A stretch of DNA of 64,000 bases from an uncultured Verrucomicrobiae bacterium (lineage in GTDB: Bacteria; Verrucomicrobiota; Verrucomicrobiia; Limisphaerales; Palsa-1400): NCBI GenBank assembly GCA_963764165.1, contig CAVXRD010000002.1, forward strand, positions 1,344,001 through 1,408,000. The letters run 5' to 3'. Under the pieces are notes generated by a model. That model saw only the letters and a list, made by a program, of their open reading frames with translations, had not been told where the DNA came from and ran no database searches. Both the position numbers and the translations under genes were made by a program. Shown here piece after piece: positions 1 through 64,000 of this stretch. The first letter of the stretch is position 1, and every line of letters begins with the position of its first letter.

Positions 1-678
1 CGCAAGACTGCCGATCAATGGGCGTTCCTCGTGGCCCGGCTTGAGGCGAAAATCTTTCTTTAGTTTTGACAGCCAAAGAGGATGCCCGCCGTAAAGATCG
101 TCGGCCACGATCGGGAACTTCAGATATTTCAAATGCACGCGGATTTGGTGGGTGCGGCCCGTCAGCGGACGGCACTCCAACAGTGTGTAATCGTCAAAGG
201 ACTCCCTGACTGAAAATTCCGTGCGCGACCGTTTCCCATCCTTCGGATCGACGCGCATGTAACCGACACGCAGCGCATGCGGCGCGAGCTTCGCATCGCA
301 TTCGAATCTCGGCTGCGGCGGGATGCCTTCGACCAGCGCGACGTAAATTTTCACGGGCTTCTCTGAGCCGAATTGGGTGGCGAGCGACACCAGCGCAGGC
401 TTGTCTTTGGCCAGGAGAATCACGCCAGTCGTTTGGAAATCGAGACGGTGCGCGTTCATCAGATAAGTCAGCACGCGTTGTTTGGCCCAGGGCGCGCCGC
501 GCTCGATGTCTCGATGCAGCAGCTTCATCAGGTTCGGCCGCGCCGCATCGTAACGGTCCGGGGAAGTCAGAAGTCCCGCTGGCTTGCTCAGCGCCAGCAG
601 GCGGTCGTCCTCAAAAAGAACCGGAATTTTCCAGAATTCAGATGTCGCCGGAGAGGAAAGTTTGATGATCTCGATCAC
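1..678 (-). CDS. RluA-family pseudouridine synthase (3' end runs off the window)
   Basis: Manual translation from GTG at 678 gives VIEIIKLSSP...LALSKPAGLL...HRLDFQTTG...TGRTHQIRVH, the RluA catalytic HRLD and GRTHQIR motifs. Not in the ORF track because it is incomplete. Confidence 0.9.
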   Translation of the reverse strand, partial: MIEIIKLSSPATSEFWKIPVLFEDDRLLALSKPAGLLTSPDRYDAARPNLMKLLHRDIERGAPWAKQRVLTYLMNAHRLDFQTTGVILLAKDKPALVSLATQFGSEKPVKIYVALVEGIPPQPRFECDAKLAPHALRVGYMRVDPKDGKRSRTEFSVRESFDDYTLLECRPLTGRTHQIRVHLKYLKFPIVADDLYGGHPLWLSKLKKDFRLKPGHEERPLIGSLA

Positions 679-695
679 GCATCCCCTCGCGGGGC

Positions 696-2408
696 TCAGT
701 TTTCCGGCGCGGGAACGAGGCGCAGTTGCAACTGCTTGTTCAGCCAGCCCGAGAACGCGGCGACCTCGCGCTGCTCGCGCATGCGGGCCAGGAACATCGG
801 CATTTCCGCCGCCATCTTCGCTTCGTCGACCGGCAGGCGATCTTTCAGATAGGCCACCACACCGCCGTCTGCCGTTTCGAGGAAACGCGTGCTCTGGCCT
901 GTCGGCAGAGGGAAGATGGACTGCATCACTTCCGAGAACGTGGCGCGGTCAAGCTCCGGCGGAACATTGGTCGTCGTCAACGCAAACGGGGGAAGCGTGA
1001 TGGGCTTCAAACCCTGGGCGGCGCAAATCGCGTCGAAGGGCTTGCCTTGCGCCAAACCAACTTGGACAGCCGAGGCAAACTTCTCTCCGGCGTCTTTGGC
1101 GGCAGCGGTCGCGTTGAACTCGCGATAATCCTTGACCACCTGATCGCGCACGGCGGCAAACGGTTGCACCTCGCTTGGTATGCGTTTGTTCAAGCCCGCC
1201 ACATAAACGGCGGTCTCGCTGACCAGCGGCGATTGAATATACAGCGCGGATTTCTCCGGATCGTTGGTGGCTTCGGGGTCGCCGGGCGCATAATCATGCA
1301 GCGAGAAAAGAGCCTGCAAGGCGCGCGGCGGCAGATTAAGCTCGTTGGTGCTCGTGCGGGCATCGAACGGCTTCGTCGTTTTGAACGGCAGGTTGCGTTC
1401 CTTGGCCAATTTCTCGAGATCCGTAACTGCGTACGGGTGCGCGTCATCGTGTCCTTGCACGAACGCGTTGAGGAAAACGATGGCGTCTTTGCGGGCTTCC
1501 CCCAGCTCGGCGTAAAGAACCAATTGGCTTTTGATTCTGGCCAGCGCGTTCGTCAGGCTCAACACCTGGCCCGACTCATCTTTAAATGTGTCGGGGCCTT
1601 GCTGATTGTATACTTGATTGGCCCGCTCATCGAGATTGGTTCCGAGCACGGCATCGGCCCTGGCGGCGTAATTGCTGGGGAAGAATGGAACGTAATTGAT
1701 CACCAGGCGCTCCGGCACGCGATATTCCGCTTCGTGCTTGGCGTAATGATCCTGCAAGTCAGCGCTGGACGGCGCGGCGGCGCTCACGTAATTGGACGTC
1801 AGGAATTTGACGACTTCCGCCGCCATCGGTTGATTTTCGCGGCGATAAAAGAATTCCTCCTCTTTCGGCGTAATAAGTTCGCCCGAGGTGCCAAACAGCG
1901 CCATGAGATATTCCTGCCCCGCTTGCTGGCGCGCAAAATTATCGAGGTCGGTCCAGCCGAGGCCCCCTCGGCCCAACTCCGTTTGCACCCACTGGTTCAA
2001 TTTGTCCTGGGCGATGGCTTGGCCCGGCGGGATCTGCAGAAGTTCGCGCAGGACGCGGGCCGCCGCGGCGGTCGTGGGCGTAATTTTATATTCCTTGAGC
2101 AAGGACTGAATCACCAGGTTTTGCTCCGCGAGCCGGCGGATTTGCTTCTGCTGTTCCTGGGTTTCTGGCCAGGAGCCGGAACGAATGCGCCAGAAAAGAG
2201 TCGCTTGCCGCTCCGCGGCGCCCATTTCCGCTGGCGTGACCTTCTCTCCGTTGACAGATCCCAAATCGGGCCCCGGTGGGCCTCCGAACAGGCTTCCGCC
2301 CCCGCCATTCCTCTGGTTGGGGCTAAAGTAAACCACGAATGAGATAATGGTCGCGGCAATGACCAAACCCCACAGCCAGTTCTGGTGCTTTCGAATTGTG
2401 CCTATCAT
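696..2408 (-). CDS. SurA N-terminal domain / PpiD-like membrane-anchored chaperone
   Basis: Begins MIGTIRKHQNWLWGLVIAATIISFVVYF, then G.VNGEKVT, typical of PpiD/SurA_N N-termini. Start taken at ATG 2408. Confidence 0.75.
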   Translation of the reverse strand: MIGTIRKHQNWLWGLVIAATIISFVVYFSPNQRNGGGGSLFGGPPGPDLGSVNGEKVTPAEMGAAERQATLFWRIRSGSWPETQEQQKQIRRLAEQNLVIQSLLKEYKITPTTAAAARVLRELLQIPPGQAIAQDKLNQWVQTELGRGGLGWTDLDNFARQQAGQEYLMALFGTSGELITPKEEEFFYRRENQPMAAEVVKFLTSNYVSAAAPSSADLQDHYAKHEAEYRVPERLVINYVPFFPSNYAARADAVLGTNLDERANQVYNQQGPDTFKDESGQVLSLTNALARIKSQLVLYAELGEARKDAIVFLNAFVQGHDDAHPYAVTDLEKLAKERNLPFKTTKPFDARTSTNELNLPPRALQALFSLHDYAPGDPEATNDPEKSALYIQSPLVSETAVYVAGLNKRIPSEVQPFAAVRDQVVKDYREFNATAAAKDAGEKFASAVQVGLAQGKPFDAICAAQGLKPITLPPFALTTTNVPPELDRATFSEVMQSIFPLPTGQSTRFLETADGGVVAYLKDRLPVDEAKMAAEMPMFLARMREQREVAAFSGWLNKQLQLRLVPAPEN

Positions 2409-2560
2409 ACTAAATAATGAGTCGCAACGCGCCTCTCGACCGGTCATCCGGCAATTGGCGCGGACGGTCATATTAATTAGAAAAGGGATTAGCGCAAGCA
2501 CGGAAAGGGACTTTCCAAGTGGTCGCTCACCGGGCTCTATCGCACCCTTGGCTGGCCAGG

Positions 2561-4843
2561 CTACGGCAACGCGCGATCCCGAAAAGGCCGCCGCATTTTG
2601 TAACTCTCCAATTGCGCCTGCATCGCCTTCGCCAGCGCTGTGTTGCCTTGCTGTGTGGCCAGTTCAATGGCGCGATCCGCGGCGCTGACGGCCTCTGTGA
2701 AGTTCCCGGTTTCCGCGCAGGAAGCCGCGAGGACTTCCACGATGGCAGGGTTCGTGCCGCCGGTGAGCTGGTCAAGCTGCCGCGCCGCATTCAACGCCTC
2801 CGCCCCGTTTCGAAGATTGTCCCGCGGGGAGGTCGAAAGAATCCACGCGACGCGGGAAAGGCTGTTGCGCGGTGTCGCGGAATTTGGATCCAGCGCGATA
2901 AGTTTCTTAAATTCAACCAGGGCATCCATGACCCGCCCTTGGCGAAGAAACGCATTTCCCAAATTGAAATGGGCGGGGGCATAATCAGGCCGCGCCTTCA
3001 AGGCCGCCTCCAAATGCGCAATGGCTTCATCGATTCTCCCCTGCCCTAACTGCAAGTTGCCGATGTTGTTTTCGGCTTCGACAAATTTTGGATTGAGGCG
3101 CACCGCCTCCATGAACTCGGCTTCCGCCTCCTGCGCGCGCGATTGCCGAAGCAATAGGTTGCCCAGGTTGTAATAGCCTTGGGCGTCGGGTTGCCGGTCC
3201 AGGACAGCTTGAAACTCGGCAATGGCTTCGTTGGTGCGGCCGTTGCGCAAATATGCGCCGGCGGCGGTATCGTGAAATTTCGGCAAATCGTCGCGAAGCT
3301 TCAATGCCGATTGCGCCATGGCAAGCCCTTGTTCCGCGTCACCCTTTTGCAGGAGCGCGACCGCGAGATTTCGCATGGCTTCCGGGAAGTGCGGACGCGC
3401 TTTGAGGGCCAGGCGAAATTCCTCGATGGCCGCATCCGCTTTGTCCTGGCGCAAATAAACAGCGCCAAGATTATTGTGCGCTTCAGCGTTATCAGGCCGC
3501 AATTTTATCGAGGCTTTGATATGCCTGGCGGCCTTGTCCAAATCTCCGCTATCGAAATACAAAGCGCCAAGATCATCCTCCGCGAGCCAGCAGGATGGAT
3601 TGCGGGCCAGCGTGGTTTCCCAAAGAGTTTGCACGTTCGTGTAGATGCGGCTTTCACGCCACGTCAGCACCGCCAGCAATGCGAGCAGCGCGGCGCAAAA
3701 TGTTTTCTCGATCGCTTCCCGGCGTTGGTGAAGCTGGCGGAAAGCAAGGTCAATGGCGGCGCAGCCCAGAACAATTATTCCGATGCCCGCCAAATACTGA
3801 AAGTGATCCGCCACAAACGAGTAGCGGAACGGAAACACATCAAAAAATCCAAGCGCTGGAAAAAGCGTCCCGGCAAAAAACAATAGCGCCGCCACCGGCC
3901 CGCGCGACCAACCTCGAGCCAGCCAGGCAATGACAATCACAAATATCGCCAGCAGCGGAAACGCATACTGCCAAGGCGCCTGCGAATGGATGTCCCAATG
4001 CGGATAAATGAATATCAATTCGGCGGGCCACACGATCTTGCCGAAGTAAAAACAAACCACGCGCCCGGCGATCAAGCATCGCTCGATGAAATTGTAATTG
4101 AAATCCGAACCACGCGCGCCGTTGACCGCCGTTTCCATGTGAGAGGTGAAGAGCCCCGCCGCCATTCCCACCGCAAAAAAAGGAATCAGCCAAACGGCAT
4201 CCCGCTTCCACGACAAAGTTCCCCGCTCCCACCAAAAAACAACCAGCAACGCCGCCGGCAGTGTCGCGATGACCGTCTTCGCCATCAACCCCGCCGCGAA
4301 AATCAGGAACGCCGCCGCATAAGCGCGCTTGTCGCGCGTCTTGTCGAATCGCAGATAGATCAGCGCGGCTCCCAGATAACAAACGGCCGAGAGCGTGTTC
4401 TTCAATTCAGAAATCCACGCCACGGATTCCACTTCAATCGGATGCAGCGCGAACACGGACGCGGCGATCCACGCACCGGGAATTTGCAGCCGCGCCAGAA
4501 TTTGAAACAGCAAAAATGCCGCGAGGAGGTGCAGCGAAATGTTCACCAAATGATAGCCCAACGTCGATTGCCCCCAAATTTTGTCCTCGATCCAGAAGGC
4601 GGTGTGAACGAGCGGATAGTATTGCTGCGTCGTTCCCGGCGATGTCCAAGTATGCACCAACCCCTCCCAGGATCGCCTGACAGGCGGTGTCATATGCGCA
4701 TCGTCGTCCCAAATCGGCTGGCCGCGCCACGCTGGCTGGAAGGCGGCGAACGTCACGACAGCGAGCAGAACGAACCACTTCCACCGTCCCGCCGGCGGGG
4801 AAGATGGATGGGCCGATTCAGGTTCTGTCGTCGCGACCGCCAC
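2561..4843 (-). CDS. TMTC-like multi-TM glycosyltransferase with C-terminal TPR repeats
   Basis: WDDD motif, YYPL, HPIEVESVAWISE, ADHFQYLA, followed by repeated AHNNLG-type TPRs. Confidence 0.8.
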   Translation of the reverse strand: MAVATTEPESAHPSSPPAGRWKWFVLLAVVTFAAFQPAWRGQPIWDDDAHMTPPVRRSWEGLVHTWTSPGTTQQYYPLVHTAFWIEDKIWGQSTLGYHLVNISLHLLAAFLLFQILARLQIPGAWIAASVFALHPIEVESVAWISELKNTLSAVCYLGAALIYLRFDKTRDKRAYAAAFLIFAAGLMAKTVIATLPAALLVVFWWERGTLSWKRDAVWLIPFFAVGMAAGLFTSHMETAVNGARGSDFNYNFIERCLIAGRVVCFYFGKIVWPAELIFIYPHWDIHSQAPWQYAFPLLAIFVIVIAWLARGWSRGPVAALLFFAGTLFPALGFFDVFPFRYSFVADHFQYLAGIGIIVLGCAAIDLAFRQLHQRREAIEKTFCAALLALLAVLTWRESRIYTNVQTLWETTLARNPSCWLAEDDLGALYFDSGDLDKAARHIKASIKLRPDNAEAHNNLGAVYLRQDKADAAIEEFRLALKARPHFPEAMRNLAVALLQKGDAEQGLAMAQSALKLRDDLPKFHDTAAGAYLRNGRTNEAIAEFQAVLDRQPDAQGYYNLGNLLLRQSRAQEAEAEFMEAVRLNPKFVEAENNIGNLQLGQGRIDEAIAHLEAALKARPDYAPAHFNLGNAFLRQGRVMDALVEFKKLIALDPNSATPRNSLSRVAWILSTSPRDNLRNGAEALNAARQLDQLTGGTNPAIVEVLAASCAETGNFTEAVSAADRAIELATQQGNTALAKAMQAQLESYKMRRPFRDRALP

Positions 4844-4934
4844 AGGCGGATTCTAAAAATTTACCGCGAAAAGAAAAGACATTGCGGCGGTGGCCGCAGA
4901 TGGACGCAGATCCACGCTGATTTTCTAGCGGCAA

Positions 4935-4962
4935 CGGGTGAAGGGAATCGTACCTTGGCGTC
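4935..4962 (-). repeat. Degenerate tRNA-Gly 3' fragment (att-like), copy 1
   Basis: CGGGTGAAGGGAATCGTACCTTGGCGTC, similar to the copies at 5768 and 10661. Confidence 0.6.
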
Positions 4963-4969
4963 GATTTCT

Positions 4970-5519
4970 TCACAGTGATTTGCTCGCCTTTCGCCATTCG
5001 CTTTCCACATGGATCCGAACAGACCATTCGTTCAATGCGAGGCGGTCCAACTGCCCGCCAGAAACAGCCAGAATGGAGCGAATGTCACGCAGATGTTTGT
5101 CAGGTCCGCCCTCACGATAGTACTCGAGCTTGCGAAGAATGACATATTCGGGCGGGGCCACAGTGACGCTTTCGGCTCCAACGGTATAGGTTCGGATGCG
5201 GCCAAAGGCCCAGGCGTGAAGTTCGTCGCGCCCCGCAAGATAGAAATCCGCTTTTAGTCCGGAATCGACGTGAATAATGTTGAAATGACCCCGGTCGCGC
5301 GCCAGTTCTTGGAGGATCGCCTCCGGCGGAGGAACATAGAAATTACATCCCCGCTAATCTGGCCGCGTCGGCGGAGCGGAGAAAAGCAAACAAATCAATG
5401 TCGTGCGTCAAGCGGGGTTCGCCATAGAGCATGGCCGCCACACTGCCGCTAATAAGATACCGAATGCGCGCCCGGTTCAACGGCTGCACGAAAATCTCAA
5501 TCAAGTCAGGTTCGAGCAT
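4970..5519 (-). pseudogene. Frameshifted nucleotidyltransferase-fold protein (putative TA component)
   Basis: MLEPDL...YLISGSVAAMLYGEPRLTHDIDL (GS..A/DxD motif) stops at TAA 5343-5345. The sequence continues in another frame as FYVPPPE...KADFY...APPEYVILRKLEYYREGG..KHLRDI to 4970. Confidence 0.75.
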
Positions 5520-5706
5520 TGGAGAAAATCTCGCGGACCTCTTTTTGAATCCTGAGTTCCGGCCAATCGGGGTGAAGGGATCGCAGGAACGCGGCCTTGT
5601 GCCGGCGCATCGTCCAGTAGAGACGGTGCGCCGCGCGCCAGCGCAGCTCCGGTGTCATGCGGCGAAACAACGCAATTTGTTCGGAGCTCGGCTGTTCGTC
5701 CAGCAT
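5506..5706 (-). CDS. Small helical protein, probable partner (antitoxin-like) of the downstream nucleotidyltransferase
   Basis: 66 aa with RRMTPE.R...HPDW motifs. Its stop overlaps the start of the NTase gene. Confidence 0.65.
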   Translation of the reverse strand: MLDEQPSSEQIALFRRMTPELRWRAAHRLYWTMRRHKAAFLRSLHPDWPELRIQKEVREIFSNART

Positions 5707-5767
5707 GGGAGCAATGTATGCCTCGATTCCTGCGGAGCCAAGCCGGTTTTCCGCAGATTAGCCACGC

Positions 5768-5797
5768 AGCGGGTGAAGGGAATCGAACCCTCGTGTC
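5768..5797 (-). repeat. tRNA-Gly 3' fragment (att-like), copy 2
   Basis: Reverse complement reads GACACGAGGGTTCGATTCCCTTCACCCGCT, a T-arm plus acceptor 3' strand. Identical to 10664-10693. Confidence 0.8.
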
Positions 5798-5824
5798 GCT
5801 AGTGGTGTAAAGTGGTAAATAGCG

Positions 5825-6010
5825 TTAAGAATGCTGATCCGAGGACTGCTTGTTCGGGTTATGCCCTGTATCCTTGGGAGTGAAGCTTAGACATTGAAGC
5901 TGTTGAGGCGCATCCTTGAGTCTTGAATTCTTGTGAGCATTGGAAGCCATCGCCGTGGCCACAATCTGAATGGCCGACCAGTCAATGAGTTCTGCCAAGA
6001 GTGAGGTCAT
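5825..6010 (-). pseudogene. Truncated third copy of the alpha/beta-hydrolase (N-terminus only)
   Basis: MTSLLAELIDWSAIQ matches MIAPLAKLMDWSAIQ of its neighbours, with the same ATGA overlap. Ends just before the att fragment. Confidence 0.7.
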
Positions 6011-6987
6011 GCGTTGTTTTTTCGACCGGCTTCCAACCTCGGTGTCAGCCAGTCAAGCACACGACCCGTCAACCCCGGCACGAACCCGCAACAAACGCCG
6101 ACGTGTCCGTGCGGCAACCGCCAGATGTCGGGTTGTCCCCACGACTGCCAGAGATTCTCGACATCTTCCTTCGGCACGAACATATCATGGATCCCCTCAA
6201 TCAATAAAATATTATCCTTAGCGATGGCTGGCTGGGACGAGGTCAAATTCAACGCAGACAAATTCAATTTCTCGCACACCTCGCGCAGGCCCTGCAATCT
6301 CCGCCGAATACAAGGTCGAATGGCTTGCTGCTCCATCCAAGGATTCATACGCACGGCGGGCGCGGCCAGAACGACAGAGTGCAGGCGCGCATCGCAGCAG
6401 ACCGCCATCCCCGCATACCATGCGCCCATCGAAACACCCCACAGCGTTACGGCGGGACAGCCTTCCTTCACTAGCCAGCCGGTCAGTGCCCGAATTTCAG
6501 CAATCGCCTGTGTTGCTGTTTTCGCAATCATCAAGCAATCCATGTTGCCACTCGCCTTCAGTTGACGCGGACGGCGTTGAAAGTGATAAGGTGCGACCAA
6601 CGTCACCACGTTGAGTCCCATTCGATTGCAACGGCGGCCGATTAATGGAAATCTGAAATGGTATTCAGGGAAGTCACCAGCACCATGTAACAGAACGATC
6701 ACAGGTCGTTCCTGCCAGCGCTCCCGACAGCGGTAGAGCCGGCCATAAACAGTATTGTTCCCGGCAAAGTCGCTCTGTTGCGGCGTTGGAAAACGAAAGC
6801 GCACTCCTGATTCGTCGGGATCGAACTCAACTTGCGCGGGTTGGCCTTCGACGGGCAAGGAGTCCGGCATTTTCACGAATTTGAGCGCCTCTTCCGTGCG
6901 CGGGCTTAGTGCATTGGTGCTCGGCATCAGCATGGTCGTAGCCTGAATGGCCGACCAGTCCATCAATTTTGCCAAGGGCGCGATCAT
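6007..6987 (-). CDS. Alpha/beta-hydrolase (ABHD18/DUF2048-like)
   Basis: VLLHG, nucleophile elbow GVSMG, D..V and GH motifs. Confidence 0.85.
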   Translation of the reverse strand: MIAPLAKLMDWSAIQATTMLMPSTNALSPRTEEALKFVKMPDSLPVEGQPAQVEFDPDESGVRFRFPTPQQSDFAGNNTVYGRLYRCRERWQERPVIVLLHGAGDFPEYHFRFPLIGRRCNRMGLNVVTLVAPYHFQRRPRQLKASGNMDCLMIAKTATQAIAEIRALTGWLVKEGCPAVTLWGVSMGAWYAGMAVCCDARLHSVVLAAPAVRMNPWMEQQAIRPCIRRRLQGLREVCEKLNLSALNLTSSQPAIAKDNILLIEGIHDMFVPKEDVENLWQSWGQPDIWRLPHGHVGVCCGFVPGLTGRVLDWLTPRLEAGRKNNA

Positions 6988-7952
6988 GCGTTGTTTTTTC
7001 TACTGGTTTCCAACCTCGGCATTAACCAACGCAGGACGCGTCCCGTCAAACCTGGCACGAACCCACAACAAATGGCGACGTGCCCATGCGGCAACCGCCA
7101 AATGTCAGGCTGTCCCCACGCTTCCCAGACGTCCTCGATATCATCCTGGGAACAGAGTGAATCATGAATCCCTTCTATCAATAGAATTCCTTCCCGGGAG
7201 ATTGCTGGCCGGATCATTTTCAAATTGATCGGTGTCAGATTCAACGAGTCGCACAGCGCGCGAACGGTCTGCATTCTCCGCCTAATGCGAGGCCTGACGG
7301 CGAGTTGTTCCACTGCGGGTCTGAGGCAAACGCGGGGGCACGCCATAACGACGGCGGCCAGCCGCGCATCGTGACACGCGGTCAACCCTGCTTCACCCGC
7401 TCCCAGCGAATAGCCCCACAGCGCAACCGCGGGGCACCCTTCGCGCAGCAGCCACCCGGCGAGGGCGCGAATCTCGGCGATGCCCTGAGCCGTTCTTTGC
7501 GCCCAAAAGACGCAATCCCCGGTGTCAAACTCCGAGAGCTGAGGCGGACAGCGTTGAAAGTGGTAAGGCAGCACCAGCGTGGCGACGTTGAATCCCGCGC
7601 GATTACAGCGGCGGGCGATCACTGGAAATCTGAGATTATAACTGGCGGAGTCGTTGTATCCAGGCAGTAGAATAATCACGGGCCGCTCCCGCCATTGTTC
7701 ACCGCAGCGATAAAGTCGTCCATGAACGACATTGTTTTCCGGAAATTCGCATGGCTGGGCCGTAGGAAAGCGGAAGTGGAGAGGTCCGTTAAATTCAACC
7801 TGCGCCGGTTGACTGTCCGTGGGAACGAAGTCGGCACTCTTCAGAAACTGAACCGCTTCCTCCAGTCTGGGTTTATGCTCTATGGCGGGCATCATCAGTG
7901 TCATTAACTGAATGGATGACCAATCCATCAATTTTGCCAAAGGCGCAATCAT
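6984..7952 (-). CDS. Alpha/beta-hydrolase, tandem paralog
   Basis: GYSLG nucleophile. C-terminus WGQPDIWRLPHGHV is shared with 6007-6987. Confidence 0.85.
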   Translation of the reverse strand: MIAPLAKLMDWSSIQLMTLMMPAIEHKPRLEEAVQFLKSADFVPTDSQPAQVEFNGPLHFRFPTAQPCEFPENNVVHGRLYRCGEQWRERPVIILLPGYNDSASYNLRFPVIARRCNRAGFNVATLVLPYHFQRCPPQLSEFDTGDCVFWAQRTAQGIAEIRALAGWLLREGCPAVALWGYSLGAGEAGLTACHDARLAAVVMACPRVCLRPAVEQLAVRPRIRRRMQTVRALCDSLNLTPINLKMIRPAISREGILLIEGIHDSLCSQDDIEDVWEAWGQPDIWRLPHGHVAICCGFVPGLTGRVLRWLMPRLETSRKNNA

Positions 7953-7979
7953 AGTTGGGGCCTTGTTTTCGACTCCCTC

Positions 7980-9146
7980 TCAATAAAACAGTGGCATGAA
8001 TTGCCCGATGGCGCAGCTCGCAAAGATGGCCATGGCAATGTCGCCATCTCGCCTCGACCCGCCTCGAGTGGCGATTCTGCCCACCAGAGTGCTCGGCAAC
8101 AACAACAACGTACTGATTGCCAAGGTGCACATGAGTGTGGCAAAAAGAAAAATGTGTGTTGCGAAGGCAACTGTCAGGCAACCAAGCGCCAATATCCCGG
8201 TGACCACCACCAGGCTCCATCGGGGCAACCGCAGCCTGCCGATGCCGGCAAGCGCCAGCCATACAACTGCCAAGGCAGCAAAATACGCGGGGAGGCGGCG
8301 CAGTTGCAGGCTTACTCCCACCCACAGCCCCAGAGTCAGAAAGAGAGCGATGAGTAGAGCGGCAGGAACAATAAACCCGCGAAGTCGTGCCAGGCGGGGA
8401 TGAAGTTCAGGCAGGCGAAACATCAAGACCAACGCGCCCGCCATTCCCAGCACAAGACCGGCGAACCGCCACCGCCACGCGGTCGGAGCAGCGGGGACTG
8501 GTTTGCCGACAGCCGCGCATGCGGCTGTGACCGCCGCCCTCACAAGCACTGGATCGTAGGCTTCGCCAATGTGCTCGCACCAGGGAGAAATGACAACCTG
8601 CGCATCCGATCGGGCTCTCAACTGGGCTGGTCGAAAAAGTTCATCAAATAAACCTCCCAACAAAAGCAGCGGCGGCCCGTGCTCGCCCAACTTGACCGGG
8701 GCGCCGACCCCAATAAAGAGCTTGGGGCGAAATCCCGCTTTGTTCACGCTCCAGCCCCCAACACCACCGCCAAGCGAATGGCCGATGAAAACACCCACCG
8801 CTCCAAGCGCCCGCGCAGTCTCTTCGAAGTTGCGATCGATGTTGGTGAGCGAACAAGGCAGCGGCGATTCTCCATATCCGGCCAGATCCACGGAATAGCA
8901 CTCAAAACCAGCGGCGGCGAGCGCCTCGCCGAAACGAAACATCATTTCTTTCGAGCCGCCGTTTCCGTGAGCGAGCAGCGCAATCGGATACGGGCGGGGC
9001 GACACGGGAAAAATTCGAAGCGCGGGAGTGTTTGTCGTCAGCGTTATTTTTTCGACGCGAACGCCCGGCTCGATCCGATGTGAAAGCACAACGCCGATGA
9101 CCAAACAAATTGTGGCGATTCCGACGATGATCCACTTCCTACTCAT
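7980..9146 (-). CDS. Membrane-anchored alpha/beta-hydrolase with C-terminal multi-TM domain
   Basis: N-terminal TM, LLAHG, GHSLG, several C-terminal hydrophobic helices. Start taken at MSRKWII. Confidence 0.75.
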   Translation of the reverse strand: MSRKWIIVGIATICLVIGVVLSHRIEPGVRVEKITLTTNTPALRIFPVSPRPYPIALLAHGNGGSKEMMFRFGEALAAAGFECYSVDLAGYGESPLPCSLTNIDRNFEETARALGAVGVFIGHSLGGGVGGWSVNKAGFRPKLFIGVGAPVKLGEHGPPLLLLGGLFDELFRPAQLRARSDAQVVISPWCEHIGEAYDPVLVRAAVTAACAAVGKPVPAAPTAWRWRFAGLVLGMAGALVLMFRLPELHPRLARLRGFIVPAALLIALFLTLGLWVGVSLQLRRLPAYFAALAVVWLALAGIGRLRLPRWSLVVVTGILALGCLTVAFATHIFLFATLMCTLAISTLLLLPSTLVGRIATRGGSRRDGDIAMAIFASCAIGQFMPLFY

Positions 9147-10338
9147 TTCCAATTCTCCTTTCTCGACCCGGAAAATCCATTGCCTCAAAACTTCGTCCCA
9201 CCGTCGTCCCGACGACGATGCCAAAGATGATTCCCGATGCAAAATCCGCAAACCAATGAGCCGTCATGGAAACGCTGAGACCGATGTAAAGGGCGTAGAG
9301 CAGGGACGCAGCGCCAATCCATCTTTTTTTCGGAAACAACCAAAACAGTGTAGCCGACATGCCGAACGCAATGATCGTATGGCCAGAGGGCCAGCCCGAT
9401 ACAATTTCGCTGCGGAGCAAACCGAAATGAAACACATGGCTGGTGTCCGGTATATGACTGGTGTCCGATCCTTTAATCCACGGGGGCTGAGGCCGCCCGG
9501 TGAGGACCTTGATAAGCTCGCCCAGCACGAAACCAATCAGAGCCGCCTGCGCCAAGGCCCATCCTGTTCGAGTGATCGGTTCTCTCTTAAGGGCCATCCC
9601 GGCCAGTAGAAGCAATGGCGGCAAAGTCAATGGAACCCATACTCCGAGATTGACCCCGGGAATCATCCAAGCCAGAAGTTGCGGGCTGCGCGTGGCGCGC
9701 CAATAGAACCAGTCGAATCCGGAGGTCACCAGGACAATGCCCAGACCGATCGCAGCGAATTGCCAGGCAATATTCGAGCCCTTGAAGCAACCTGCGAAGT
9801 TCCGCGGCAGCGAATGATAAAATTCGCGCATGATTTGGAATGGAACACGGTCGCGAATGGAAACGCAGAGACCGATGGAAAGGGCGTAGAGCAAGACCGC
9901 AGCACCAAACCATCTTCCATATAGGGAGAGCCAAAAGAGTTCGAGAGACGCCATTCTGGTCCCAACAATGGTCCGATCGCCTTGGTGGTAAACAGCTCTT
10001 ATTACCTTGCCCCGGCTGTCCTTCACAAAAGTGACCTGCGCATCCATCGCTTTCCAAAAATACTCAGTCTCCGACTTGGGAAAAATCTCGCAGATCTGGC
10101 CGGCGAATTGCGCGAAAAGATGGTTTCCGTCACGCGTCACTCTCAGCACTTGAAGTTTGCCAAAATCGTATCTGCCGACCAGACTGTCATAAACTGCCAG
10201 ATCCACCCTCGCATCGGCAACGCCTTTGAGGGCCTGGCTGTTGCTTTCCTTCACGATCGCCTCGTTTGTTCCCGTCGCCAATCCGGAAAAGGCTATGAAA
10301 AGGAAAACATAAATGAGGCATTGAACGCGATTGGTCAT
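9139..10338 (-). CDS. PAP2-family phosphatase with N-terminal DUF3471-like domain
   Basis: K.LTGRPQP, WPSGH and HWFAD PAP2 motifs. N-terminal YDSLVGRY...IFPKSETEYF...DAQVTF segment. Confidence 0.8.
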   Translation of the reverse strand: MTNRVQCLIYVFLFIAFSGLATGTNEAIVKESNSQALKGVADARVDLAVYDSLVGRYDFGKLQVLRVTRDGNHLFAQFAGQICEIFPKSETEYFWKAMDAQVTFVKDSRGKVIRAVYHQGDRTIVGTRMASLELFWLSLYGRWFGAAVLLYALSIGLCVSIRDRVPFQIMREFYHSLPRNFAGCFKGSNIAWQFAAIGLGIVLVTSGFDWFYWRATRSPQLLAWMIPGVNLGVWVPLTLPPLLLLAGMALKREPITRTGWALAQAALIGFVLGELIKVLTGRPQPPWIKGSDTSHIPDTSHVFHFGLLRSEIVSGWPSGHTIIAFGMSATLFWLFPKKRWIGAASLLYALYIGLSVSMTAHWFADFASGIIFGIVVGTTVGRSFEAMDFPGRERRIGNE

Positions 10339-10376
10339 TTCGCTTCTCCATTAAGTTGCGCGACCAGTCGACTTCA

Positions 10377-10463
10377 TTAGTTTCCCGCGTCTGCTGGATT
10401 TTTGCGAAGCAAATGCCCCAGGTCGGTCGCTGGCTGATGCGTTGTTGTAACCGTCAATAGCAT
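10377..10463 (-). pseudogene. Remnant of bacterial Hen1 RNA 2'-O-methyltransferase (first ~25 aa)
   Basis: MLLTVTTTHQPATDLGHLLRKNP resembles the conserved Hen1 N-terminus, followed by an early stop. Confidence 0.65.
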
Positions 10464-10660
10464 CAAGCGAGAATAGTGTGGCTCCGCAGGGATGACCAGA
10501 TTTTCGAGAAGCTGATGTCGGGGGCGTCCTGTAAAAAAAGCAGTTGCTTTCAGAAGACCGAGTTCCATTGGCAGCAATTGTAAGCCGTGCAATCTGTGGA
10601 CATTTCGACCACAGTTTACTGCACTTTTACTGCACTGCTCCGTAAGTCGTTGGTAATCAA

Positions 10661-10693
10661 TGGAGCGGGTGAAGGGAATCGAACCCTCGTGTC
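10661..10693 (-). repeat. tRNA-Gly 3' fragment with CCA (att-like), copy 3
   Basis: Reverse complement reads GACACGAGGGTTCGATTCCCTTCACCCGCTCCA. No D-arm or anticodon arm upstream. Confidence 0.85.
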
Positions 10694-10923
10694 AAAAAGT
10701 GGTGCTTGTTTTGTAGAATGCCAACTTGCACGGGCCTGCCTGCGCCACGGTCCGTGCCGCAGGACGTTGACGCTGACCGCAAGCAGGCGCTCGACCATGA
10801 TTGGCTGCGATCCACGAGCGGCGGAACCGGGAAACCGCTCCAGAGATCGCTTGGAAGGTCTTAAAAATCACGGGTTAAAAGAAAACTGTCCAATTTTCAA
10901 TTCTGGCGAAGATAATTAAGCAA

Positions 10924-12111
10924 ATGCCAGATAACAGAGATATCGATCTATTGCGGGAATATGCGGCTTCTGGTTCTGAATCTGCATTCGAGGAAATTGT
11001 CCATCGGCAGATCAATCTCGTTTATTCCGTTGCCCTTCGCTTCACTGGCAACGGTGAGGACGCACAGGATGTCGCTCAGACCGTTTTCATCATTCTTGCA
11101 AGGAAAGCTGCCCGTCTGCCTCCCAAAACCATTCTCACTGGCTGGCTCTATGAAACCACCCGATTTTCCGCCATGAATTTTCTCACCCACAAAAGCCGCC
11201 GCCAGGCCCGTGAACAGGAGGCATACATGCAATCAACATTAAATGATGTGGAAACCGAAAGTATTTGGCGGCAAATCGAGCCCCTCCTGGAAGCGGCCAT
11301 GTCACAATTAAGCAAAAGAGACCGCACGTTGGTCGTCTTGCGCTTTTTTGAAAACAAAAGCTTTGGGGAAACGGCCATCGTGGCAGGCATGAACGAATGG
11401 GCCGCACGAAAGCGTGTGGAACGATCCATGGAGAAGTTGCGCGCGTATTTTTCCAAACGCGGCGTCGCTTCAAGCGCATCGATAATTGCCGTCGCGCTTT
11501 CCGCCAATTCCGTTCAAGCCGCGCCGGTGGCGCTTGCAAAATCCGTGACGGTCGCGGCGATTGCCAAAGGCACGACGGCTTCGGCTTCCACCTTAACCGT
11601 CATCAAAGGAGCATTGAAAATAATGGCGTGGTCAAAAGCAAAAACAGCAATCGCGATCAGCGCGGCAGTCATTCTGTCGGCCGGCACAACAACCTTGGTG
11701 ATTCAACACCACCATCAAGCTCAAGCGCGGACGGATTTTCCAAAGTCATCGTGGGCTTTAGCCGGATATGCGGACCCGGCATCAGCTCTGGAAACAGTTC
11801 TTTGGGCGGGAAATCATGCCGATGGAAAAACGCTTCTTGCCAGCATGACACCCGATCTGCAACAGCAACTTCAACAGCGATTTGAAGGCGAGCTTCAAAA
11901 ACGAGGCCTGTCTCTTGAAGAATTCTTTACGCAAAGCGCCAAAGGACATGTTAGCGCCATCACAGGATTTCGCGTCCTCAATCAGGAAGTCGTCGCTGAC
12001 GATCAGATTATTCTGCATCTTTACGTGCAGGGAAAGGAACGCGAAGACACATTCAAAATGAAGGAGGTCGGCAATGAATGGAAGTTGGATCAGCTCCCAC
12101 CAGATTATTAA
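10924..12111 (+). CDS. ECF sigma-70 factor with C-terminal TM segment and extension
   Basis: AFEEIV...DAQDVAQTVF..LARKA...GWLY region 2, region 4 LRFFE, Ala-rich linker, TM helix and a C-terminal soluble domain. Confidence 0.9.
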   Translation: MPDNRDIDLLREYAASGSESAFEEIVHRQINLVYSVALRFTGNGEDAQDVAQTVFIILARKAARLPPKTILTGWLYETTRFSAMNFLTHKSRRQAREQEAYMQSTLNDVETESIWRQIEPLLEAAMSQLSKRDRTLVVLRFFENKSFGETAIVAGMNEWAARKRVERSMEKLRAYFSKRGVASSASIIAVALSANSVQAAPVALAKSVTVAAIAKGTTASASTLTVIKGALKIMAWSKAKTAIAISAAVILSAGTTTLVIQHHHQAQARTDFPKSSWALAGYADPASALETVLWAGNHADGKTLLASMTPDLQQQLQQRFEGELQKRGLSLEEFFTQSAKGHVSAITGFRVLNQEVVADDQIILHLYVQGKEREDTFKMKEVGNEWKLDQLPPDY

Positions 12112-12129
12112 GAGCAAAACGAACCTGTT

Positions 12130-12870
12130 ATGGCTGTCGAAATAGATGCGAACCCAACGCGCGCTTTCACGCTCATTGAACTGCTGGTGGTCATCGCCAT
12201 CATCGCAATTCTAGCGGCATTGCTGCTGCCGTCGTTGAGTGCTGCCAAAGGCAAGGCGCGGCAGGCGACCTGTTTGAACAATCTCAAACAAATCAATCTC
12301 GGCGTTCACATGTATGCCGATGACCACGACAATGTTTTGTCCCTAGTCAGCACCAATACATCGGTGCAGGTGTGGACGGATTACAAAAGTTGGATGAAAA
12401 GCTACGTCGGCCTCACCGGCGCTTCGTCTCCACAAGACACCCTCTTTGCGTGTCCTGCCGACACTTTTAATTACACTAATGTTGATGCCGCTTCCTATGT
12501 GGCCGGAAGCATTCACCTGCTGGCGATTTACAATTATTCGAGCTATTTATTCAACGCAGGAAACATCCGCGGCCCTGGAGTATATTCGTTTCCTGGCATT
12601 GCGGGATTCAAATTGACCTCAATAACAAATCCCGTAAAAACAGTTCTCGTTGAAGAAGGCCCGGCTACGATTCCATATTCCTGGCATCAACCGCAAAAAT
12701 TGCCTCCGCGGCAATACGGGGTTAACGATGCCAAGAATATGCTCAGTTTCGTAGATGGCCACGCCAACTATGTCAAAATCTACTGGGATTCAAACACTTT
12801 TCCCGGCCATATCCAAGCATGGCACTATGATCCACCGGCGGGATACTATTACCAATGGAGCGGGGATTGA
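12130..12870 (+). CDS. Prepilin-type N-terminal cleavage protein with H-X9-DG motif (DUF1559-like)
   Basis: [23 protein letters not shown]...CLNNLKQ...N..FVDGH. Confidence 0.9.
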
Positions 12871-12871
12871 G

Positions 12872-13600
12872 ATGATGAAGCGCGCCTTCACACTGATCGA
12901 ATTGCTGGTGGTCGTGGCCATCATCGCGATTCTCGCCGCATTGCTGCTGACGGCACTAAGCCGCGCCAAAGGTGAAGCGAAACGGACGGCATGCCTGAAC
13001 AATCTCAAACAAATCAATCTCGGCGTTCACATGTATGCCGATGACCACGATAATGTTTTGACTTTGGTCAGCACAAATCACGATCCCAATGTTTGGATGG
13101 ATTATCGAAATTGGATCGGTAGCTACGTTGGACTGCCGGGCGCCTCCTCTCCCCAGGACACGTTGTTCGCCTGTCCTGCCGACACTTTTTACTATACGGG
13201 TGCTTATGCACGTTCGTATGTGGCTCAAAGCCTGCATTCGCAGTCGAACTACAACTACTCAAGTTATGCGTTCAATGCAGGAAATATTCGTTCTGATTAT
13301 CCATTCACAACTACGTTTCCCGGCATTGCAGGGCGCAAATTGACCTCAATAAAAAGTCCGGCAAGAACGGTTCTCGTCACGGAATGGCCGGCTCTCGCGC
13401 CATACTCCTGGCATCAGCCACAGCGATTGCCCTCCGGCGCAGTGGCCGGTGTCGACGATTCCAAAAACGTCGTCAGTTTCGTGGATGGCCATGTGAATTA
13501 TATTAAGATTTATTGGGATGCGAACACCGCGCCGAAACATTTTCAAGCCTGGCACTATGATCCGCTCGGAGGATACGATTATCAATGGAGCGGAGATTGA
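12872..13600 (+). CDS. Prepilin-type H-X9-DG protein, tandem paralog
   Basis: [14 protein letters not shown]...CLNNLKQ...FVDGHV, closely similar to the upstream gene. Confidence 0.9.
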
Positions 13601-14025
13601 TTGTGAAACGAACAAAACCCATGAGACAAACGGAAAGAACCGTGGAAAGAGCGCAGGCGTGAAAATTAAATCGCCACCAAAGTTGTCGTCGCTGCGAACG
13701 ACTTTGCCGGTGCATGTGGCGAGTCGGCGGTGGCTCAGCCTCTTTCTCCGTTGAGTTGCACCCGCGTATGGCCGTATCGTTTGACCAAATTGTTCCGTGG
13801 GGGGCACGCGCGAGGAGTACGTTACTTATGTTCGGGCAAACCCAGTTTTTTGGAATAATTGCATTTGAGTGTGGTCATGATGGTGTTGTTCTTTGGTGTT
13901 GGAGTTGGTGTTGATGATGTTAATTGGTGAAAGTGGCGAGTGGACGAGCAGATCGACCTGGCCATCCCAAGAGCGGGTGGGTTTATACTAGCCTCCGGAT
14001 TACCCTGGGGTATTCTCGGGGTGAT

Positions 14026-14262
14026 ATGACAAACGAACCAATGAAGTGCCCAAAATGCTCAGGCGCCATGATCCAGGGATTCATTCCAGATTACTCCGAC
14101 GGGCCGGTTTACGTGGAAGGCTGGTTCGAGGGGCAGCCCAAGAAATCCTTTTGGACCAGGACGAAAGCACCAAAGGGTGAAGGGATACCCATCGGGACCT
14201 TTCGTTGTGAGAAATGCGGCTTCCTGGAGTTTTACGCCGACTCCAAATTTGCGGCCCAGTGA
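14026..14262 (+). CDS. Small zinc-ribbon protein
   Basis: CPKC...M.QG...W.EG...FRCEKCGFLEFYA. Confidence 0.75.
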   Translation: MTNEPMKCPKCSGAMIQGFIPDYSDGPVYVEGWFEGQPKKSFWTRTKAPKGEGIPIGTFRCEKCGFLEFYADSKFAAQ

Positions 14263-14320
14263 TGGAAGAAAGCCAAACAGGCCCGGTCCTGCAATGATTG
14301 ATACATTCCGGTGTGATCGG

Positions 14321-15694
14321 TCATTCAGAGATGTCGCTCCTTTCGGGGATGGCTTTTCCATCCCAGAACCAGTAAACAACGAAACCAACCAGCAGAATGA
14401 CGACCCCGCCGCCTGCGTTTTTCGGGGATGTCCAAATGGAGTTGGCCGATATCGCCCAGCAAACAATGACAAAAGTGGCCGTGGTGACGGGATGCCCGGG
14501 CACACGGAGAACCACGGAATTGCCTGTGCCAGCAGGTGCGCTCTTCTCCCTGGAGCGAAAAATGAAAAGAGACGCGGCGGTCAATCCAAAGAAGATGACA
14601 TCGACCGAAACCACGTAATCGAGGATTTGTGAGTAAGCAATCCAGAGCGCAACGCAAGCTGCCAGGACGCTTTGGAGCACGATGGCCACCACCGGCGCTT
14701 TGGTGCGCGGATGCAAGCGCCCCACCGCCTTGAAAAACACGCCATCACGGGCCATCGCATAATAGACTCGCGGCGCGGTGAGAACGCTCTGGCTGAGAAA
14801 ACCCACTGTGGAGACGGCGATTCCGAGCGCGATGAGTTTGGCTCCAGTGGCGCCCATGGCCCGCCGCATGACTTCAGAGGCAGGGGTTTTGGTCGCGGCC
14901 AAGCCGTCAATTCCAAGGGCGTGAATGCAGATGAACGTGACTCCGAGGTAAAGCGCGATCACCCCCAGGACCCCGATCACCAGTCCGCGCGGCAAATCGC
15001 GGCGGGCATTTCGCATTTCCCCGGTTAGGAAACTTGCGGTCTGCCAGCCGCCGTAGGCGAAAATCACCGGCACCATGGCGGCTGTCATTCCGCTCAATCC
15101 ACCGCTGCCACCCGCGGCGACAGCCACCGGCGCTGTTTCGCTCGGCGAAACCATCAAGCCAACTCCAATCAAACCGGCAATCGCGGCAATCTTGATCAGC
15201 ATCAGCACATTTTGAACATTGCTGCCAGCCCGCACTCCGAAGCAATTGATTACGGTAAGCACCGCGAGCGTGGCGATGGCAATGACCCGGGAGGAAAGCC
15301 CGATCCCGGTGAGTTCTCGAAGATACTCGGCGAAAATGATCGCCACCGCGGCCATCGATCCGGTTTGGATCACGAGCAGCAAGACCCAGCCGTAAAGAAA
15401 GGCCACGATCGGATGATACGCGTCGCGCAAGTAGGCATATTGTCCGCCCACCCTTGGCCGCAACACCGCCAGTTCCGCGTAGATGAAGGCGCCAATCAGG
15501 GCCAGGACGCCTCCAATGATCCACGCGCCCAGCGTCATGGCGGGCGTAGGCACCAGTCGCGCGACGACAGCGGGATTCTTGAATATGCCCGCCCCGATAA
15601 TCCCTCCCATGACAATGAGGGTCGCGTCGAAAGGCCCCAGTTTATGGGCCAATCCGTTCTCCGTAGGAACTGGTTGGGAAGGCTCGGTGGTCAT
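14321..15694 (-). CDS. APC-family amino acid permease
   Basis: GGIIGAGIF, YAEL, GG.Y.YL, FAYGGW motifs and about 12 TM segments. Confidence 0.9.
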   Translation of the reverse strand: MTTEPSQPVPTENGLAHKLGPFDATLIVMGGIIGAGIFKNPAVVARLVPTPAMTLGAWIIGGVLALIGAFIYAELAVLRPRVGGQYAYLRDAYHPIVAFLYGWVLLLVIQTGSMAAVAIIFAEYLRELTGIGLSSRVIAIATLAVLTVINCFGVRAGSNVQNVLMLIKIAAIAGLIGVGLMVSPSETAPVAVAAGGSGGLSGMTAAMVPVIFAYGGWQTASFLTGEMRNARRDLPRGLVIGVLGVIALYLGVTFICIHALGIDGLAATKTPASEVMRRAMGATGAKLIALGIAVSTVGFLSQSVLTAPRVYYAMARDGVFFKAVGRLHPRTKAPVVAIVLQSVLAACVALWIAYSQILDYVVSVDVIFFGLTAASLFIFRSREKSAPAGTGNSVVLRVPGHPVTTATFVIVCWAISANSIWTSPKNAGGGVVILLVGFVVYWFWDGKAIPERSDISE

Positions 15695-15860
15695 GCCTGA
15701 ATCATCACGGATCGCGAGTATAGCCGTTCCCGCCTGGTTTGGCGACCTGCGTTTTCGCCCACTCGCCTCAATCGCCGGTGTCCTGCGCTGGGAAATGGTT
15801 CAATCATTCCGAAGAATTGGTTTGTCACCCCAGCCAAGACGACGCAGGATTGCTCCACTT

Positions 15861-16967
15861 ATGAGCGGCAGGAAGCCAGAAAAAGTCCTTCAAATTGAAG
15901 CGGTCGAGGTCGACCAGTTGCTGCTTGATCCCGAAAACCCGCGTTTGGAAGGAATGGTTAAAACAACCGACCAGGGGGAACTCATCAAGGCGATGTGGAA
16001 GGAAATGGCGGTGAACGAGGTCGCGCTGTCGATTGCCGCGAACGGTTTTTTTGAAGAAGAGCCTCTGTTTGCAATTCCTGCTTCTCCCATTAACGGGAAG
16101 AAGGCCTATTGCGTAGTCGAAGGGAACCGGCGGCTTACGGCGGTAAAACTCCTGCGTGATGAGAATCTTCGGAAGGCGACTCGGTCGACAGATTTGCCAG
16201 CACTTGACGCGAAAGCCCTAGACAGACTGCAAACGCTGCCCGTTTCGATTTATCCCAAGCGCGAGGACTTGTGGGAATACTTTGGCTTCCGGCATGTGAA
16301 TGGGCCGAAAGAATGGGATTCATTGAGCAAGGCGGCTTATGTGGCAAAAGTCCGACGCGAGTATGGCAAGAGTCTGGAAGAAATCACGCGAAAGATTGGC
16401 GACCAACACAGCACAGTCAAACGAATCTATCGCGGGTATGTGCTACTTGAACAAGCGGAAAAATCCACAAAATTCAACCGCGAAGACATTCACCGGAACC
16501 GATTTTATTTTTCGCATTTGTACACCGCAACGGATTACCCGGAAGTGCTGGCTTTTTTGGGCACAACTGCGGAAGCCTCCCTGCATGACAATCCAATCGC
16601 ACGGAAGCAATTGCCAGACTTGGAGCAATTGATGGTTTGGCTGTTTGGCAGCAAGGAACGCAAAATTGAACCGGTCGTGCGAACACAAGCGCCGGACCTG
16701 TCTTATCTCCGATCTGTCATTGGCAACAAGCCGGCATTGGCAGCGCTGCGGTCGGGAATCAGTCTGCAACGTTCCCATTCCATCAGCCTTGGAGACAGTC
16801 GTCGCTTTGAGGATTCACTGGCCCAGGCCAAAGATGCATTGCAGGAAGCCAAAGCAACGGTGACAACCGGTTACAAAGGGGACAGACAACTTTTGGAGCA
16901 GATGGAATCCATCGGGACGCTCACCACGAGCCTGCTGGAAGAAATGCGCAAAATTAAATCCAAGTAA
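15861..16967 (+). CDS. ParB/Srx-like N-terminal domain protein
   Basis: LLLDPENPRL...SIAANGF..EPL...VVEGNRRLTA. Start taken at ATG 15861. Confidence 0.8.
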   Translation: MSGRKPEKVLQIEAVEVDQLLLDPENPRLEGMVKTTDQGELIKAMWKEMAVNEVALSIAANGFFEEEPLFAIPASPINGKKAYCVVEGNRRLTAVKLLRDENLRKATRSTDLPALDAKALDRLQTLPVSIYPKREDLWEYFGFRHVNGPKEWDSLSKAAYVAKVRREYGKSLEEITRKIGDQHSTVKRIYRGYVLLEQAEKSTKFNREDIHRNRFYFSHLYTATDYPEVLAFLGTTAEASLHDNPIARKQLPDLEQLMVWLFGSKERKIEPVVRTQAPDLSYLRSVIGNKPALAALRSGISLQRSHSISLGDSRRFEDSLAQAKDALQEAKATVTTGYKGDRQLLEQMESIGTLTTSLLEEMRKIKSK

Positions 16968-16978
16968 CGCACACCGTC

Positions 16979-17863
16979 ATGGCTTCCATCGAATTTCCTG
17001 GGACTTTTCAGCCGGAAGACCTGGCCGACTGGCTGGAACTGACCGCGATTCAGGCGGCGGATAAAAGCGCGAGCGCCGGAGATTTGGAACGTGAACTCAA
17101 ACGGCTGGGAAAGTCCGATCCGGAAGAACTGATAGGGAATGTATTCACCGAAATTGACCGCCGGGAAAGCGCCGCCGGGAAAGACGCCTATCCCTTTGAA
17201 AGAAAAAACACGTCCATAGAATTGAAGGCAAAGGCCGACACCTATCCCGCATATATTTTTTGCCTGGCACTTTCCTACTGCAAATGGAAGACGCGCAAGG
17301 GAGCGCCGGAAAATCCGTGGCTGCTGTTCGAGGAACTGGCGCGATATACCGCCCAAAACTATCTGGGCGGCGAGGCCATCATTTTTGGAACAAGCTGCCG
17401 CCACAAAAAGACTGGCGAAAAGCGGTTTGTTGCAAACATCAACGACCTTGCCAAAAAGCTGGGAGAGGGCGATGGATTTAAAAAGCAGCCCACCCTTTCA
17501 GCCAAGGATAGCAAGTTAGATTTAGTGGCTTGGAAAGGTTTTCAAGATGGCCGGGCCAGCCAAATCATTCTATTTGGGCAATGCGCGGCGGGAGACAACT
17601 GGATCAACAAACTCACCGAACTCGACCCAAATGTCTTTTGGGACCAATGGATGGATCGGGGGTCAGTCAGTTCTCTGCTCCGTTCCGTTTTCATGCCGCA
17701 CCGGGTTCACGACCAAGACCAATGGAACAAGCACGCGCGGTCGGCGAGGCTGCTCTTTGACCGCTGCCGCGTAGTCGCACATTCCCACGGAGCCACAGCC
17801 GCCGGCGGGTTTGCCAACCGGTTGCTCAATTGCTGCCGGACGGAGTGGAAGCTCGACGTTTAG
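16979..17863 (+). CDS. Putative PD-(D/E)xK restriction-endonuclease-like protein
   Basis: LFEEL helix and D..LDLVAW...LFGQCAAG, a QC-type variant of the catalytic core. Starts 11 bp after the ParB-like gene. Confidence 0.6.
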   Translation: MASIEFPGTFQPEDLADWLELTAIQAADKSASAGDLERELKRLGKSDPEELIGNVFTEIDRRESAAGKDAYPFERKNTSIELKAKADTYPAYIFCLALSYCKWKTRKGAPENPWLLFEELARYTAQNYLGGEAIIFGTSCRHKKTGEKRFVANINDLAKKLGEGDGFKKQPTLSAKDSKLDLVAWKGFQDGRASQIILFGQCAAGDNWINKLTELDPNVFWDQWMDRGSVSSLLRSVFMPHRVHDQDQWNKHARSARLLFDRCRVVAHSHGATAAGGFANRLLNCCRTEWKLDV

Positions 17864-18008
17864 GTTTGGGTGGAGTTTTTGGTCATGCTGGCGCAGATTG
17901 CGCCTCGCCTATGAAGCCAGCGCGGCTATAGCATTGTGGCACAAGGTGGGGCGCGGTGACAGAATTACGCGCCAAGAGGTGCTTGAAATTAACTTTGCTG
18001 CAAGGCTG

Positions 18009-18215
18009 TTATTTTGCCTTTTTATCGAGTGCCGCAGTTTTTGCTTCAAAGTCCGCCTTGCGCTGTTCAAACTCCGCTTGTCCGCGCTTGAACGCCGCTA
18101 CCTCCGACTCGCTGCGAAGAAAAGCCTCGACAGCTAGCCCATTTAAGCGAATACATTTCTTTAGTTCGTGCTTCGCTTCCGCCTCGGTCATCCTGTCAAC
18201 ATATTCATAATCCAT
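18009..18215 (-). CDS. Small hypothetical coiled-coil protein
   Basis: 68-aa ATG ORF with charged helical composition, downstream of the methylase. Confidence 0.4.
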   Translation of the reverse strand: MDYEYVDRMTEAEAKHELKKCIRLNGLAVEAFLRSESEVAAFKRGQAEFEQRKADFEAKTAALDKKAK

Positions 18216-18265
18216 ATATTGTGCCTTTCGATGTCCGTTAGTTTGCGCCGGAAGTCACCCATTAG

Positions 18266-19150
18266 TCAAGCCGTTAGGCGCAATCTACGCCAGCATAACC
18301 GAGTTTTTAGCCAGCCAAAACTCTTGGAGATCATCAGTTCCCGTTTCGTGGTGTGGTGGGTGGTGCGCATGGCGATGGTCTTGACCCGAAACCCATACTC
18401 CCTCGCCCAGCGCCGGACTTCGCGCGTGTCGTCGTAGGTCATCAAGACATCGCCCTTCACCTGCTGCAAAACTTGAAACAAGCGTTCGTGGTCAATATCC
18501 CAATGACGGTAGAGACGCCGCGCCGCCTTCGTATAAGGCGGATCCACAAAAAACAACGTGGTTTTCTTGTGCTTGTGTTTTTGAATCAACTTAAACCCGT
18601 CGCACTGGAAGAAATTCAATTTTTCTCTAAAGGCGGAAATCGCGGTGATCCGGTTGGAAATCGTTTTGGGATACCAGCGCGAGCGCACTCCCCTGCCGTC
18701 CTCGCCTTTGCGGATCAATCCCGCCCCGTCTGCAATCACGCCGCCACGAGCGGTACGATTGCGAAGCAAGCAACGAAACGCCCGTTCGTGCAGCGTGGCG
18801 GGTTTCTGTTCTAGGTGCTTAATTACGTTCCGACGGCCGATGGGAAAGCTGCGGACTTTTTCCGCCAGCCAGACGGAATGGCCGTTGAGCATGGATTTCC
18901 ATGTCGCAGCAACGTCCCGGTCGAGTTCGGAAAATTCCGCCTTGTCCACCAGGTTGGCATGAACAGCGGACAAGGAAATATTGGCGCCGCCGGCGAACGG
19001 TTCCACCAGCAACTTCGGACGAACCGGCCGATTGGCTATCCATTTGCTGGCGATTTTTACAAACCAGCTTTTGCCGCCCGCGTAACGAAACGGACTTTTC
19101 AACCCCTTCTTGGAGTTAGCTGATTTCTTCCTCAATTTTGTTTTTGTCAC
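18266..19150 (-). CDS. Dam-like (D12 class) N6-adenine DNA methyltransferase
   Basis: SPFRYAGGKS, VEPFAGGA and DPPY motifs. Start uncertain (GTG 19150 chosen; the open frame extends to 19213). Confidence 0.9.
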   Translation of the reverse strand: MTKTKLRKKSANSKKGLKSPFRYAGGKSWFVKIASKWIANRPVRPKLLVEPFAGGANISLSAVHANLVDKAEFSELDRDVAATWKSMLNGHSVWLAEKVRSFPIGRRNVIKHLEQKPATLHERAFRCLLRNRTARGGVIADGAGLIRKGEDGRGVRSRWYPKTISNRITAISAFREKLNFFQCDGFKLIQKHKHKKTTLFFVDPPYTKAARRLYRHWDIDHERLFQVLQQVKGDVLMTYDDTREVRRWAREYGFRVKTIAMRTTHHTTKRELMISKSFGWLKTRLCWRRLRLTA

Positions 19151-19174
19151 GGCATGTTTGTTCTGAACTGTGGC

Positions 19175-19222
19175 AACCTTGAACACCTTCATCACCTCGC
19201 CGATGTGGTTCATGACCTTGAC
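19175..19222 (-). pseudogene. C-terminal remnant resembling a type III R-M Mod methyltransferase
   Basis: VKVMNHIGEVMKVFKV resembles the recalled Mod C-terminal motif VKVINHxGDEVMKVF. Confidence 0.5.
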
Positions 19223-19373
19223 GCCTCAGCTTTGCATCCAACTGTTCGGAAATCGCGGACATGGCGGGCACGCTACCACCGCGAAGTCCTGGCGGCAAGA
19301 CTGCCTTCCACATCGTTCTCAACGCTCACTCCCCGATTTAGCTGGAATCCCCCGGCGATTGCTCCACTTTAAA

Positions 19374-20267
19374 ATGACGATGCGTTTGATCGGTCATTTG
19401 AAAGACGAAAGCCAGGCCCGGACTTTTTCGGGCTACCTGACTTCCACCGACATCCGCAACAACGTCGAGCCGGATGCGGAAGGCTGGGCCATTTGGGTTT
19501 ATTCGGAAGATCAAATCGAGGCGGGGCTGAAGGCGCTGGATGCTTTTGTCCGAAATCCGGGCGAAAAAAAGTACCAGATCGGCTTGCAGGCGGCGGAAGT
19601 GATCGAACGCAAGCGGGCGCGCGAGGAAGAGCAGGCGGCCAAGCGCATTCACACGCGCGAACGAATCTGGCGAAACTCAAACTTCGCGCCAGTCACGATG
19701 GCGCTCATGGCGATCACGCTGCTGGTGACGCTGAAAATCGGGCTGGAACCCACGTTTGGGGATTTCCACAAGCTGGCCATCGACGAATATGAATATTCCG
19801 GCCACATTCCATTTGTTCCCATAGCGGTGCGCGCGGGGGAGTATTGGCGATTATTGACTCCGATTTTTGTCCATTTCGGCCCGATGCATCTTTTCTTCGA
19901 CGTCTACATGCTTTGGAACCTCGGCTCCGTGATCGAGGTTCGCCGGGGCTCGCTGGCGCTTCTGCTGATGGTGGTGGTGATTGGTGTTTTATCGAACTGG
20001 GCTGAGTATCTGATGGGCGTGTCGTCGTTTGGCGGCCTGTCAGGCGTTGATTACGGACTTTTTGGCTACATTTGGATGCGCGGTTATTTCGATCCGCGCT
20101 CTGGCTTTGGCCTGACCTCCCAATCCGTTCTGATAATGATCTCGTGGTACTTTCTTTGTTTGGTTCATGTTATTCCAGACATTGCGAACACTGTTCACAC
20201 AGTAGGGCTGGCAGTCGGCATGTTGTGGGGGGCATCGGTGGTGGTGACAAATGCGTTGAAACGATGA
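19374..20267 (+). CDS. Rhomboid intramembrane serine protease (GlpG-like)
   Basis: YWRLLTPIFVHF..HL, GLSG, AN..H motifs, with an N-terminal soluble domain. Confidence 0.9.
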   Translation: MTMRLIGHLKDESQARTFSGYLTSTDIRNNVEPDAEGWAIWVYSEDQIEAGLKALDAFVRNPGEKKYQIGLQAAEVIERKRAREEEQAAKRIHTRERIWRNSNFAPVTMALMAITLLVTLKIGLEPTFGDFHKLAIDEYEYSGHIPFVPIAVRAGEYWRLLTPIFVHFGPMHLFFDVYMLWNLGSVIEVRRGSLALLLMVVVIGVLSNWAEYLMGVSSFGGLSGVDYGLFGYIWMRGYFDPRSGFGLTSQSVLIMISWYFLCLVHVIPDIANTVHTVGLAVGMLWGASVVVTNALKR

Positions 20268-20443
20268 CGCCGTCGAACCATCAGCGCATACGATTTTTTG
20301 AAATTGAACAGGAGAAAGACCGAGAGCGTAGAGAAGAGCCAATGAGGATTTAAGCGGCATGGATTGACAACGTGGAAACTCGCGGGCGCTCAACTGGCAC
20401 CGGATTACCACACCTAAAGATTTGAACTTGAAGTGTTCGAGGC

Positions 20444-20478
20444 AAAAAATTCCCGCGCGGGCTTTCGCCAGCGCGGGA
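20444..20478 (-). terminator. Intrinsic terminator after the degP-like gene
   Basis: Hairpin TCCCGCGC-GGC/TTTC/GCC-GCGCGGGA followed by a T-run on the minus strand. Confidence 0.6.
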
Positions 20479-20526
20479 TGTTGTTTGGTGGAATTCGTTT
20501 TCTAATTGGTCCTCGCTCGGCGCGGA

Positions 20527-22029
20527 TTAACCGGCGTTGCTTTCGTCAACAACCAGGTAGCGGACGCCTTCTTTGTTCCAGACATGCACGAGGGTCGTGC
20601 GGGTCTTGGCGTGTTCCGTCAGGCGGACGGCGTCGTTGGCGCTCGTCACTTCGTGGCGGTTGATCTCGGTGATTACGTCACCGGGTTTGAGGCCCGCGTC
20701 TGCTGAGGCGGAGTTCGGGGCCACTTCTGTGACCAGCGCGCCTTTCACGTCTTCGGGGATGTTGAATTGCTGGCGGGCTTGGGAATCGAGGTCCGTCACC
20801 GCCACGCCTTGCAGCGTGTCCGTCGCGGTGCTCTCGCTGCTGGAATCCTTGCTGGCCAATTGCTCTTCACCGGGAATTTCCTTCACCTTGACATCGAGTG
20901 TCTTGGGGCTGCCGTTGCGCAGGAGGGCCACTTCAACTTTCTCACCGGGGGCCGTCGCGCCGACTTCCAGGCGGAGATGCCGTCCGTCGCTGACAGGATG
21001 GCCATTGAATTTCGTTATCACGTCGCCAGCCTTGATGCCCGCTTTGGCGGCCGGGCCATTCGGCTCGACAGCGCTTACGAGCGCTCCTTGCGTGTTCTTG
21101 AGGTCAAATGCTTTGGCAAGCGCGCCGTCTATATCCTGGATTCGCGCGCCGAGATAACCACGGGTCACGCGGCCGTGCTCAATCAAGCTCGTCATCACCC
21201 CGCGAGCGAGATCGGTCGGGATGGCGAAGCCGATGCCTTGATTTCCACCGCTGCGGCTGTAGATGGCGGTATTGATGCCGATCAAGCGGCCTTCCGCGTC
21301 CACAAGAGCGCCGCCGGAATTGCCGGGATTGATCGCGGCATCGGTTTGGATGAAGTCTTCGTAATCTTCGATGCCAACTCCGCCGCGGCCCGTCGCGCTG
21401 ATGATGCCCATTGTCACGGTTTGGCCGACGTTGAACGGATTGCCAATGGCCAGGACAACATCGCCGGCTTCGCATTGCGCGCTGTCAGCGAAGGTCACCG
21501 CAGGCAGATCCTTTTCATCGATCTTGATGACGGCGATGTCGGACTTGGCGTCTTTGCCGATGACTTTTGCCTTCATCTGGCGGCCATCGTTCAAGGTAAC
21601 ATTGACTTCATTCGCCCCATCGACCACGTGATTATTGGTCAGAATGTAGCCGTCCTTGGTGACAATTACACCGGAGCCAACGCCGCGCTGCTCGGGGGTC
21701 ATCATGTGGCGCTGGGGCATGCCGCCGAAGAATTGCTGGAAGAGCGGGTTATCCGGGAAACCCGGCACGCCCAAGTTCACTTCTTTTCCGGGAATTCGGA
21801 TATCCACCTTCACCACGCTGGGCATGACTTTTTTCACGACCGGCGCGAAGCTGGTGGAAACCTTGACGCTGGTGGCGAGCGGCTTGTCATCAACGACAAG
21901 GCCGATGTTTTTGGGCTTCGATGATTGATCGCTGGCATGGACGCTGAGCACGATTGCGCCGCCGCCCGCGAGGATTGATCCGCCGACAATGAGGGCGGCC
22001 ATTTTTTGGGATAGATGATTCAATTTCAT
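20527..22029 (-). CDS. degP: Do/DegP-DegQ serine endoprotease with two PDZ domains
   Basis: GSGVI, TNNHVV, DIAV, QTDAAINPGNSGG and two PDZ domains. Confidence 0.93.
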   Translation of the reverse strand: MKLNHLSQKMAALIVGGSILAGGGAIVLSVHASDQSSKPKNIGLVVDDKPLATSVKVSTSFAPVVKKVMPSVVKVDIRIPGKEVNLGVPGFPDNPLFQQFFGGMPQRHMMTPEQRGVGSGVIVTKDGYILTNNHVVDGANEVNVTLNDGRQMKAKVIGKDAKSDIAVIKIDEKDLPAVTFADSAQCEAGDVVLAIGNPFNVGQTVTMGIISATGRGGVGIEDYEDFIQTDAAINPGNSGGALVDAEGRLIGINTAIYSRSGGNQGIGFAIPTDLARGVMTSLIEHGRVTRGYLGARIQDIDGALAKAFDLKNTQGALVSAVEPNGPAAKAGIKAGDVITKFNGHPVSDGRHLRLEVGATAPGEKVEVALLRNGSPKTLDVKVKEIPGEEQLASKDSSSESTATDTLQGVAVTDLDSQARQQFNIPEDVKGALVTEVAPNSASADAGLKPGDVITEINRHEVTSANDAVRLTEHAKTRTTLVHVWNKEGVRYLVVDESNAG

Positions 22030-22147
22030 AATGTTCTCAAAAGTTCTGTTCTTTTTTCCGTGTATCGAACTGGACATAAGCTGCCGCAGGCGGATGACAG
22101 GATTCTTTCTGGATCATTACAAGTTGGTAAGGAAAACGGCGGAGATT

Positions 22148-22210
22148 CGGCTGTGTCGAAGACCAGCCCCAGCCATGACAATGTTGCCGCGGCTGGTCTT
22201 CGACACCGCG
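22148..22210. repeat. REP-like family A inverted repeat
   Basis: CGGCTGTGTCGAAGACCAGCC...GGCTGGTCTTCGACACCGC. Also at 37772 and 46588. Confidence 0.8.
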
Positions 22211-22315
22211 CGCACCAGTCGAGCACTCCGCCGCCGCCCGCCTTCTGCCGCCCGCGCCGCTAAAAATCGCAACGATTTTATGGCAATTTCCCGGCTGCGC
22301 CGCTAGCATGGCGCC

Positions 22316-23446
22316 GTGATTGTTCTTCCGTCCAACAAGCTCTTTAAGGACCTGTCCCCGCGGCAGATTAAACGCTTGGGTGAAGCGGGCCGGGAGATCG
22401 CGTTCCAGAGCCAGCAGGTGATTTTCCGCAAGGGCGATCCCGGCGATGGCATTTATTTCGTTCAATCGGGCACGGTGCTGATCACCACCAACGTCAGCGA
22501 AAACGAAACCCGCGTTCTGTCAACCATCCGGCCCGGCGATATGTTCGGGGAAATGGCCGTGCTGGACAGCGACCCGCGCTCGGCCAATGCCGTGGCCGGA
22601 GAGCCGGCGCGGGTGTGGTTCATCCGGCGAGAGGAGCTTCTGGGACTCATCGACAAGGCGCCGCGCCTGGCCCTGGCCATGGTGCGGGAAATCAGCCAGC
22701 GCATGCGCATGTTTAACGAGCGGTACGTCCGCGAAGTCTTCGAGGCCGAGCGGATGCAGCTCGTTGGCCGCTTCGCCAGCTCCATCGTGCATGATCTGAA
22801 AAATCCACTCGCCATCATCGGTCTTTCTTCCGAGATGGCCTGCATGAAAGGCTCCAACGCCAAGTCGCGCCGCGAAGCCCAGGTTCGCATCCAGAAGCAG
22901 GTTGAACGCATCACCAGCATGGTGGGGGAGCTGCTTGATTTCGCGAAAGGATCGGCCAGCGATTCGGCGCTGGAGGAGATGCTTTACCCCTGGTTCGTCG
23001 AGCCCCTGATTGATGAGATTCGCCAGGAGGTTGCGATGCGCTCCGTCCAGATCGAATACATCGATAAAACACCCCGCGTCAATGTCGCGATTGACGCCCA
23101 AAGGCTTTCCCGCGTTTTCCACAACCTGATTGCCAACGCCACCGACGCCATGGCTGGCGGAGGCGTGATCAAGTTGCATTTTCGCGAGACGAACAGCGAG
23201 GTGGTCACCGAGTTGGAAGATTCCGGCAAAGGCATCGCGCCCCAGATTATGGATCGCCTTTTCCAGGCCTTCGCCACCCACGGCAAATCCAACGGCACCG
23301 GGCTTGGGCTTTCGATCTGCAAGAAGATCGTGGAGGATCACCACGGGCGAATTTACGCTCGAAACGTTCCGGGCGGCGGCGCGCTGTTTGGTTTCGCACT
23401 GCCGTTGTCCAAAGGCGCTCCGAGCGCGGCGGACGCGGCCGAATGA
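22316..23446 (+). CDS. cNMP-binding-domain sensor histidine kinase
   Basis: FGEMA..PRSA cNMP motif, HDLKNPL H-box, N-box, DSGKG and GTGLGL. Confidence 0.92.
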   Translation: MIVLPSNKLFKDLSPRQIKRLGEAGREIAFQSQQVIFRKGDPGDGIYFVQSGTVLITTNVSENETRVLSTIRPGDMFGEMAVLDSDPRSANAVAGEPARVWFIRREELLGLIDKAPRLALAMVREISQRMRMFNERYVREVFEAERMQLVGRFASSIVHDLKNPLAIIGLSSEMACMKGSNAKSRREAQVRIQKQVERITSMVGELLDFAKGSASDSALEEMLYPWFVEPLIDEIRQEVAMRSVQIEYIDKTPRVNVAIDAQRLSRVFHNLIANATDAMAGGGVIKLHFRETNSEVVTELEDSGKGIAPQIMDRLFQAFATHGKSNGTGLGLSICKKIVEDHHGRIYARNVPGGGALFGFALPLSKGAPSAADAAE

Positions 23447-25323
23447 ACCGCATCCGCCTGTTATCCGAGCAGGTGGCGAACCAAATCGCCGCCGGAGAAG
23501 TTGTCGAGCGGCCCGCCAGCGTGGTCAAGGAACTGGTGGAAAATGCCCTTGACGCCAAGGCCGCGCGCATCACGGTGGAAATCCAGGCCGGCGGGCGCAG
23601 CCTTATCCGCGTCACCGACGACGGTTTTGGCATGGGGCGCGACGACGCGTTGCTCAGCCTCGAACGCCACGCCACCAGCAAAATTCAAAAGGCCGAAGAC
23701 CTCGCCTCCATCGGCACGCTGGGATTTCGCGGTGAAGCGCTGCCGAGCATCGCCAGCGTCAGCCGCTTTTCGCTCACCACGCGCGAGCGAGAAAGCGATT
23801 CGCCGGAGGGAACCCAGGTCATCGTCAATGGCGGCAAGATTGTGTCCGTGCAGGCTTGCGGAAGCGCGACCGGCACCAGCATCGAAGTGCGGCAGCTTTT
23901 CTTCAACCTCCCCGCCCGGCGCAAATTCCTGCGCGGCGAGGAAACTGAGACCGCGCACATCCGCCATTACCTCACGCTGGCCGCGCTGGCCTGCCCGAAC
24001 GTCGCGTTTGAATTCATCAAGGATGGCCGGGCGGTATGGCAATTGCCCGCCGCCCAATCGGCCGACAAGCTGGCAGGCTTGGGCGAACGCCTGCGCGCGC
24101 TGACGGGCAGCGGCGACAGGCTGTTGCCAGTGGAATTCTCCGCCGAACTTCCCGCCTTGGCGGACGAGAGCGGAGACAGCGAAACCTCGGCGCCCGCCGA
24201 GAAGTTTGTCATTTGGGGATTCATGGGATCACCCGGCGTCTCGCGCTCGACCCGTGAGGACCAGCATCTTTTTGTCAACCGTCGTCCGGTGGAGAATCGC
24301 GGCCTGAACTTTGCGCTGATGGAAGGCTATCACACCGCGCTGATGAAAGGGCGCTATCCCGTTTGCTGTCTTTTTCTGGAAGTGAATCCGGCGGAAGTGG
24401 ACGTTAATATCCACCCCGCAAAGCGCGAAGTGAAATTCCATCGCGAACGCGCCGTGCGGCAATTGACCGCGCAGGCCGTCCGCGAAACGCTGTTGAAGTT
24501 TCACACGCCCTCCCTACCTCCACCGCTTCCCGCCGCGGCGGCTGCCGCGCCAGCCCCCGCTGCCAATCCCGCGCCCGCGCCACGTCCTGAATCGCCGCCG
24601 CCCGCCCTTCGCCTGCCGGAGTTGCCGCGTCTTTATCCAACGCTGTCGCCACCGCCGCCGCGCCCATTGTTTCCCGAGATTTCTGCCGTGCCCGTTCCCG
24701 CCGCGCGCGCGCCCGCGCCGCATCCATCGGCCTTGCTGCAAGTGCCATTGCGATTAGTTGGCGTGGTGGGCCGCTTGTATGTCGTTTTGGAATCGGATCG
24801 CGGATTGGTTTTGCTTGATCAACACGCGGCGCATGAACGAATTCTATTCGAGCAGATGCTGCGGCGCATGGAGGAGAACGGAGCCGCACCATCCCAGCGC
24901 CTCCTGCTGCCGGAAACCGTGGAACTCTCCGCCCGCGACGCCCAATTCCTGCGCGAACAACTCCCCGCCCTCAGCCGCCTCGGCGTCGGCTTGAGCGAAT
25001 TTGGCGAGCGGACATTTCTCCTCGATAGCCTTCCGCCATTTGTGAAGGGCATTCAGCCGCGGCGGTTTATTTTGGAGTTGGTGGATGAATTGAAATCGGC
25101 TGGGCAGGGGGTGAACGCGCTGCGCCTTGGCGAGCATGTCATCGCCAAAACCGTTTGCCGCCATGCAGTGAAGGCGAACGACCCGCTGGCCGGGCCGGAA
25201 TTGGAAAACTTAATCGAAGACTTGCGCCATTGCGCGATGCCCTACACCTGCCCGCACGGGCGCCCGACGCTCATCGAAATGAACTTCCGCGAACTGGAAA
25301 AGAAGTTCGGTCGAACGCAGTGA
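23443..25323 (+). CDS. mutL: DNA mismatch repair protein MutL
   Basis: NQIAAGEVVERPASVVKELVEN, GFRGEAL, DQHAAHERILFE and CPHGRP. Confidence 0.97.
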   Translation: MNRIRLLSEQVANQIAAGEVVERPASVVKELVENALDAKAARITVEIQAGGRSLIRVTDDGFGMGRDDALLSLERHATSKIQKAEDLASIGTLGFRGEALPSIASVSRFSLTTRERESDSPEGTQVIVNGGKIVSVQACGSATGTSIEVRQLFFNLPARRKFLRGEETETAHIRHYLTLAALACPNVAFEFIKDGRAVWQLPAAQSADKLAGLGERLRALTGSGDRLLPVEFSAELPALADESGDSETSAPAEKFVIWGFMGSPGVSRSTREDQHLFVNRRPVENRGLNFALMEGYHTALMKGRYPVCCLFLEVNPAEVDVNIHPAKREVKFHRERAVRQLTAQAVRETLLKFHTPSLPPPLPAAAAAAPAPAANPAPAPRPESPPPALRLPELPRLYPTLSPPPPRPLFPEISAVPVPAARAPAPHPSALLQVPLRLVGVVGRLYVVLESDRGLVLLDQHAAHERILFEQMLRRMEENGAAPSQRLLLPETVELSARDAQFLREQLPALSRLGVGLSEFGERTFLLDSLPPFVKGIQPRRFILELVDELKSAGQGVNALRLGEHVIAKTVCRHAVKANDPLAGPELENLIEDLRHCAMPYTCPHGRPTLIEMNFRELEKKFGRTQ

Positions 25324-25358
25324 ATAGTTTGGCCGGCGTTGTGCCGGCCATGCTCTGC

Positions 25359-26066
25359 TCAGCGATGCCCGCCGCCATGGAAGCCACCGCCTCCATGAAA
25401 TCCACCGCCAAACCCGCCGTGCCAGCCGCCATGTCCCCAGCCCCAGCCCCAGCCGCCGCCAATGACAACCGGGCCACCCCAGTAAGGACCGTAGTAATAC
25501 GGATCGTAATAAGGATACGCGTAAGTCGGCGCGTCCTGAATAACCGTAGTCGAAACCGCGGGCGGCGGCGTCGAGGGAGCTGCGACTTGCCCTTGTGCTG
25601 GTGGAGGCGTTGTTCCATTCGGAGGAGGAGGCTGCGACTGGGCGTATTGCTGCTGGTACGTCATCGCTTGCTGCTGCAATTGGCCGTCTCGCGAAATGAT
25701 CGCCTTGGTAATATCCTGCGGCACTCCGAGATTCTGCAGGTAAACTAGATTATCCGCCGAAAGATGATACGGGAGGGTCGTGTTGTTGATGTAATGTATG
25801 ATGATATCCTTGCCGATGCCCCCTTGATACATTTTCACCACCTCGCTCACCCCGTAGGGAACTCCCGGCGTCATTCCGCCAGGCGGTGGGGCGCCGGGAG
25901 GTGGCGCGGTGGGTCCCGGAAAAATGCCGCTCGGATTTGAATATGGTGGGGGGGCGACCGGCGCGGGCACGGTGTTGGTGCTCTGGGCGTTGGCCGCGGA
26001 AGCCCCCAGGCAAACTGCGGCAGCGGCGACAAGCGCCGCACGGGCGGACGACGAAGAAATCTTCAT
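25359..26066 (-). CDS. Secreted Pro/Gly-rich hypothetical protein
   Basis: Signal peptide, Pro-rich linkers, Tyr/Trp/Gly-rich tail. Confidence 0.7.
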   Translation of the reverse strand: MKISSSSARAALVAAAAVCLGASAANAQSTNTVPAPVAPPPYSNPSGIFPGPTAPPPGAPPPGGMTPGVPYGVSEVVKMYQGGIGKDIIIHYINNTTLPYHLSADNLVYLQNLGVPQDITKAIISRDGQLQQQAMTYQQQYAQSQPPPPNGTTPPPAQGQVAAPSTPPPAVSTTVIQDAPTYAYPYYDPYYYGPYWGGPVVIGGGWGWGWGHGGWHGGFGGGFHGGGGFHGGGHR

Positions 26067-26316
26067 TTTAAATCTCCTCCGGCACAATGCCGGAATAAAC
26101 GGTTTACTGAACGAAACTTATGCCTTTTCCAAGGCCGGCGCAAGCGGCCCTGTCTGCACAATAGGACGCGCAGCCGGCTTCGGAAATTCACATGGCCCAC
26201 CCGGGATCAAGAATAAGACCCATCCGTACTACTGGTCCCATTCTTGCTATGGGCTGGTTTGCCTTTGACTTTGCCGGAGTTAGTTCCTACGATGGATAAG
26301 AGAGCTCGCACTCAAA

Positions 26317-27036
26317 ATGGAAGCCGAGACATTGAATTGCCCCATGTGCGGCGCCGCGGCGGCGACGGATGCCACGCGGTGCGAGCACTGCAGCGCGCGC
26401 CTCGCCACGGTAGCGTGTCCTGCCTGCTTTGGAATGATGTTCCTCGGTCAGAAATTTTGCCCGCATTGCGGTGCAAAAGCGGACCGCAAAGACGCCTCCG
26501 AGCCGGATATCGCCCGACCCTGCCCGCGCTGTCAAGCGAATCTCGAAGCCGTCAAAATTGGCGGCAGCGATGTTCAGGAGTGTCCAAGCTGCGAAGGCAT
26601 TTGGCTGGATGCGGAAACATTGCGCCAAATTTGCGCCGACCAGGAAAAACAGGCGGCCGTCCTCGGCCTGCCTTCGCCGCCTGTTTCCAACGAGTGCGTC
26701 GCAGTCGAAAATCAAGTTCGATACCTTCACTGCCCCGTCTGCGCGGAAATCATGAATCGCGTCAACTTCGCGAGTTATTCCGCTGTGATTGTCGATGTTT
26801 GCCGCCAGCACGGCACTTGGTTTGATCGTGATGAACTGCGCAGGATTGTGGAGTTCATCCGGGCTGGTGGATTGGACAAGGCGCGCAAGCGCGAGATCGA
26901 AAATCTGGAATTGGACCGCCGTCTTGCCAGTCTCGACCGTTCGATGGGTCACTCCACCATGCCTGATGTTGAAGTTGATCCTAGAGGCGGGGCGCTGGCG
27001 GGCGTGGCGAGATTTTTGTTTGATTTGCTGTCGTGA
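26317..27036 (+). CDS. Multi zinc-ribbon (zf-TFIIB-like) protein
   Basis: Repeated CxxC pairs, C.GIWLD and HGTWFDRDEL. Confidence 0.85.
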   Translation: MEAETLNCPMCGAAAATDATRCEHCSARLATVACPACFGMMFLGQKFCPHCGAKADRKDASEPDIARPCPRCQANLEAVKIGGSDVQECPSCEGIWLDAETLRQICADQEKQAAVLGLPSPPVSNECVAVENQVRYLHCPVCAEIMNRVNFASYSAVIVDVCRQHGTWFDRDELRRIVEFIRAGGLDKARKREIENLELDRRLASLDRSMGHSTMPDVEVDPRGGALAGVARFLFDLLS

Positions 27037-27069
27037 TTTGGCGTTCCAATCTTCGTCAAACACTTCCAG

Positions 27070-29607
27070 CTAGGGAATCTGCGCCACATCCTTTTGCTGC
27101 AGCCACCCAATTTGACGTGATGCATCAGTGACTTGCAGCCAATCGCCATTCTGGCTGAGCACCGTCAATTCCGTCCCGTCATGCGCGGTAAATGCGCTTT
27201 GCGACACATCCATCGGGCCGCGCCGCACAACGGCTTCGGGAACCACCACGACCGACGATTTTTCAACGAGCCGCTGGCTGATCGAAAATCCAAGGCAAAC
27301 GAGGCACCACGCCGCAGCCGCAGCCAGAACGCCAGCGGCTCCGCCCGATGATTTCGCGAAGCTCGGGAAAATTTGCCGGGCTGTCAGCGTCAGAAAAAAG
27401 AGCGCAGCCACGCCGGAAGCCGCCATGGTCCACTCATTTACCGTCAGGCGGCCGACCCAGCGCGTCCAGCGGCTGCCGGGAATGGCTGCGCTGCTGGCGC
27501 CAGCTTTGGCGCGGACGATTTCAAGATTGGCGCGAATATCAGGATCGCGCGGGGCAAGCGCTTCGGCGCGGCGGTAATCGTAAATGGCCCGCCCCAGCTC
27601 GCCGGATTTGAAGGCGGCGTTGCCGGCGTTGAAATAAATCGCGGGCGAAATTTTTCCGCCGCGCAACAAGCCTTCGTAAGCCGCCGACGCCTGCGCGTAT
27701 TTCCCCTCCTCATAAAGTTTGTTGGCATGCAGAAAAATGTCGTCCGCGCTCTCAGCGAACGCCATGCCGCCAGCTGTCAAACATAACAAAATCACACTGG
27801 TGGCTTGCGGCGCCCTTCGCCCGGAGCTTCCGCTGGCGTCGGGGATTTTTTGCAGCGCGGCCAGGGCGGATTTGACTTTTGGAATCAGCGACGCCATTCC
27901 TTGCGACGTATGCTCAGGCGTGTAGCGGTATTGGTTGCACGCTTGGAACAAATCGCGCACCAGCGCCCGGTCGCTTTCCGACAGGCATTTCACATCCTCA
28001 AGAACGGCCTCGGTGATGGCGGGCGCGGGCAAATCCAGGCGCTCGCCCAGTTGCTCCTGCAACAGCCGCAGCAAAGTGGCGTGAAATTGATCCGCGTCGT
28101 TGGCGGCGGCCTGGGCGGCCAGATCGCTGTAGCCCTCCTCGACCAACCGCGCGACCACCCGGCGGCGGCGCAATCGGGGGCTGTTGGCAAGTTTGTCCTT
28201 ATGCCGGCGCCAAAGCAAAGCTCCCACCCAAATCAACGGCGGCGCGAGTTGCAATGAAAGGAAAGCAGGTTGCATCACCAGCGGTGGTTTGGCCGCCGTG
28301 ACTGTGCCCGCCGCCGGTTTGATGTGGACGATGTCCTGATTTTGCGGCTGCGCTTCCTGGACGGGCACCGCGGAATTGACGACCGTCGGCTGGGGCGTGG
28401 CGGCTGTGGGGTGAACCGTCAGCGCAATCTGCGGAGCGCTGAGCGTCCGAAACATTCCCGCGCTTGGATCAAAATAACTGAATGAAAACGCGGGCAGCTC
28501 CTTGATCTCCGCGTTCATCGGCGTAATGACCTCCTCAAAGTATTTGGAACCTTGGATCTGCAGCGGATCGGTGGATTCCAATTTGCTGTTTGGCGGGTAA
28601 ATCTTGAACTCCCGCCAATCCTGTTCGTTTATCGGCACGGTCACGGAATCCCACGAGCCAGTCCCGGAAATGCGGATCTTCAAGGTCACCGGATCACCGA
28701 CTCCAACGTTGGTTGGCCCGCAGCTATATTCCACCAGCGCGAACTGGCCGATGGCTCCATGAAAACTGGCAGGCATGCCGTTTTTCGGAATTGGCAGGAC
28801 GTTAATTTCCGGCGTGTCGCTGGAAACATCGAGTTGGCGAGGATTGGTCAATCCAAAAAAATTCTGCCCCTGGAATTCGGTGAGCGACCAGGTTGCAGGC
28901 CCTAGTTTTTGGCGTCCGATGCGGGTGGCCGTGACGGCCGCGCGGAAATTCAGCCAATTATACATGGAGTTTTCCACCCGGCGTTTCGATTGTTTGTGAT
29001 CATTGGGAATGGCACCGACAATAAAATTATCGGTGTTCAATTGAGGCCCCTGGCTGAGCTTGACGTTATCCAGGCAAAAGCACTGGATTTCAACGGGCAT
29101 CACCTGGCCCAAATAGACATTCGTCGCGGAAGGGACCAAGCGGACAAAAGCCGTTTCAGGCCGTCCACTGGCCTGATGGGCGTTTCCCTGGACGACTTTG
29201 AGTTTGAGCGGGCGGCTCGTCACCTTCTTCCCGCCCACGTCGGCAACGATGGCAGGAATCGTATACTCGCCGATGTGTGAGGCTTGCACCTCCATCGTGT
29301 ATCGAATGCTGCTGCTGACATTGCCATTAATGAATTGCTGGCTCTCGAATTGGCTTATGCCTCCAAATCTGAGACCAGGCATCTGCGGCAAAGCCGGAAT
29401 GGCGCTGGGCCGGCAATCGTTGAATTCCAGCGTCAGAACGGCTGATTCGCCGAGATTAATCGTCTCGGGATCCAAGGTGACTTCAAAACTTGGGTCCGCC
29501 AAGGCAGGCAATGCGAGCATCGCCAGCCATGCAAAAATGAAAATTGCGCCGTGAAAAACACGGCTTCCCAAGGGGCTATGCGCTTTTCGGCCTATTAAGC
29601 TCACCAT
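27070..29607 (-). CDS. BatD-family protein fused to a BatE-like TPR + SH3 module
   Basis: BatD-type motifs (GAIGQF, VGDPVTLKIRISGTG, FSYFDP), then TPR (YFNAGNA..KSGELGRAI..YRRA..LAPRDPDIRANL) and SH3 (GDWLQV...IGW). Start uncertain. Confidence 0.8.
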   Translation of the reverse strand: MVSLIGRKAHSPLGSRVFHGAIFIFAWLAMLALPALADPSFEVTLDPETINLGESAVLTLEFNDCRPSAIPALPQMPGLRFGGISQFESQQFINGNVSSSIRYTMEVQASHIGEYTIPAIVADVGGKKVTSRPLKLKVVQGNAHQASGRPETAFVRLVPSATNVYLGQVMPVEIQCFCLDNVKLSQGPQLNTDNFIVGAIPNDHKQSKRRVENSMYNWLNFRAAVTATRIGRQKLGPATWSLTEFQGQNFFGLTNPRQLDVSSDTPEINVLPIPKNGMPASFHGAIGQFALVEYSCGPTNVGVGDPVTLKIRISGTGSWDSVTVPINEQDWREFKIYPPNSKLESTDPLQIQGSKYFEEVITPMNAEIKELPAFSFSYFDPSAGMFRTLSAPQIALTVHPTAATPQPTVVNSAVPVQEAQPQNQDIVHIKPAAGTVTAAKPPLVMQPAFLSLQLAPPLIWVGALLWRRHKDKLANSPRLRRRRVVARLVEEGYSDLAAQAAANDADQFHATLLRLLQEQLGERLDLPAPAITEAVLEDVKCLSESDRALVRDLFQACNQYRYTPEHTSQGMASLIPKVKSALAALQKIPDASGSSGRRAPQATSVILLCLTAGGMAFAESADDIFLHANKLYEEGKYAQASAAYEGLLRGGKISPAIYFNAGNAAFKSGELGRAIYDYRRAEALAPRDPDIRANLEIVRAKAGASSAAIPGSRWTRWVGRLTVNEWTMAASGVAALFFLTLTARQIFPSFAKSSGGAAGVLAAAAAWCLVCLGFSISQRLVEKSSVVVVPEAVVRRGPMDVSQSAFTAHDGTELTVLSQNGDWLQVTDASRQIGWLQQKDVAQIP

Positions 29608-29645
29608 AAAAACCAAGACAGCCTATTTTTGCTTTTGTTCATCGA

Positions 29646-30041
29646 TCAGGCAAGCGGGAACGGTTTTTTCCAGATGGGAACAATCTGTTTCATCTCATTT
29701 ATTATATATTGGCTGGCGGCAAATGCCTCTTCCCGATGCGGCGCGACGACCTCGATCCAAAGCGACGGTTCCCCAGCAGGGACTCTCCCGATGCGATGCA
29801 CAAGCCGCACCGCTTCGATGGGCCACTTTTGCTGGGTCTGATCGAACAGCAATTGAAACTGCTTTTCGGCCATGGGTATAAATGCTTCGTAATCAAGCCC
29901 TCCAATATCCCTCCCCTCCTCCGTTCCCCGCACCACGCCAGCAAAATAAACCACCGCCCCCATGCCCCCGCTCATCGCCCGCCTGGCCAAAAGCGAATGC
30001 TCGTCGATTTTTTGATCGGTGATGGTTAATTCGCGCCGCAT
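29646..30041 (-). CDS. moaE: Molybdopterin synthase catalytic subunit
   Basis: GAVVYFAGVVR, LDYEAF, HRIG, HREEAF and VPIWKK. Confidence 0.92.
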   Translation of the reverse strand: MRRELTITDQKIDEHSLLARRAMSGGMGAVVYFAGVVRGTEEGRDIGGLDYEAFIPMAEKQFQLLFDQTQQKWPIEAVRLVHRIGRVPAGEPSLWIEVVAPHREEAFAASQYIINEMKQIVPIWKKPFPLA

Positions 30042-30357
30042 GATTCATGTCTGGACCACGGTAGGGGCGGGGCCCCAGGCGAGCCATCTTCGAAGGGGCG
30101 GCTTCGCGGGAGGCCCCCATTAAAAGATCGGGTAACAGCCAATGAACTGTTTAAAGAGCCAAAGGCGCGGCGGCGACAGGTGCCGGAGGCAGCACAGCTT
30201 GCAGCCGGTGGTTGAGCGAAGCGATGCCATCGGCTGCAAGCTCGCATCCCTGCCGGGATGCGCTCATTGCACAAGGTCATTGGCCGCGCCGCCCTACCGG
30301 CCTCACCGGCTCGGTTGCCTGTGGCGTCGCGCAAAAAACTGTCCGGCATCGGCGTGT
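30042..30357. repeat. moaD-moaE spacer made of nested degenerate REP-like palindromes
   Basis: GGTAGGG...CCCTACC outer ends; inner GCTTGCAGCCGGTGG...CCATCGGCTGCAAGC and GCATCCC..GGGATGC hairpins. Confidence 0.5.
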
Positions 30358-30603
30358 TCATCCTCCCTGCACAGGCGGAAAAAGAGAAACCTCATCGCCC
30401 TCGGCCAAAATATAATCGACAGATTGGTAATCGACCCCGACCGCCACCAGCGTTGATTTCCGCATCGCCGCCAGTTTCGGAAAACGCGCAAAAAGCCCCT
30501 CCAAAAGGTCGCCCAGGCGCGAACCGGGAGCGACGTCTTCCGTCACTTCGACCGCGCCGGCCAAATCCTTAAAGTAGGAATAGAAATGAATGCGCACCCG
30601 CAA
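30358..30603 (-). CDS. moaD: MoaD/ThiS sulfur carrier
   Basis: Ends in GDEVSLFPPVQGG. Start taken at TTG 30603. Confidence 0.9.
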   Translation of the reverse strand: MRVRIHFYSYFKDLAGAVEVTEDVAPGSRLGDLLEGLFARFPKLAAMRKSTLVAVGVDYQSVDYILAEGDEVSLFPPVQGG

Positions 30604-30754
30604 CGAGGGAGCAGCATATAGGAGAATGTTCTGCAAAGCGAATGCAAAGGGCGCGGTTAAACTCGAATTCATTCATCTGGAACGACCGAACTCAGGAACG
30701 GAGGTTTCCGGCAAATTTCCACCGCCGCCGCAAAGGTTTGCGCCAATGGCGAGT

Positions 30755-31759
30755 CTACTTTGGAAACGACGGCAAAGAAGCCATATTGGTCACGCTGGCA
30801 TCGCCGTTTGCAACCGGCGGCATCGGCGGACCGGGCCAGGGCGGTATCACCGGCAATCGATTGACGAGCGAGCGCCACACTTCGCGCTCATGCCCGGACA
30901 TGGCCTCCCATTTGGCGGCGTTGTGCAGGAACTGGTCGCGATCCTCGGCGGACATGGTGGCGAATTTGCTGAAGGATTCCACGCAATCGCGCTGCGCGGC
31001 AGGCGAAAGAGCCGCATAGGAGCTGAGCGCCTGCGCCATCTGCCCCTGCTCCTCCGAGGTGAGACCTTTGATGGTGGCTTTCTGCTGCTCGCCTGTAGAG
31101 TAAAAAAACTGGCGGAAGGCTTCGCACAATTCCCGCCTGCGGCTTTCCGGCAGCGCTTGCCACTGATTCAGCTCCGCCTTCCACCGCGCGCGCTGCGCCG
31201 CGGGAATTTTGTCCGGCGCATCATTGGGGAGGGTGGCCGAAGCTTCCTGCAATTGCGCGTACGTTTGGAGAAAATGCTCGTTGTCCAAAAGCGCCTTGCG
31301 GGTGTCTCCGGGCAGCCGATCCCACAAGCCAAGCTGCTGCGAAAGCATGGGGGCGTAAAGCGGCGAAATCTCCTTCATGCGCTCCTGCCGCTGCGCGGGG
31401 CTCAGGCGCAGCAGCGTCAGCAAATACCAATGCAGCTCGGTATGGCGCAGCCGCTCTTCGCGGATTTCCCGCGGCATGCGCTCGTATTCATCAATTTTGG
31501 CCAGAACATGCTCGCGCTCCTTCGGTGTTTTGTCCGCCAGCACACGCTCCCGTTCCTCCGGCGTCATTCCAAGCAATCCGCGAAAATAGGCAATCGGAGT
31601 CAGATTGGTCACCGTCACCCCCTTGGCCACATGCTGATACCAATGAGGCGAGGGCGGGGGCGGCGGGCCGGTGGGTTCCGCGGTTGGCGGTTGCGCGCCG
31701 GCGATAATCGCAGCGGCGAACACAATGAAACCGAAAAATGGAATGGCCGGCTTGCGCAT
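30755..31759 (-). CDS. DUF3106-like helical repeat secreted protein
   Basis: Signal peptide and repeated W..L(P/S)..R helices. Third gene of an ECF operon. Confidence 0.7.
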   Translation of the reverse strand: MRKPAIPFFGFIVFAAAIIAGAQPPTAEPTGPPPPPSPHWYQHVAKGVTVTNLTPIAYFRGLLGMTPEERERVLADKTPKEREHVLAKIDEYERMPREIREERLRHTELHWYLLTLLRLSPAQRQERMKEISPLYAPMLSQQLGLWDRLPGDTRKALLDNEHFLQTYAQLQEASATLPNDAPDKIPAAQRARWKAELNQWQALPESRRRELCEAFRQFFYSTGEQQKATIKGLTSEEQGQMAQALSSYAALSPAAQRDCVESFSKFATMSAEDRDQFLHNAAKWEAMSGHEREVWRSLVNRLPVIPPWPGPPMPPVANGDASVTNMASLPSFPK

Positions 31760-31762
31760 GGG

Positions 31763-32260
31763 CTATTGAAGCACGGTCAGCAAGTCGTCGTCCGCCACTT
31801 TGACCTTGTTGAGCCGGTTGATGGTGTCGAAATTCTCCAGCCAATCAATGCGGGGCAATTCCGCCAGACGGCTGGTAATGGCCACTTCATGGGAAACTTC
31901 AGCGCGATGCATGGCTTGATATTGATGATACGACAGCATGCCGGAGCAAATCATGGCCGCACCCAAGGCCGCTCGCGGCACCCAGGCGTTTGATAGCCAC
32001 GAGATTGCGCCCAGACGCTGGCGCCAGCCAGATTCCAATTCGGCGCGCGTCGCAGCTTGCAGGACCCGCGCGGTGAAGTTGCTGGAAACGGCCGGAGTTG
32101 GCATCCGCCGCAGCATGCCGCTCAAGGCCGCCTCTTCGTCCCATGCTTCTTGAAATTCCGGGTGCGCGGCTAGGAAGTCCCTCAATTGCGTCCGTTCGGA
32201 AGGCGTGATGGGGCGTTTCCAACTGGCTTCGACGAGTTTTTGAAATTCAGTCTGTTGCAT
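31763..32260 (-). CDS. Putative anti-sigma factor
   Basis: Directly downstream of the ECF sigma. S.NFTARVL motif and one TM helix. Confidence 0.7.
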   Translation of the reverse strand: MQQTEFQKLVEASWKRPITPSERTQLRDFLAAHPEFQEAWDEEAALSGMLRRMPTPAVSSNFTARVLQAATRAELESGWRQRLGAISWLSNAWVPRAALGAAMICSGMLSYHQYQAMHRAEVSHEVAITSRLAELPRIDWLENFDTINRLNKVKVADDDLLTVLQ

Positions 32261-32274
32261 ACTCACACTACTCC

Positions 32275-32910
32275 TTAACACCTCTTGGCTGGCAGAGTTT
32301 CGGTTTCAGTTTCAGCCCATGTGCCGCTCTGCAAATACGGCTTGAGCTTTTCCTTCAGAGTTTCGCGCCCGCGGTGGATGAGCGATTTCGTGGCCGAGAG
32401 CGAACACCCCAGTATCTTGGCCATTTCCTCGTAGGAAAGCTCGTTTTCCTGGCACATTGCCAAGGCGAGCCGCTGTTTGTCCGGCAGCGAAGCCAGCGCT
32501 TCCTGAATCTTTTGCTCCAGTTCGCGATTCAGGAACGCTTGGGGCGGGCCGGTGATCTTGTCGTCGGGATATTGGCGCGGGGCGGAGTCTTCGCTTTCCG
32601 TCTGGCTGGATTCCAGGGATTGCGCCGGATGCCGGCTCCGCCGGCGTATCTCGTTGAGGCACAAGTGCCGGGCGATTGTGAAGATCCAAGTCGAAAACTT
32701 GGCGGAAACTTCGTAGCGGGCCGCGGATTGGTAGACGCGCACGAAGACGTTTTGGGCCAAATCCTCGGCTTCGTCCAAATCGTGGAGCAGGCGGTAGATG
32801 ATATTGATGACCGGATGCTTGTATTTTTGCACCAATTCCTCAAAAGCCGGAAGATCTCCGCGCTTAACGCGAAGCATCAGCTCGGCATCCGGATCCATGG
32901 GCAAGGCCAT
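32275..32910 (-). CDS. ECF sigma-70 factor
   Basis: GDLPAFEELV, EAEDLAQNVF, KFSTWIFTIA, LSYEEMA and KSLIHRGRE. Confidence 0.93.
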   Translation of the reverse strand: MALPMDPDAELMLRVKRGDLPAFEELVQKYKHPVINIIYRLLHDLDEAEDLAQNVFVRVYQSAARYEVSAKFSTWIFTIARHLCLNEIRRRSRHPAQSLESSQTESEDSAPRQYPDDKITGPPQAFLNRELEQKIQEALASLPDKQRLALAMCQENELSYEEMAKILGCSLSATKSLIHRGRETLKEKLKPYLQSGTWAETETETLPAKRC

Positions 32911-33098
32911 TAAGTTACATTAACCGAACACCGGAACCCTCACAAGGTTGCGAGCCTGCTTGCGGTGGGGAGGCCGGACGATGAAAAAAAATTGAACAGA
33001 AGGCAACGAAGATAGCGAAGGGGGAAAAAGGATTGCCAATCTGGGAAGCAGGAAGAAAATCATGAAAATTACCGGTGTTGTTCGGTGTGATCATTCAA

Positions 33099-33959
33099 AT
33101 GCGAAATATCAACTGGAGTGTGCGCGGCCTTTGGCGGCCGGCCATCTTCGTTCTGGCATTGTGCGCCGGTTGCGATCAGCATCCTCCGGTGGCCGCTCCT
33201 GTTGCCCAACCGGCGCGTGCCGCCAGTTCGATTGGCCGCGATCATCCACCCGGCGGCGAAATCTGGCGGTATTCGTATGAAATCGTGAACACCTTTCCGC
33301 ACGATAAAACGGCCTTTACCCAGGGACTGGTTTTCCTCGACGGGAAGTTCATCGAGAGCACCGGCTTGAATGGCCGCTCGACCTTGCGCGAGGTGGATCT
33401 CGCAGGCGGCCGAGTCCTGCGGCAAGTGCCGGTTCCAAACCAATATTTCGCCGAAGGACTGGCGGTGCTGGGCGGCAAGGCTTATCAATTGACCTGGCAA
33501 GCGCAGAAGGGCTTCGTTTACGACGAAGCGACTTTCCGCCTGGAAAATGAATTTGCCTACACTGGCGAAGGCTGGGGGTTGGCGACCGATGGCCACTCGC
33601 TCATTCTTAGCGACGGCACGCCGCAGATTCGATTTCTCGATCCTGCCACTTTCAAAGTCGAGCGAACCATCCAGGTGGCGGCGCGCGGCCAGCCTGTCAA
33701 ATGGTTGAATGAGTTGGAATATATCCAAGGCGAGATCTTCGCCAATGTCTGGCAAACTCCTTTCGTGGCTCGCATCGATCCGTCCAACGGCGCGGTGACG
33801 GGCGTGATCGACTTCGCCGGGCTCCTGCCGCCCGCCGACCGCGAAACCAACACCGACGTTCTCAACGGCATCGCCTATGACTCCGCCAATGATCGCCTTT
33901 TCGTCACTGGCAAACTTTGGCCCAAGCTGTTCGAAGTTCGACTCAAACGCGTGCCGTGA
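33099..33959 (+). CDS. Glutaminyl-peptide cyclotransferase (lipoprotein)
   Basis: PHD..AFTQGL, ESTG, FAEG, GEGWGL, LNELE, VLNGIA and TGKLWP. Confidence 0.93.
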   Translation: MRNINWSVRGLWRPAIFVLALCAGCDQHPPVAAPVAQPARAASSIGRDHPPGGEIWRYSYEIVNTFPHDKTAFTQGLVFLDGKFIESTGLNGRSTLREVDLAGGRVLRQVPVPNQYFAEGLAVLGGKAYQLTWQAQKGFVYDEATFRLENEFAYTGEGWGLATDGHSLILSDGTPQIRFLDPATFKVERTIQVAARGQPVKWLNELEYIQGEIFANVWQTPFVARIDPSNGAVTGVIDFAGLLPPADRETNTDVLNGIAYDSANDRLFVTGKLWPKLFEVRLKRVP

Positions 33960-35125
33960 GCGCCTCTGAAACAACTCCGCTCCGAATTGCCCACCTGAAT
34001 TCGATGCTCACCGGCGGAGGCACCGATGACCAGTGCGTCAAACTGGCGGCGGGATTGCATCGCATGGGCCAGAAAGTTTGGATCGCCGGGCCGTCCGGGC
34101 GATATTTCGCGCCCATGATTGAGGCCTCTGGGGTGCCATTCTTCGACACCGGCGCGACGCGCAGCAAAGTGCGATTCGTGCTGAGCGCGGCGAAGTTGAT
34201 TCGCCGCGAGCGGATCGAAATTGTCCACGGCCATCACGGCCGGGATATTTGGCCGACGATTTTTGCGGCGCGCTGGTCGGGAGTCCGGCCCACGCTGGTA
34301 TTGAGCCGGCATTTGGCGAAGAGTCCGGGTTCATGGGCGAGCCGGCAATTTTTATTGGGGCAATGCGACGCGTTGGTGGCCGTTTCCAAATTTGTGGCCC
34401 ACGTTTTGCGCGAAGGCGATTACGAACCGCAATCGCCCGAAGCCGAGCGGCACGCACGCCCGCCGATGCGCGGCGATTTCAGCAAGATTCGTGTGATCTA
34501 CGGAGGAATCGACACGGCCAAATTCCGCCCCGCCAACGCCGATGCGATGCGCAAGGAACTCGGCCTTGCGCCGGGCGATTTTGCCTTTGCCGTGGCAGGT
34601 GGATTCGATTTGCCGCGCGGCAAGGGGCAGCGCGAATTTCTAAAGGCCGCCGCGCAAATCCATCAACAGACACCCGACGCCCGCTTTCTGATCATCGGGC
34701 GCGGGAGCATGGAGGAGATTCTCACCGCCGACATTCAAAAACTGGGATTGGCGGGAAAAGCCTGGCTGGCGGGCCAGAAGAGCGACATGCCGCAGATCAT
34801 GAACGCCATCGATTGCCTGGTGCATCCGCAAATCGGAACGGAAGCGCTCGGCCTGGTCGTTTGCGAGGCGCACGCCTGCGGCAAGCCGGTGATTGCGTCC
34901 GCGCTGGACGGCATTCCCGAGGCGTTTGCCGCGGGTGGATGCGGCGAGTTGGTTCCGCAGGAAGATGTGGGCGCGCTCGCGCAAGCGATGCTGCGGCAAA
35001 GCCAGAAGCCGCAATCCTCGCCCGAGTTCGCGCAATCGATGCGCGAACGAGTGGAGAAAGCGTTCTCCCTTGAGCGGCAGGCAGCCGACATGCTTGATCT
35101 TTACCGGTCCCTTCGCCGCGCGTAA
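33956..35125 (+). CDS. Glycosyltransferase family 4
   Basis: KGQ, EALGLVVCEA.ACGKPVIAS..GIPE. Confidence 0.9.
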   Translation: MSASETTPLRIAHLNSMLTGGGTDDQCVKLAAGLHRMGQKVWIAGPSGRYFAPMIEASGVPFFDTGATRSKVRFVLSAAKLIRRERIEIVHGHHGRDIWPTIFAARWSGVRPTLVLSRHLAKSPGSWASRQFLLGQCDALVAVSKFVAHVLREGDYEPQSPEAERHARPPMRGDFSKIRVIYGGIDTAKFRPANADAMRKELGLAPGDFAFAVAGGFDLPRGKGQREFLKAAAQIHQQTPDARFLIIGRGSMEEILTADIQKLGLAGKAWLAGQKSDMPQIMNAIDCLVHPQIGTEALGLVVCEAHACGKPVIASALDGIPEAFAAGGCGELVPQEDVGALAQAMLRQSQKPQSSPEFAQSMRERVEKAFSLERQAADMLDLYRSLRRA

Positions 35126-35218
35126 ATGGCGACGCTGTCAAGAACTGGCCTTTTACCGCCGTCCAAAATTGCCGAGTGACGAGTTGCCGCCGGCTGTGTC
35201 TAATGGTCGGGCACAGCC

Positions 35219-36223
35219 ATGCAATTGGACGAATTCTCTTTTCTGAATCAGCAACTGGCCGGGATGCTTGCTTCGGGCATCCCGCTGGAGGCCGCGCTGC
35301 TGCGGGTTTGCTCGGGGATGCGGCGGCAGCGCTGGCGCTCGGAGTTCGAAAAGCTCCGGGCCGACCTCGCGCAAGGCACACCGCTCGACAAAGCGCTGGA
35401 CGCGCGCAAGCTGCCCGACCTTTACCGGCAAATGGTGAAAGTCGGCGCGAAATCCAACGACTTGCCGGGCCTCCTGACTCTGCTGGCGGATCACTACCAG
35501 AAGACGAGCTTTCTTTGGACGAGGCTGAAAGGGTTGATGATTTACCCGGTCTTGGTGTTGTTGACAGCACTCGGGCTCTCACTTCTCCTGGCCAGCCAGC
35601 GCTCGAAGATGGGTTCGGTTCTGATATTCACACAAGGAACCACCGGTTCATTCGCAAAGTCGGAAGAATACAATTTTTACAGCGCTGGCATCGTCATGCC
35701 CGTCATCGTCCTGGTGGCGCTTTCGGCCATTGCAATTTTGACGCTCGTGATTCCAGCGCTGCGGAGGGCGGCGCGCTGGTGGCTCCCGGGTTTCAAGGAA
35801 GCGCATCTTTCGCGCCTCGCTTCCGCGATGAGTTTGCTGCTGAAGGGCGGCGTTGATTTGGGTTCGGCGCTCGGATTGATGCGCCGATTGGAATCAGGCG
35901 GACGCATCCAGCGCGAATTGGCGATGTGGGAGAGCGAGCTTTCCAAAGGCGGCGGTAAATTGGATGAGCTTGGCCAAAAAACCCGCGCCATTCCGCCGCT
36001 GTTTTTCTGGCTGGTGGCGGGCGAGGGCGAAAACCTGCCGGCTGGATTCACCCGCGCCGCCGAAATTTATTACGCGCGAGCCATGTATAAGATGGATTTG
36101 CTGCTCAACTCCGCGCTCCCGATTTCGGTCGTAGGGCTGGGGCTGATAATCATGGTGCAGGTGTTCTCGACCTTGAAGGTGGTCACGGGCGTGAACATGA
36201 TCGAGTATCTCACAGGCTTTTGA
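35219..36223 (+). CDS. Type II secretion / type IV pilus F-family (GspF/PilC-like) platform protein
   Basis: QLA.ML.SGIPL..AL, MVKVG and MIYP motifs. Confidence 0.85.
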   Translation: MQLDEFSFLNQQLAGMLASGIPLEAALLRVCSGMRRQRWRSEFEKLRADLAQGTPLDKALDARKLPDLYRQMVKVGAKSNDLPGLLTLLADHYQKTSFLWTRLKGLMIYPVLVLLTALGLSLLLASQRSKMGSVLIFTQGTTGSFAKSEEYNFYSAGIVMPVIVLVALSAIAILTLVIPALRRAARWWLPGFKEAHLSRLASAMSLLLKGGVDLGSALGLMRRLESGGRIQRELAMWESELSKGGGKLDELGQKTRAIPPLFFWLVAGEGENLPAGFTRAAEIYYARAMYKMDLLLNSALPISVVGLGLIIMVQVFSTLKVVTGVNMIEYLTGF

Positions 36224-36227
36224 AGAA

Positions 36228-37367
36228 ATGCACGGTTACTGGCCATATCTCCTTTGGTTCTTCGTGTGGATTGTGCCGGTGTCGGCGCTGACTCTTGCGA
36301 TCTACTGGCTCTTCACGCTGCCGTTGCGCCGCCAGGAGCGGTCGCGCTTTCTCCTCGATCTCCTGGAATCGGGCTGCCGCCGAGGACACACGTCTGAAAC
36401 GTCGGTGGAGGCAATTTCGCGCACGCGCGATCGGGCGGTCGGCGTGCGGTTTCATTTGCTGGCTGAACACATTCGCGGCGGATTGAGCCTGGCGGATGCT
36501 CTTGCGCGCGTGCCGTCAATGGCCTCGCCGCAAATCGCGGCCATGCTTCGCGTCGGCGAGAAGCTGGGCGATGTGCGGAAGGTGTTTTCCGTCTGCCGCG
36601 GCATGCTGAAGGACGCGAATTCGCAGACGCGCAATGCTGTCAATTATGTTTTCATTCTGTTGCTGATTGGAACGCCCGTTCTGCCCTTGATGCTCGCCGC
36701 CGAGAAGGAAGTTGTGATGCCGCGGTTTCAAGAGGTGGCGGCTGGCTACGACGTAAAGGTGGATTCCAGCGCCCTGTCTATCGTGAAATGGTCGAACGCC
36801 ATTGGCGTCTGCCAGATCGCCTTCACTTTCTTAGTTTGCGCAGGCGTTGTTGCATACGTCGGTGGGCCGCGATTGCGCCGTTGGGTGGCCACGATTTTTC
36901 CGACGATGTGCGATCACCTAATGTATCGAGTTCCGTGGAGGCGAAAGCGGTTGCGCCGCGATTTTGCCTCGATGCTTGCCATGCTGCTGGACGCCAATGT
37001 GCCGGAGCAAATGTCCATTCAACTGGCGGCCGCCGCGACCGCGAATTGCGTTTTTATGCGGCAGGGCGCGGAAGCCGTGCGGGATTTGCAGTCCGGATTG
37101 AGCCTGCCCAACGCGCTGCGCCGTTTTGACCGCGACGCGGAATTTGCCTGGCGCATCGGCAATGCCGCGCATGCGAGCGGCGGATTCTCGAACGCCCTCG
37201 CGGGCTGGGTGCAAGCGCTGGACGCGAAGGCCTTTCAGCAGGAGCAGGCGTTTTCGCAGATCGTTTCAACCGGGATGGTTTTCTTCAATGGATTCCTCGT
37301 CGCCTCGGTCGTGCTGGGGCTCTTCGGAGTGCTGATCGAAATCTCCGACAAGGTCGCCCTATGGTAA
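36228..37367 (+). CDS. Second GspF/PilC-like protein
   Basis: G.SLADAL, MLRVGEKLG, FAS.LA.LLDA and G.SLPNAL. Confidence 0.8.
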   Translation: MHGYWPYLLWFFVWIVPVSALTLAIYWLFTLPLRRQERSRFLLDLLESGCRRGHTSETSVEAISRTRDRAVGVRFHLLAEHIRGGLSLADALARVPSMASPQIAAMLRVGEKLGDVRKVFSVCRGMLKDANSQTRNAVNYVFILLLIGTPVLPLMLAAEKEVVMPRFQEVAAGYDVKVDSSALSIVKWSNAIGVCQIAFTFLVCAGVVAYVGGPRLRRWVATIFPTMCDHLMYRVPWRRKRLRRDFASMLAMLLDANVPEQMSIQLAAAATANCVFMRQGAEAVRDLQSGLSLPNALRRFDRDAEFAWRIGNAAHASGGFSNALAGWVQALDAKAFQQEQAFSQIVSTGMVFFNGFLVASVVLGLFGVLIEISDKVALW

Positions 37368-37738
37368 TTCGCCCGGATAATTTCAGGAAGCGCAGGGGGT
37401 GGATGGTTTACGAATGCATCATAGCGATGGGAATTCTCGTGGCGGTTCTCGTCCCGATTAGCGTCTCCTTTATCAGCGAGCACCGCGCCTGCCGCGCTTC
37501 CTACAATCGCGCGGTGGCGATGGAATTGGTGGACGGCGAAATGGAAATTCTGCGGGCTGGCGATTGGCGGCGATTTGCGCGCGGCACGCAAGCATATCCG
37601 GTCACGGGAGCGGCGGCCAAAAACCTGCCGCCTGGTAAATTCGTATTGACTCTTGAGGAACACATCCTGCGCCTCGAATGGCTGCCGGACGGGAAGGATC
37701 AAGGTGGAAAGGTGACGCGTGAAACTGCGCTTCCGTAA
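37361..37738 (+). CDS. Minor pseudopilin-like protein
   Basis: Basic leader KRRG, then WMVYE (E5) and a hydrophobic helix. Confidence 0.7.
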   Translation: MVIRPDNFRKRRGWMVYECIIAMGILVAVLVPISVSFISEHRACRASYNRAVAMELVDGEMEILRAGDWRRFARGTQAYPVTGAAAKNLPPGKFVLTLEEHILRLEWLPDGKDQGGKVTRETALP

Positions 37739-38387
37739 ACCGACCCCAATTTCCATGCCGAGCGTCTCTGCCGGAGCGCGGCTGTGTCGAAGACCAGCCG
37801 CAGCAACGTCGGAATTACGTGGCGCGTCTCTCGTTCTTGGATGGCTGCGGCTGGTCTTTGACACAGCCGCGCTCCGTCTTGGGATCCGCGCGGCCCCCTG
37901 TGGAGGCACGCCCGTGAATAGCCCAGCAAGCGCCGCCATGGGCGGTTATCTGATGTTGGAGATGCTGGTTTTCATGGCGCTGTCGGTTGTGATTTTGGGA
38001 ATCGCCGGGTCGGCCTATTGGCGCTGCGTCGATAATTCAAAGCAGCTCCAGCGCAACGCCGAGGACATTCTGGCCGCCGTCGACGCGGGAGAACGCTGGC
38101 GGTCTGATATCCGTTTGGCCGAAAGCGTGGTCGCGGAAACAAATTTGGTCACATTAACGCAGGCTGGCGACACCGTGGAATATCGTTTCGATCACGACGC
38201 GATCTGGCGGCATTCCTCGCGTTCAAACCAAACGATTCGCCTGCTGGCCAATGTCAAATCTTCCTCGATGCAAAGCGAGGCGAGAGCGCAGATTCACGCA
38301 TGGCGGTGGGAAATTGAATTGCAATCCCGCAAAAAGCCGCCGTTTTTGCATCCGCTGTTTACCTTCAAAGCCGTTGCAGCCAAATGA
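37719..38387 (+). CDS. Minor pseudopilin-like protein; leader contains a REP element
   Basis: G/YLMLEMLV prepilin motif. The GTG start overlaps the upstream stop; an alternative ATG lies at 37937. Confidence 0.7.
   Translation: MKLRFRKPTPISMPSVSAGARLCRRPAAATSELRGASLVLGWLRLVFDTAALRLGIRAAPCGGTPVNSPASAAMGGYLMLEMLVFMALSVVILGIAGSAYWRCVDNSKQLQRNAEDILAAVDAGERWRSDIRLAESVVAETNLVTLTQAGDTVEYRFDHDAIWRHSSRSNQTIRLLANVKSSSMQSEARAQIHAWRWEIELQSRKKPPFLHPLFTFKAVAAK
37772..37876. repeat. REP-like family A inverted repeat (105 bp)
   Basis: 33-bp arms CGGAGCGCGGCTGTGTCGAAGACCAGCCGCAGC and its near-perfect reverse complement. Confidence 0.85.
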
Positions 38388-38551
38388 AAATCCAGCGCGC
38401 AACAAAAGATCGAGGTTCGGTAACGATCATCATATTGATTTTCCTGGCGTTGATGGCCGTCATCATTGTCAGCAATAATTTGGCCCTCGATCATCTCGAC
38501 AAGAATCTGCGCGCGATTGAGAAAAAACAACAGCGAGCCAAACTTAGGTAG
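38384..38551 (+). CDS. Short PilX/GspK-like pilin (55 aa)
   Basis: MKIQRATKDRG/SVTIIILIFLAL, no E5. ATGA-coupled to the upstream gene. Below the ORF-track length cutoff. Confidence 0.65.
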   Translation: MKIQRATKDRGSVTIIILIFLALMAVIIVSNNLALDHLDKNLRAIEKKQQRAKLR

Positions 38552-38601
38552 GGACGCCTCGCCGAGATTGTCTCAAAACTTCTGTTTTTTGAGGAATGTA
38601 T

Positions 38602-38631
38602 TTGACAATATGTGAGCCTTTAGTTGACAAT
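38602..38631 (+). promoter_or_regulatory. Putative transposase promoter
   Basis: TTGACAAT occurs twice (38602, 38624) just upstream of the transposase ATG. Confidence 0.4.
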
Positions 38632-38645
38632 GCCGTTCAACAAAT

Positions 38646-40106
38646 ATGGCTCAACCGATTGCCCCTGATTACGGACAGCAGTTCCTCCTCCCGCCCGCCC
38701 TGGAGGACTGGGTGTCCGCCGACCATCCCGCCCGCTTCCTGCGCGAATTTGTCGACCAGTTGGATCTGCCCCAGCTTGGGTTTGTCATTCCCGCCGCCGC
38801 CGAAGGCCGTCCGCCCTATGCCCCCAGCCTCCTGCTCAAGATTTGGCTTTACGGTTATTTCCACCGCATTCGCTCCACCCGCAAGCTGGAAACCGCCTGC
38901 ACGGAGCATGTCTTGCTGCTGTGGCTGACGGGGCTCAACGCCCCCGACCACAACAGCCTCTGGCGGTTCTGGGACGGAAACAAAAAGGCCCTGCGCCAGG
39001 TTTTCAAGCAAACCGTGCAGCTGGCCCTCCGCACCGGGGCGGTGGGATTTGCCTTGCAAGCGTTGGACGGCACCAAGATTCAAGCCGCCTGCAGCGGGCC
39101 GCAGGGCTGGAGCAAGGTTTACATGGAGAAGCTCCTGGCCCAGCTGGATGGCGCCTTGGAGGAAATCGAGCTCAAAGTCGTGGCGGAGAACCAGGATTCC
39201 AGCGCACCGGGCTGCCGGCTGCCCGCCGGGTTGGCCCAGCGCCAGGCCCTGCGCGAGGAAATCAAAAAAGGCCTGGCCCAGCTGCAGGCCGACGGGCGCC
39301 ACCATTACCATCCAGCCGAACCGGAGGCGCGCCGGATGAAAGTCGGCGACACCAACCGCTTTGCCTACAACGCCCAGGCGGTGGCCGACAGCCAGGAGGG
39401 CATCATGGTCGCCTGTCAAGCCACCCGCCAGGAAACCGACGCCGGCCAGCTGGTCCCCATGATTGAAGAAGCGAGGCAAAACCTCGGTCCGGCGGCCATT
39501 CCAACCCTCACCGCCGCCGACGCCGGCTATGGGGGCGGGGCCGACTTGAAAGCGGCCGTGGAACAGCAGATGAATGTGCTGGCCCCGCCGGCGGAGGGCA
39601 AGCCAGCCCACGACAACGCCTACGCGACGCAGCATTTTCATTATGACGAGGCGGCCCACACCGTCACCTGCCCGCAAGAGCGCCTTCTGGACCACGAAGG
39701 CCAGACCACCAAGAAAGGCCAGACCGTTGAGCGCTTCCGCTGCCATCACCGAGACTGTCCCGTGCGCGCCCTCTGCAGCCGCGATCCCAAAGGGCGGCAA
39801 GTCGAAGTGTGGCCGCACACCACGCTGGTGCAAGCCATGCGGGCCCGGCTGCAAGAGCCAGGACCCGCCGCGCTTTATGGAAAGCGCAAAGAGATCATCG
39901 AACGCCGGTTTGGGCAGCTCAAGCAACACGACGGCTTTCGGCGTTGGACAGTTTGGGGTCTGGAAGCCGTGCAAGCCCAATGGGCCTTGTTATGCGCCAC
40001 CTTGAACCTGCGAATCCTCTATAAAAAGTGGCAGGCCCGGGTCCAGACGCCGAAAATGGAAGTCAAAACCGCCGCGGTTGAAGGAAATTTGGCGATGGCG
40101 GCCTAA
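38646..40106 (+). CDS. IS1182-family DDE transposase
   Basis: DHPAR, GRPPY.P.LLLKIWLYGY..IRSTRKLE (DUF772-like), DGTKI, YNAQ, ADAGY and IERRFGQLK. Confidence 0.93.
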   Translation: MAQPIAPDYGQQFLLPPALEDWVSADHPARFLREFVDQLDLPQLGFVIPAAAEGRPPYAPSLLLKIWLYGYFHRIRSTRKLETACTEHVLLLWLTGLNAPDHNSLWRFWDGNKKALRQVFKQTVQLALRTGAVGFALQALDGTKIQAACSGPQGWSKVYMEKLLAQLDGALEEIELKVVAENQDSSAPGCRLPAGLAQRQALREEIKKGLAQLQADGRHHYHPAEPEARRMKVGDTNRFAYNAQAVADSQEGIMVACQATRQETDAGQLVPMIEEARQNLGPAAIPTLTAADAGYGGGADLKAAVEQQMNVLAPPAEGKPAHDNAYATQHFHYDEAAHTVTCPQERLLDHEGQTTKKGQTVERFRCHHRDCPVRALCSRDPKGRQVEVWPHTTLVQAMRARLQEPGPAALYGKRKEIIERRFGQLKQHDGFRRWTVWGLEAVQAQWALLCATLNLRILYKKWQARVQTPKMEVKTAAVEGNLAMAA

Positions 40107-40397
40107 AAAAGGAGGGAAAGGGAAGCTTGGCGTCATCGCTGACGCCAGCCACGCTCTGACAACTAAAAGTTGACACCCGTTTCCACAGCCCCTATTGGTG
40201 CCCATATAACCAGATCGGCCAGACTAAAACGTTTTGAGACAGTCTCCGCCGAGGCGTCCGGGGACTTTCGCGAGTCCGAACGCGTTCGAACGACAATACG
40301 CCCTCGGACGCCTCGGCGAGGCGTCCCTACCTTTAAGAGTGACTAAATTTCTGCTTGAAGGCTTGTTCCGCGCGGCGGAATACTCGCGTATCTAATT

Positions 40398-41558
40398 ATG
40401 AAATCGGTCCGGCTCGGCATCATCGGCATGGGAAATATCGGGACGCACCACGCCGGGTATTTGCTGGCGGGCAAGGTGAACCGCTGCGAACTGGCCGCGG
40501 TCTCCAATCGATCTCCTGAAAAACTGGCTTCTTTTCAAGAGCGCGGGCTGAAAATTTTTTCCGATGCCGAGGCGCTCATCCGTTTCGGTGACGTTGATGC
40601 CGTCATTATTGCCACCCCGCATTATCAACACACTTCGCTTGGCATCGCCGCGCTTGAAGCCGGGCTGCATGTGATGGTTGAGAAACCAATCTCCGCCCAT
40701 AAAGCGGATGCCGAACGGCTGATTGCGGCGCGGCGCGCGCATCCGAAACAAGTCTTTGCCGCGATGTTTCAAATGCGGACGGAGCCGCGTTATGCCCGGA
40801 TTAAAAACATGATTGACAGAGGCGAGCTTGGCCGGATCACGCGCTTTTCGTGGATCATCACCGAATGGTTCCGCACCGAAGCCTACTATGCGAGCGGCGG
40901 CTGGCGCGCGACATGGCGCGGCGAGGGCGGCGGCGTGCTCATCAATCAATGCCTCCACCAACTCGACACGCTGCAATGGCTGCTGGGAATGCCATCGCGC
41001 GTCCGCTCATTCGTTCAGTTGGGCCGCTTTCATAACATCGAGGTCGAGGACGATGTAACCTCTTATCTGGAATTTTCTGGCGGTGCGAACGGCATTTTTG
41101 TCTCCACAACCGGGGAAGCGCCCGGATCGAATCGATTGGAAATTATCGGCGAAATGGGAAAATTGCTTTTGGAAAACGACAAGCTCGTCTTTTATCGCAA
41201 CGAAGTTTCGATGATCGCGCAAAACAAAACATCGCCACTCGGCTTTCAAAAGCCGGCGGTGACGCTCGTTGAAATTCCCTTCACCAACGAACCCGCCCAG
41301 CACTCCACGCTCATGCAAAATTTTGTGGACGCGATTCTCGACGGCGCGCCGCTGATCGCGCCGGGTGAAGAAGGCATTCATTCCATCGAACTCGCCAACG
41401 TGATGTTGTATTCCGGACTGATAAACCAGACCGTTGAATTGCCTCTCGACGGCGCGGCCTACGAAAAGAAACTAAACGAGTTGATCGCCGCCTCGAAATT
41501 CGAGAAAAAAGTGGTAAAGGTTTCCAATGAGGATTTCACCAAGTCCTTCATGCGTTGA
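40398..41558 (+). CDS. Gfo/Idh/MocA oxidoreductase
   Basis: GIIGMGNIG, ATPH, HVMVEKP and GGGVLINQCLHQLD. Confidence 0.93.
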   Translation: MKSVRLGIIGMGNIGTHHAGYLLAGKVNRCELAAVSNRSPEKLASFQERGLKIFSDAEALIRFGDVDAVIIATPHYQHTSLGIAALEAGLHVMVEKPISAHKADAERLIAARRAHPKQVFAAMFQMRTEPRYARIKNMIDRGELGRITRFSWIITEWFRTEAYYASGGWRATWRGEGGGVLINQCLHQLDTLQWLLGMPSRVRSFVQLGRFHNIEVEDDVTSYLEFSGGANGIFVSTTGEAPGSNRLEIIGEMGKLLLENDKLVFYRNEVSMIAQNKTSPLGFQKPAVTLVEIPFTNEPAQHSTLMQNFVDAILDGAPLIAPGEEGIHSIELANVMLYSGLINQTVELPLDGAAYEKKLNELIAASKFEKKVVKVSNEDFTKSFMR

Positions 41559-41564
41559 TTTATT

Positions 41565-42446
41565 ATGATTCTCACCGGCATTGCGGATGAAGCGGGCGTC
41601 GCCCTCGACGCGCAGATTGCGGCCACGCGCGAACTCGGCTGGAAATATGTCGAGATGCGGGCAGTGGAAGTGCCGGGATTCGCCAAGGGAAATTTCCACG
41701 ACATTCCTGACAAGGCGTTTGATATCGCGGTCGGCAAGCTGGATGAGGCGGGCTTGAAGGTTTATTGCTTCGGCTCCGCCATCGCCAATTGGTCCAAGAA
41801 AATCTCCGATCCGTTCGACATTACCGTGGACGAAGTAAAACGCTGCATTCCCCGGATGCAACGTGTCGGCGCAAAGTTCGTCCGCATCATGAGCTACAAG
41901 CCGGGCGATGACGAAGCCACCACGCCTCCAGAGGTTTTTCGCAGAATCGCCGAAGTGACGCGCATGTTTTGCGATGCAGGGTTGCAGCCGGTGCATGAGA
42001 ATTGCATGAACTACGGCGGGATGAGCTGGCGGCACGGATTGGAATTGCTGGAAAAGTGCCCCGGCTTGAAGTGGGTATTTGACACGGGGAATCCGATGCT
42101 CAATCCCGACCGCAGCAAGCCCAAACCGTGGCCGAGGCAGGACGCGTGGGAATTCTGGGAGCATATTCGCGATCATGTCGCGCACATTCATGTGAAGGAT
42201 GCCACCTATGTTCCTTCGAAAAACGATTGCGATTATGAGTATCCCGGCCACGGCCAGGGAAGGGTGCGCGACATATTGGCCGACGCCTTTGCGCGCGGTT
42301 ACGACGCGGGCATTTCGATAGAGCCGCACGTCGCGGTGGTGTTTCACGACGCCTCGGTGAAAGCAAATCCAAAGGATGTATTTGACAGCTATATTCGGTA
42401 CGGCCGCGAGCTGGAAAAGATGATTGGCGAAATTAAGTCGGCGTAA
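41565..42446 (+). CDS. Sugar phosphate isomerase/epimerase (TIM barrel)
   Basis: GIADEA, HEN, FDTGN, HIHVKD and SIEPH. Confidence 0.88.
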   Translation: MILTGIADEAGVALDAQIAATRELGWKYVEMRAVEVPGFAKGNFHDIPDKAFDIAVGKLDEAGLKVYCFGSAIANWSKKISDPFDITVDEVKRCIPRMQRVGAKFVRIMSYKPGDDEATTPPEVFRRIAEVTRMFCDAGLQPVHENCMNYGGMSWRHGLELLEKCPGLKWVFDTGNPMLNPDRSKPKPWPRQDAWEFWEHIRDHVAHIHVKDATYVPSKNDCDYEYPGHGQGRVRDILADAFARGYDAGISIEPHVAVVFHDASVKANPKDVFDSYIRYGRELEKMIGEIKSA

Positions 42447-42482
42447 GTTTGGCCAGATCACTGCAGCCCGAGCCGCCGGAGA

Positions 42483-42697
42483 GCCAGAGGCGCGGCATCT
42501 TTATAGAAGTCAAACCCGAACCAAACTGTTAAGCCCCGTCAGGGGCGGCATAGACGGCAATGATTCATCGGCTGCCTAAGAGACGCATCGCGGATCGTCA
42601 ATCAGACTGAAGCTTTTGCCACACGCGGAAGATGCCGCTCATGACGGAGCTTGGATTATTTTTTTGGCCGTTTCTACAAAGATGCCGCGCCTCTGGC
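42483..42697. repeat. Nested inverted-repeat element (REP-like family E)
   Basis: 26-bp outer arms GCCAGAGGCGCGGCATCTTT(A/G)TAGAA with 1 mismatch, plus inner arms AAGC(C/T)CCGTCA..GCGGCAT. Confidence 0.75.
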
Positions 42698-42859
42698 GCT
42701 GAGCAGCTGCGGGAGCAACCTAAGTGCTTGTTTGTTTTATCCTGTTCATCCTGTCAAAATTTGGATAACTCTGATCGTCAATTACAAAGATGCGGCCATT
42801 TTATTCTGGCGCCAGCGCCTGAATGGCTGTTGTCTGGGTTGCACGAAAGGATACACACC

Positions 42860-44481
42860 ATGATGACCAGCAAATTTGCCCATCGAGCGATTGCCACGTT
42901 TTCAACCGCGTTGCTATTATTGGCCGGTTGCGACAAGAAAGAGGCGCCGGCCACCACGGCTCCCCCCCGCCGGCCGCCTCCAAACCGTCCGTAGTTTCCG
43001 CCGAGAAGAATAGCTTCAATGAGGTCACATCGAAGTTGGATGCGGGGGGCAGTTTCTACATGTATGTCAGCACCGAGCAGTTCATCGCCAATCTGAAGAC
43101 CGGCCTGGCGAGCGGCAGCAATATCATGGCTTCGCTGCCCACGATTCCCAGCGCGCAGCGTCCAATCATTGGAAGGGCATTTGGTGTCTTCGAGGGCATT
43201 CTTGATGAAAGCGGACTGGCCGATATTTCCGGGGTCGGCATGAGTTCCGTCGCGCGCGAGAAACATTTCTACTACAACAAGGTCGTCCTTCATCATTACA
43301 AGGGGCAGGGCAAAGGGCCGATATGGGCGCTCTTCGGCAAGGCCGCGCATCCTTTGGAAATCATCGATTATCTGCCAGCCGACACGGCCATCGCCGGAAG
43401 CTCGGATTTCGATGCGGCGCTGATGTGGTCCAATATCGTGAGCGTCACGGAGTCAATGGGTGTGCCAGACGTTTCGAAAGAGTTGGATAAAACTCCCGCG
43501 CAGTTCATGGAGCAAACTGGCTTGAATTGGGACGCCACCTTGAAATCTCTTGGCAACGAATATGGCGCCGTCCTGACGTTGGATGAGGCGAAGAAAGTGA
43601 CCCTGCCTTTGGGCAAGGATTCGGTCGAAATCCCCAGTCCCGCTTTGTGCCTGATTTTCAAGGTCAACTCCGACCTGATTTATGACCGCATCGTCATGGC
43701 GCTGGAGTCGAACGCGGTGGCTTCCAAGTTCGTCGTAAAAGCCGATGAGCCCGGCCTAAAGATGCGCACCGTCACGCTTCCCATTCCCTCGCCAGTCGAA
43801 GTTCGCCCCTCGGTGGCGCGGGTGGGAGATTACCTTCTCATCGCGAGCACGGATACTTTGATACGCAATATGGTCGCGGTCAAAAAAGGCGACAAAAAGG
43901 GATTCAAATCCACCGAGACGTTCAAGAAATTGTCGGAAGGCGTGCCGCTGGAAGGAAATAATTTTGCGCTCGTGACGGCCAAGCTTGGGCAGGCCTTCGC
44001 GCGCTTTGGGGAAAACGCGCTCGAATCGGCCCATGTGGATTCCGAATCGCTCAAGAACATTCACGACATGATGCAAACAAACTCCATTCCTGGCGCGTTC
44101 AGTGTCGGAGCCAACGGACCCGAGGGTTGGGTCGCGGTGGGCAACGGTGGCAGCGAAGGCGCCATGATGGTGCTGGTTCCGGCGTCATTCGTCACCGGAA
44201 CGCTGGCGGCGATTGCCATTCCGAATTTTGTGAAGGCGCGAACGACATCGCAACGGAATGCGTGCATTAATAATCTGCGGCTGATTGACGCGTCCAAAAA
44301 GGAATGGGCGCTGGAGAATAAAAAGCAGTCGACCGATGTTCCAACCGAGGCGGATGTGAAGCCGTTTATGGGACGCGGCGCCGCTGGCGAAATGCCGGTT
44401 TGCCCCCAAGGCGGGACCTATACCATTGGTTCTGTCGGCGAGAAGCCGCGTTGCAGCATTCCCGGCCATGAATTGCCTTGA
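42860..44481 (+). pseudogene. Lipoprotein with C-terminal pilin-like domain, frameshifted at a C7 tract
   Basis: Signal peptide and lipobox LLLAG/C in one frame, body in another. One extra C at 42962-42968 joins them. C-terminus LAAIAIPNFVKAR...CINNLRLID...CP.GG.Y. Confidence 0.75.
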
Positions 44482-44493
44482 GGACTTGATTCC

Positions 44494-44605
44494 GGGGAGC
44501 GCACGCGCCCTCGCGTGCAGTGGTTGGCGCCCTCGCCAACCACGTTCCGAAAGGGCAATCGGCGAGGGCGCCGATTGTCAGCACGCGAGGGCGCGTGCGC
44601 TCCCC
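44494..44605. repeat. Long GC-rich hairpin (REP-like family D) between convergent genes
   Basis: GGGGAGCGCACGCGCCCTCGCGTGC...GCACGCGAGGGCGCGTGCGCTCCCC with inner GGCGCCCTCGCC/GGCGAGGGCGCC. Confidence 0.8.
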
Positions 44606-44652
44606 AGGCAAATGGTCCAGATCAACACCGCCCGCGCCGCTTTCGGGTCGGC

Positions 44653-45216
44653 TTAATTCGTGAGCGGCGCGCCGACGTTGATATTGTTTTTCAGGCAGAA
44701 CGCGCCGTTGGCGACGTACTTCTCCGCCCAATACTTCAAGCCGCCGCGCTCTTCGGCTGTCAGCGACCGAACCACCTTCGCAGGAGAGCCGAGAACCATC
44801 GAGCCTGCTGGAATTTTCGAGTGCTGCGTCACCAGCGCTTTCGCCCCGATGATGCACTGCTCGCCAATTTCCGCCCCGTCCAAAACCACGGCGCCCATGC
44901 CAATCAGGCATTCGTTCCCGACGGTGCAGGCGTGGACAATGGCGGAATGCCCGACCGTAACGTAGTCCCCGAGAATGCACGGGAAATCATCCGCCAGATG
45001 CACGACGGCGTTGTCCTGCACGTTGCTGCCTTTGCCGATCACGATCTTGTTGATGTCGCCGCGAAGCACCGCATTATACCAAACACTCGCGCCATCTCCC
45101 AGGGTCACATCGCCGACCACCACCGCCCCCCGCGCAATATAGACGTGGTGGCCAATGGTGGGCGGCTGCTTGAGATAGGCATCCAGCCGTTGTTCGAGTG
45201 ATGCGAACTGCTTCAC
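44653..45216 (-). CDS. Gamma-carbonic anhydrase family protein
   Basis: VVVGDV, VWYNAVLRGD, NVQD..VH and VGH.A.VH hexapeptide repeats. Confidence 0.92.
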   Translation of the reverse strand: MKQFASLEQRLDAYLKQPPTIGHHVYIARGAVVVGDVTLGDGASVWYNAVLRGDINKIVIGKGSNVQDNAVVHLADDFPCILGDYVTVGHSAIVHACTVGNECLIGMGAVVLDGAEIGEQCIIGAKALVTQHSKIPAGSMVLGSPAKVVRSLTAEERGGLKYWAEKYVANGAFCLKNNINVGAPLTN

Positions 45217-46439
45217 GCGTGCGCCAGTTTTTCGGGCGGTTTAATGGCCGGCGGGCTGAAGAACAAAGCCAGCGCCAGCGTTGCCGCCAGCGAAATACCT
45301 GCTGAAATCAGGAACAAGCTTTGCCAATCCGCCGTGCCATCGGCGGCGGTAAAGTGCGTCTTGAGTTTCGGGCAAATCGTATTCGCGGCGATGACGCCCG
45401 CACCCAAAATCATAAAGTTGAACAAACCCTGGGCGCTCGAACGGATATCCTTGGGGAAAAACTCATCCACAAAAATGTAAACGGCGGCAAAGAAAAACGC
45501 GTAGCAGATGCCGTGCAAAACAAACACCAGCACGATCAGCCCCGTTGCTTTCGGAAACAGAGCAAACACCGTAAACCGGACGACATGTCCGAAGATGCCG
45601 AGCGTCATGGTCCATTTCCACCCAAGGCGCTTCAGAGTGGCCGCGAGTATGGCCATCGTCAGAACTTCCGCCACCTGCCCGATGCTCATAATGGGCATGA
45701 TCCATTCCTGGCTGATGCCGACTGCCGGGCTGCCGAGGAACATTCCCGCCCAGTTGAAATAGACATTCAGCACGAAAGCATCAATCAGGGTCACGACCCA
45801 CAACACGAACACGAAAGGCTGCTTGAGCAAACGGAGCGATTCCGCAAGCGCAAATTTGTCCGTGCCAGACGCGGCCTTCCTTGGCGGCGTGTGCGGAAGC
45901 GTCAGACTCAGCGCAGCCAGCGCCAGCGACGCAATCCCGGCAATCATAAACGTGGCCCGCGCGATATTTGGATCCTCGGGGTGCGCCTTGGCCACGAAAT
46001 AAAACGGCCACGCCGCGAGAATCCAGCCGATTGTGCCGCCCATGCGGATCAGCCCGAAATCCTTGGAGTCCTTCAGATTGGAAAACGCGATGGCGTTGAC
46101 GATGGAAAGCGTCGGCACGTAAAGAAGGCAGTGAATCGTCATCAGCGCGAAGAATATGGGAAAGCTCTTGGTGAAGAATAACCCGACCATCGCCAGCCCT
46201 CCGACGAATTGGCTGAAGGCGAGGAATTTTTCGGCGGCAAAATTGCGGTCGGCAAATTGGTTGCTGAAAAACATCGCGATCAGCGCAGAAACGGGGAATG
46301 CGTTCAAGATGAGAATGCATTGCATGTCCGTAAATCCAATCGAGGGGAGGTATCCGAATATCAGCGGCAGCCACGCTCCCCAGATGACATATTCCAGGAC
46401 CATCATGATGAAGAGACGCCAGCGAACGGTTGTATTCAT
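45213..46439 (-). CDS. MFS transporter, NupG-like nucleoside:H+ symporter family
   Basis: IWGAW, ADR.F.AEK, IRMGGTIGWI, GQVAE and R.SAQGL. Confidence 0.88.
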   Translation of the reverse strand: MNTTVRWRLFIMMVLEYVIWGAWLPLIFGYLPSIGFTDMQCILILNAFPVSALIAMFFSNQFADRNFAAEKFLAFSQFVGGLAMVGLFFTKSFPIFFALMTIHCLLYVPTLSIVNAIAFSNLKDSKDFGLIRMGGTIGWILAAWPFYFVAKAHPEDPNIARATFMIAGIASLALAALSLTLPHTPPRKAASGTDKFALAESLRLLKQPFVFVLWVVTLIDAFVLNVYFNWAGMFLGSPAVGISQEWIMPIMSIGQVAEVLTMAILAATLKRLGWKWTMTLGIFGHVVRFTVFALFPKATGLIVLVFVLHGICYAFFFAAVYIFVDEFFPKDIRSSAQGLFNFMILGAGVIAANTICPKLKTHFTAADGTADWQSLFLISAGISLAATLALALFFSPPAIKPPEKLAHA

Positions 46440-46587
46440 TGCAGCCAGCGTAGAAGTTTGCCCGCCGCGGTTCAAGGGGCAAAAATGCGTTTTCCAGAAC
46501 TTTTCCGAGGAAAGTTTAGTTTACAAACCACATTATTCCCATTCATCCGGGTGAGATCAAATGCGGGTGATGCGCGCAGATTATCAG

Positions 46588-46710
46588 GCGGGGCGTGGCT
46601 GTGTCGAAGACCAGCCGCAGCGCGTTGAACCGACACGCGCGCCTGTTAATCCCAGCGTGCTGCGGCTGGTTCTTTGTCGCTTCGCTCCGTCGAACACAGC
46701 CGCGCTCCGC
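46588..46710. repeat. REP-like family A inverted repeat (degenerate right arm)
   Basis: GGCTGTGTCGAAGACCAGCCGCAGC...GCTGCGGCTGGT..ACACAGCCGCGCTCCG. Confidence 0.75.
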
Positions 46711-46826
46711 CTAATTGTGCGTGCGCATCACCCAATTCCAATCGCACTCCATTCCCATTCCTCCCATCCCCAAACGATGTTGTCGCAATTCCGCGACCCT
46801 TGCGTTACCGTGGCGCCGTTATATTT

Positions 46827-47600
46827 ATGCTGGCCAAACGGGTAATCCCTTGTCTCGACGTCCACGATGGCAAAGTCACGCGCGGTGTGCAGTTCGGAAG
46901 AGCTGAGGCAGGCGAATTGCGCAGCGTGGGCGATCCTGTGGAACTGGCCATCCGCTACAACAACCAAGGCGCGGACGAAATGGTGTTCTTCGACATCACC
47001 GCCAGCGCCCACGGACGCGCCACCATGATTGGCGTCATCGAACGCGCGGCCGACGAATGCTTCATGCCGCTCACGGTCGGCGGCGGTTTGCGCACGGTCG
47101 ACGATCTCCACGCCATGCTCCGCGCCGGGGCCGACAAGACCAGCATCAACTCATCGGCACTCGCCACGCCCGAATTGATTCGCCAAGGCGCCGAAAAATT
47201 CGGCAGCCAATGCATCGTCGTCTCCATCGACGCCCGCAAAGTCGGCCGGGAAAAATGGGAAGTTTTCTCGCATGGCGGACGCAAACCCACCGGCCGCGAT
47301 GCCGTCGCTTGGGCCAGGGAAGCCGTCGCCTTGGGCGCGGGCGAAATCGTGCTCAACAGCATCGATGCAGACGGCACCAAGGCGGGCTTCGATTTGGAAA
47401 TCACCCGGCGCGTGAGTGAATCGGTCGGCGTTCCGGTCGTCGCCAGCGGCGGGGCGGGAACCTTGCAACACATAGCCGACGTTCTCTTGGCGGGAAAAGC
47501 TGACGCTGTGCTGGCGGCCAGCATTTTCCATTTCGGCGAATACACCGTTGGCGACGTGAAAGATTTCCTGGCCGCGCAGAACATTCCCGTCCGAAGGTAG
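46827..47600 (+). CDS. hisF: Imidazole glycerol phosphate synthase subunit HisF
   Basis: [36 protein letters not shown] and LAASIFH. Confidence 0.96.
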
Positions 47601-47612
47601 GGACGCCTCGCC

Positions 47613-47750
47613 GAGATTGTCTCAAAACTACAAAATCCTCAAAGTGTGTCAATACTACCAATCTCTCATTTTCGATATGGCGCATTTTTATTTTCGGTGA
47701 GGGTGTTTTGGTGGTGCTTTTTAAAGCCGTTTTTGAGTTTTGACAGACTC
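47613..47750 (+). mobile_element. 138-bp MITE sharing the IS1182 terminal IR
   Basis: Starts with GAGATTGTCTCAAAACT (identical to the IS left end) and ends with AGTTTTGACAGACTC. CGCC on both sides. No transposase ORF. Confidence 0.85.
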
Positions 47751-47805
47751 CGCCGAGGCGTCCGGGGTGAGGCGTGGTCCACGCACAAGGGCGGACGTCT
47801 CGGCG

Positions 47806-49488
47806 GAGACTGTCTCAAAACGTTTTAGTCTGGCCGATCTGGTTATATGGGCACCAATAGGGGCTGTGGAAACGGGTGTCAACTTTTAGTTGTCAGAGCG
47901 TGGCTGGCGTCAGCGATGACGCCAAGCTTCCCTTTCCCTCCTTTTTTAGGCCGCCATCGCCAAATTTCCTTCAACCGCGGCGGTTTTGACTTCCATTTTC
48001 GGCGTCTGGACCCGGGCCTGCCACTTTTTATAGAGGATTCGCAGGTTCAAGGTGGCGCATAACAAGGCCCATTGGGCTTGCACGGCTTCCAGACCCCAAA
48101 CTGTCCAACGCCGAAAGCCGTCGTGTTGCTTGAGCTGCCCAAACCGGCGTTCGATGATCTCTTTGCGCTTTCCATAAAGCGCGGCGGGTCCTGGCTCTTG
48201 CAGCCGGGCCCGCATGGCTTGCACCAGCGTGGTGTGCGGCCACACTTCGACTTGCCGCCCTTTGGGATCGCGGCTGCAGAGGGCGCGCACGGGACAGTCT
48301 CGGTGATGGCAGCGGAAGCGCTCAACGGTCTGGCCTTTCTTGGTGGTCTGGCCTTCGTGGTCCAGAAGGCGCTCTTGCGGGCAGGTGACGGTGTGGGCCG
48401 CCTCGTCATAATGAAAATGCTGCGTCGCGTAGGCGTTGTCGTGGGCTGGCTTGCCCTCCGCCGGCGGGGCCAGCACATTCATCTGCTGTTCCACGGCCGC
48501 TTTCAAGTCGGCCCCGCCCCCATAGCCGGCGTCGGCGGCGGTGAGGGTTGGAATGGCCGCCGGACCGAGGTTTTGCCTCGCTTCTTCAATCATGGGGACC
48601 AGCTGGCCGGCGTCGGTTTCCTGGCGGGTGGCTTGACAGGCGACCATGATGCCCTCCTGGCTGTCGGCCACCGCCTGGGCGTTGTAGGCAAAGCGGTTGG
48701 TGTCGCCGACTTTCATCCGGCGCGCCTCCGGTTCGGCTGGATGGTAATGGTGGCGCCCGTCGGCCTGCAGCTGGGCCAGGCCTTTTTTGATTTCCTCGCG
48801 CAGGGCCTGGCGCTGGGCCAACCCGGCGGGCAGCCGGCAGCCCGGTGCGCTGGAATCCTGGTTCTCCGCCACGACTTTGAGCTCGATTTCCTCCAAGGCG
48901 CCATCCAGCTGGGCCAGGAGCTTCTCCATGTAAACCTTGCTCCAGCCCTGCGGCCCGCTGCAGGCGGCTTGAATCTTGGTGCCGTCCAACGCTTGCAAGG
49001 CAAATCCCACCGCCCCGGTGCGGAGGGCCAGCTGCACGGTTTGCTTGAAAACCTGGCGCAGGGCCTTTTTGTTTCCGTCCCAGAACCGCCAGAGGCTGTT
49101 GTGGTCGGGGGCGTTGAGCCCCGTCAGCCACAGCAGCGAGACATGCTCCGTGCAGGCGGTTTCCAGCTTGCGGGTGGAGCGAATGCGGTGGAAATAACCG
49201 TAAAGCCAAATCTTGAGCAGGAGGCTGGGGGCATAGGGCGGACGGCCTTCGGCGGCGGCGGGAATGACAAACCCAAGCTGGGGCAGATCCAACTGGTCGA
49301 CAAATTCGCGCAGGAAGCGGGCGGGATGGTCGGCGGACACCCAGTCCTCCAGGGCGGGCGGGAGGAGGAACTGCTGTCCGTAATCAGGGGCAATCGGTTG
49401 AGCCATATTTGTTGAACGGCATTGTCAACTAAAGGCTCACATATTGTCAAATACATTCCTCAAAAAACAGAAGTTTTGAGACAATCTC
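47806..49488 (-). mobile_element. IS1182-family insertion sequence, copy 2 (1683 bp)
   Basis: Reverse complement of copy 1. GGCG duplicated at 47802-47805 and 49489-49492. Confidence 0.92.
47946..49406 (-). CDS. IS1182-family DDE transposase
   Basis: 486 aa, same as 38646-40106 except one L/S change (HVLLL vs HVSLL). Confidence 0.93.
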   Translation of the reverse strand: MAQPIAPDYGQQFLLPPALEDWVSADHPARFLREFVDQLDLPQLGFVIPAAAEGRPPYAPSLLLKIWLYGYFHRIRSTRKLETACTEHVSLLWLTGLNAPDHNSLWRFWDGNKKALRQVFKQTVQLALRTGAVGFALQALDGTKIQAACSGPQGWSKVYMEKLLAQLDGALEEIELKVVAENQDSSAPGCRLPAGLAQRQALREEIKKGLAQLQADGRHHYHPAEPEARRMKVGDTNRFAYNAQAVADSQEGIMVACQATRQETDAGQLVPMIEEARQNLGPAAIPTLTAADAGYGGGADLKAAVEQQMNVLAPPAEGKPAHDNAYATQHFHYDEAAHTVTCPQERLLDHEGQTTKKGQTVERFRCHHRDCPVRALCSRDPKGRQVEVWPHTTLVQAMRARLQEPGPAALYGKRKEIIERRFGQLKQHDGFRRWTVWGLEAVQAQWALLCATLNLRILYKKWQARVQTPKMEVKTAAVEGNLAMAA

Positions 49489-49580
49489 GGCGAGACGTCC
49501 CTACCTTAAAACAGGCCGCAAAATCGTTGCCAAGTGGGTTGCCACCGCCTTAGGATGCATGCGACTCGTTGATCGCTCTC

Positions 49581-50369
49581 ATGGCGGAATATAAAGTCCA
49601 ATTTGAAGTTTTCGAGGGCCCGCTTGATTTGCTCCTTTACCTCATTAAAAAGGAGGAAGTCGATATTTATGAGGTCAACCTGACCCAACTGGCCACCCGC
49701 TTCATCGAACACGTCGAGGTCATGCGGATGCTGGATTTGGACATCGCCGGCGAATTTTTGGTGATGGCCTCGACGCTGATGTATATCAAGAGCCGCGAGC
49801 TTCTGCCCAAGGAGCAGCAGGTCCAGGCCACCGACGAGGAGGAAGGCGAAGATCCGCGCTGGGAATTGATCCGCCAACTTGTCGAATACAAAAAGTTCAA
49901 GGACGCCGCCTCCCAATTGCAAGTGCGCGAACTCGCCCAGGAAAACACCTTTCCCCGCGTGCCCGTCCGCATGGAAATGCCGCCCGCGCTGGCCCAGCGC
50001 CGCGGCGAAGCTTCGATTTTCGACCTCGTCAATGCCGTCAGCGAAATCCTCAAGCGCGTCAGCAAGCGGGATGACATGCGGGAAATTTACGAGGATAAAT
50101 TTTCCGTCAGCGAGAAAATCGAGCATCTGCTCAAGTCGATTTCCGAAAAAGGCTCGCTGAAATTTTCGGAATTATTTGCCGGAGCCGCCAGCCGGCCGGA
50201 AGTGATTTGCACTTTTCTGGCCTTGCTGGAATTGATCCGGCTCAAGCAATTGGTTTGCCTGCAATCGGCGGATTTCGACGAAATTGAAATTGCCCGCGCG
50301 CCCGCCCCTGCGCCGCCGTCCGCCGAGCCTCCGCCTCCAGCCACGCCCGGCGAAACGAATTTACCCTGA
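49581..50369 (+). CDS. scpA: Segregation and condensation protein A
   Basis: FEGPLDLLLYLI, GEFLVMASTL.YIKSRELLP and TFLALLEL. Confidence 0.95.
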   Translation: MAEYKVQFEVFEGPLDLLLYLIKKEEVDIYEVNLTQLATRFIEHVEVMRMLDLDIAGEFLVMASTLMYIKSRELLPKEQQVQATDEEEGEDPRWELIRQLVEYKKFKDAASQLQVRELAQENTFPRVPVRMEMPPALAQRRGEASIFDLVNAVSEILKRVSKRDDMREIYEDKFSVSEKIEHLLKSISEKGSLKFSELFAGAASRPEVICTFLALLELIRLKQLVCLQSADFDEIEIARAPAPAPPSAEPPPPATPGETNLP

Positions 50370-51103
50370 TGGAACTCAAATCAATATTGGAAGCCATTCT
50401 CTTCTCGGCCCAAAAGCCGATGAGCCCGAAAGAGCTGCGGGATATTCTCAGCGCCGCCGCGGAACATGGCGAAGACGCAAAGCCTTTCAAGAAAACGAAG
50501 GACGAAGCCGTCGTCGCGGCGCTTGAGGAATTGCAGAAGGACCACGAAGCGGCGGCGCGAAGTTACCGTTTGGCCTGCGTGGCGGGTTCATGGCAATTCG
50601 CCAGCCAGCCGGAATACGCGCCTTGGATCGTGGCAATGGTCGGCGCGAAAGTGCGTCCGCCGCGCCTCTCGCAGCCGGCGTTGGAAACTCTCGCCATCGT
50701 TGCCTACCGGCAGCCCCTCACGAGAGCCGAAATTGAGCAAATCCGCGGCGTGGCAGTCGACGGCGTCATGACGACCCTGCTGGAGCGCGGATTGGTCGAG
50801 CAGGCCGGCCGCGCGGAAGTGATCGGCCGCCCTATGACCTACGGCACGACACCCGCGTTCCTCGAATATTTTGGTTTGCGCAGCCTGGAGGAGCTTCCGG
50901 CGGCGGACGAATTGCGGCGCATCCCGGTGACGAAGCCGGAACAATTATTGACAGCCGACCCCGGCCTCGCCACGGTTCCGCCCGACCAGCTTTCCCTGGC
51001 GGAAGTGGAATCCGGGCCGCCGAATGAACCCGCAGGAGCCGCTCCCGCTGGCGAAACGTCCCCGCCGGCGCCAGAGGCCGCGCCGGAAAATCCCCCGCAA
51101 TGA
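50369..51103 (+). CDS. scpB: Segregation and condensation protein B
   Basis: LEAILF, LSQPALETLAIVAYRQP.TRAEIE.IRGV and YGTT..FL.YFGL. Confidence 0.95.
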   Translation: MELKSILEAILFSAQKPMSPKELRDILSAAAEHGEDAKPFKKTKDEAVVAALEELQKDHEAAARSYRLACVAGSWQFASQPEYAPWIVAMVGAKVRPPRLSQPALETLAIVAYRQPLTRAEIEQIRGVAVDGVMTTLLERGLVEQAGRAEVIGRPMTYGTTPAFLEYFGLRSLEELPAADELRRIPVTKPEQLLTADPGLATVPPDQLSLAEVESGPPNEPAGAAPAGETSPPAPEAAPENPPQ

Positions 51104-52176
51104 CGATTTCCGACCATCGCAAGTCCATCGATGAGCTGGACGCGCAGATCATCCGCCTTCTGAACGCGCGCACGGAGCACGTCCTGAAAATTGGCGAGAT
51201 CAAGCTCAAGGCGGGCGAGGCGATTTACGTCCCCCACCGCGAGCGCATGGTGCTGCAGCGCATTTGCAAATTAAACGAGGGGCCGATCAAGGACGAATCG
51301 CTGCGCGCAATTTATCGCGAGATCATGTCCAGCGCCTTGTCACTCGAGAAATCGATGACCATCGCGTATCTCGGGCCGGAAGCGACGTTCACTCATCAGG
51401 CGGCCGTGCAGCGATTTGGCTCGAGCCTGCGTTACACCGCGCAGAATACCATTGCCGATATTTTCACCGAAGTGGGAAAGAACCGCGCGGATTACGGGGT
51501 TGTCCCTGTTGAGAACACGACGGAAGGCGTTGTCACCCATACGCTGGATATGTTTGTTGACAGCCCATTGCGGATCGTCGCGCAAATTGTTTTGCCAATT
51601 CAGTATTGCCTGGCTGGCGAAGGGCGGCTGAAGGATGTGCAACGTCTGTTCGGCCATCCCCAGGCCCTGGCGCAATGCCGTTTGTGGATACAGCGGAATT
51701 TGCCCAAGGCGGAAATTCTGGAAACATCATCCAACGCCCGCTCGGCGGAACTTGTGAGTTTGGCGGACAAGAAAGACCGCCCGCATTCCGCGGCGATTAC
51801 GGGATTTCTGGCGGCCGAGAAGTACGACCTCAAAATCATTGATCGCGGCATCCAGGATTTCAGCGACAACGCCACGCGCTTTCTCGTGCTCGGCCGACAA
51901 TGCGGACCGGCCACGGGACGCGACCGGACGAGCCTGATGTTCAGCATCGCGGACAAAGTTGGCGCGCTTTACCACGCGCTGGCGTCCTTCCGCCGATACA
52001 AGCTGAACATGACCAAGATCGAGTCGCGCCCGAGCAAGCGGAAGGCGTGGGAGTATTTCTTTTTTGTTGACTGCGACGGCCATTTCACCGACAAGCGCGT
52101 GGCCAAGGCCATCACCGATCTCGAGGCGGCCTGCAATTTCGTCAAAGTCCTCGGGTCCTATCCCAACGGAGATTAG
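51100..52176 (+). CDS. pheA: Chorismate mutase / prephenate dehydratase
   Basis: R..IDELD chorismate mutase domain, AYLGPE.TF, P.EN.TEG, N.TRF and ESRP ACT domain. Confidence 0.95.
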   Translation: MTISDHRKSIDELDAQIIRLLNARTEHVLKIGEIKLKAGEAIYVPHRERMVLQRICKLNEGPIKDESLRAIYREIMSSALSLEKSMTIAYLGPEATFTHQAAVQRFGSSLRYTAQNTIADIFTEVGKNRADYGVVPVENTTEGVVTHTLDMFVDSPLRIVAQIVLPIQYCLAGEGRLKDVQRLFGHPQALAQCRLWIQRNLPKAEILETSSNARSAELVSLADKKDRPHSAAITGFLAAEKYDLKIIDRGIQDFSDNATRFLVLGRQCGPATGRDRTSLMFSIADKVGALYHALASFRRYKLNMTKIESRPSKRKAWEYFFFVDCDGHFTDKRVAKAITDLEAACNFVKVLGSYPNGD

Positions 52177-52179
52177 CGC

Positions 52180-52782
52180 GTGAGTGCATCTGGCGCTTAC
52201 CAGATTCGGCGGGCGACGACAGACGATTTGGACAAGCTGATCGTGCTGTGGCGGGCATCCGGGCTGCCGTCCGATGATCTCGAAAAACAATTCACCGAAT
52301 TTCAAGTTGCTGAATCTCGCGAAGGCCAGATCGTCGGCGCCATTGCCATGCAAATCGCGGGCACGGACGGGCGGATTCATTCCGAGGCCTACTCCGATTT
52401 TTCGCTAAGCAATCATTTGCGCCCGCTGTTCTGGGCACGACTGGAAGTGGTCGCGCGCAATCACGGACTTTTTCGTGTCTGGACGACAGAGACCGCGCCG
52501 TTTTGGAAAAAGGAAGCGGGCTTCTCGGCTCCAACAACGCGACCGCCTGAACTTTTCGCGCCTGCCAACGATCCGTGGCTTGCCTTGCGCTTGAAGGAGG
52601 AGGGCGCTGATCCCGCGCTGCTGGAGGCGCAATTCACTCTATTCCGCGAGGCTGAGAGAGCGAAACGCGAGAAATTGATGCAAAGCGCCTCCGCGCTGAA
52701 AATGTTCGGGACGCTGGTGGCGGTGGTCGTGTTTATATTTTCGGTGATGGTGCTATTCTGGTTCATCCGCCACCGGGCGTAG
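52180..52782 (+). CDS. Hypothetical GNAT-like protein with C-terminal TM
   Basis: IRRATTDDL N-terminus and a hydrophobic C-terminus. Operonic with pheA. Confidence 0.6.
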   Translation: MSASGAYQIRRATTDDLDKLIVLWRASGLPSDDLEKQFTEFQVAESREGQIVGAIAMQIAGTDGRIHSEAYSDFSLSNHLRPLFWARLEVVARNHGLFRVWTTETAPFWKKEAGFSAPTTRPPELFAPANDPWLALRLKEEGADPALLEAQFTLFREAERAKREKLMQSASALKMFGTLVAVVVFIFSVMVLFWFIRHRA

Positions 52783-52788
52783 CGTCAA

Positions 52789-53778
52789 CTATTTTTTCTC
52801 CATTTTCTCCGGCGCCTTGTTTGTTTCCGCGGGCGGGGGAGCCGGCGGCGCGACCCAGCCAAGATCGATATCGCAATGTGGAAGCGATTTTTGCAGCGCA
52901 GCCGCTCCGTTTGTTGTGACCTTTGTCTGCCAAAGATGCACATGATGCAAGTTGGTCAGGCTCCTCAAATGATCCAAGCCCGCATCTGTGACGGGCGTGT
53001 CATATAAATTTAGATACGACAGAGTTGGCATTCCGGTGAGGACTTCAAGATCGGTGTCCTTGATCTTGGTGTGTTCGAGGTGCAATTGCCGCAGATTTTC
53101 CAGCGATTTCAAACCGGCGAGGCCAACGCTGGAGAAGGTCGTTCCGGCGAGATTCAAATTCACCAGACTGGTGACATTTTTCAACTGAGCCAGCGCCAAC
53201 TCGACATTGTGTTCGTTCTGGCCGCGAAGGCTCGCTTCATGCCATGGAGAACCGGCGGCGATGGGCCACAGGTCAACTCCCATTGATTGCAATGCCGCCG
53301 CGGATTTTGCTTCCGCGGGGCCGGGTTTGAAATTCGCGGGAAAATCCGGTTCCGGCGGTTCAACTTTGATTGGCTTGGGCACGAAGGGGGCTTCCTTGAC
53401 AACGGCGGCCACGGCTGTCTCCGGCCACGGCGCGCCTTGCTTGATCCAGTCGCGAATTAGATCGGTTTGCGCCTTCGTCAGAAGATCGCCCTTGCTCGGC
53501 ATGACATCATCATTGCCTGCGGGAAGAATGATGCGCCGGTAAAGATCGCTCTTCCCCGGATCGCCGGGCACGAGAACGACGCCGTCATCGCCGCCCTTCA
53601 GCGCGGCGGCTTTGGAATCGAGGCGCAATCCGCCTTTCTGTTTTTCCGCGCCGTGGCAGCCGATGCAGGACTTTTGGAATATGGGGAGAACCTGCGTCGT
53701 GAAATCCACGTCGGCCCGCGCCAGGGCGGCGGAAGCAAATCCAAGCAGCAAGGTTGGCACCAGAAAAATTGTCTTCAC
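52789..53778 (-). CDS. Planctomycete-type cytochrome c domain + leucine-rich repeats
   Basis: VDF..QV.PI...CIGCHG...GLRLD, MP, WI.QGA, then LxxLxL repeats. Confidence 0.88.
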
Positions 53779-53821
53779 GCGCCACTATTAGCCCGCCGAC
53801 TTGGAAAAGAAAACGAGTAAA

Positions 53822-54805
53822 TCACGCGGATTTCTCGATGGTGACATCGCCGCCAATAATTCGCTCCAGATGTCCGTGCGGGCCGCGCAGCAGCAGCGCC
53901 CCGTCTTCCGCCAGCGATTCTGCGCGTCCGCGAATCACACGATCACCCATCCGAATGGTGACCTCGCAGCCGAGCGTCGAGCAGCGCCGCTCCCATTGCT
54001 CGGCCAACCGGGTGAATTCGCCATTGGCCACCGCGTGGTAATCGCAATCCAATTCGCGGAGGATGGCCACCGCCAATTCGGCGCGATTGATTATTTGCCC
54101 GGTCTCGATGCAAAGCGACGTTGCCGTTTTCAGCAGGCCGTCCGGAAAATCGGCGGCGGTCGAATTGACGTTCATCCCGATTCCCAAAAGCACTTCCTGC
54201 ACTTGATCCACTTCGGCCCGCATTTCGGTGAGAATTCCCGCGATCTTCCGGCCGCGAATCAACAGATCATTTGGCCACTTGATGTCCGGCGAAACGCCTG
54301 TTTGCGCGGCGACAGCGCGGGTCAGCGCGGTGGCGGCGGCGATGGTGAGTCGCGTCGTTTCCTGCGGCGGCATTTTGGGGCGGAGCAGAATCGTGAACCA
54401 AAGTCCTTTGCCGGGCGGCGAAACCCACGAGCGGCCCAATCGCCCGCGCCCTTTGGTTTGCGATTCGGCGAAAACGGCGGTGCCTTCCTGCGCGCCGCCG
54501 CGGGCGAGCCGGGCGATGACGTCGTTGGTGGAAGTTGTCTCCTGGTAAACGTGAATGGCGCGGCCGATTACATGCGTCTCCCCGAGGCGCGACTGCAAAT
54601 CGTCCGCGTGCAGCAAGTCGGGTGTGCCGAGCAGCCGGTAACCCAAATGCGGGCTGGCTTCCACATCGTAGCCCAATTCCCGCAGCGCCTGCACGCGCGC
54701 CCACACGCCCGCGCGGGTCATGCCGAGCTGGCGGGCCAATTCCGCGCCGGAAACGCCCCACGGCGCTGCGCGGAGGGTGGCGAGAATTTTGGCGTCAACG
54801 CTCAT
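53822..54805 (-). CDS. birA: Biotin-[acetyl-CoA-carboxylase] ligase with HTH
   Basis: N-terminal HTH, STND, QTKGRGRLGRSW, KWPND and KIAGIL.E. Confidence 0.95.
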   Translation of the reverse strand: MSVDAKILATLRAAPWGVSGAELARQLGMTRAGVWARVQALRELGYDVEASPHLGYRLLGTPDLLHADDLQSRLGETHVIGRAIHVYQETTSTNDVIARLARGGAQEGTAVFAESQTKGRGRLGRSWVSPPGKGLWFTILLRPKMPPQETTRLTIAAATALTRAVAAQTGVSPDIKWPNDLLIRGRKIAGILTEMRAEVDQVQEVLLGIGMNVNSTAADFPDGLLKTATSLCIETGQIINRAELAVAILRELDCDYHAVANGEFTRLAEQWERRCSTLGCEVTIRMGDRVIRGRAESLAEDGALLLRGPHGHLERIIGGDVTIEKSA

Positions 54806-55647
54806 GCATCGGCCTGGAAATCCAACGCAACATCCGCCGCCCGCGCCGAATGCGTCAGAGCGCCGACGGAAATAAAATCAACGCCGGTTGAGGCAATTTC
54901 TTTGACAGTCGCCATGCTGACGCCGCCGCTTGCCTCAGTCAGCGTCTTGCCATTCACCAGCCAGACAGCGGCGCGCAATTCCTCGACCGACATATTGTCC
55001 AGCAGAATCACATCGGCCTTCGCGAACAGCGCCTGCTCGACTTGTTCCAGCGTGTCCGCTTCCACCTCGACGAGCAGCTTCGGATATTTTGCGCGCGCGC
55101 GCCGCACTGCGGCTTCGATGGCGTTCGGCGGCTCAAGCCGCAACGCGGCCAAGTGATTGTCCTTGATGAGCACGCGGTCAAAAAGTCCAACCCGATGATT
55201 CGTCCCGCCGCCGCAAGCGACCGCGTATTTTTCTAATTGACGCAAACCGGGCGTGGTTTTGCGCGTGTCGAGAATTTTCGCCTTCGTGCCCGCGGTCGCA
55301 TCGACAAAACGCGCCGTCAGGCTGGCGATGCCTGAAAGCCGCTGCACAAAATTCAGCGCGACGCGTTCCGCCGTGAGCATCGGCCCGGCGGGCCCGCGCA
55401 GGCGCAGCAGCACATCGCCCCCCCTCGCGCGCGCGCCGTCCTTGGCCAGGTGCTCCACGTCGATTTTCCCCGAAACTTCCTTGAAGGCGGCTTCGGCCAG
55501 CGGCAAACCGCACACGACCATCGGCTCGCGCGCGACCATGACGGCGGTGGCGTTGAGGGAATCCGGCACGGTGGCGAGTGTGGTAACGTCGCCATCGCCA
55601 ATGTCCTCAGCCAATGCGCGGCGAACAATTTCAAAATCAAATTTCAA
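54802..55647 (-). CDS. nadC: Nicotinate-nucleotide diphosphorylase
   Basis: AED...GD.TT, ERVALNF, DTRKTTPG, IKDNH and EASGG. Confidence 0.95.
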   Translation of the reverse strand: MKFDFEIVRRALAEDIGDGDVTTLATVPDSLNATAVMVAREPMVVCGLPLAEAAFKEVSGKIDVEHLAKDGARARGGDVLLRLRGPAGPMLTAERVALNFVQRLSGIASLTARFVDATAGTKAKILDTRKTTPGLRQLEKYAVACGGGTNHRVGLFDRVLIKDNHLAALRLEPPNAIEAAVRRARAKYPKLLVEVEADTLEQVEQALFAKADVILLDNMSVEELRAAVWLVNGKTLTEASGGVSMATVKEIASTGVDFISVGALTHSARAADVALDFQADA

Positions 55648-55700
55648 CGGGAGACATTTAGCACCAATTCATCACGAATGCGAAGATGAAATGCCTCTGC

Positions 55701-55803
55701 AGGTAGGGACGCCTCGCCGAGGCGTCCGGGGTGAGGCTTTATTCACGCGCTACCCTTGGCATGCCCACCCGCAACCGGGCGCCTCGGCGAGGCGTCCCTG
55801 CCT
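55701..55803. repeat. Intact (empty) family B REP doublet
   Basis: AGGTAGGGACGCCTCGCCGAGGCGTCCG...GGCGCCTCGGCGAGGCGTCCCTGCCT. Confidence 0.85.
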
Positions 55804-55849
55804 TTGGCCTCTGGACAAAGCGACGGAGACGGGCCAACTTCGTTTCACC

Positions 55850-56572
55850 ATGATGTTTCGGACGGGAAAATGCGCGACGCTTCTACTAGTATTTGGACTG
55901 GCGCGGGCAGTGTTGGCGCAAACGCCTGCTCCGGCTTACACCACCAACGCGCAGCACGATCCCGATGGCATCGGAAAATTTTATTGCGGAAGGGAAATCG
56001 CGCAGGTCATGGGCCATCAGGCCGCAGGCTGGCTGGAGCGTCCGGAACGCGCGGAAGAGGAGCGCCCCGATCTGCTGCTGAAATTGCTTCCGCTTCAATC
56101 GGGTGAAACAGCAGCGGACATCGGAGCGGGCAGCGGCTATCTGAGCTGGCGATTGGCGGGAATTGTTGGCGCGAGCGGACATGTCGATTGCGTCGATATT
56201 CAGCAGGAGATGCTGGATTTGCTGGCAAAGAACATGGCAGCGCATCACACAACCAATTTCCAAACCATCCTCGGCGCCGTGACAGACACGCGCCTCCCCG
56301 CCAACTCCGTCGATCTCGCGCTGATGGTGGATGTCTACCACGAGTTCGATCATCCGCTGGAGATGATGCAATCCATCGTGCGCTCGCTGAAACCTAGCGG
56401 CCGAGTGGTGTGGGTCGAGTATCGCGGCGAGGATCCGGCGGTGCCCATCAAACCGCTCCACAAGATGACCGAAGCCCAGGTGCGAAAGGAGGCCGCTTCG
56501 CTTCCCTTGCAATGGGTGGAAACCATTGAAAAGCTTCCCCGGCAACACATCATTGTTTTCAAAAAAATATGA
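55850..56572 (+). CDS. Class I SAM-dependent methyltransferase (with signal peptide)
   Basis: GREIAQVMGH, ADIGAGSGY and VDVYHE. Confidence 0.88.
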   Translation: MMFRTGKCATLLLVFGLARAVLAQTPAPAYTTNAQHDPDGIGKFYCGREIAQVMGHQAAGWLERPERAEEERPDLLLKLLPLQSGETAADIGAGSGYLSWRLAGIVGASGHVDCVDIQQEMLDLLAKNMAAHHTTNFQTILGAVTDTRLPANSVDLALMVDVYHEFDHPLEMMQSIVRSLKPSGRVVWVEYRGEDPAVPIKPLHKMTEAQVRKEAASLPLQWVETIEKLPRQHIIVFKKI

Positions 56573-57246
56573 ACTTCAGTTACTATGGACATTCCTGTTT
56601 TGCGCTCGAAACAGCCGGGCGCAAATTTCTATTTGACCCATATATTACACCCAATCCGCAGGCGAGCAGCGTGGATATTAATGGCATCAAGGCGGATTAC
56701 ATTCTCGTGTCGCACGGCCATGGGGATCATTTGGCGGACGCCGTCGCGCTGGCGCAGCAAACCGACGCCACTGTCATCGCGCCTTACGAAGTAGCGCAGT
56801 GGCTCGGCAAACAGGGCGCGGCGAAGACTCGGCCGATTAATCACGGCAGCACGAAGCTTGATTTCGGCAAGTTGCATTTTGTGAATGCGATCCATTCCAG
56901 CAGCCTGCCGGACGGAAGCTACGGCGGCAATCCGGGCGGGTTCATTTTGGAAACGGCAGACGGCGCTTTCTATTATTCCGGCGACACCGCGTTGACAAAG
57001 GACATGGAATTAATCGGCGCGACTGTCAAACTGACGTTCGCGGCCTTGTGCATCGGCGGAAATTTCACGATGGATGTCGATGACGCCGTGGTCGCGGCGC
57101 GGATGACCGGATGCAAGGAAATTGTCGGCGTTCACTACGACACGTTTCCGCCAATCAAAATCGATCACGCCGAATCGCAGCGGAAATTCAAGGATGCGGG
57201 ATTGAACCTGCACCTGTTGAAAATTGGTGAGAGCCGGAAATTCTAG
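56569..57246 (+). CDS. Metallo-beta-lactamase-fold hydrolase (UPF0173-like)
   Basis: GHS, DP, SHGHGDH, A.HSS, GDT and HYDTFP. Confidence 0.9.
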   Translation: MNFSYYGHSCFALETAGRKFLFDPYITPNPQASSVDINGIKADYILVSHGHGDHLADAVALAQQTDATVIAPYEVAQWLGKQGAAKTRPINHGSTKLDFGKLHFVNAIHSSSLPDGSYGGNPGGFILETADGAFYYSGDTALTKDMELIGATVKLTFAALCIGGNFTMDVDDAVVAARMTGCKEIVGVHYDTFPPIKIDHAESQRKFKDAGLNLHLLKIGESRKF

Positions 57247-57283
57247 TGGGGTTGTTGGCGATGGGCGCATTTCAATCTGCAAA

Positions 57284-57384
57284 AGGTAGCGCCTCGCCGA
57301 GGCGTCCGGGGTGAGGCGTTATTCCTGCATCGCCCTTTCGCATGTTCACGCGCAACCGGACGCCTCGGCGAGGCGTCCCTACCT
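57284..57384. repeat. Family B REP doublet (left arm slightly deleted), empty
   Basis: AGGTAG-CGCCTCGCCGAGGCGTCCG...CGGACGCCTCGGCGAGGCGTCCCTACCT. Confidence 0.85.
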
Positions 57385-57391
57385 CGCTCCG

Positions 57392-58417
57392 TTATGCGCG
57401 GGGATCGAAGTGCGATTCCTTCGCCAATTGCTCCCACAGCGCCTTCTCCTTCGCGCTAATTTCCTTCGGCATTTGGATGCGCGCGACGACATAGAGGTCG
57501 CCCGCATCGGAACCTCGGCTGGTCAATCCGCGCCCGCGCACGCGAAGGCGCTGGCCGGTTTGGGTGCCGGAGGGAATCTTGATATTGACAGAGCCGCCCA
57601 GGGTCGGCACGGAAACACTCGCGCCCAGCGCCGCTTCCCACGGCGCCAGATCGAGGTCGTAATATAAATCGCCGCCGGCCACGCGAAAATCCGGATGGCT
57701 GGCGAGGCGCACACGCAAATACAAATCGCCGGGTGGCCCGCCGCCGTGGCCGGGTTCGCCCTGGCCGCTGACGCGCAATCGCTGGCCGTCGCGCACGCCC
57801 GCCGGAATTTTGACTTTGTATTCCTGCTTGGCGGTGACGAATCCGTTGCCTTGGCATTTGGGACACACGCGCCGGGCTTTGACACCGGTGCCTTCGCATT
57901 CGGGGCAGGCCACGTTTCGGCCGACGCTGATGGCCCGAACCGCGCCATTCATCGCTTCCTCTAGCGTCACCATCAAGACGCCCTCAACGTCTTCGCCTTT
58001 TTCGCTTTCCGCCGCGAACGGCGGGGCGCCATTGCCGCCACCCCCGCGCCGCGCGCCAAACATTTGCTCAAAAAAATCGCTGAAACCTGTTCCTCCGAAT
58101 TCAAAATCCTCCGCTCCTTGTCCGCTCTGCCATGTGTGGGTGCGGAATCCGTCCGCTCCCGTTCCAGGTTGCGGGCGGGCGCCGGCGTGCTTCCAATTTG
58201 CGCCGAGGCGGTCGTACTTTTCGCGTTTCTCGGCGTCGCCCAGCACCTCGTAGGCTTCGTTGATTTCCTTGAATTTCTCCTCCGCCACTTTTTTGTCCTT
58301 GGCCACGTCGGGATGATACTGGCGGGCCAGTTTGCGGAAGGCCGTGCGAATCTCGTCATGGCTGGCGGTGCGCGCGACGCCCAAAGTTTTGTAGTAGTCT
58401 TTATATTCGACGGGCAT
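57392..58417 (-). CDS. DnaJ/CbpA-like co-chaperone
   Basis: J domain with HPD, G/F-rich region, two CxxCxGxG repeats and a DnaJ C-terminal domain. Confidence 0.92.
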   Translation of the reverse strand: MPVEYKDYYKTLGVARTASHDEIRTAFRKLARQYHPDVAKDKKVAEEKFKEINEAYEVLGDAEKREKYDRLGANWKHAGARPQPGTGADGFRTHTWQSGQGAEDFEFGGTGFSDFFEQMFGARRGGGGNGAPPFAAESEKGEDVEGVLMVTLEEAMNGAVRAISVGRNVACPECEGTGVKARRVCPKCQGNGFVTAKQEYKVKIPAGVRDGQRLRVSGQGEPGHGGGPPGDLYLRVRLASHPDFRVAGGDLYYDLDLAPWEAALGASVSVPTLGGSVNIKIPSGTQTGQRLRVRGRGLTSRGSDAGDLYVVARIQMPKEISAKEKALWEQLAKESHFDPRA

Positions 58418-58467
58418 AATGTTCGATATTATATGAATCTTAAGGTTCGCCGCCGAAAATTCAAACT

Positions 58468-59397
58468 ATGAGATACGCGCAATCTTTTAAGGTAGGGACG
58501 CCTCTCGGAGGCGTCCAGCTCAAGACTGGTAGGGCGAGACTCCGGCAAGCCCTGATTAAATTCCCGTTCGCAAAAAACAATCGGGGCTCGACAGAGTCTC
58601 GCCCTACCGGGAATGCCGGGTTCGCTTGCGCAATGCTGGCGCTTTTCATTTTCATTTGTTTTACAGGCTGCTCCCCGAAACCGCACACGCAATTAATCGT
58701 CGGAATGGAGCTGGGCTACCCGCCATTCGAGACAATCGATGGGCAAGGCCAGCCTACCGGCGTCAGCGTCGACCTGGCCCGCGATTTGGGAAAATCTCTG
58801 GGACGCGAAGTTGAAATTCAGAACATCCGCTATGACGGCCTGATTCCCGCCCTGCAAACGCACAAGATCGATGTAATCATTTCGTCCATGACCGCGACGC
58901 CCGAACGCGCAAAGGCCATCGCTTTTTCCGATCCTTATTTGACGACCGGCCTTTGCTTGCTGGTCGGAAAAAATTCGCCCGTCAAAAGCGCCGACGACAC
59001 AGACGTCAAAGGCCGCACCATAGTGGTGAAGCAAGGCACGACGGGAAATATCTACGCGAGCGACCATATCAAGCAGGCACGTGTCCTGGTGCTTGATGAG
59101 GAAGCGGCTTGCGTGCTGGAAGTCGTGCAGAGCAAGGCCGACGCATTTATCTACGACCAGATTTCAACCTACGAAAATTGGAAACGCAACGAGCAGACGA
59201 CGCGGGCGATTTTGCAGCCGTTCCAGAAGGAATCATGGGCGGTGGGGCTCCGGCAGGGCGACGACGAGTTGCGCGGCAAAATCAATCAATTCCTGCGGGA
59301 TTACAAAACGCAGGGCGGCTTTGAGAAGCTCGGGGACCATTATCTTTCAGAGCAGAAGGAGGCGTTCAAGAAGCTCGGTTACCCATTCTACTTTTGA
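58468..59397 (+). CDS. Amino acid ABC transporter substrate-binding lipoprotein
   Basis: Lipobox FTG/C, YPPFE, GLIPAL, SSMT.TPER and FSDPY. Start uncertain (58468 or 58633). Confidence 0.9.
   Translation: MRYAQSFKVGTPLGGVQLKTGRARLRQALIKFPFAKNNRGSTESRPTGNAGFACAMLALFIFICFTGCSPKPHTQLIVGMELGYPPFETIDGQGQPTGVSVDLARDLGKSLGREVEIQNIRYDGLIPALQTHKIDVIISSMTATPERAKAIAFSDPYLTTGLCLLVGKNSPVKSADDTDVKGRTIVVKQGTTGNIYASDHIKQARVLVLDEEAACVLEVVQSKADAFIYDQISTYENWKRNEQTTRAILQPFQKESWAVGLRQGDDELRGKINQFLRDYKTQGGFEKLGDHYLSEQKEAFKKLGYPFYF
58491..58608. repeat. Family B half-REP plus an 81-bp GTAG-type doublet (family C)
   Basis: GGTAGGGACGCCTCTCGGAGGCGTCC, then GGTAGGGCGAGACTC...GAGTCTCGCCCTACC. Confidence 0.8.
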
Positions 59398-60194
59398 GAA
59401 GGCGCTGGTCAGAATATTTTTTCGCATCCCATGAACTGGGCGCGCCGCCGCCTCCGCTCGGCGTGCGAATCGTCAATGCGATTTTGGCCCTGCTCATTGT
59501 CTCGCTGGTTTTCTTTTTCTCGTTCCATCACCTCACCTACAAAATGCGGTGGAACGCGGTTTATGCGGATCGCGAGATGTTCGTTCGCGGCTGGCTGACG
59601 ACTGTCGCCATTTCCGCCGTCGCGCTGCTGGGCAGCAGTGCGCTTGGTTTATGCTCGGCGCTCGCGCAGGGGAGTCGGTTTTTGCCGTTTCGTTATCTGG
59701 CGCGGGCTTACGTGGAGATCATTCGCGGCACTCCGTTGCTGGTGCAAATTCTCGTTTTGTATTATGTCGTATTCGACACGATAGGACTCGAGGATAGATA
59801 CAAAGCGGGAACGATTATTCTGTGCATTTTTAGCGGCGCTTACATTTCGGAAATCATCCGCGCCGGCGTTGAAAGCATCGGGCGCTCCCAATGGGAATCG
59901 GCCCGCGCCATCGGGCTGACCCGCGCGCAAACCTATCGCTACGTTGTGTTTCCGCAGGCGCTTCGGCAAACGCTGCCGCCGCTGGCGGGACAATTTGTGT
60001 CGCTGGTGAAGGACTCATCGCTGCTCTCGGTGCTGGGGGTGGAGGAATTCACCAAAGTCGCGCAAATGGCGAACTCGCGCACCTTTCTCACACTCGAATG
60101 CTACCTGCCGCTGGCGCTGGGATATCTTATCCTGACACTGCCAATTTCGCTTTGGTCGCGGCGATTGGAAAAACGCCACAAATTCGAGACGTGA
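59394..60194 (+). CDS. Amino acid ABC transporter permease
   Basis: IRGTPLLVQ, AYISEIIRAG, QWESARAIG, PQA and KDSSL. Confidence 0.93.
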   Translation: MRRRWSEYFFASHELGAPPPPLGVRIVNAILALLIVSLVFFFSFHHLTYKMRWNAVYADREMFVRGWLTTVAISAVALLGSSALGLCSALAQGSRFLPFRYLARAYVEIIRGTPLLVQILVLYYVVFDTIGLEDRYKAGTIILCIFSGAYISEIIRAGVESIGRSQWESARAIGLTRAQTYRYVVFPQALRQTLPPLAGQFVSLVKDSSLLSVLGVEEFTKVAQMANSRTFLTLECYLPLALGYLILTLPISLWSRRLEKRHKFET

Positions 60195-60198
60195 TTTC

Positions 60199-60930
60199 AT
60201 GGACCTTCGCCTCCGCCAAATCGTAAAGCGTTTCGACGGCCCGCTGGTGCTCGACCAAATCTCGCTTGCGCTTGCAGCCTCGCGGGCGCTGGTTTTGGTG
60301 GGACCGTCAGGCGGTGGAAAGTCCACCCTGCTCAGGATTCTCGGCGGGCTGGAGCATCCGGATTCGGGAGAAGTGGAGATCGATGGCGAGCGTGTTGTTT
60401 ACACTGAGAGCGCTCTGCTGCGGCATCGACGCACAGTGGGAACGGTTTTCCAGGCATTCAATCTTTTTCCGCATATGACGGCCCTTCAAAACATCACTCT
60501 TCCGCTGGAAAAAGTGCATGGCAAATCACGCGGCGAAGCGGAAGAAATCGCGCGGCAATTTCTGGCCCGATTTCGCCTGGCTGATTTCGGCGGGAAACGC
60601 CCGGCCGAACTTTCCGGAGGCCAGCGCCAGCGCATTGCCATTGCGCGCGCCCTCGCTGTCAAACCGAGACTCTTGCTCTTTGATGAGCCGACGTCCGCTT
60701 TGGACCCTGAGATGACGTCCGAAGTGCTCGACACAATTCTCGAACTGCGCGATCAAGGGCAGGATTTTATCCTTGTGACCCATGAAATGGGTTTCGCCCG
60801 GCGTGCGGCGGATCACGTTGGTTTCTTGGCGGAAAGCAAACTGCTGGAAATGGGGACGGCGGAGCAATTCTTCGATTCACCGGCCACTCCGCAAGCCCGC
60901 GCCTTTTTGGCAAAAATTTTGAAGTATTGA
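60199..60930 (+). CDS. Amino acid ABC transporter ATP-binding protein
   Basis: GPSGGGKST, LSGGQRQR and FDEPTSALDPE. Confidence 0.94.
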   Translation: MDLRLRQIVKRFDGPLVLDQISLALAASRALVLVGPSGGGKSTLLRILGGLEHPDSGEVEIDGERVVYTESALLRHRRTVGTVFQAFNLFPHMTALQNITLPLEKVHGKSRGEAEEIARQFLARFRLADFGGKRPAELSGGQRQRIAIARALAVKPRLLLFDEPTSALDPEMTSEVLDTILELRDQGQDFILVTHEMGFARRAADHVGFLAESKLLEMGTAEQFFDSPATPQARAFLAKILKY

Positions 60931-60934
60931 TCGA

Positions 60935-61867
60935 TTAAGGCACCGCGCTGCCGCCGCTGGCGACATTGCTCTTCTCAAACAAACGAGTGCCAAGCACTAT
61001 CTTTTGCGGAACTTTCTCGCCGTGGAAAATTTTCAGTGCGGTCTCGATGGCTTCATCGCCGCCCGTTGGATAACGGAATGTGGCGTCCAAAATCCCCTGC
61101 GCAACATAAGCCACGCCTTCCTGCGGCAGCCCATCGATGCCAACGAAAATGATGCCATCGCGGCCGGCTGCTTTGGCCGCGAGGTAGGCGCCATGCGCGC
61201 CGGGATCGTTGTGGCCATAGACGGCGTCGATGTGATCGAAACGGGCGAGGGCGGATTCCATTTCTTTTCGCGAGTCCGGCTCAAGCCATTTCATGTCAGC
61301 CTCGAAAACAACTTCAAGTCCGGAGCCGGCAATGCCTTCGCGGAAGCCGGTGTGGCGATCCTGTCCCGGGATCGATGTCATCAGCCCCTTCAGTTCCACA
61401 ATCTTCCCTTTGCCGCCAAGCTTTTTGACAAGCCATTCGCCGGCCGCCCTGCCGATCTTCTTGTTGTCAGCGCCGATGAAGCAGGTGAATTTGTCGCCGA
61501 GCACCGCGCGATCAAGCACTATGACCGGGATGCCAGCTTCGAAGGCGCGGGCAACGGGTTCGGTCAGCGGTTGTGCTTCTTTTGGACTGATGATGAGCAA
61601 ATCCACTTTCGCGCTCACGAATTCTTCAACTTGACTGCGTTGCTTCAAGGTATCGTTTTGAGCGTCCTTGAAAATGACCTTGAGATCGGGATGCTTGGCG
61701 GCGGCGGCGCGGATGTCCGCGTTCATTTGCACGCGCCAAGGTTCGCCCAGGTTGCATTGCGACATGCCGATAGTGAAGGTGCGGGCACTGGATTGTCCGC
61801 GGCTGGTGGCGATGAATAACGTGGCCGCCGCCATCGCGAGCGTCGCGAGAAATGTTGCGCGTTTCAT
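60935..61867 (-). CDS. RbsB-like sugar ABC substrate-binding protein
   Basis: Signal peptide, GIPVI.LDR, GADN, HND and VGIDG. Confidence 0.9.
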   Translation of the reverse strand: MKRATFLATLAMAAATLFIATSRGQSSARTFTIGMSQCNLGEPWRVQMNADIRAAAAKHPDLKVIFKDAQNDTLKQRSQVEEFVSAKVDLLIISPKEAQPLTEPVARAFEAGIPVIVLDRAVLGDKFTCFIGADNKKIGRAAGEWLVKKLGGKGKIVELKGLMTSIPGQDRHTGFREGIAGSGLEVVFEADMKWLEPDSRKEMESALARFDHIDAVYGHNDPGAHGAYLAAKAAGRDGIIFVGIDGLPQEGVAYVAQGILDATFRYPTGGDEAIETALKIFHGEKVPQKIVLGTRLFEKSNVASGGSAVP

Positions 61868-61874
61868 AATGAAT

Positions 61875-62864
61875 CTACGTTCGCCCCCGCCGCTGAGTCA
61901 GGACTGCGGCGACAATAATAATTCCTGTCAGCACAAGACGGCCAGCCTCCGGCACGGCGTTGATGCTGAGGATTTTTTCGAGGTAACCGATAGTCAGGAC
62001 GCCGAGCAACGTCAATCCGATTCCGCCGCGCCCGCCTGCCAGACTGGTGCCGCCGAGGACGACCATCGCAATGGCGGTCAGCTCGTAGCCCGCCCCGGCT
62101 TCCGGATCGCCTTGCTGCTCCTGCGCGGCCTGGCACAGTCCGGCCACGGCGGCGAACAGGCCGGAGGCCGCATACGCGCAAACTTTCGCGCCGACCACCG
62201 GCACGCCCGAAAGGCGCGCGGCTTCCTCGTTGCCGCCAATCGCGTAGAGGTAGCGGCCCCAGCGGTGCCGCGATAGCGCAAGCCACGAGACAATCACGCA
62301 GGCTAGAAATATAATTGTCACGACCGAGACATTGTCATGAAGAATCCGACCGTCGATTTTTTTGAAGAGCGCCGGAACGTCCACATATTTATACGAGCCG
62401 TCCGCGTTTTGGATGGCGGTGGAAATTTTCATGCCGCCGGATGCGTATTTTGCCAGTCCCCGGGCGAGTACCATCATCGACAAAGTTGCGATGAACGGTT
62501 GCACGCGGAGGCGTGCCGTGACGAAGCCGGAGATTGCGCCGCACAACATGCCGACCGCCAGGCAAGCTGGAATCGCTTCCCAACCCGGCCAGCCCCAGTG
62601 AATCGCCATTTTTGCCGAGCAAACGGCGGCGAGCGCCAGCAGGCTGCCGACCGCAAGATCAATGCCGCCGGAGACGATGACGAGCGTCATGCCGCAGGCG
62701 AGCATTCCGTAAACGGACGCCTGGCGGAACGTATCGCGGTGCGTGCCGAGTTTGAAAAACGCGCCGTCCGCGTTGAAAATCGCTCCCGCGCAAATGACCA
62801 GCAGCAGCGCGAGGAATGCGCGCGCGGCGGGCTTGGCCAAGGCCGATTTCCAGCGGGATGTCAT
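61875..62864 (-). CDS. RbsC-like sugar ABC permease
   Basis: GGIDL.VGS, PFIATL, GRYLYAIGGNEEAARLSG and VLGGTSL.GG.G. Confidence 0.93.
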   Translation of the reverse strand: MTSRWKSALAKPAARAFLALLLVICAGAIFNADGAFFKLGTHRDTFRQASVYGMLACGMTLVIVSGGIDLAVGSLLALAAVCSAKMAIHWGWPGWEAIPACLAVGMLCGAISGFVTARLRVQPFIATLSMMVLARGLAKYASGGMKISTAIQNADGSYKYVDVPALFKKIDGRILHDNVSVVTIIFLACVIVSWLALSRHRWGRYLYAIGGNEEAARLSGVPVVGAKVCAYAASGLFAAVAGLCQAAQEQQGDPEAGAGYELTAIAMVVLGGTSLAGGRGGIGLTLLGVLTIGYLEKILSINAVPEAGRLVLTGIIIVAAVLTQRRGRT

Positions 62865-64000
62865 GTGGCTTCAGTTTGTCCCATCGCCGCAGCCAAAATC
62901 GAGGCTGGAGTGGCTGCGGCGCGAGCGAATTCCGCGGTCAATTTGCCGCGATGGAGCACAGCGATGCGGTCGCTCAGCGTCAACAATTCGGGCATTTCCG
63001 ACGTGATCAAAATGATGGCCATGCCTTCATGCGTCCACTGTTCGATAAGTTGGTAAATCTCTCGTTTCGCGGCGACGTCTATGCCACGAGTCGGTTCATC
63101 GAGGAGCAGAACCTTCGGCTTGATTTGCAGCCATTTTGCCAGCGCGACTTTTTGCTGGTTGCCGCCGGACAGCGCGCCGACTTCCAAATCCAGCGAAGCG
63201 GCGCGAAGGCGCATTGGAACTGTGGTGGCTTGGGCAGCGGCAAGTTCACGCGCGGGACTGCGCCAGCCCGCAGGGGAAAGGCTGCGCAGGCTGGCCAGCG
63301 TGGCATTGGCGATGATGGACATGGAGAGAACGAGGCCGGTGGCTTTGCGATCGTTTGTCAGCAGTGCGACGCCAGATTCAATCGACTCTCGCGGAGTTGT
63401 GAATTTGTGTTCGATATTTTCCAGCAACATCCGGCCCTTCGTTTTCGCGCCGTATGCGCCGAACAGGCCGAGTAAAAGTTCGCTTGCACCCGAGCCTTGC
63501 AGGCCCGCCAATCCCAACACTTCTCCCGCGCGAACGCGGAGCGAGATATTGTCGGCGGCGGGCCGGGCGGCAAAGCCGCTTGGGAACACGCTGAAGCTTT
63601 CCAACCGCAATCGCTCGGGGCCGAGACTCGGCGCTCGTTTGGGAAACTGCTCGCCTAATTCCCGCCCGACCATCCAATGAATCAATTTGTCCTGCGGCAA
63701 ATCGCACGCGGGCGCGGTGCCGACCCATTGGCCATCGCGCAGCACGGTGATGCGGTCGGCGATGCGCGCTATTTCGTCCATTTTGTGGGTGATGTAAATG
63801 ATGCAGCAGCCGCGCTCCTCGAGAGTTTGAATGAGCGCAAAAAGCTTGGCGACCTCGGGCGCGTTGAGCGCGCTGGTCGGTTCGTCCATCACGATGACGC
63901 GCGCGTTTTGGCTGAGCGCCTTGGCGATTTCAATGAGCTGTTGAATCGCGACCGGAAAGCGCTCGACCGGCTGAGTCACGTCAAGGTCGAGGCCAAGCTG
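62861..64000 (-). CDS. RbsA-like sugar ABC ATPase (5' end outside the window)
   Basis: MDEPTSAL, ITHKMDE, LSGGNQQKV and DEPTRGIDV. Confidence 0.93.
   Translation of the reverse strand, partial: QLGLDLDVTQPVERFPVAIQQLIEIAKALSQNARVIVMDEPTSALNAPEVAKLFALIQTLEERGCCIIYITHKMDEIARIADRITVLRDGQWVGTAPACDLPQDKLIHWMVGRELGEQFPKRAPSLGPERLRLESFSVFPSGFAARPAADNISLRVRAGEVLGLAGLQGSGASELLLGLFGAYGAKTKGRMLLENIEHKFTTPRESIESGVALLTNDRKATGLVLSMSIIANATLASLRSLSPAGWRSPARELAAAQATTVPMRLRAASLDLEVGALSGGNQQKVALAKWLQIKPKVLLLDEPTRGIDVAAKREIYQLIEQWTHEGMAIILITSEMPELLTLSDRIAVLHRGKLTAEFARAAATPASILAAAMGQTEAT

Follow-up and report, generated by a model that had tools for sequence, protein, structure and literature searches.

An IS1182-family element and a MITE lie at a nearly constant register from the tag of GTAG REP hairpins

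Element copies and target hairpins in the window

The window is a stretch of 64,000 nucleotides from an uncultured Verrucomicrobiae bacterium. Between positions 38,388 and 49,580 it contains two copies of an IS1182-family element and one MITE. A sequence-only reading had described these as three insertions into GTAG REP hairpins, each duplicating CGCC, and all three are real. The first IS copy (38564..40246, plus strand) is 1683 bp long, has 16-bp terminal inverted repeats and encodes a 486-aa transposase (38646..40106, plus strand). It is preceded by the GTAG-side half of its target REP, consisting of the tag, left stem arm and first CGCC (38548..38563, plus strand), and followed by the rest of the broken REP, namely the second CGCC and the right stem arm (40247..40259, plus strand). 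An empty GTAG REP at about 40305-40330 (minus strand) is the partner arm in an inverted doublet (REPIN).

The MITE (47613..47750, plus strand) and the second IS copy (47806..49488, minus strand; ORF 47946-49406) represent one insertion in each arm of a single REP doublet. The REP entered by the MITE has its GTAG-side half at 47597..47612 (plus strand), and the TAG of its tag is the stop codon of an upstream ORF (46674-47600). The doublet spacer and the inner halves of both broken arms occupy 47751..47805 (plus strand). The second IS lies in a REP whose GTAG-side half is at 49489..49504 (minus strand); this hairpin has a compensating change in both stem arms. The two IS copies, 1683 bp each, are one base apart. 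The window MITE is 138 bp, compared with 140 bp for other copies, and lacks 2 bp of its right inverted repeat.

Empty hairpins that had been noted near 40305, 55701 and 57284 are also present, the last in decayed form. One empty doublet (55703..55801) pairs a GTAG arm at 55703 (plus strand) with a GCAG arm at 55801 (minus strand). The other (57284..57382) pairs the decayed arm near 57284 with an intact GTAG arm at 57382 (minus strand). The chance of a cut at the observed register of any such hairpin is about 1.4e-4 per insertion, so that the presence of all 49 genome copies in hairpins greatly exceeds random expectation.

The transposase, the MITE and the REP family

Assignment of the transposase to IS1182 holds (NF033551, 344 bits against a cut-off of 270, residues 10-459), and its Pfam domains are DUF772 and DDE_Tnp_1_6. 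The element carries this single ORF between its terminal repeats. Residues D141, D292 and E419 are invariant in 51 rows and, by conservation, are the putative catalytic triad; R414, K426, C342, C371 and C377 are invariant too. The fold is predicted to be Tn5-like, and none of the solved structures matched the transposase by sequence. Our transposase tree, a quick build with hand-picked close rows, shows clustering only. IS copies are only 0-2 bases from their own consensus and are therefore recent, and their haplotypes are too uniform for donor tracing.

We considered an RNA-guided element of the IS110/IS1111 type (IS1111 belongs to the IS110 family) and rejected it. The transposase is of the DDE type, an Rfam search of 38400-49600 found no family close to its cut-off, and non-coding matches to an element's own target were not in excess (mean longest match 6.0 versus 6.2 permuted, n = 40 relatives).

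The MITE has 22 genome copies of 138-140 bp, which are non-coding and flanked by target duplications. As the sequence-only reading had proposed, it pairs with the IS: 16-17 bp ends are common to both, with no match further in. These shared ends and a shared target rule suggest that the MITE is moved in trans by the IS transposase.

The repeat itself is a tag plus a short stem-loop, with 432 empty hairpins in its main class and 244 of 472 heads in inverted pairs less than 200 bp apart, as expected of REPs and REPINs. Two intact RAYT genes (G000:C2:2170035-2170409 and C4:582634-583008) lie inside inverted copies; both score over the NF047646 cut-off and have open frames and the HUH motif. Because the REP flanks these genes and forms inverted doublets, it is RAYT-associated rather than a plain host element. 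The system thus has four tiers rather than the three proposed. We rejected the idea that the REP is a relic of IS ends, since in genome G205, an assembly 95% complete and in 130 contigs, the REP occurs in 101 exact copies while a transposase search at E 1e-40 gave no match, which does not prove that the gene is absent.

Insertion register, duplication and orientation

All 49 copies in the genome (27 IS1182, 22 MITE) lie inside REP hairpin tips, and none was found in an unrelated hairpin. Counted from the tag's first G, the junction lies at 16 nt in 46 of the 49, which bears out the single-register targeting claimed from the window. The tag at that distance is GTAG in 45 copies and GCAG in one. 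In three REP classes of this genome, and with dozens of stems among relatives, the 4-bp duplication corresponds to positions 13-16 from the first G. Exceptions are a young IS copy in a GCAG REP of another class, two MITEs, one at CAAG and an older one at distance 14, and a GCAG-associated relic with 80% identity.

Both flanks could be compared for 48 copies: 37 have perfect 4-bp duplications, one a 5-bp duplication and nine a mismatch at the element-adjacent base, while one joins halves from two REP classes. CGCC, duplicated by all three window insertions, is the most frequent 4-mer without being constant genome-wide; CGGC, TGCG, TGTG, TGCC and CACC are duplicated as well. Since relatives also show 26 different last 4-mers at 69 ends, CGCC in the loop is rejected as the determinant. 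The centre of the main hairpin is odd-length, and elements facing either way have their register on the tag side. The register goes with the tag rather than with the sequence of the loop.

The left end faces the GTAG side in all three window insertions, which had suggested oriented insertion. Across the genome, 31 copies have the left end towards the tag and 18 the right end (IS 16:11, MITE 15:7; p = 0.085 against 1:1), and relatives' ends at distance 16 are 42 left and 27 right. We therefore rejected an oriented site-specific element: variable orientation is the outcome that the sequence-only reading had itself named as counting against its claim, and 18 of 49 copies are reversed. GTAG-strand counts relative to replication (29:19 occupied, 120:118 empty) show no clear bias, with a skew too weak to trust.

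Preference for GTAG over GCAG

Occupied main-class REPs (n = 41) carry 40 GTAG tags, one CAAG and no GCAG, whereas the empty ones (n = 432) carry 237 GTAG, 116 GCAG and 79 other tags (GCAG deficit among occupied, p = 5e-7). The deficit persists for perfect cores only, where 31 of 32 occupied REPs have GTAG, one CAAG and none GCAG, against 182 GTAG and 56 GCAG in 275 empty ones (p = 7e-4). Doublets with one GTAG and one GCAG arm have the insertion on the GTAG arm in 4/4 cases. No insertion was found at tags lacking a hairpin. Another GTAG REP family, which has long loops and Y1 transposase genes of its own, is represented by 29 empty GTAG hairpins and no occupied ones. Since one RAYT is reported to have the same GTAG-over-GCAG preference in vitro (PMC8266576), the bias does not by itself point to the IS protein as the reader of the tag.

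Relatives of the element

We surveyed relatives with at least 60% identity (159 distinct ends). Those at 63-88% identity keep the same 16/17-nt rule: of 83 GTAG tags within 30 nt of the 159 ends, 69 are at 16, 12 at 17 and two elsewhere. Their targets contain 42 different stem 8-mers. Among 29 cleanly rebuilt targets, 28 form a hairpin when folded, and 26 have their first cut at 12. The duplication centre is at most half a base from the loop centre in 25/28 folded targets, so that the effects of tag distance and of loop position are for the most part not separable. The cut shifts to 13/17 along with the loop in L209, which has a bulged arm, and in L287, which has a 9-bp stem. In L015 and L255 it remains at 12/16 despite little or no hairpin.

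Of the 69 distinct close relatives for which both flanks are available, only 24 show a clean 4-5 bp duplication, a shortfall probably caused by mixing of flanks in short-read assemblies. Two pattern scans that used no protein filter gave noisy results: the first placed GTAG at 16 in 8/121 ends and at 17 in 4/121, and the second (123 distances) gave 25 at 16, 15 at 15, 11 at 17 and 2-9 at others. One distant relative also uses GCAG and ATAG sites (L271-L283), and other repeat families seem to have become the targets of sister lineages.

Comparison with known systems

IS1397 and ISKpn1 reportedly insert in the REP loop. For these IS3-family elements of enterobacterial REPs, targeting has been shown experimentally, with specificity set by the transposase (PMC1525189). 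ISPsy8, an IS3-family element of Pseudomonas syringae DC3000, breaks a REP at one position, the hairpin axis, in 5/5 copies, with a short duplication and both relative orientations, and its use as a tool has already been suggested (PMC1525189). The present element resembles ISPsy8 as a DDE element that breaks REPs at one position in both orientations, and the single-position REP targeting by a DDE transposase put forward in the sequence-only reading is thus not new. ISPsy8 differs in its family, 3-bp duplication and single REP type, and the available part of the account gives no tag-based rule, MITE or clade-wide survey (PMC1525189). An IS481-family element of Pseudomonas fluorescens SBW25 likewise makes 4-bp duplications at one REP position, some in REPINs; it belongs to another family, has five copies and comes with no recognition rule in the parts of those reports available (10.1101/2024.06.02.596822, PMC11708052). 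It too is a DDE element. IS1397 and ISKpn1, from a different family again, are each described as bound to their own REP type, whereas the present lineage tolerates many stems behind one tag.

Within the IS1182 family, some members are said in a review to duplicate the loop. Palindrome targeting by some members is noted in a review cited in work on IS1272/TnSha1 of staphylococci, itself an IS1182 element that uses hairpin targets and inserts in both orientations at one target (PMC4923244, PMC5678879). IS1272 is described as cutting in the stem and deleting part of the target, with no duplication and no sequence consensus (PMC4923244, PMC5678879), whereas the present element duplicates 4 bp at the tip in a tag-dependent manner. 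We rejected stem-replacing transposition of the IS1272 type, given 37/48 perfect 4-bp duplications, intact hairpin halves and a tag consensus.

The target resembles the GTAG REPs and REPINs on which RAYT (TnpA-REP) acts, where tag and hairpin are both needed; the REP described for S. maltophilia has nearly the same build, with an 8-bp perfect stem and a 3-nt loop (PMC3479197, PMC8266576, PMC3733652). RAYT is a single-strand nuclease of the HUH type and acts on its own REP, whereas here an unrelated DDE enzyme lands on the REP. IS, MITE and REP are also nested in one genome where IS1111 has inserted in the GTAG REP of QMITE2, but in that case the MITE carries the target, whereas here it is a second invader of the target (PMC5896051).

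The literature already describes DDE elements that target REPs (ISPsy8, IS1397, IS481) and an IS1182 member that targets hairpins (IS1272); the targeting rule is new. No IS1182 targeting of GTAG REPs was found among the literature matches listed, and ISfinder notes, subscription reviews or supplements may already contain it.

How the site may be recognized

We favor, as the probable explanation, a transposase that itself locates its target from the GTAG(G) tag and a short stem-loop combined, acting in either orientation on the IS and on the MITE that shares the IS ends. A two-fold symmetric transpososome would dock on the tag, which would account for insertion in both orientations. The 8-9 bp stem would act as a spacer, with the strands cut 4 nt apart across the hairpin tip. 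The element would thereby gain hundreds of mostly harmless intergenic sites kept up by the RAYT system. RAYT (HUH) and the DDE transposase would then be unrelated folds that converged on the same tag-plus-hairpin code.

Alternatively, a REP-bound protein, for example the matching RAYT or a REP-binding protein of the host, could read the tag and recruit a DDE enzyme that only cuts. Two intact RAYT genes lie between copies of the target REP, RAYTs require tag plus hairpin (PMC3479197), and one RAYT barely cleaves a GCAG substrate (PMC8266576), much like the insertion bias here. We nevertheless consider recruitment unlikely: one IS hits three REP classes with different stems and spares the long-loop GTAG family with Y1 genes, the rule is kept across many hosts, and specificity in IS1397 and ISKpn1 is reportedly set by their transposases (PMC1525189). 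The particular version in which REP-bound RAYT serves as a targeting subunit is somewhat less likely still; if true, a widespread IS1182 lineage would be a protein-level parasite of the REP-RAYT system.

Recognition of shape alone, in which the loop on a stem of 8-9 bp is cut across as described for IS1272 and the tag is a passenger of the REP family, would fit the match between duplication and loop in most rebuilt targets, the shifted cuts of L209 and L287, and the IS1272 hairpin targets reported without a primary consensus (PMC4923244). It would not explain why identical hairpins tagged GCAG are never occupied, why the tag side sets the register, why L015 and L255, whose hairpin is weak or absent, are cut at 12/16, or why unrelated hairpins hold zero copies, and we regard it as rather improbable.

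A few insertions could also have been copied as cargo with RAYT-duplicated REP doublets, in which case the GTAG bias would reflect which doublets are mobile, with no recognition by the IS. Sites C2:220784 and C2:419968, which have about 80 bp of common flank on each side, are consistent with such copying, but their IS haplotypes and junction bases are not the same. Cargo transport is very improbable given that the copies comprise two element types in both orientations, lie in three REP classes next to many different spacers, and include MITE haplotypes that occur in both orientations. Broad insertion followed by survival of only the intergenic-REP copies is hardly credible, because selection, even at REP sites that are intergenic and probably neutral, cannot yield one register in 46/49 copies or split GTAG from GCAG hairpins, and the IS copies are recent.

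How a DDE transposase chooses REP hairpins by protein alone is a long-standing and little-resolved question. The rule described here (a tag, a stem of 8-9 bp with hardly any constraint on its sequence, and strand cuts 4 nt apart across the tip) is simple enough to be tested with one enzyme, and the system offers a built-in control in GTAG versus GCAG on identical hairpins and a 140-bp donor for which 16-bp ends suffice. It connects the spread of IS1182 with REP populations maintained by RAYT, and the apparent shift of sister lineages to other repeat families could be used to map the domain that reads the target. As an integration tool, the element would need a landing pad of about 25 bp, with no orientation control and multi-site insertion (hundreds of targets in this genome).

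Junction mismatches

Pre-existing REP variation was rejected as the source of the mismatches at the element-adjacent base: CGCA occurs at positions 13-16 in 0/353 empty tagged REPs and CGCG in three. There is a near-even prospect that 1-3 donor-flank bases are kept on the transposon ends and sometimes ligated in, which would produce the observed one-base mismatches. Mismatches in piggyBac provide a parallel for such carry-over of donor bases.

IS and MITE insertions occupy a fixed position in REP hairpins

We identified two IS copies (38564-40246 and 47806-49488, each 1683 bp, one base apart) and one 138-bp MITE (47613-47750), a gene-less companion with IS-like ends, in the window. As the sequence-only reading described, each insertion lies within a GTAG-tagged hairpin of a short repeat (REP) between two copies of CGCC. 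The MITE and the second IS copy fill the arms of one inverted REP doublet. The IS encodes an IS1182-family transposase (NF033551, 344 bits; cut-off 270), confirming the proposed family. In all three insertions it is the left end that faces the tag.

In the 7.0-Mb assembly of this genome (G000) we counted 26 complete IS copies, a further copy where contig C3 begins, and 22 MITEs. Each IS copy is 0-2 bases away from the IS consensus. All 49 IS and MITE copies are located at a REP hairpin tip, and none lies outside a hairpin. With the tag's first G as the starting point, the junction is 16 nt away in 46 of 49 copies (45 GTAG, 1 GCAG). One of the remaining three copies keeps this register but has a CAAG tag, another has a 5-bp duplication at 17, and the third, an older MITE, is at 14. 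Random insertion would produce the observed register with a probability of ~1.4e-4. Orientation, previously proposed to be invariant, is not: 31 copies point their left end at the tag and 18 their right end, and the three like-oriented window copies are happenstance.

We also observed that IS copies lean towards the G-rich strand (21/26 by crude skew, 19/26 by codon-position skew); MITEs are split 11:11 by skew. Because the skew is weak, this gives no more than a hint of a link to replication. A decayed 5' fragment (G000:C1:1276500-1276790), 80% identical to the IS and 16 nt from a GCAG tag, represents an older IS wave.

The target REP belongs to a RAYT/REPIN system

G000 contains 432 empty main-class hairpins (the REP type hit in the window), and 244 of 472 tagged REP heads form inverted pairs less than 200 bp apart. 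Two genes for RAYT, the REP-associated HUH transposase, have open frames, score above the NF047646 cut-off and carry main REPs on both sides. Another genome, G205 (95% complete, 130 contigs), has 101 exact REP copies and no match to the transposase at E 1e-40. The REP is therefore part of a RAYT/REPIN system that the IS and MITE invade. The earlier three-tier scheme holds for these two invaders; its REP tier is not simply a host element, and the RAYT adds a fourth.

Other Y1 transposase genes (L004, L005, L006) are flanked by a second, long-loop GTAG REP family, and a RAYT-like gene is accompanied by a third REP (L031).

Tag and hairpin both matter for site choice

Loop sequence was ruled out as the determinant: REP classes with other stems duplicate other 4-mers at the same positions. 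Four insertions wholly within such classes duplicate TGCG, TGTG or TGCC at positions 13-16.

The tag matters. Occupied main-class sites (n=41) comprise 40 GTAG, 1 CAAG and 0 GCAG, versus 237 GTAG, 116 GCAG and 79 other among the 432 empty sites (GTAG/GCAG bias, p=5e-7; perfect cores only, p=7e-4). In mixed doublets, the GTAG arm takes four of four insertions. One young IS and one relic use GCAG. The hairpin also matters: GTAGGG occurs without a hairpin at 958 sites in G000, the interrupted targets being counted among them, and every IS and MITE copy sits in a hairpin. The long-loop family has 29 empty GTAG copies in G000 and no insertion.

The IS terminal triplets GAG...CTC (window 38561-38566 and 40244-40250) match the loop-closing stem bases of the main REP, so that each junction partly rebuilds the hairpin top. 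Other REP classes lack this match, which is thus possibly due to chance.

The register is conserved in relatives

We retrieved related loci by alignment searches (best 80 of 425 and best 80 of 579 matches). Relatives of at least 60% identity among these best matches are mostly Verrucomicrobiota where titles are given. Their 159 distinct ends have 83 GTAG words within 30 nt: 69 at 16, 12 at 17 and 2 elsewhere. The 69 ends with GTAG at 16 (42 left, 27 right) have 42 different stem 8-mers beside them, and strong conservation is confined to the tag and the two bases after it. GCAG occurs at 16 once. Best matches of 30-60% identity contribute 112 ends; of the 24 GTAG words near these, 18 sit at 16.

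A quick tree of 71 rows places the window protein in a 21-row clade with full support; these rows were chosen by hand, and 20 of them are labelled GTAG. GTAG labels are also dispersed over distant branches. Different repeats flank other distant branches (L294-L301, L305/L313/L324, L021-L025), suggesting retargeting within the lineage. These repeats are of C-rich, GGAGTG-type and GGTCAA-type families.

Of the 69 close relatives for which both flanks are present, only 24 have a clean duplication, probably owing to collapsed short-read assemblies. Among 29 targets rebuilt from clean duplications, the first cut is at 12 in 26, and 28 fold as hairpins.

A MITE in another genome (L026:991-1139), 77% identical to the G000 MITE, lies 16 nt from GTAG; the left end of a related IS is only 10 bp away. 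A distant multi-copy relative in one genome (L268, L271, L275-L283, L292) has many mismatched flank pairs, which points to rearrangement between copies.

Possible modes of target recognition

The IS and MITE share only their 16-17 bp ends, so inner cis sequence appears not to be required for targeting. In 40 relatives, pairing non-coding ends with their own targets gave no better matches than shuffling the pairs, and Rfam returned nothing close to any cut-off. The predicted transposase model (pLDDT 86) is closest to Tn5 (E 1.7e-6, TM 0.39), followed by piggyBat. A Cys-rich segment between D292 and E419 is a candidate target reader.

We favour, as somewhat probable, a symmetric transpososome that would directly read the tag and stem-loop. 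Recruitment of the transposase by RAYT or a host protein seems unlikely, and we retain it since GCAG is likewise disfavoured by a RAYT (PMC8266576). Reading of hairpin shape alone is rather improbable. In relatives' targets, loop position and tag distance mostly coincide; L209 and L287 favour the loop, and L015, L255 and L248 favour tag distance.

Fixed-position REP targeting by DDE elements and hairpin targeting in the IS1182 family are already published. Like the G000 IS, the DDE elements ISPsy8 (PMC1525189), IS1397 (via PMC1525189) and an IS481 element (10.1101/2024.06.02.596822; PMC11708052) target REPs at a fixed position, and IS1272, of the same IS1182 family, targets hairpins (PMC4923244, PMC5678879). 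Our literature search, with ISfinder, subscription reviews and supplements outside its scope, found no account of a GTAG-keyed IS1182 lineage. The G000 lineage offers an unusually clear and testable targeting rule.

Junction mismatches and a possible carry-over of donor bases

The tag-side base adjoining the element differs from its twin in 9 of 48 copies (five A, four G) and the far-side base in 1 of 48 (9:1, p=0.02). CGCA occurs at the duplication positions in 0 of 353 empty tagged REPs in G000. Close relatives have 10 duplications with a single mismatch, and in 9 of them it falls on a base adjoining the element, a pattern that assembly chimeras can mimic. All ten substituted bases in G000 also adjoin ends of other copies, consistent with 1-3 donor bases being carried over. 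piggyBac may show a similar effect, for which our search found no published precedent. One of the nine tag-side mismatches is the IS at G000:C2:2992594-2994276. This copy has half of one REP class on one side and half of another class on the other, which suggests adjacent deletion or recombination.
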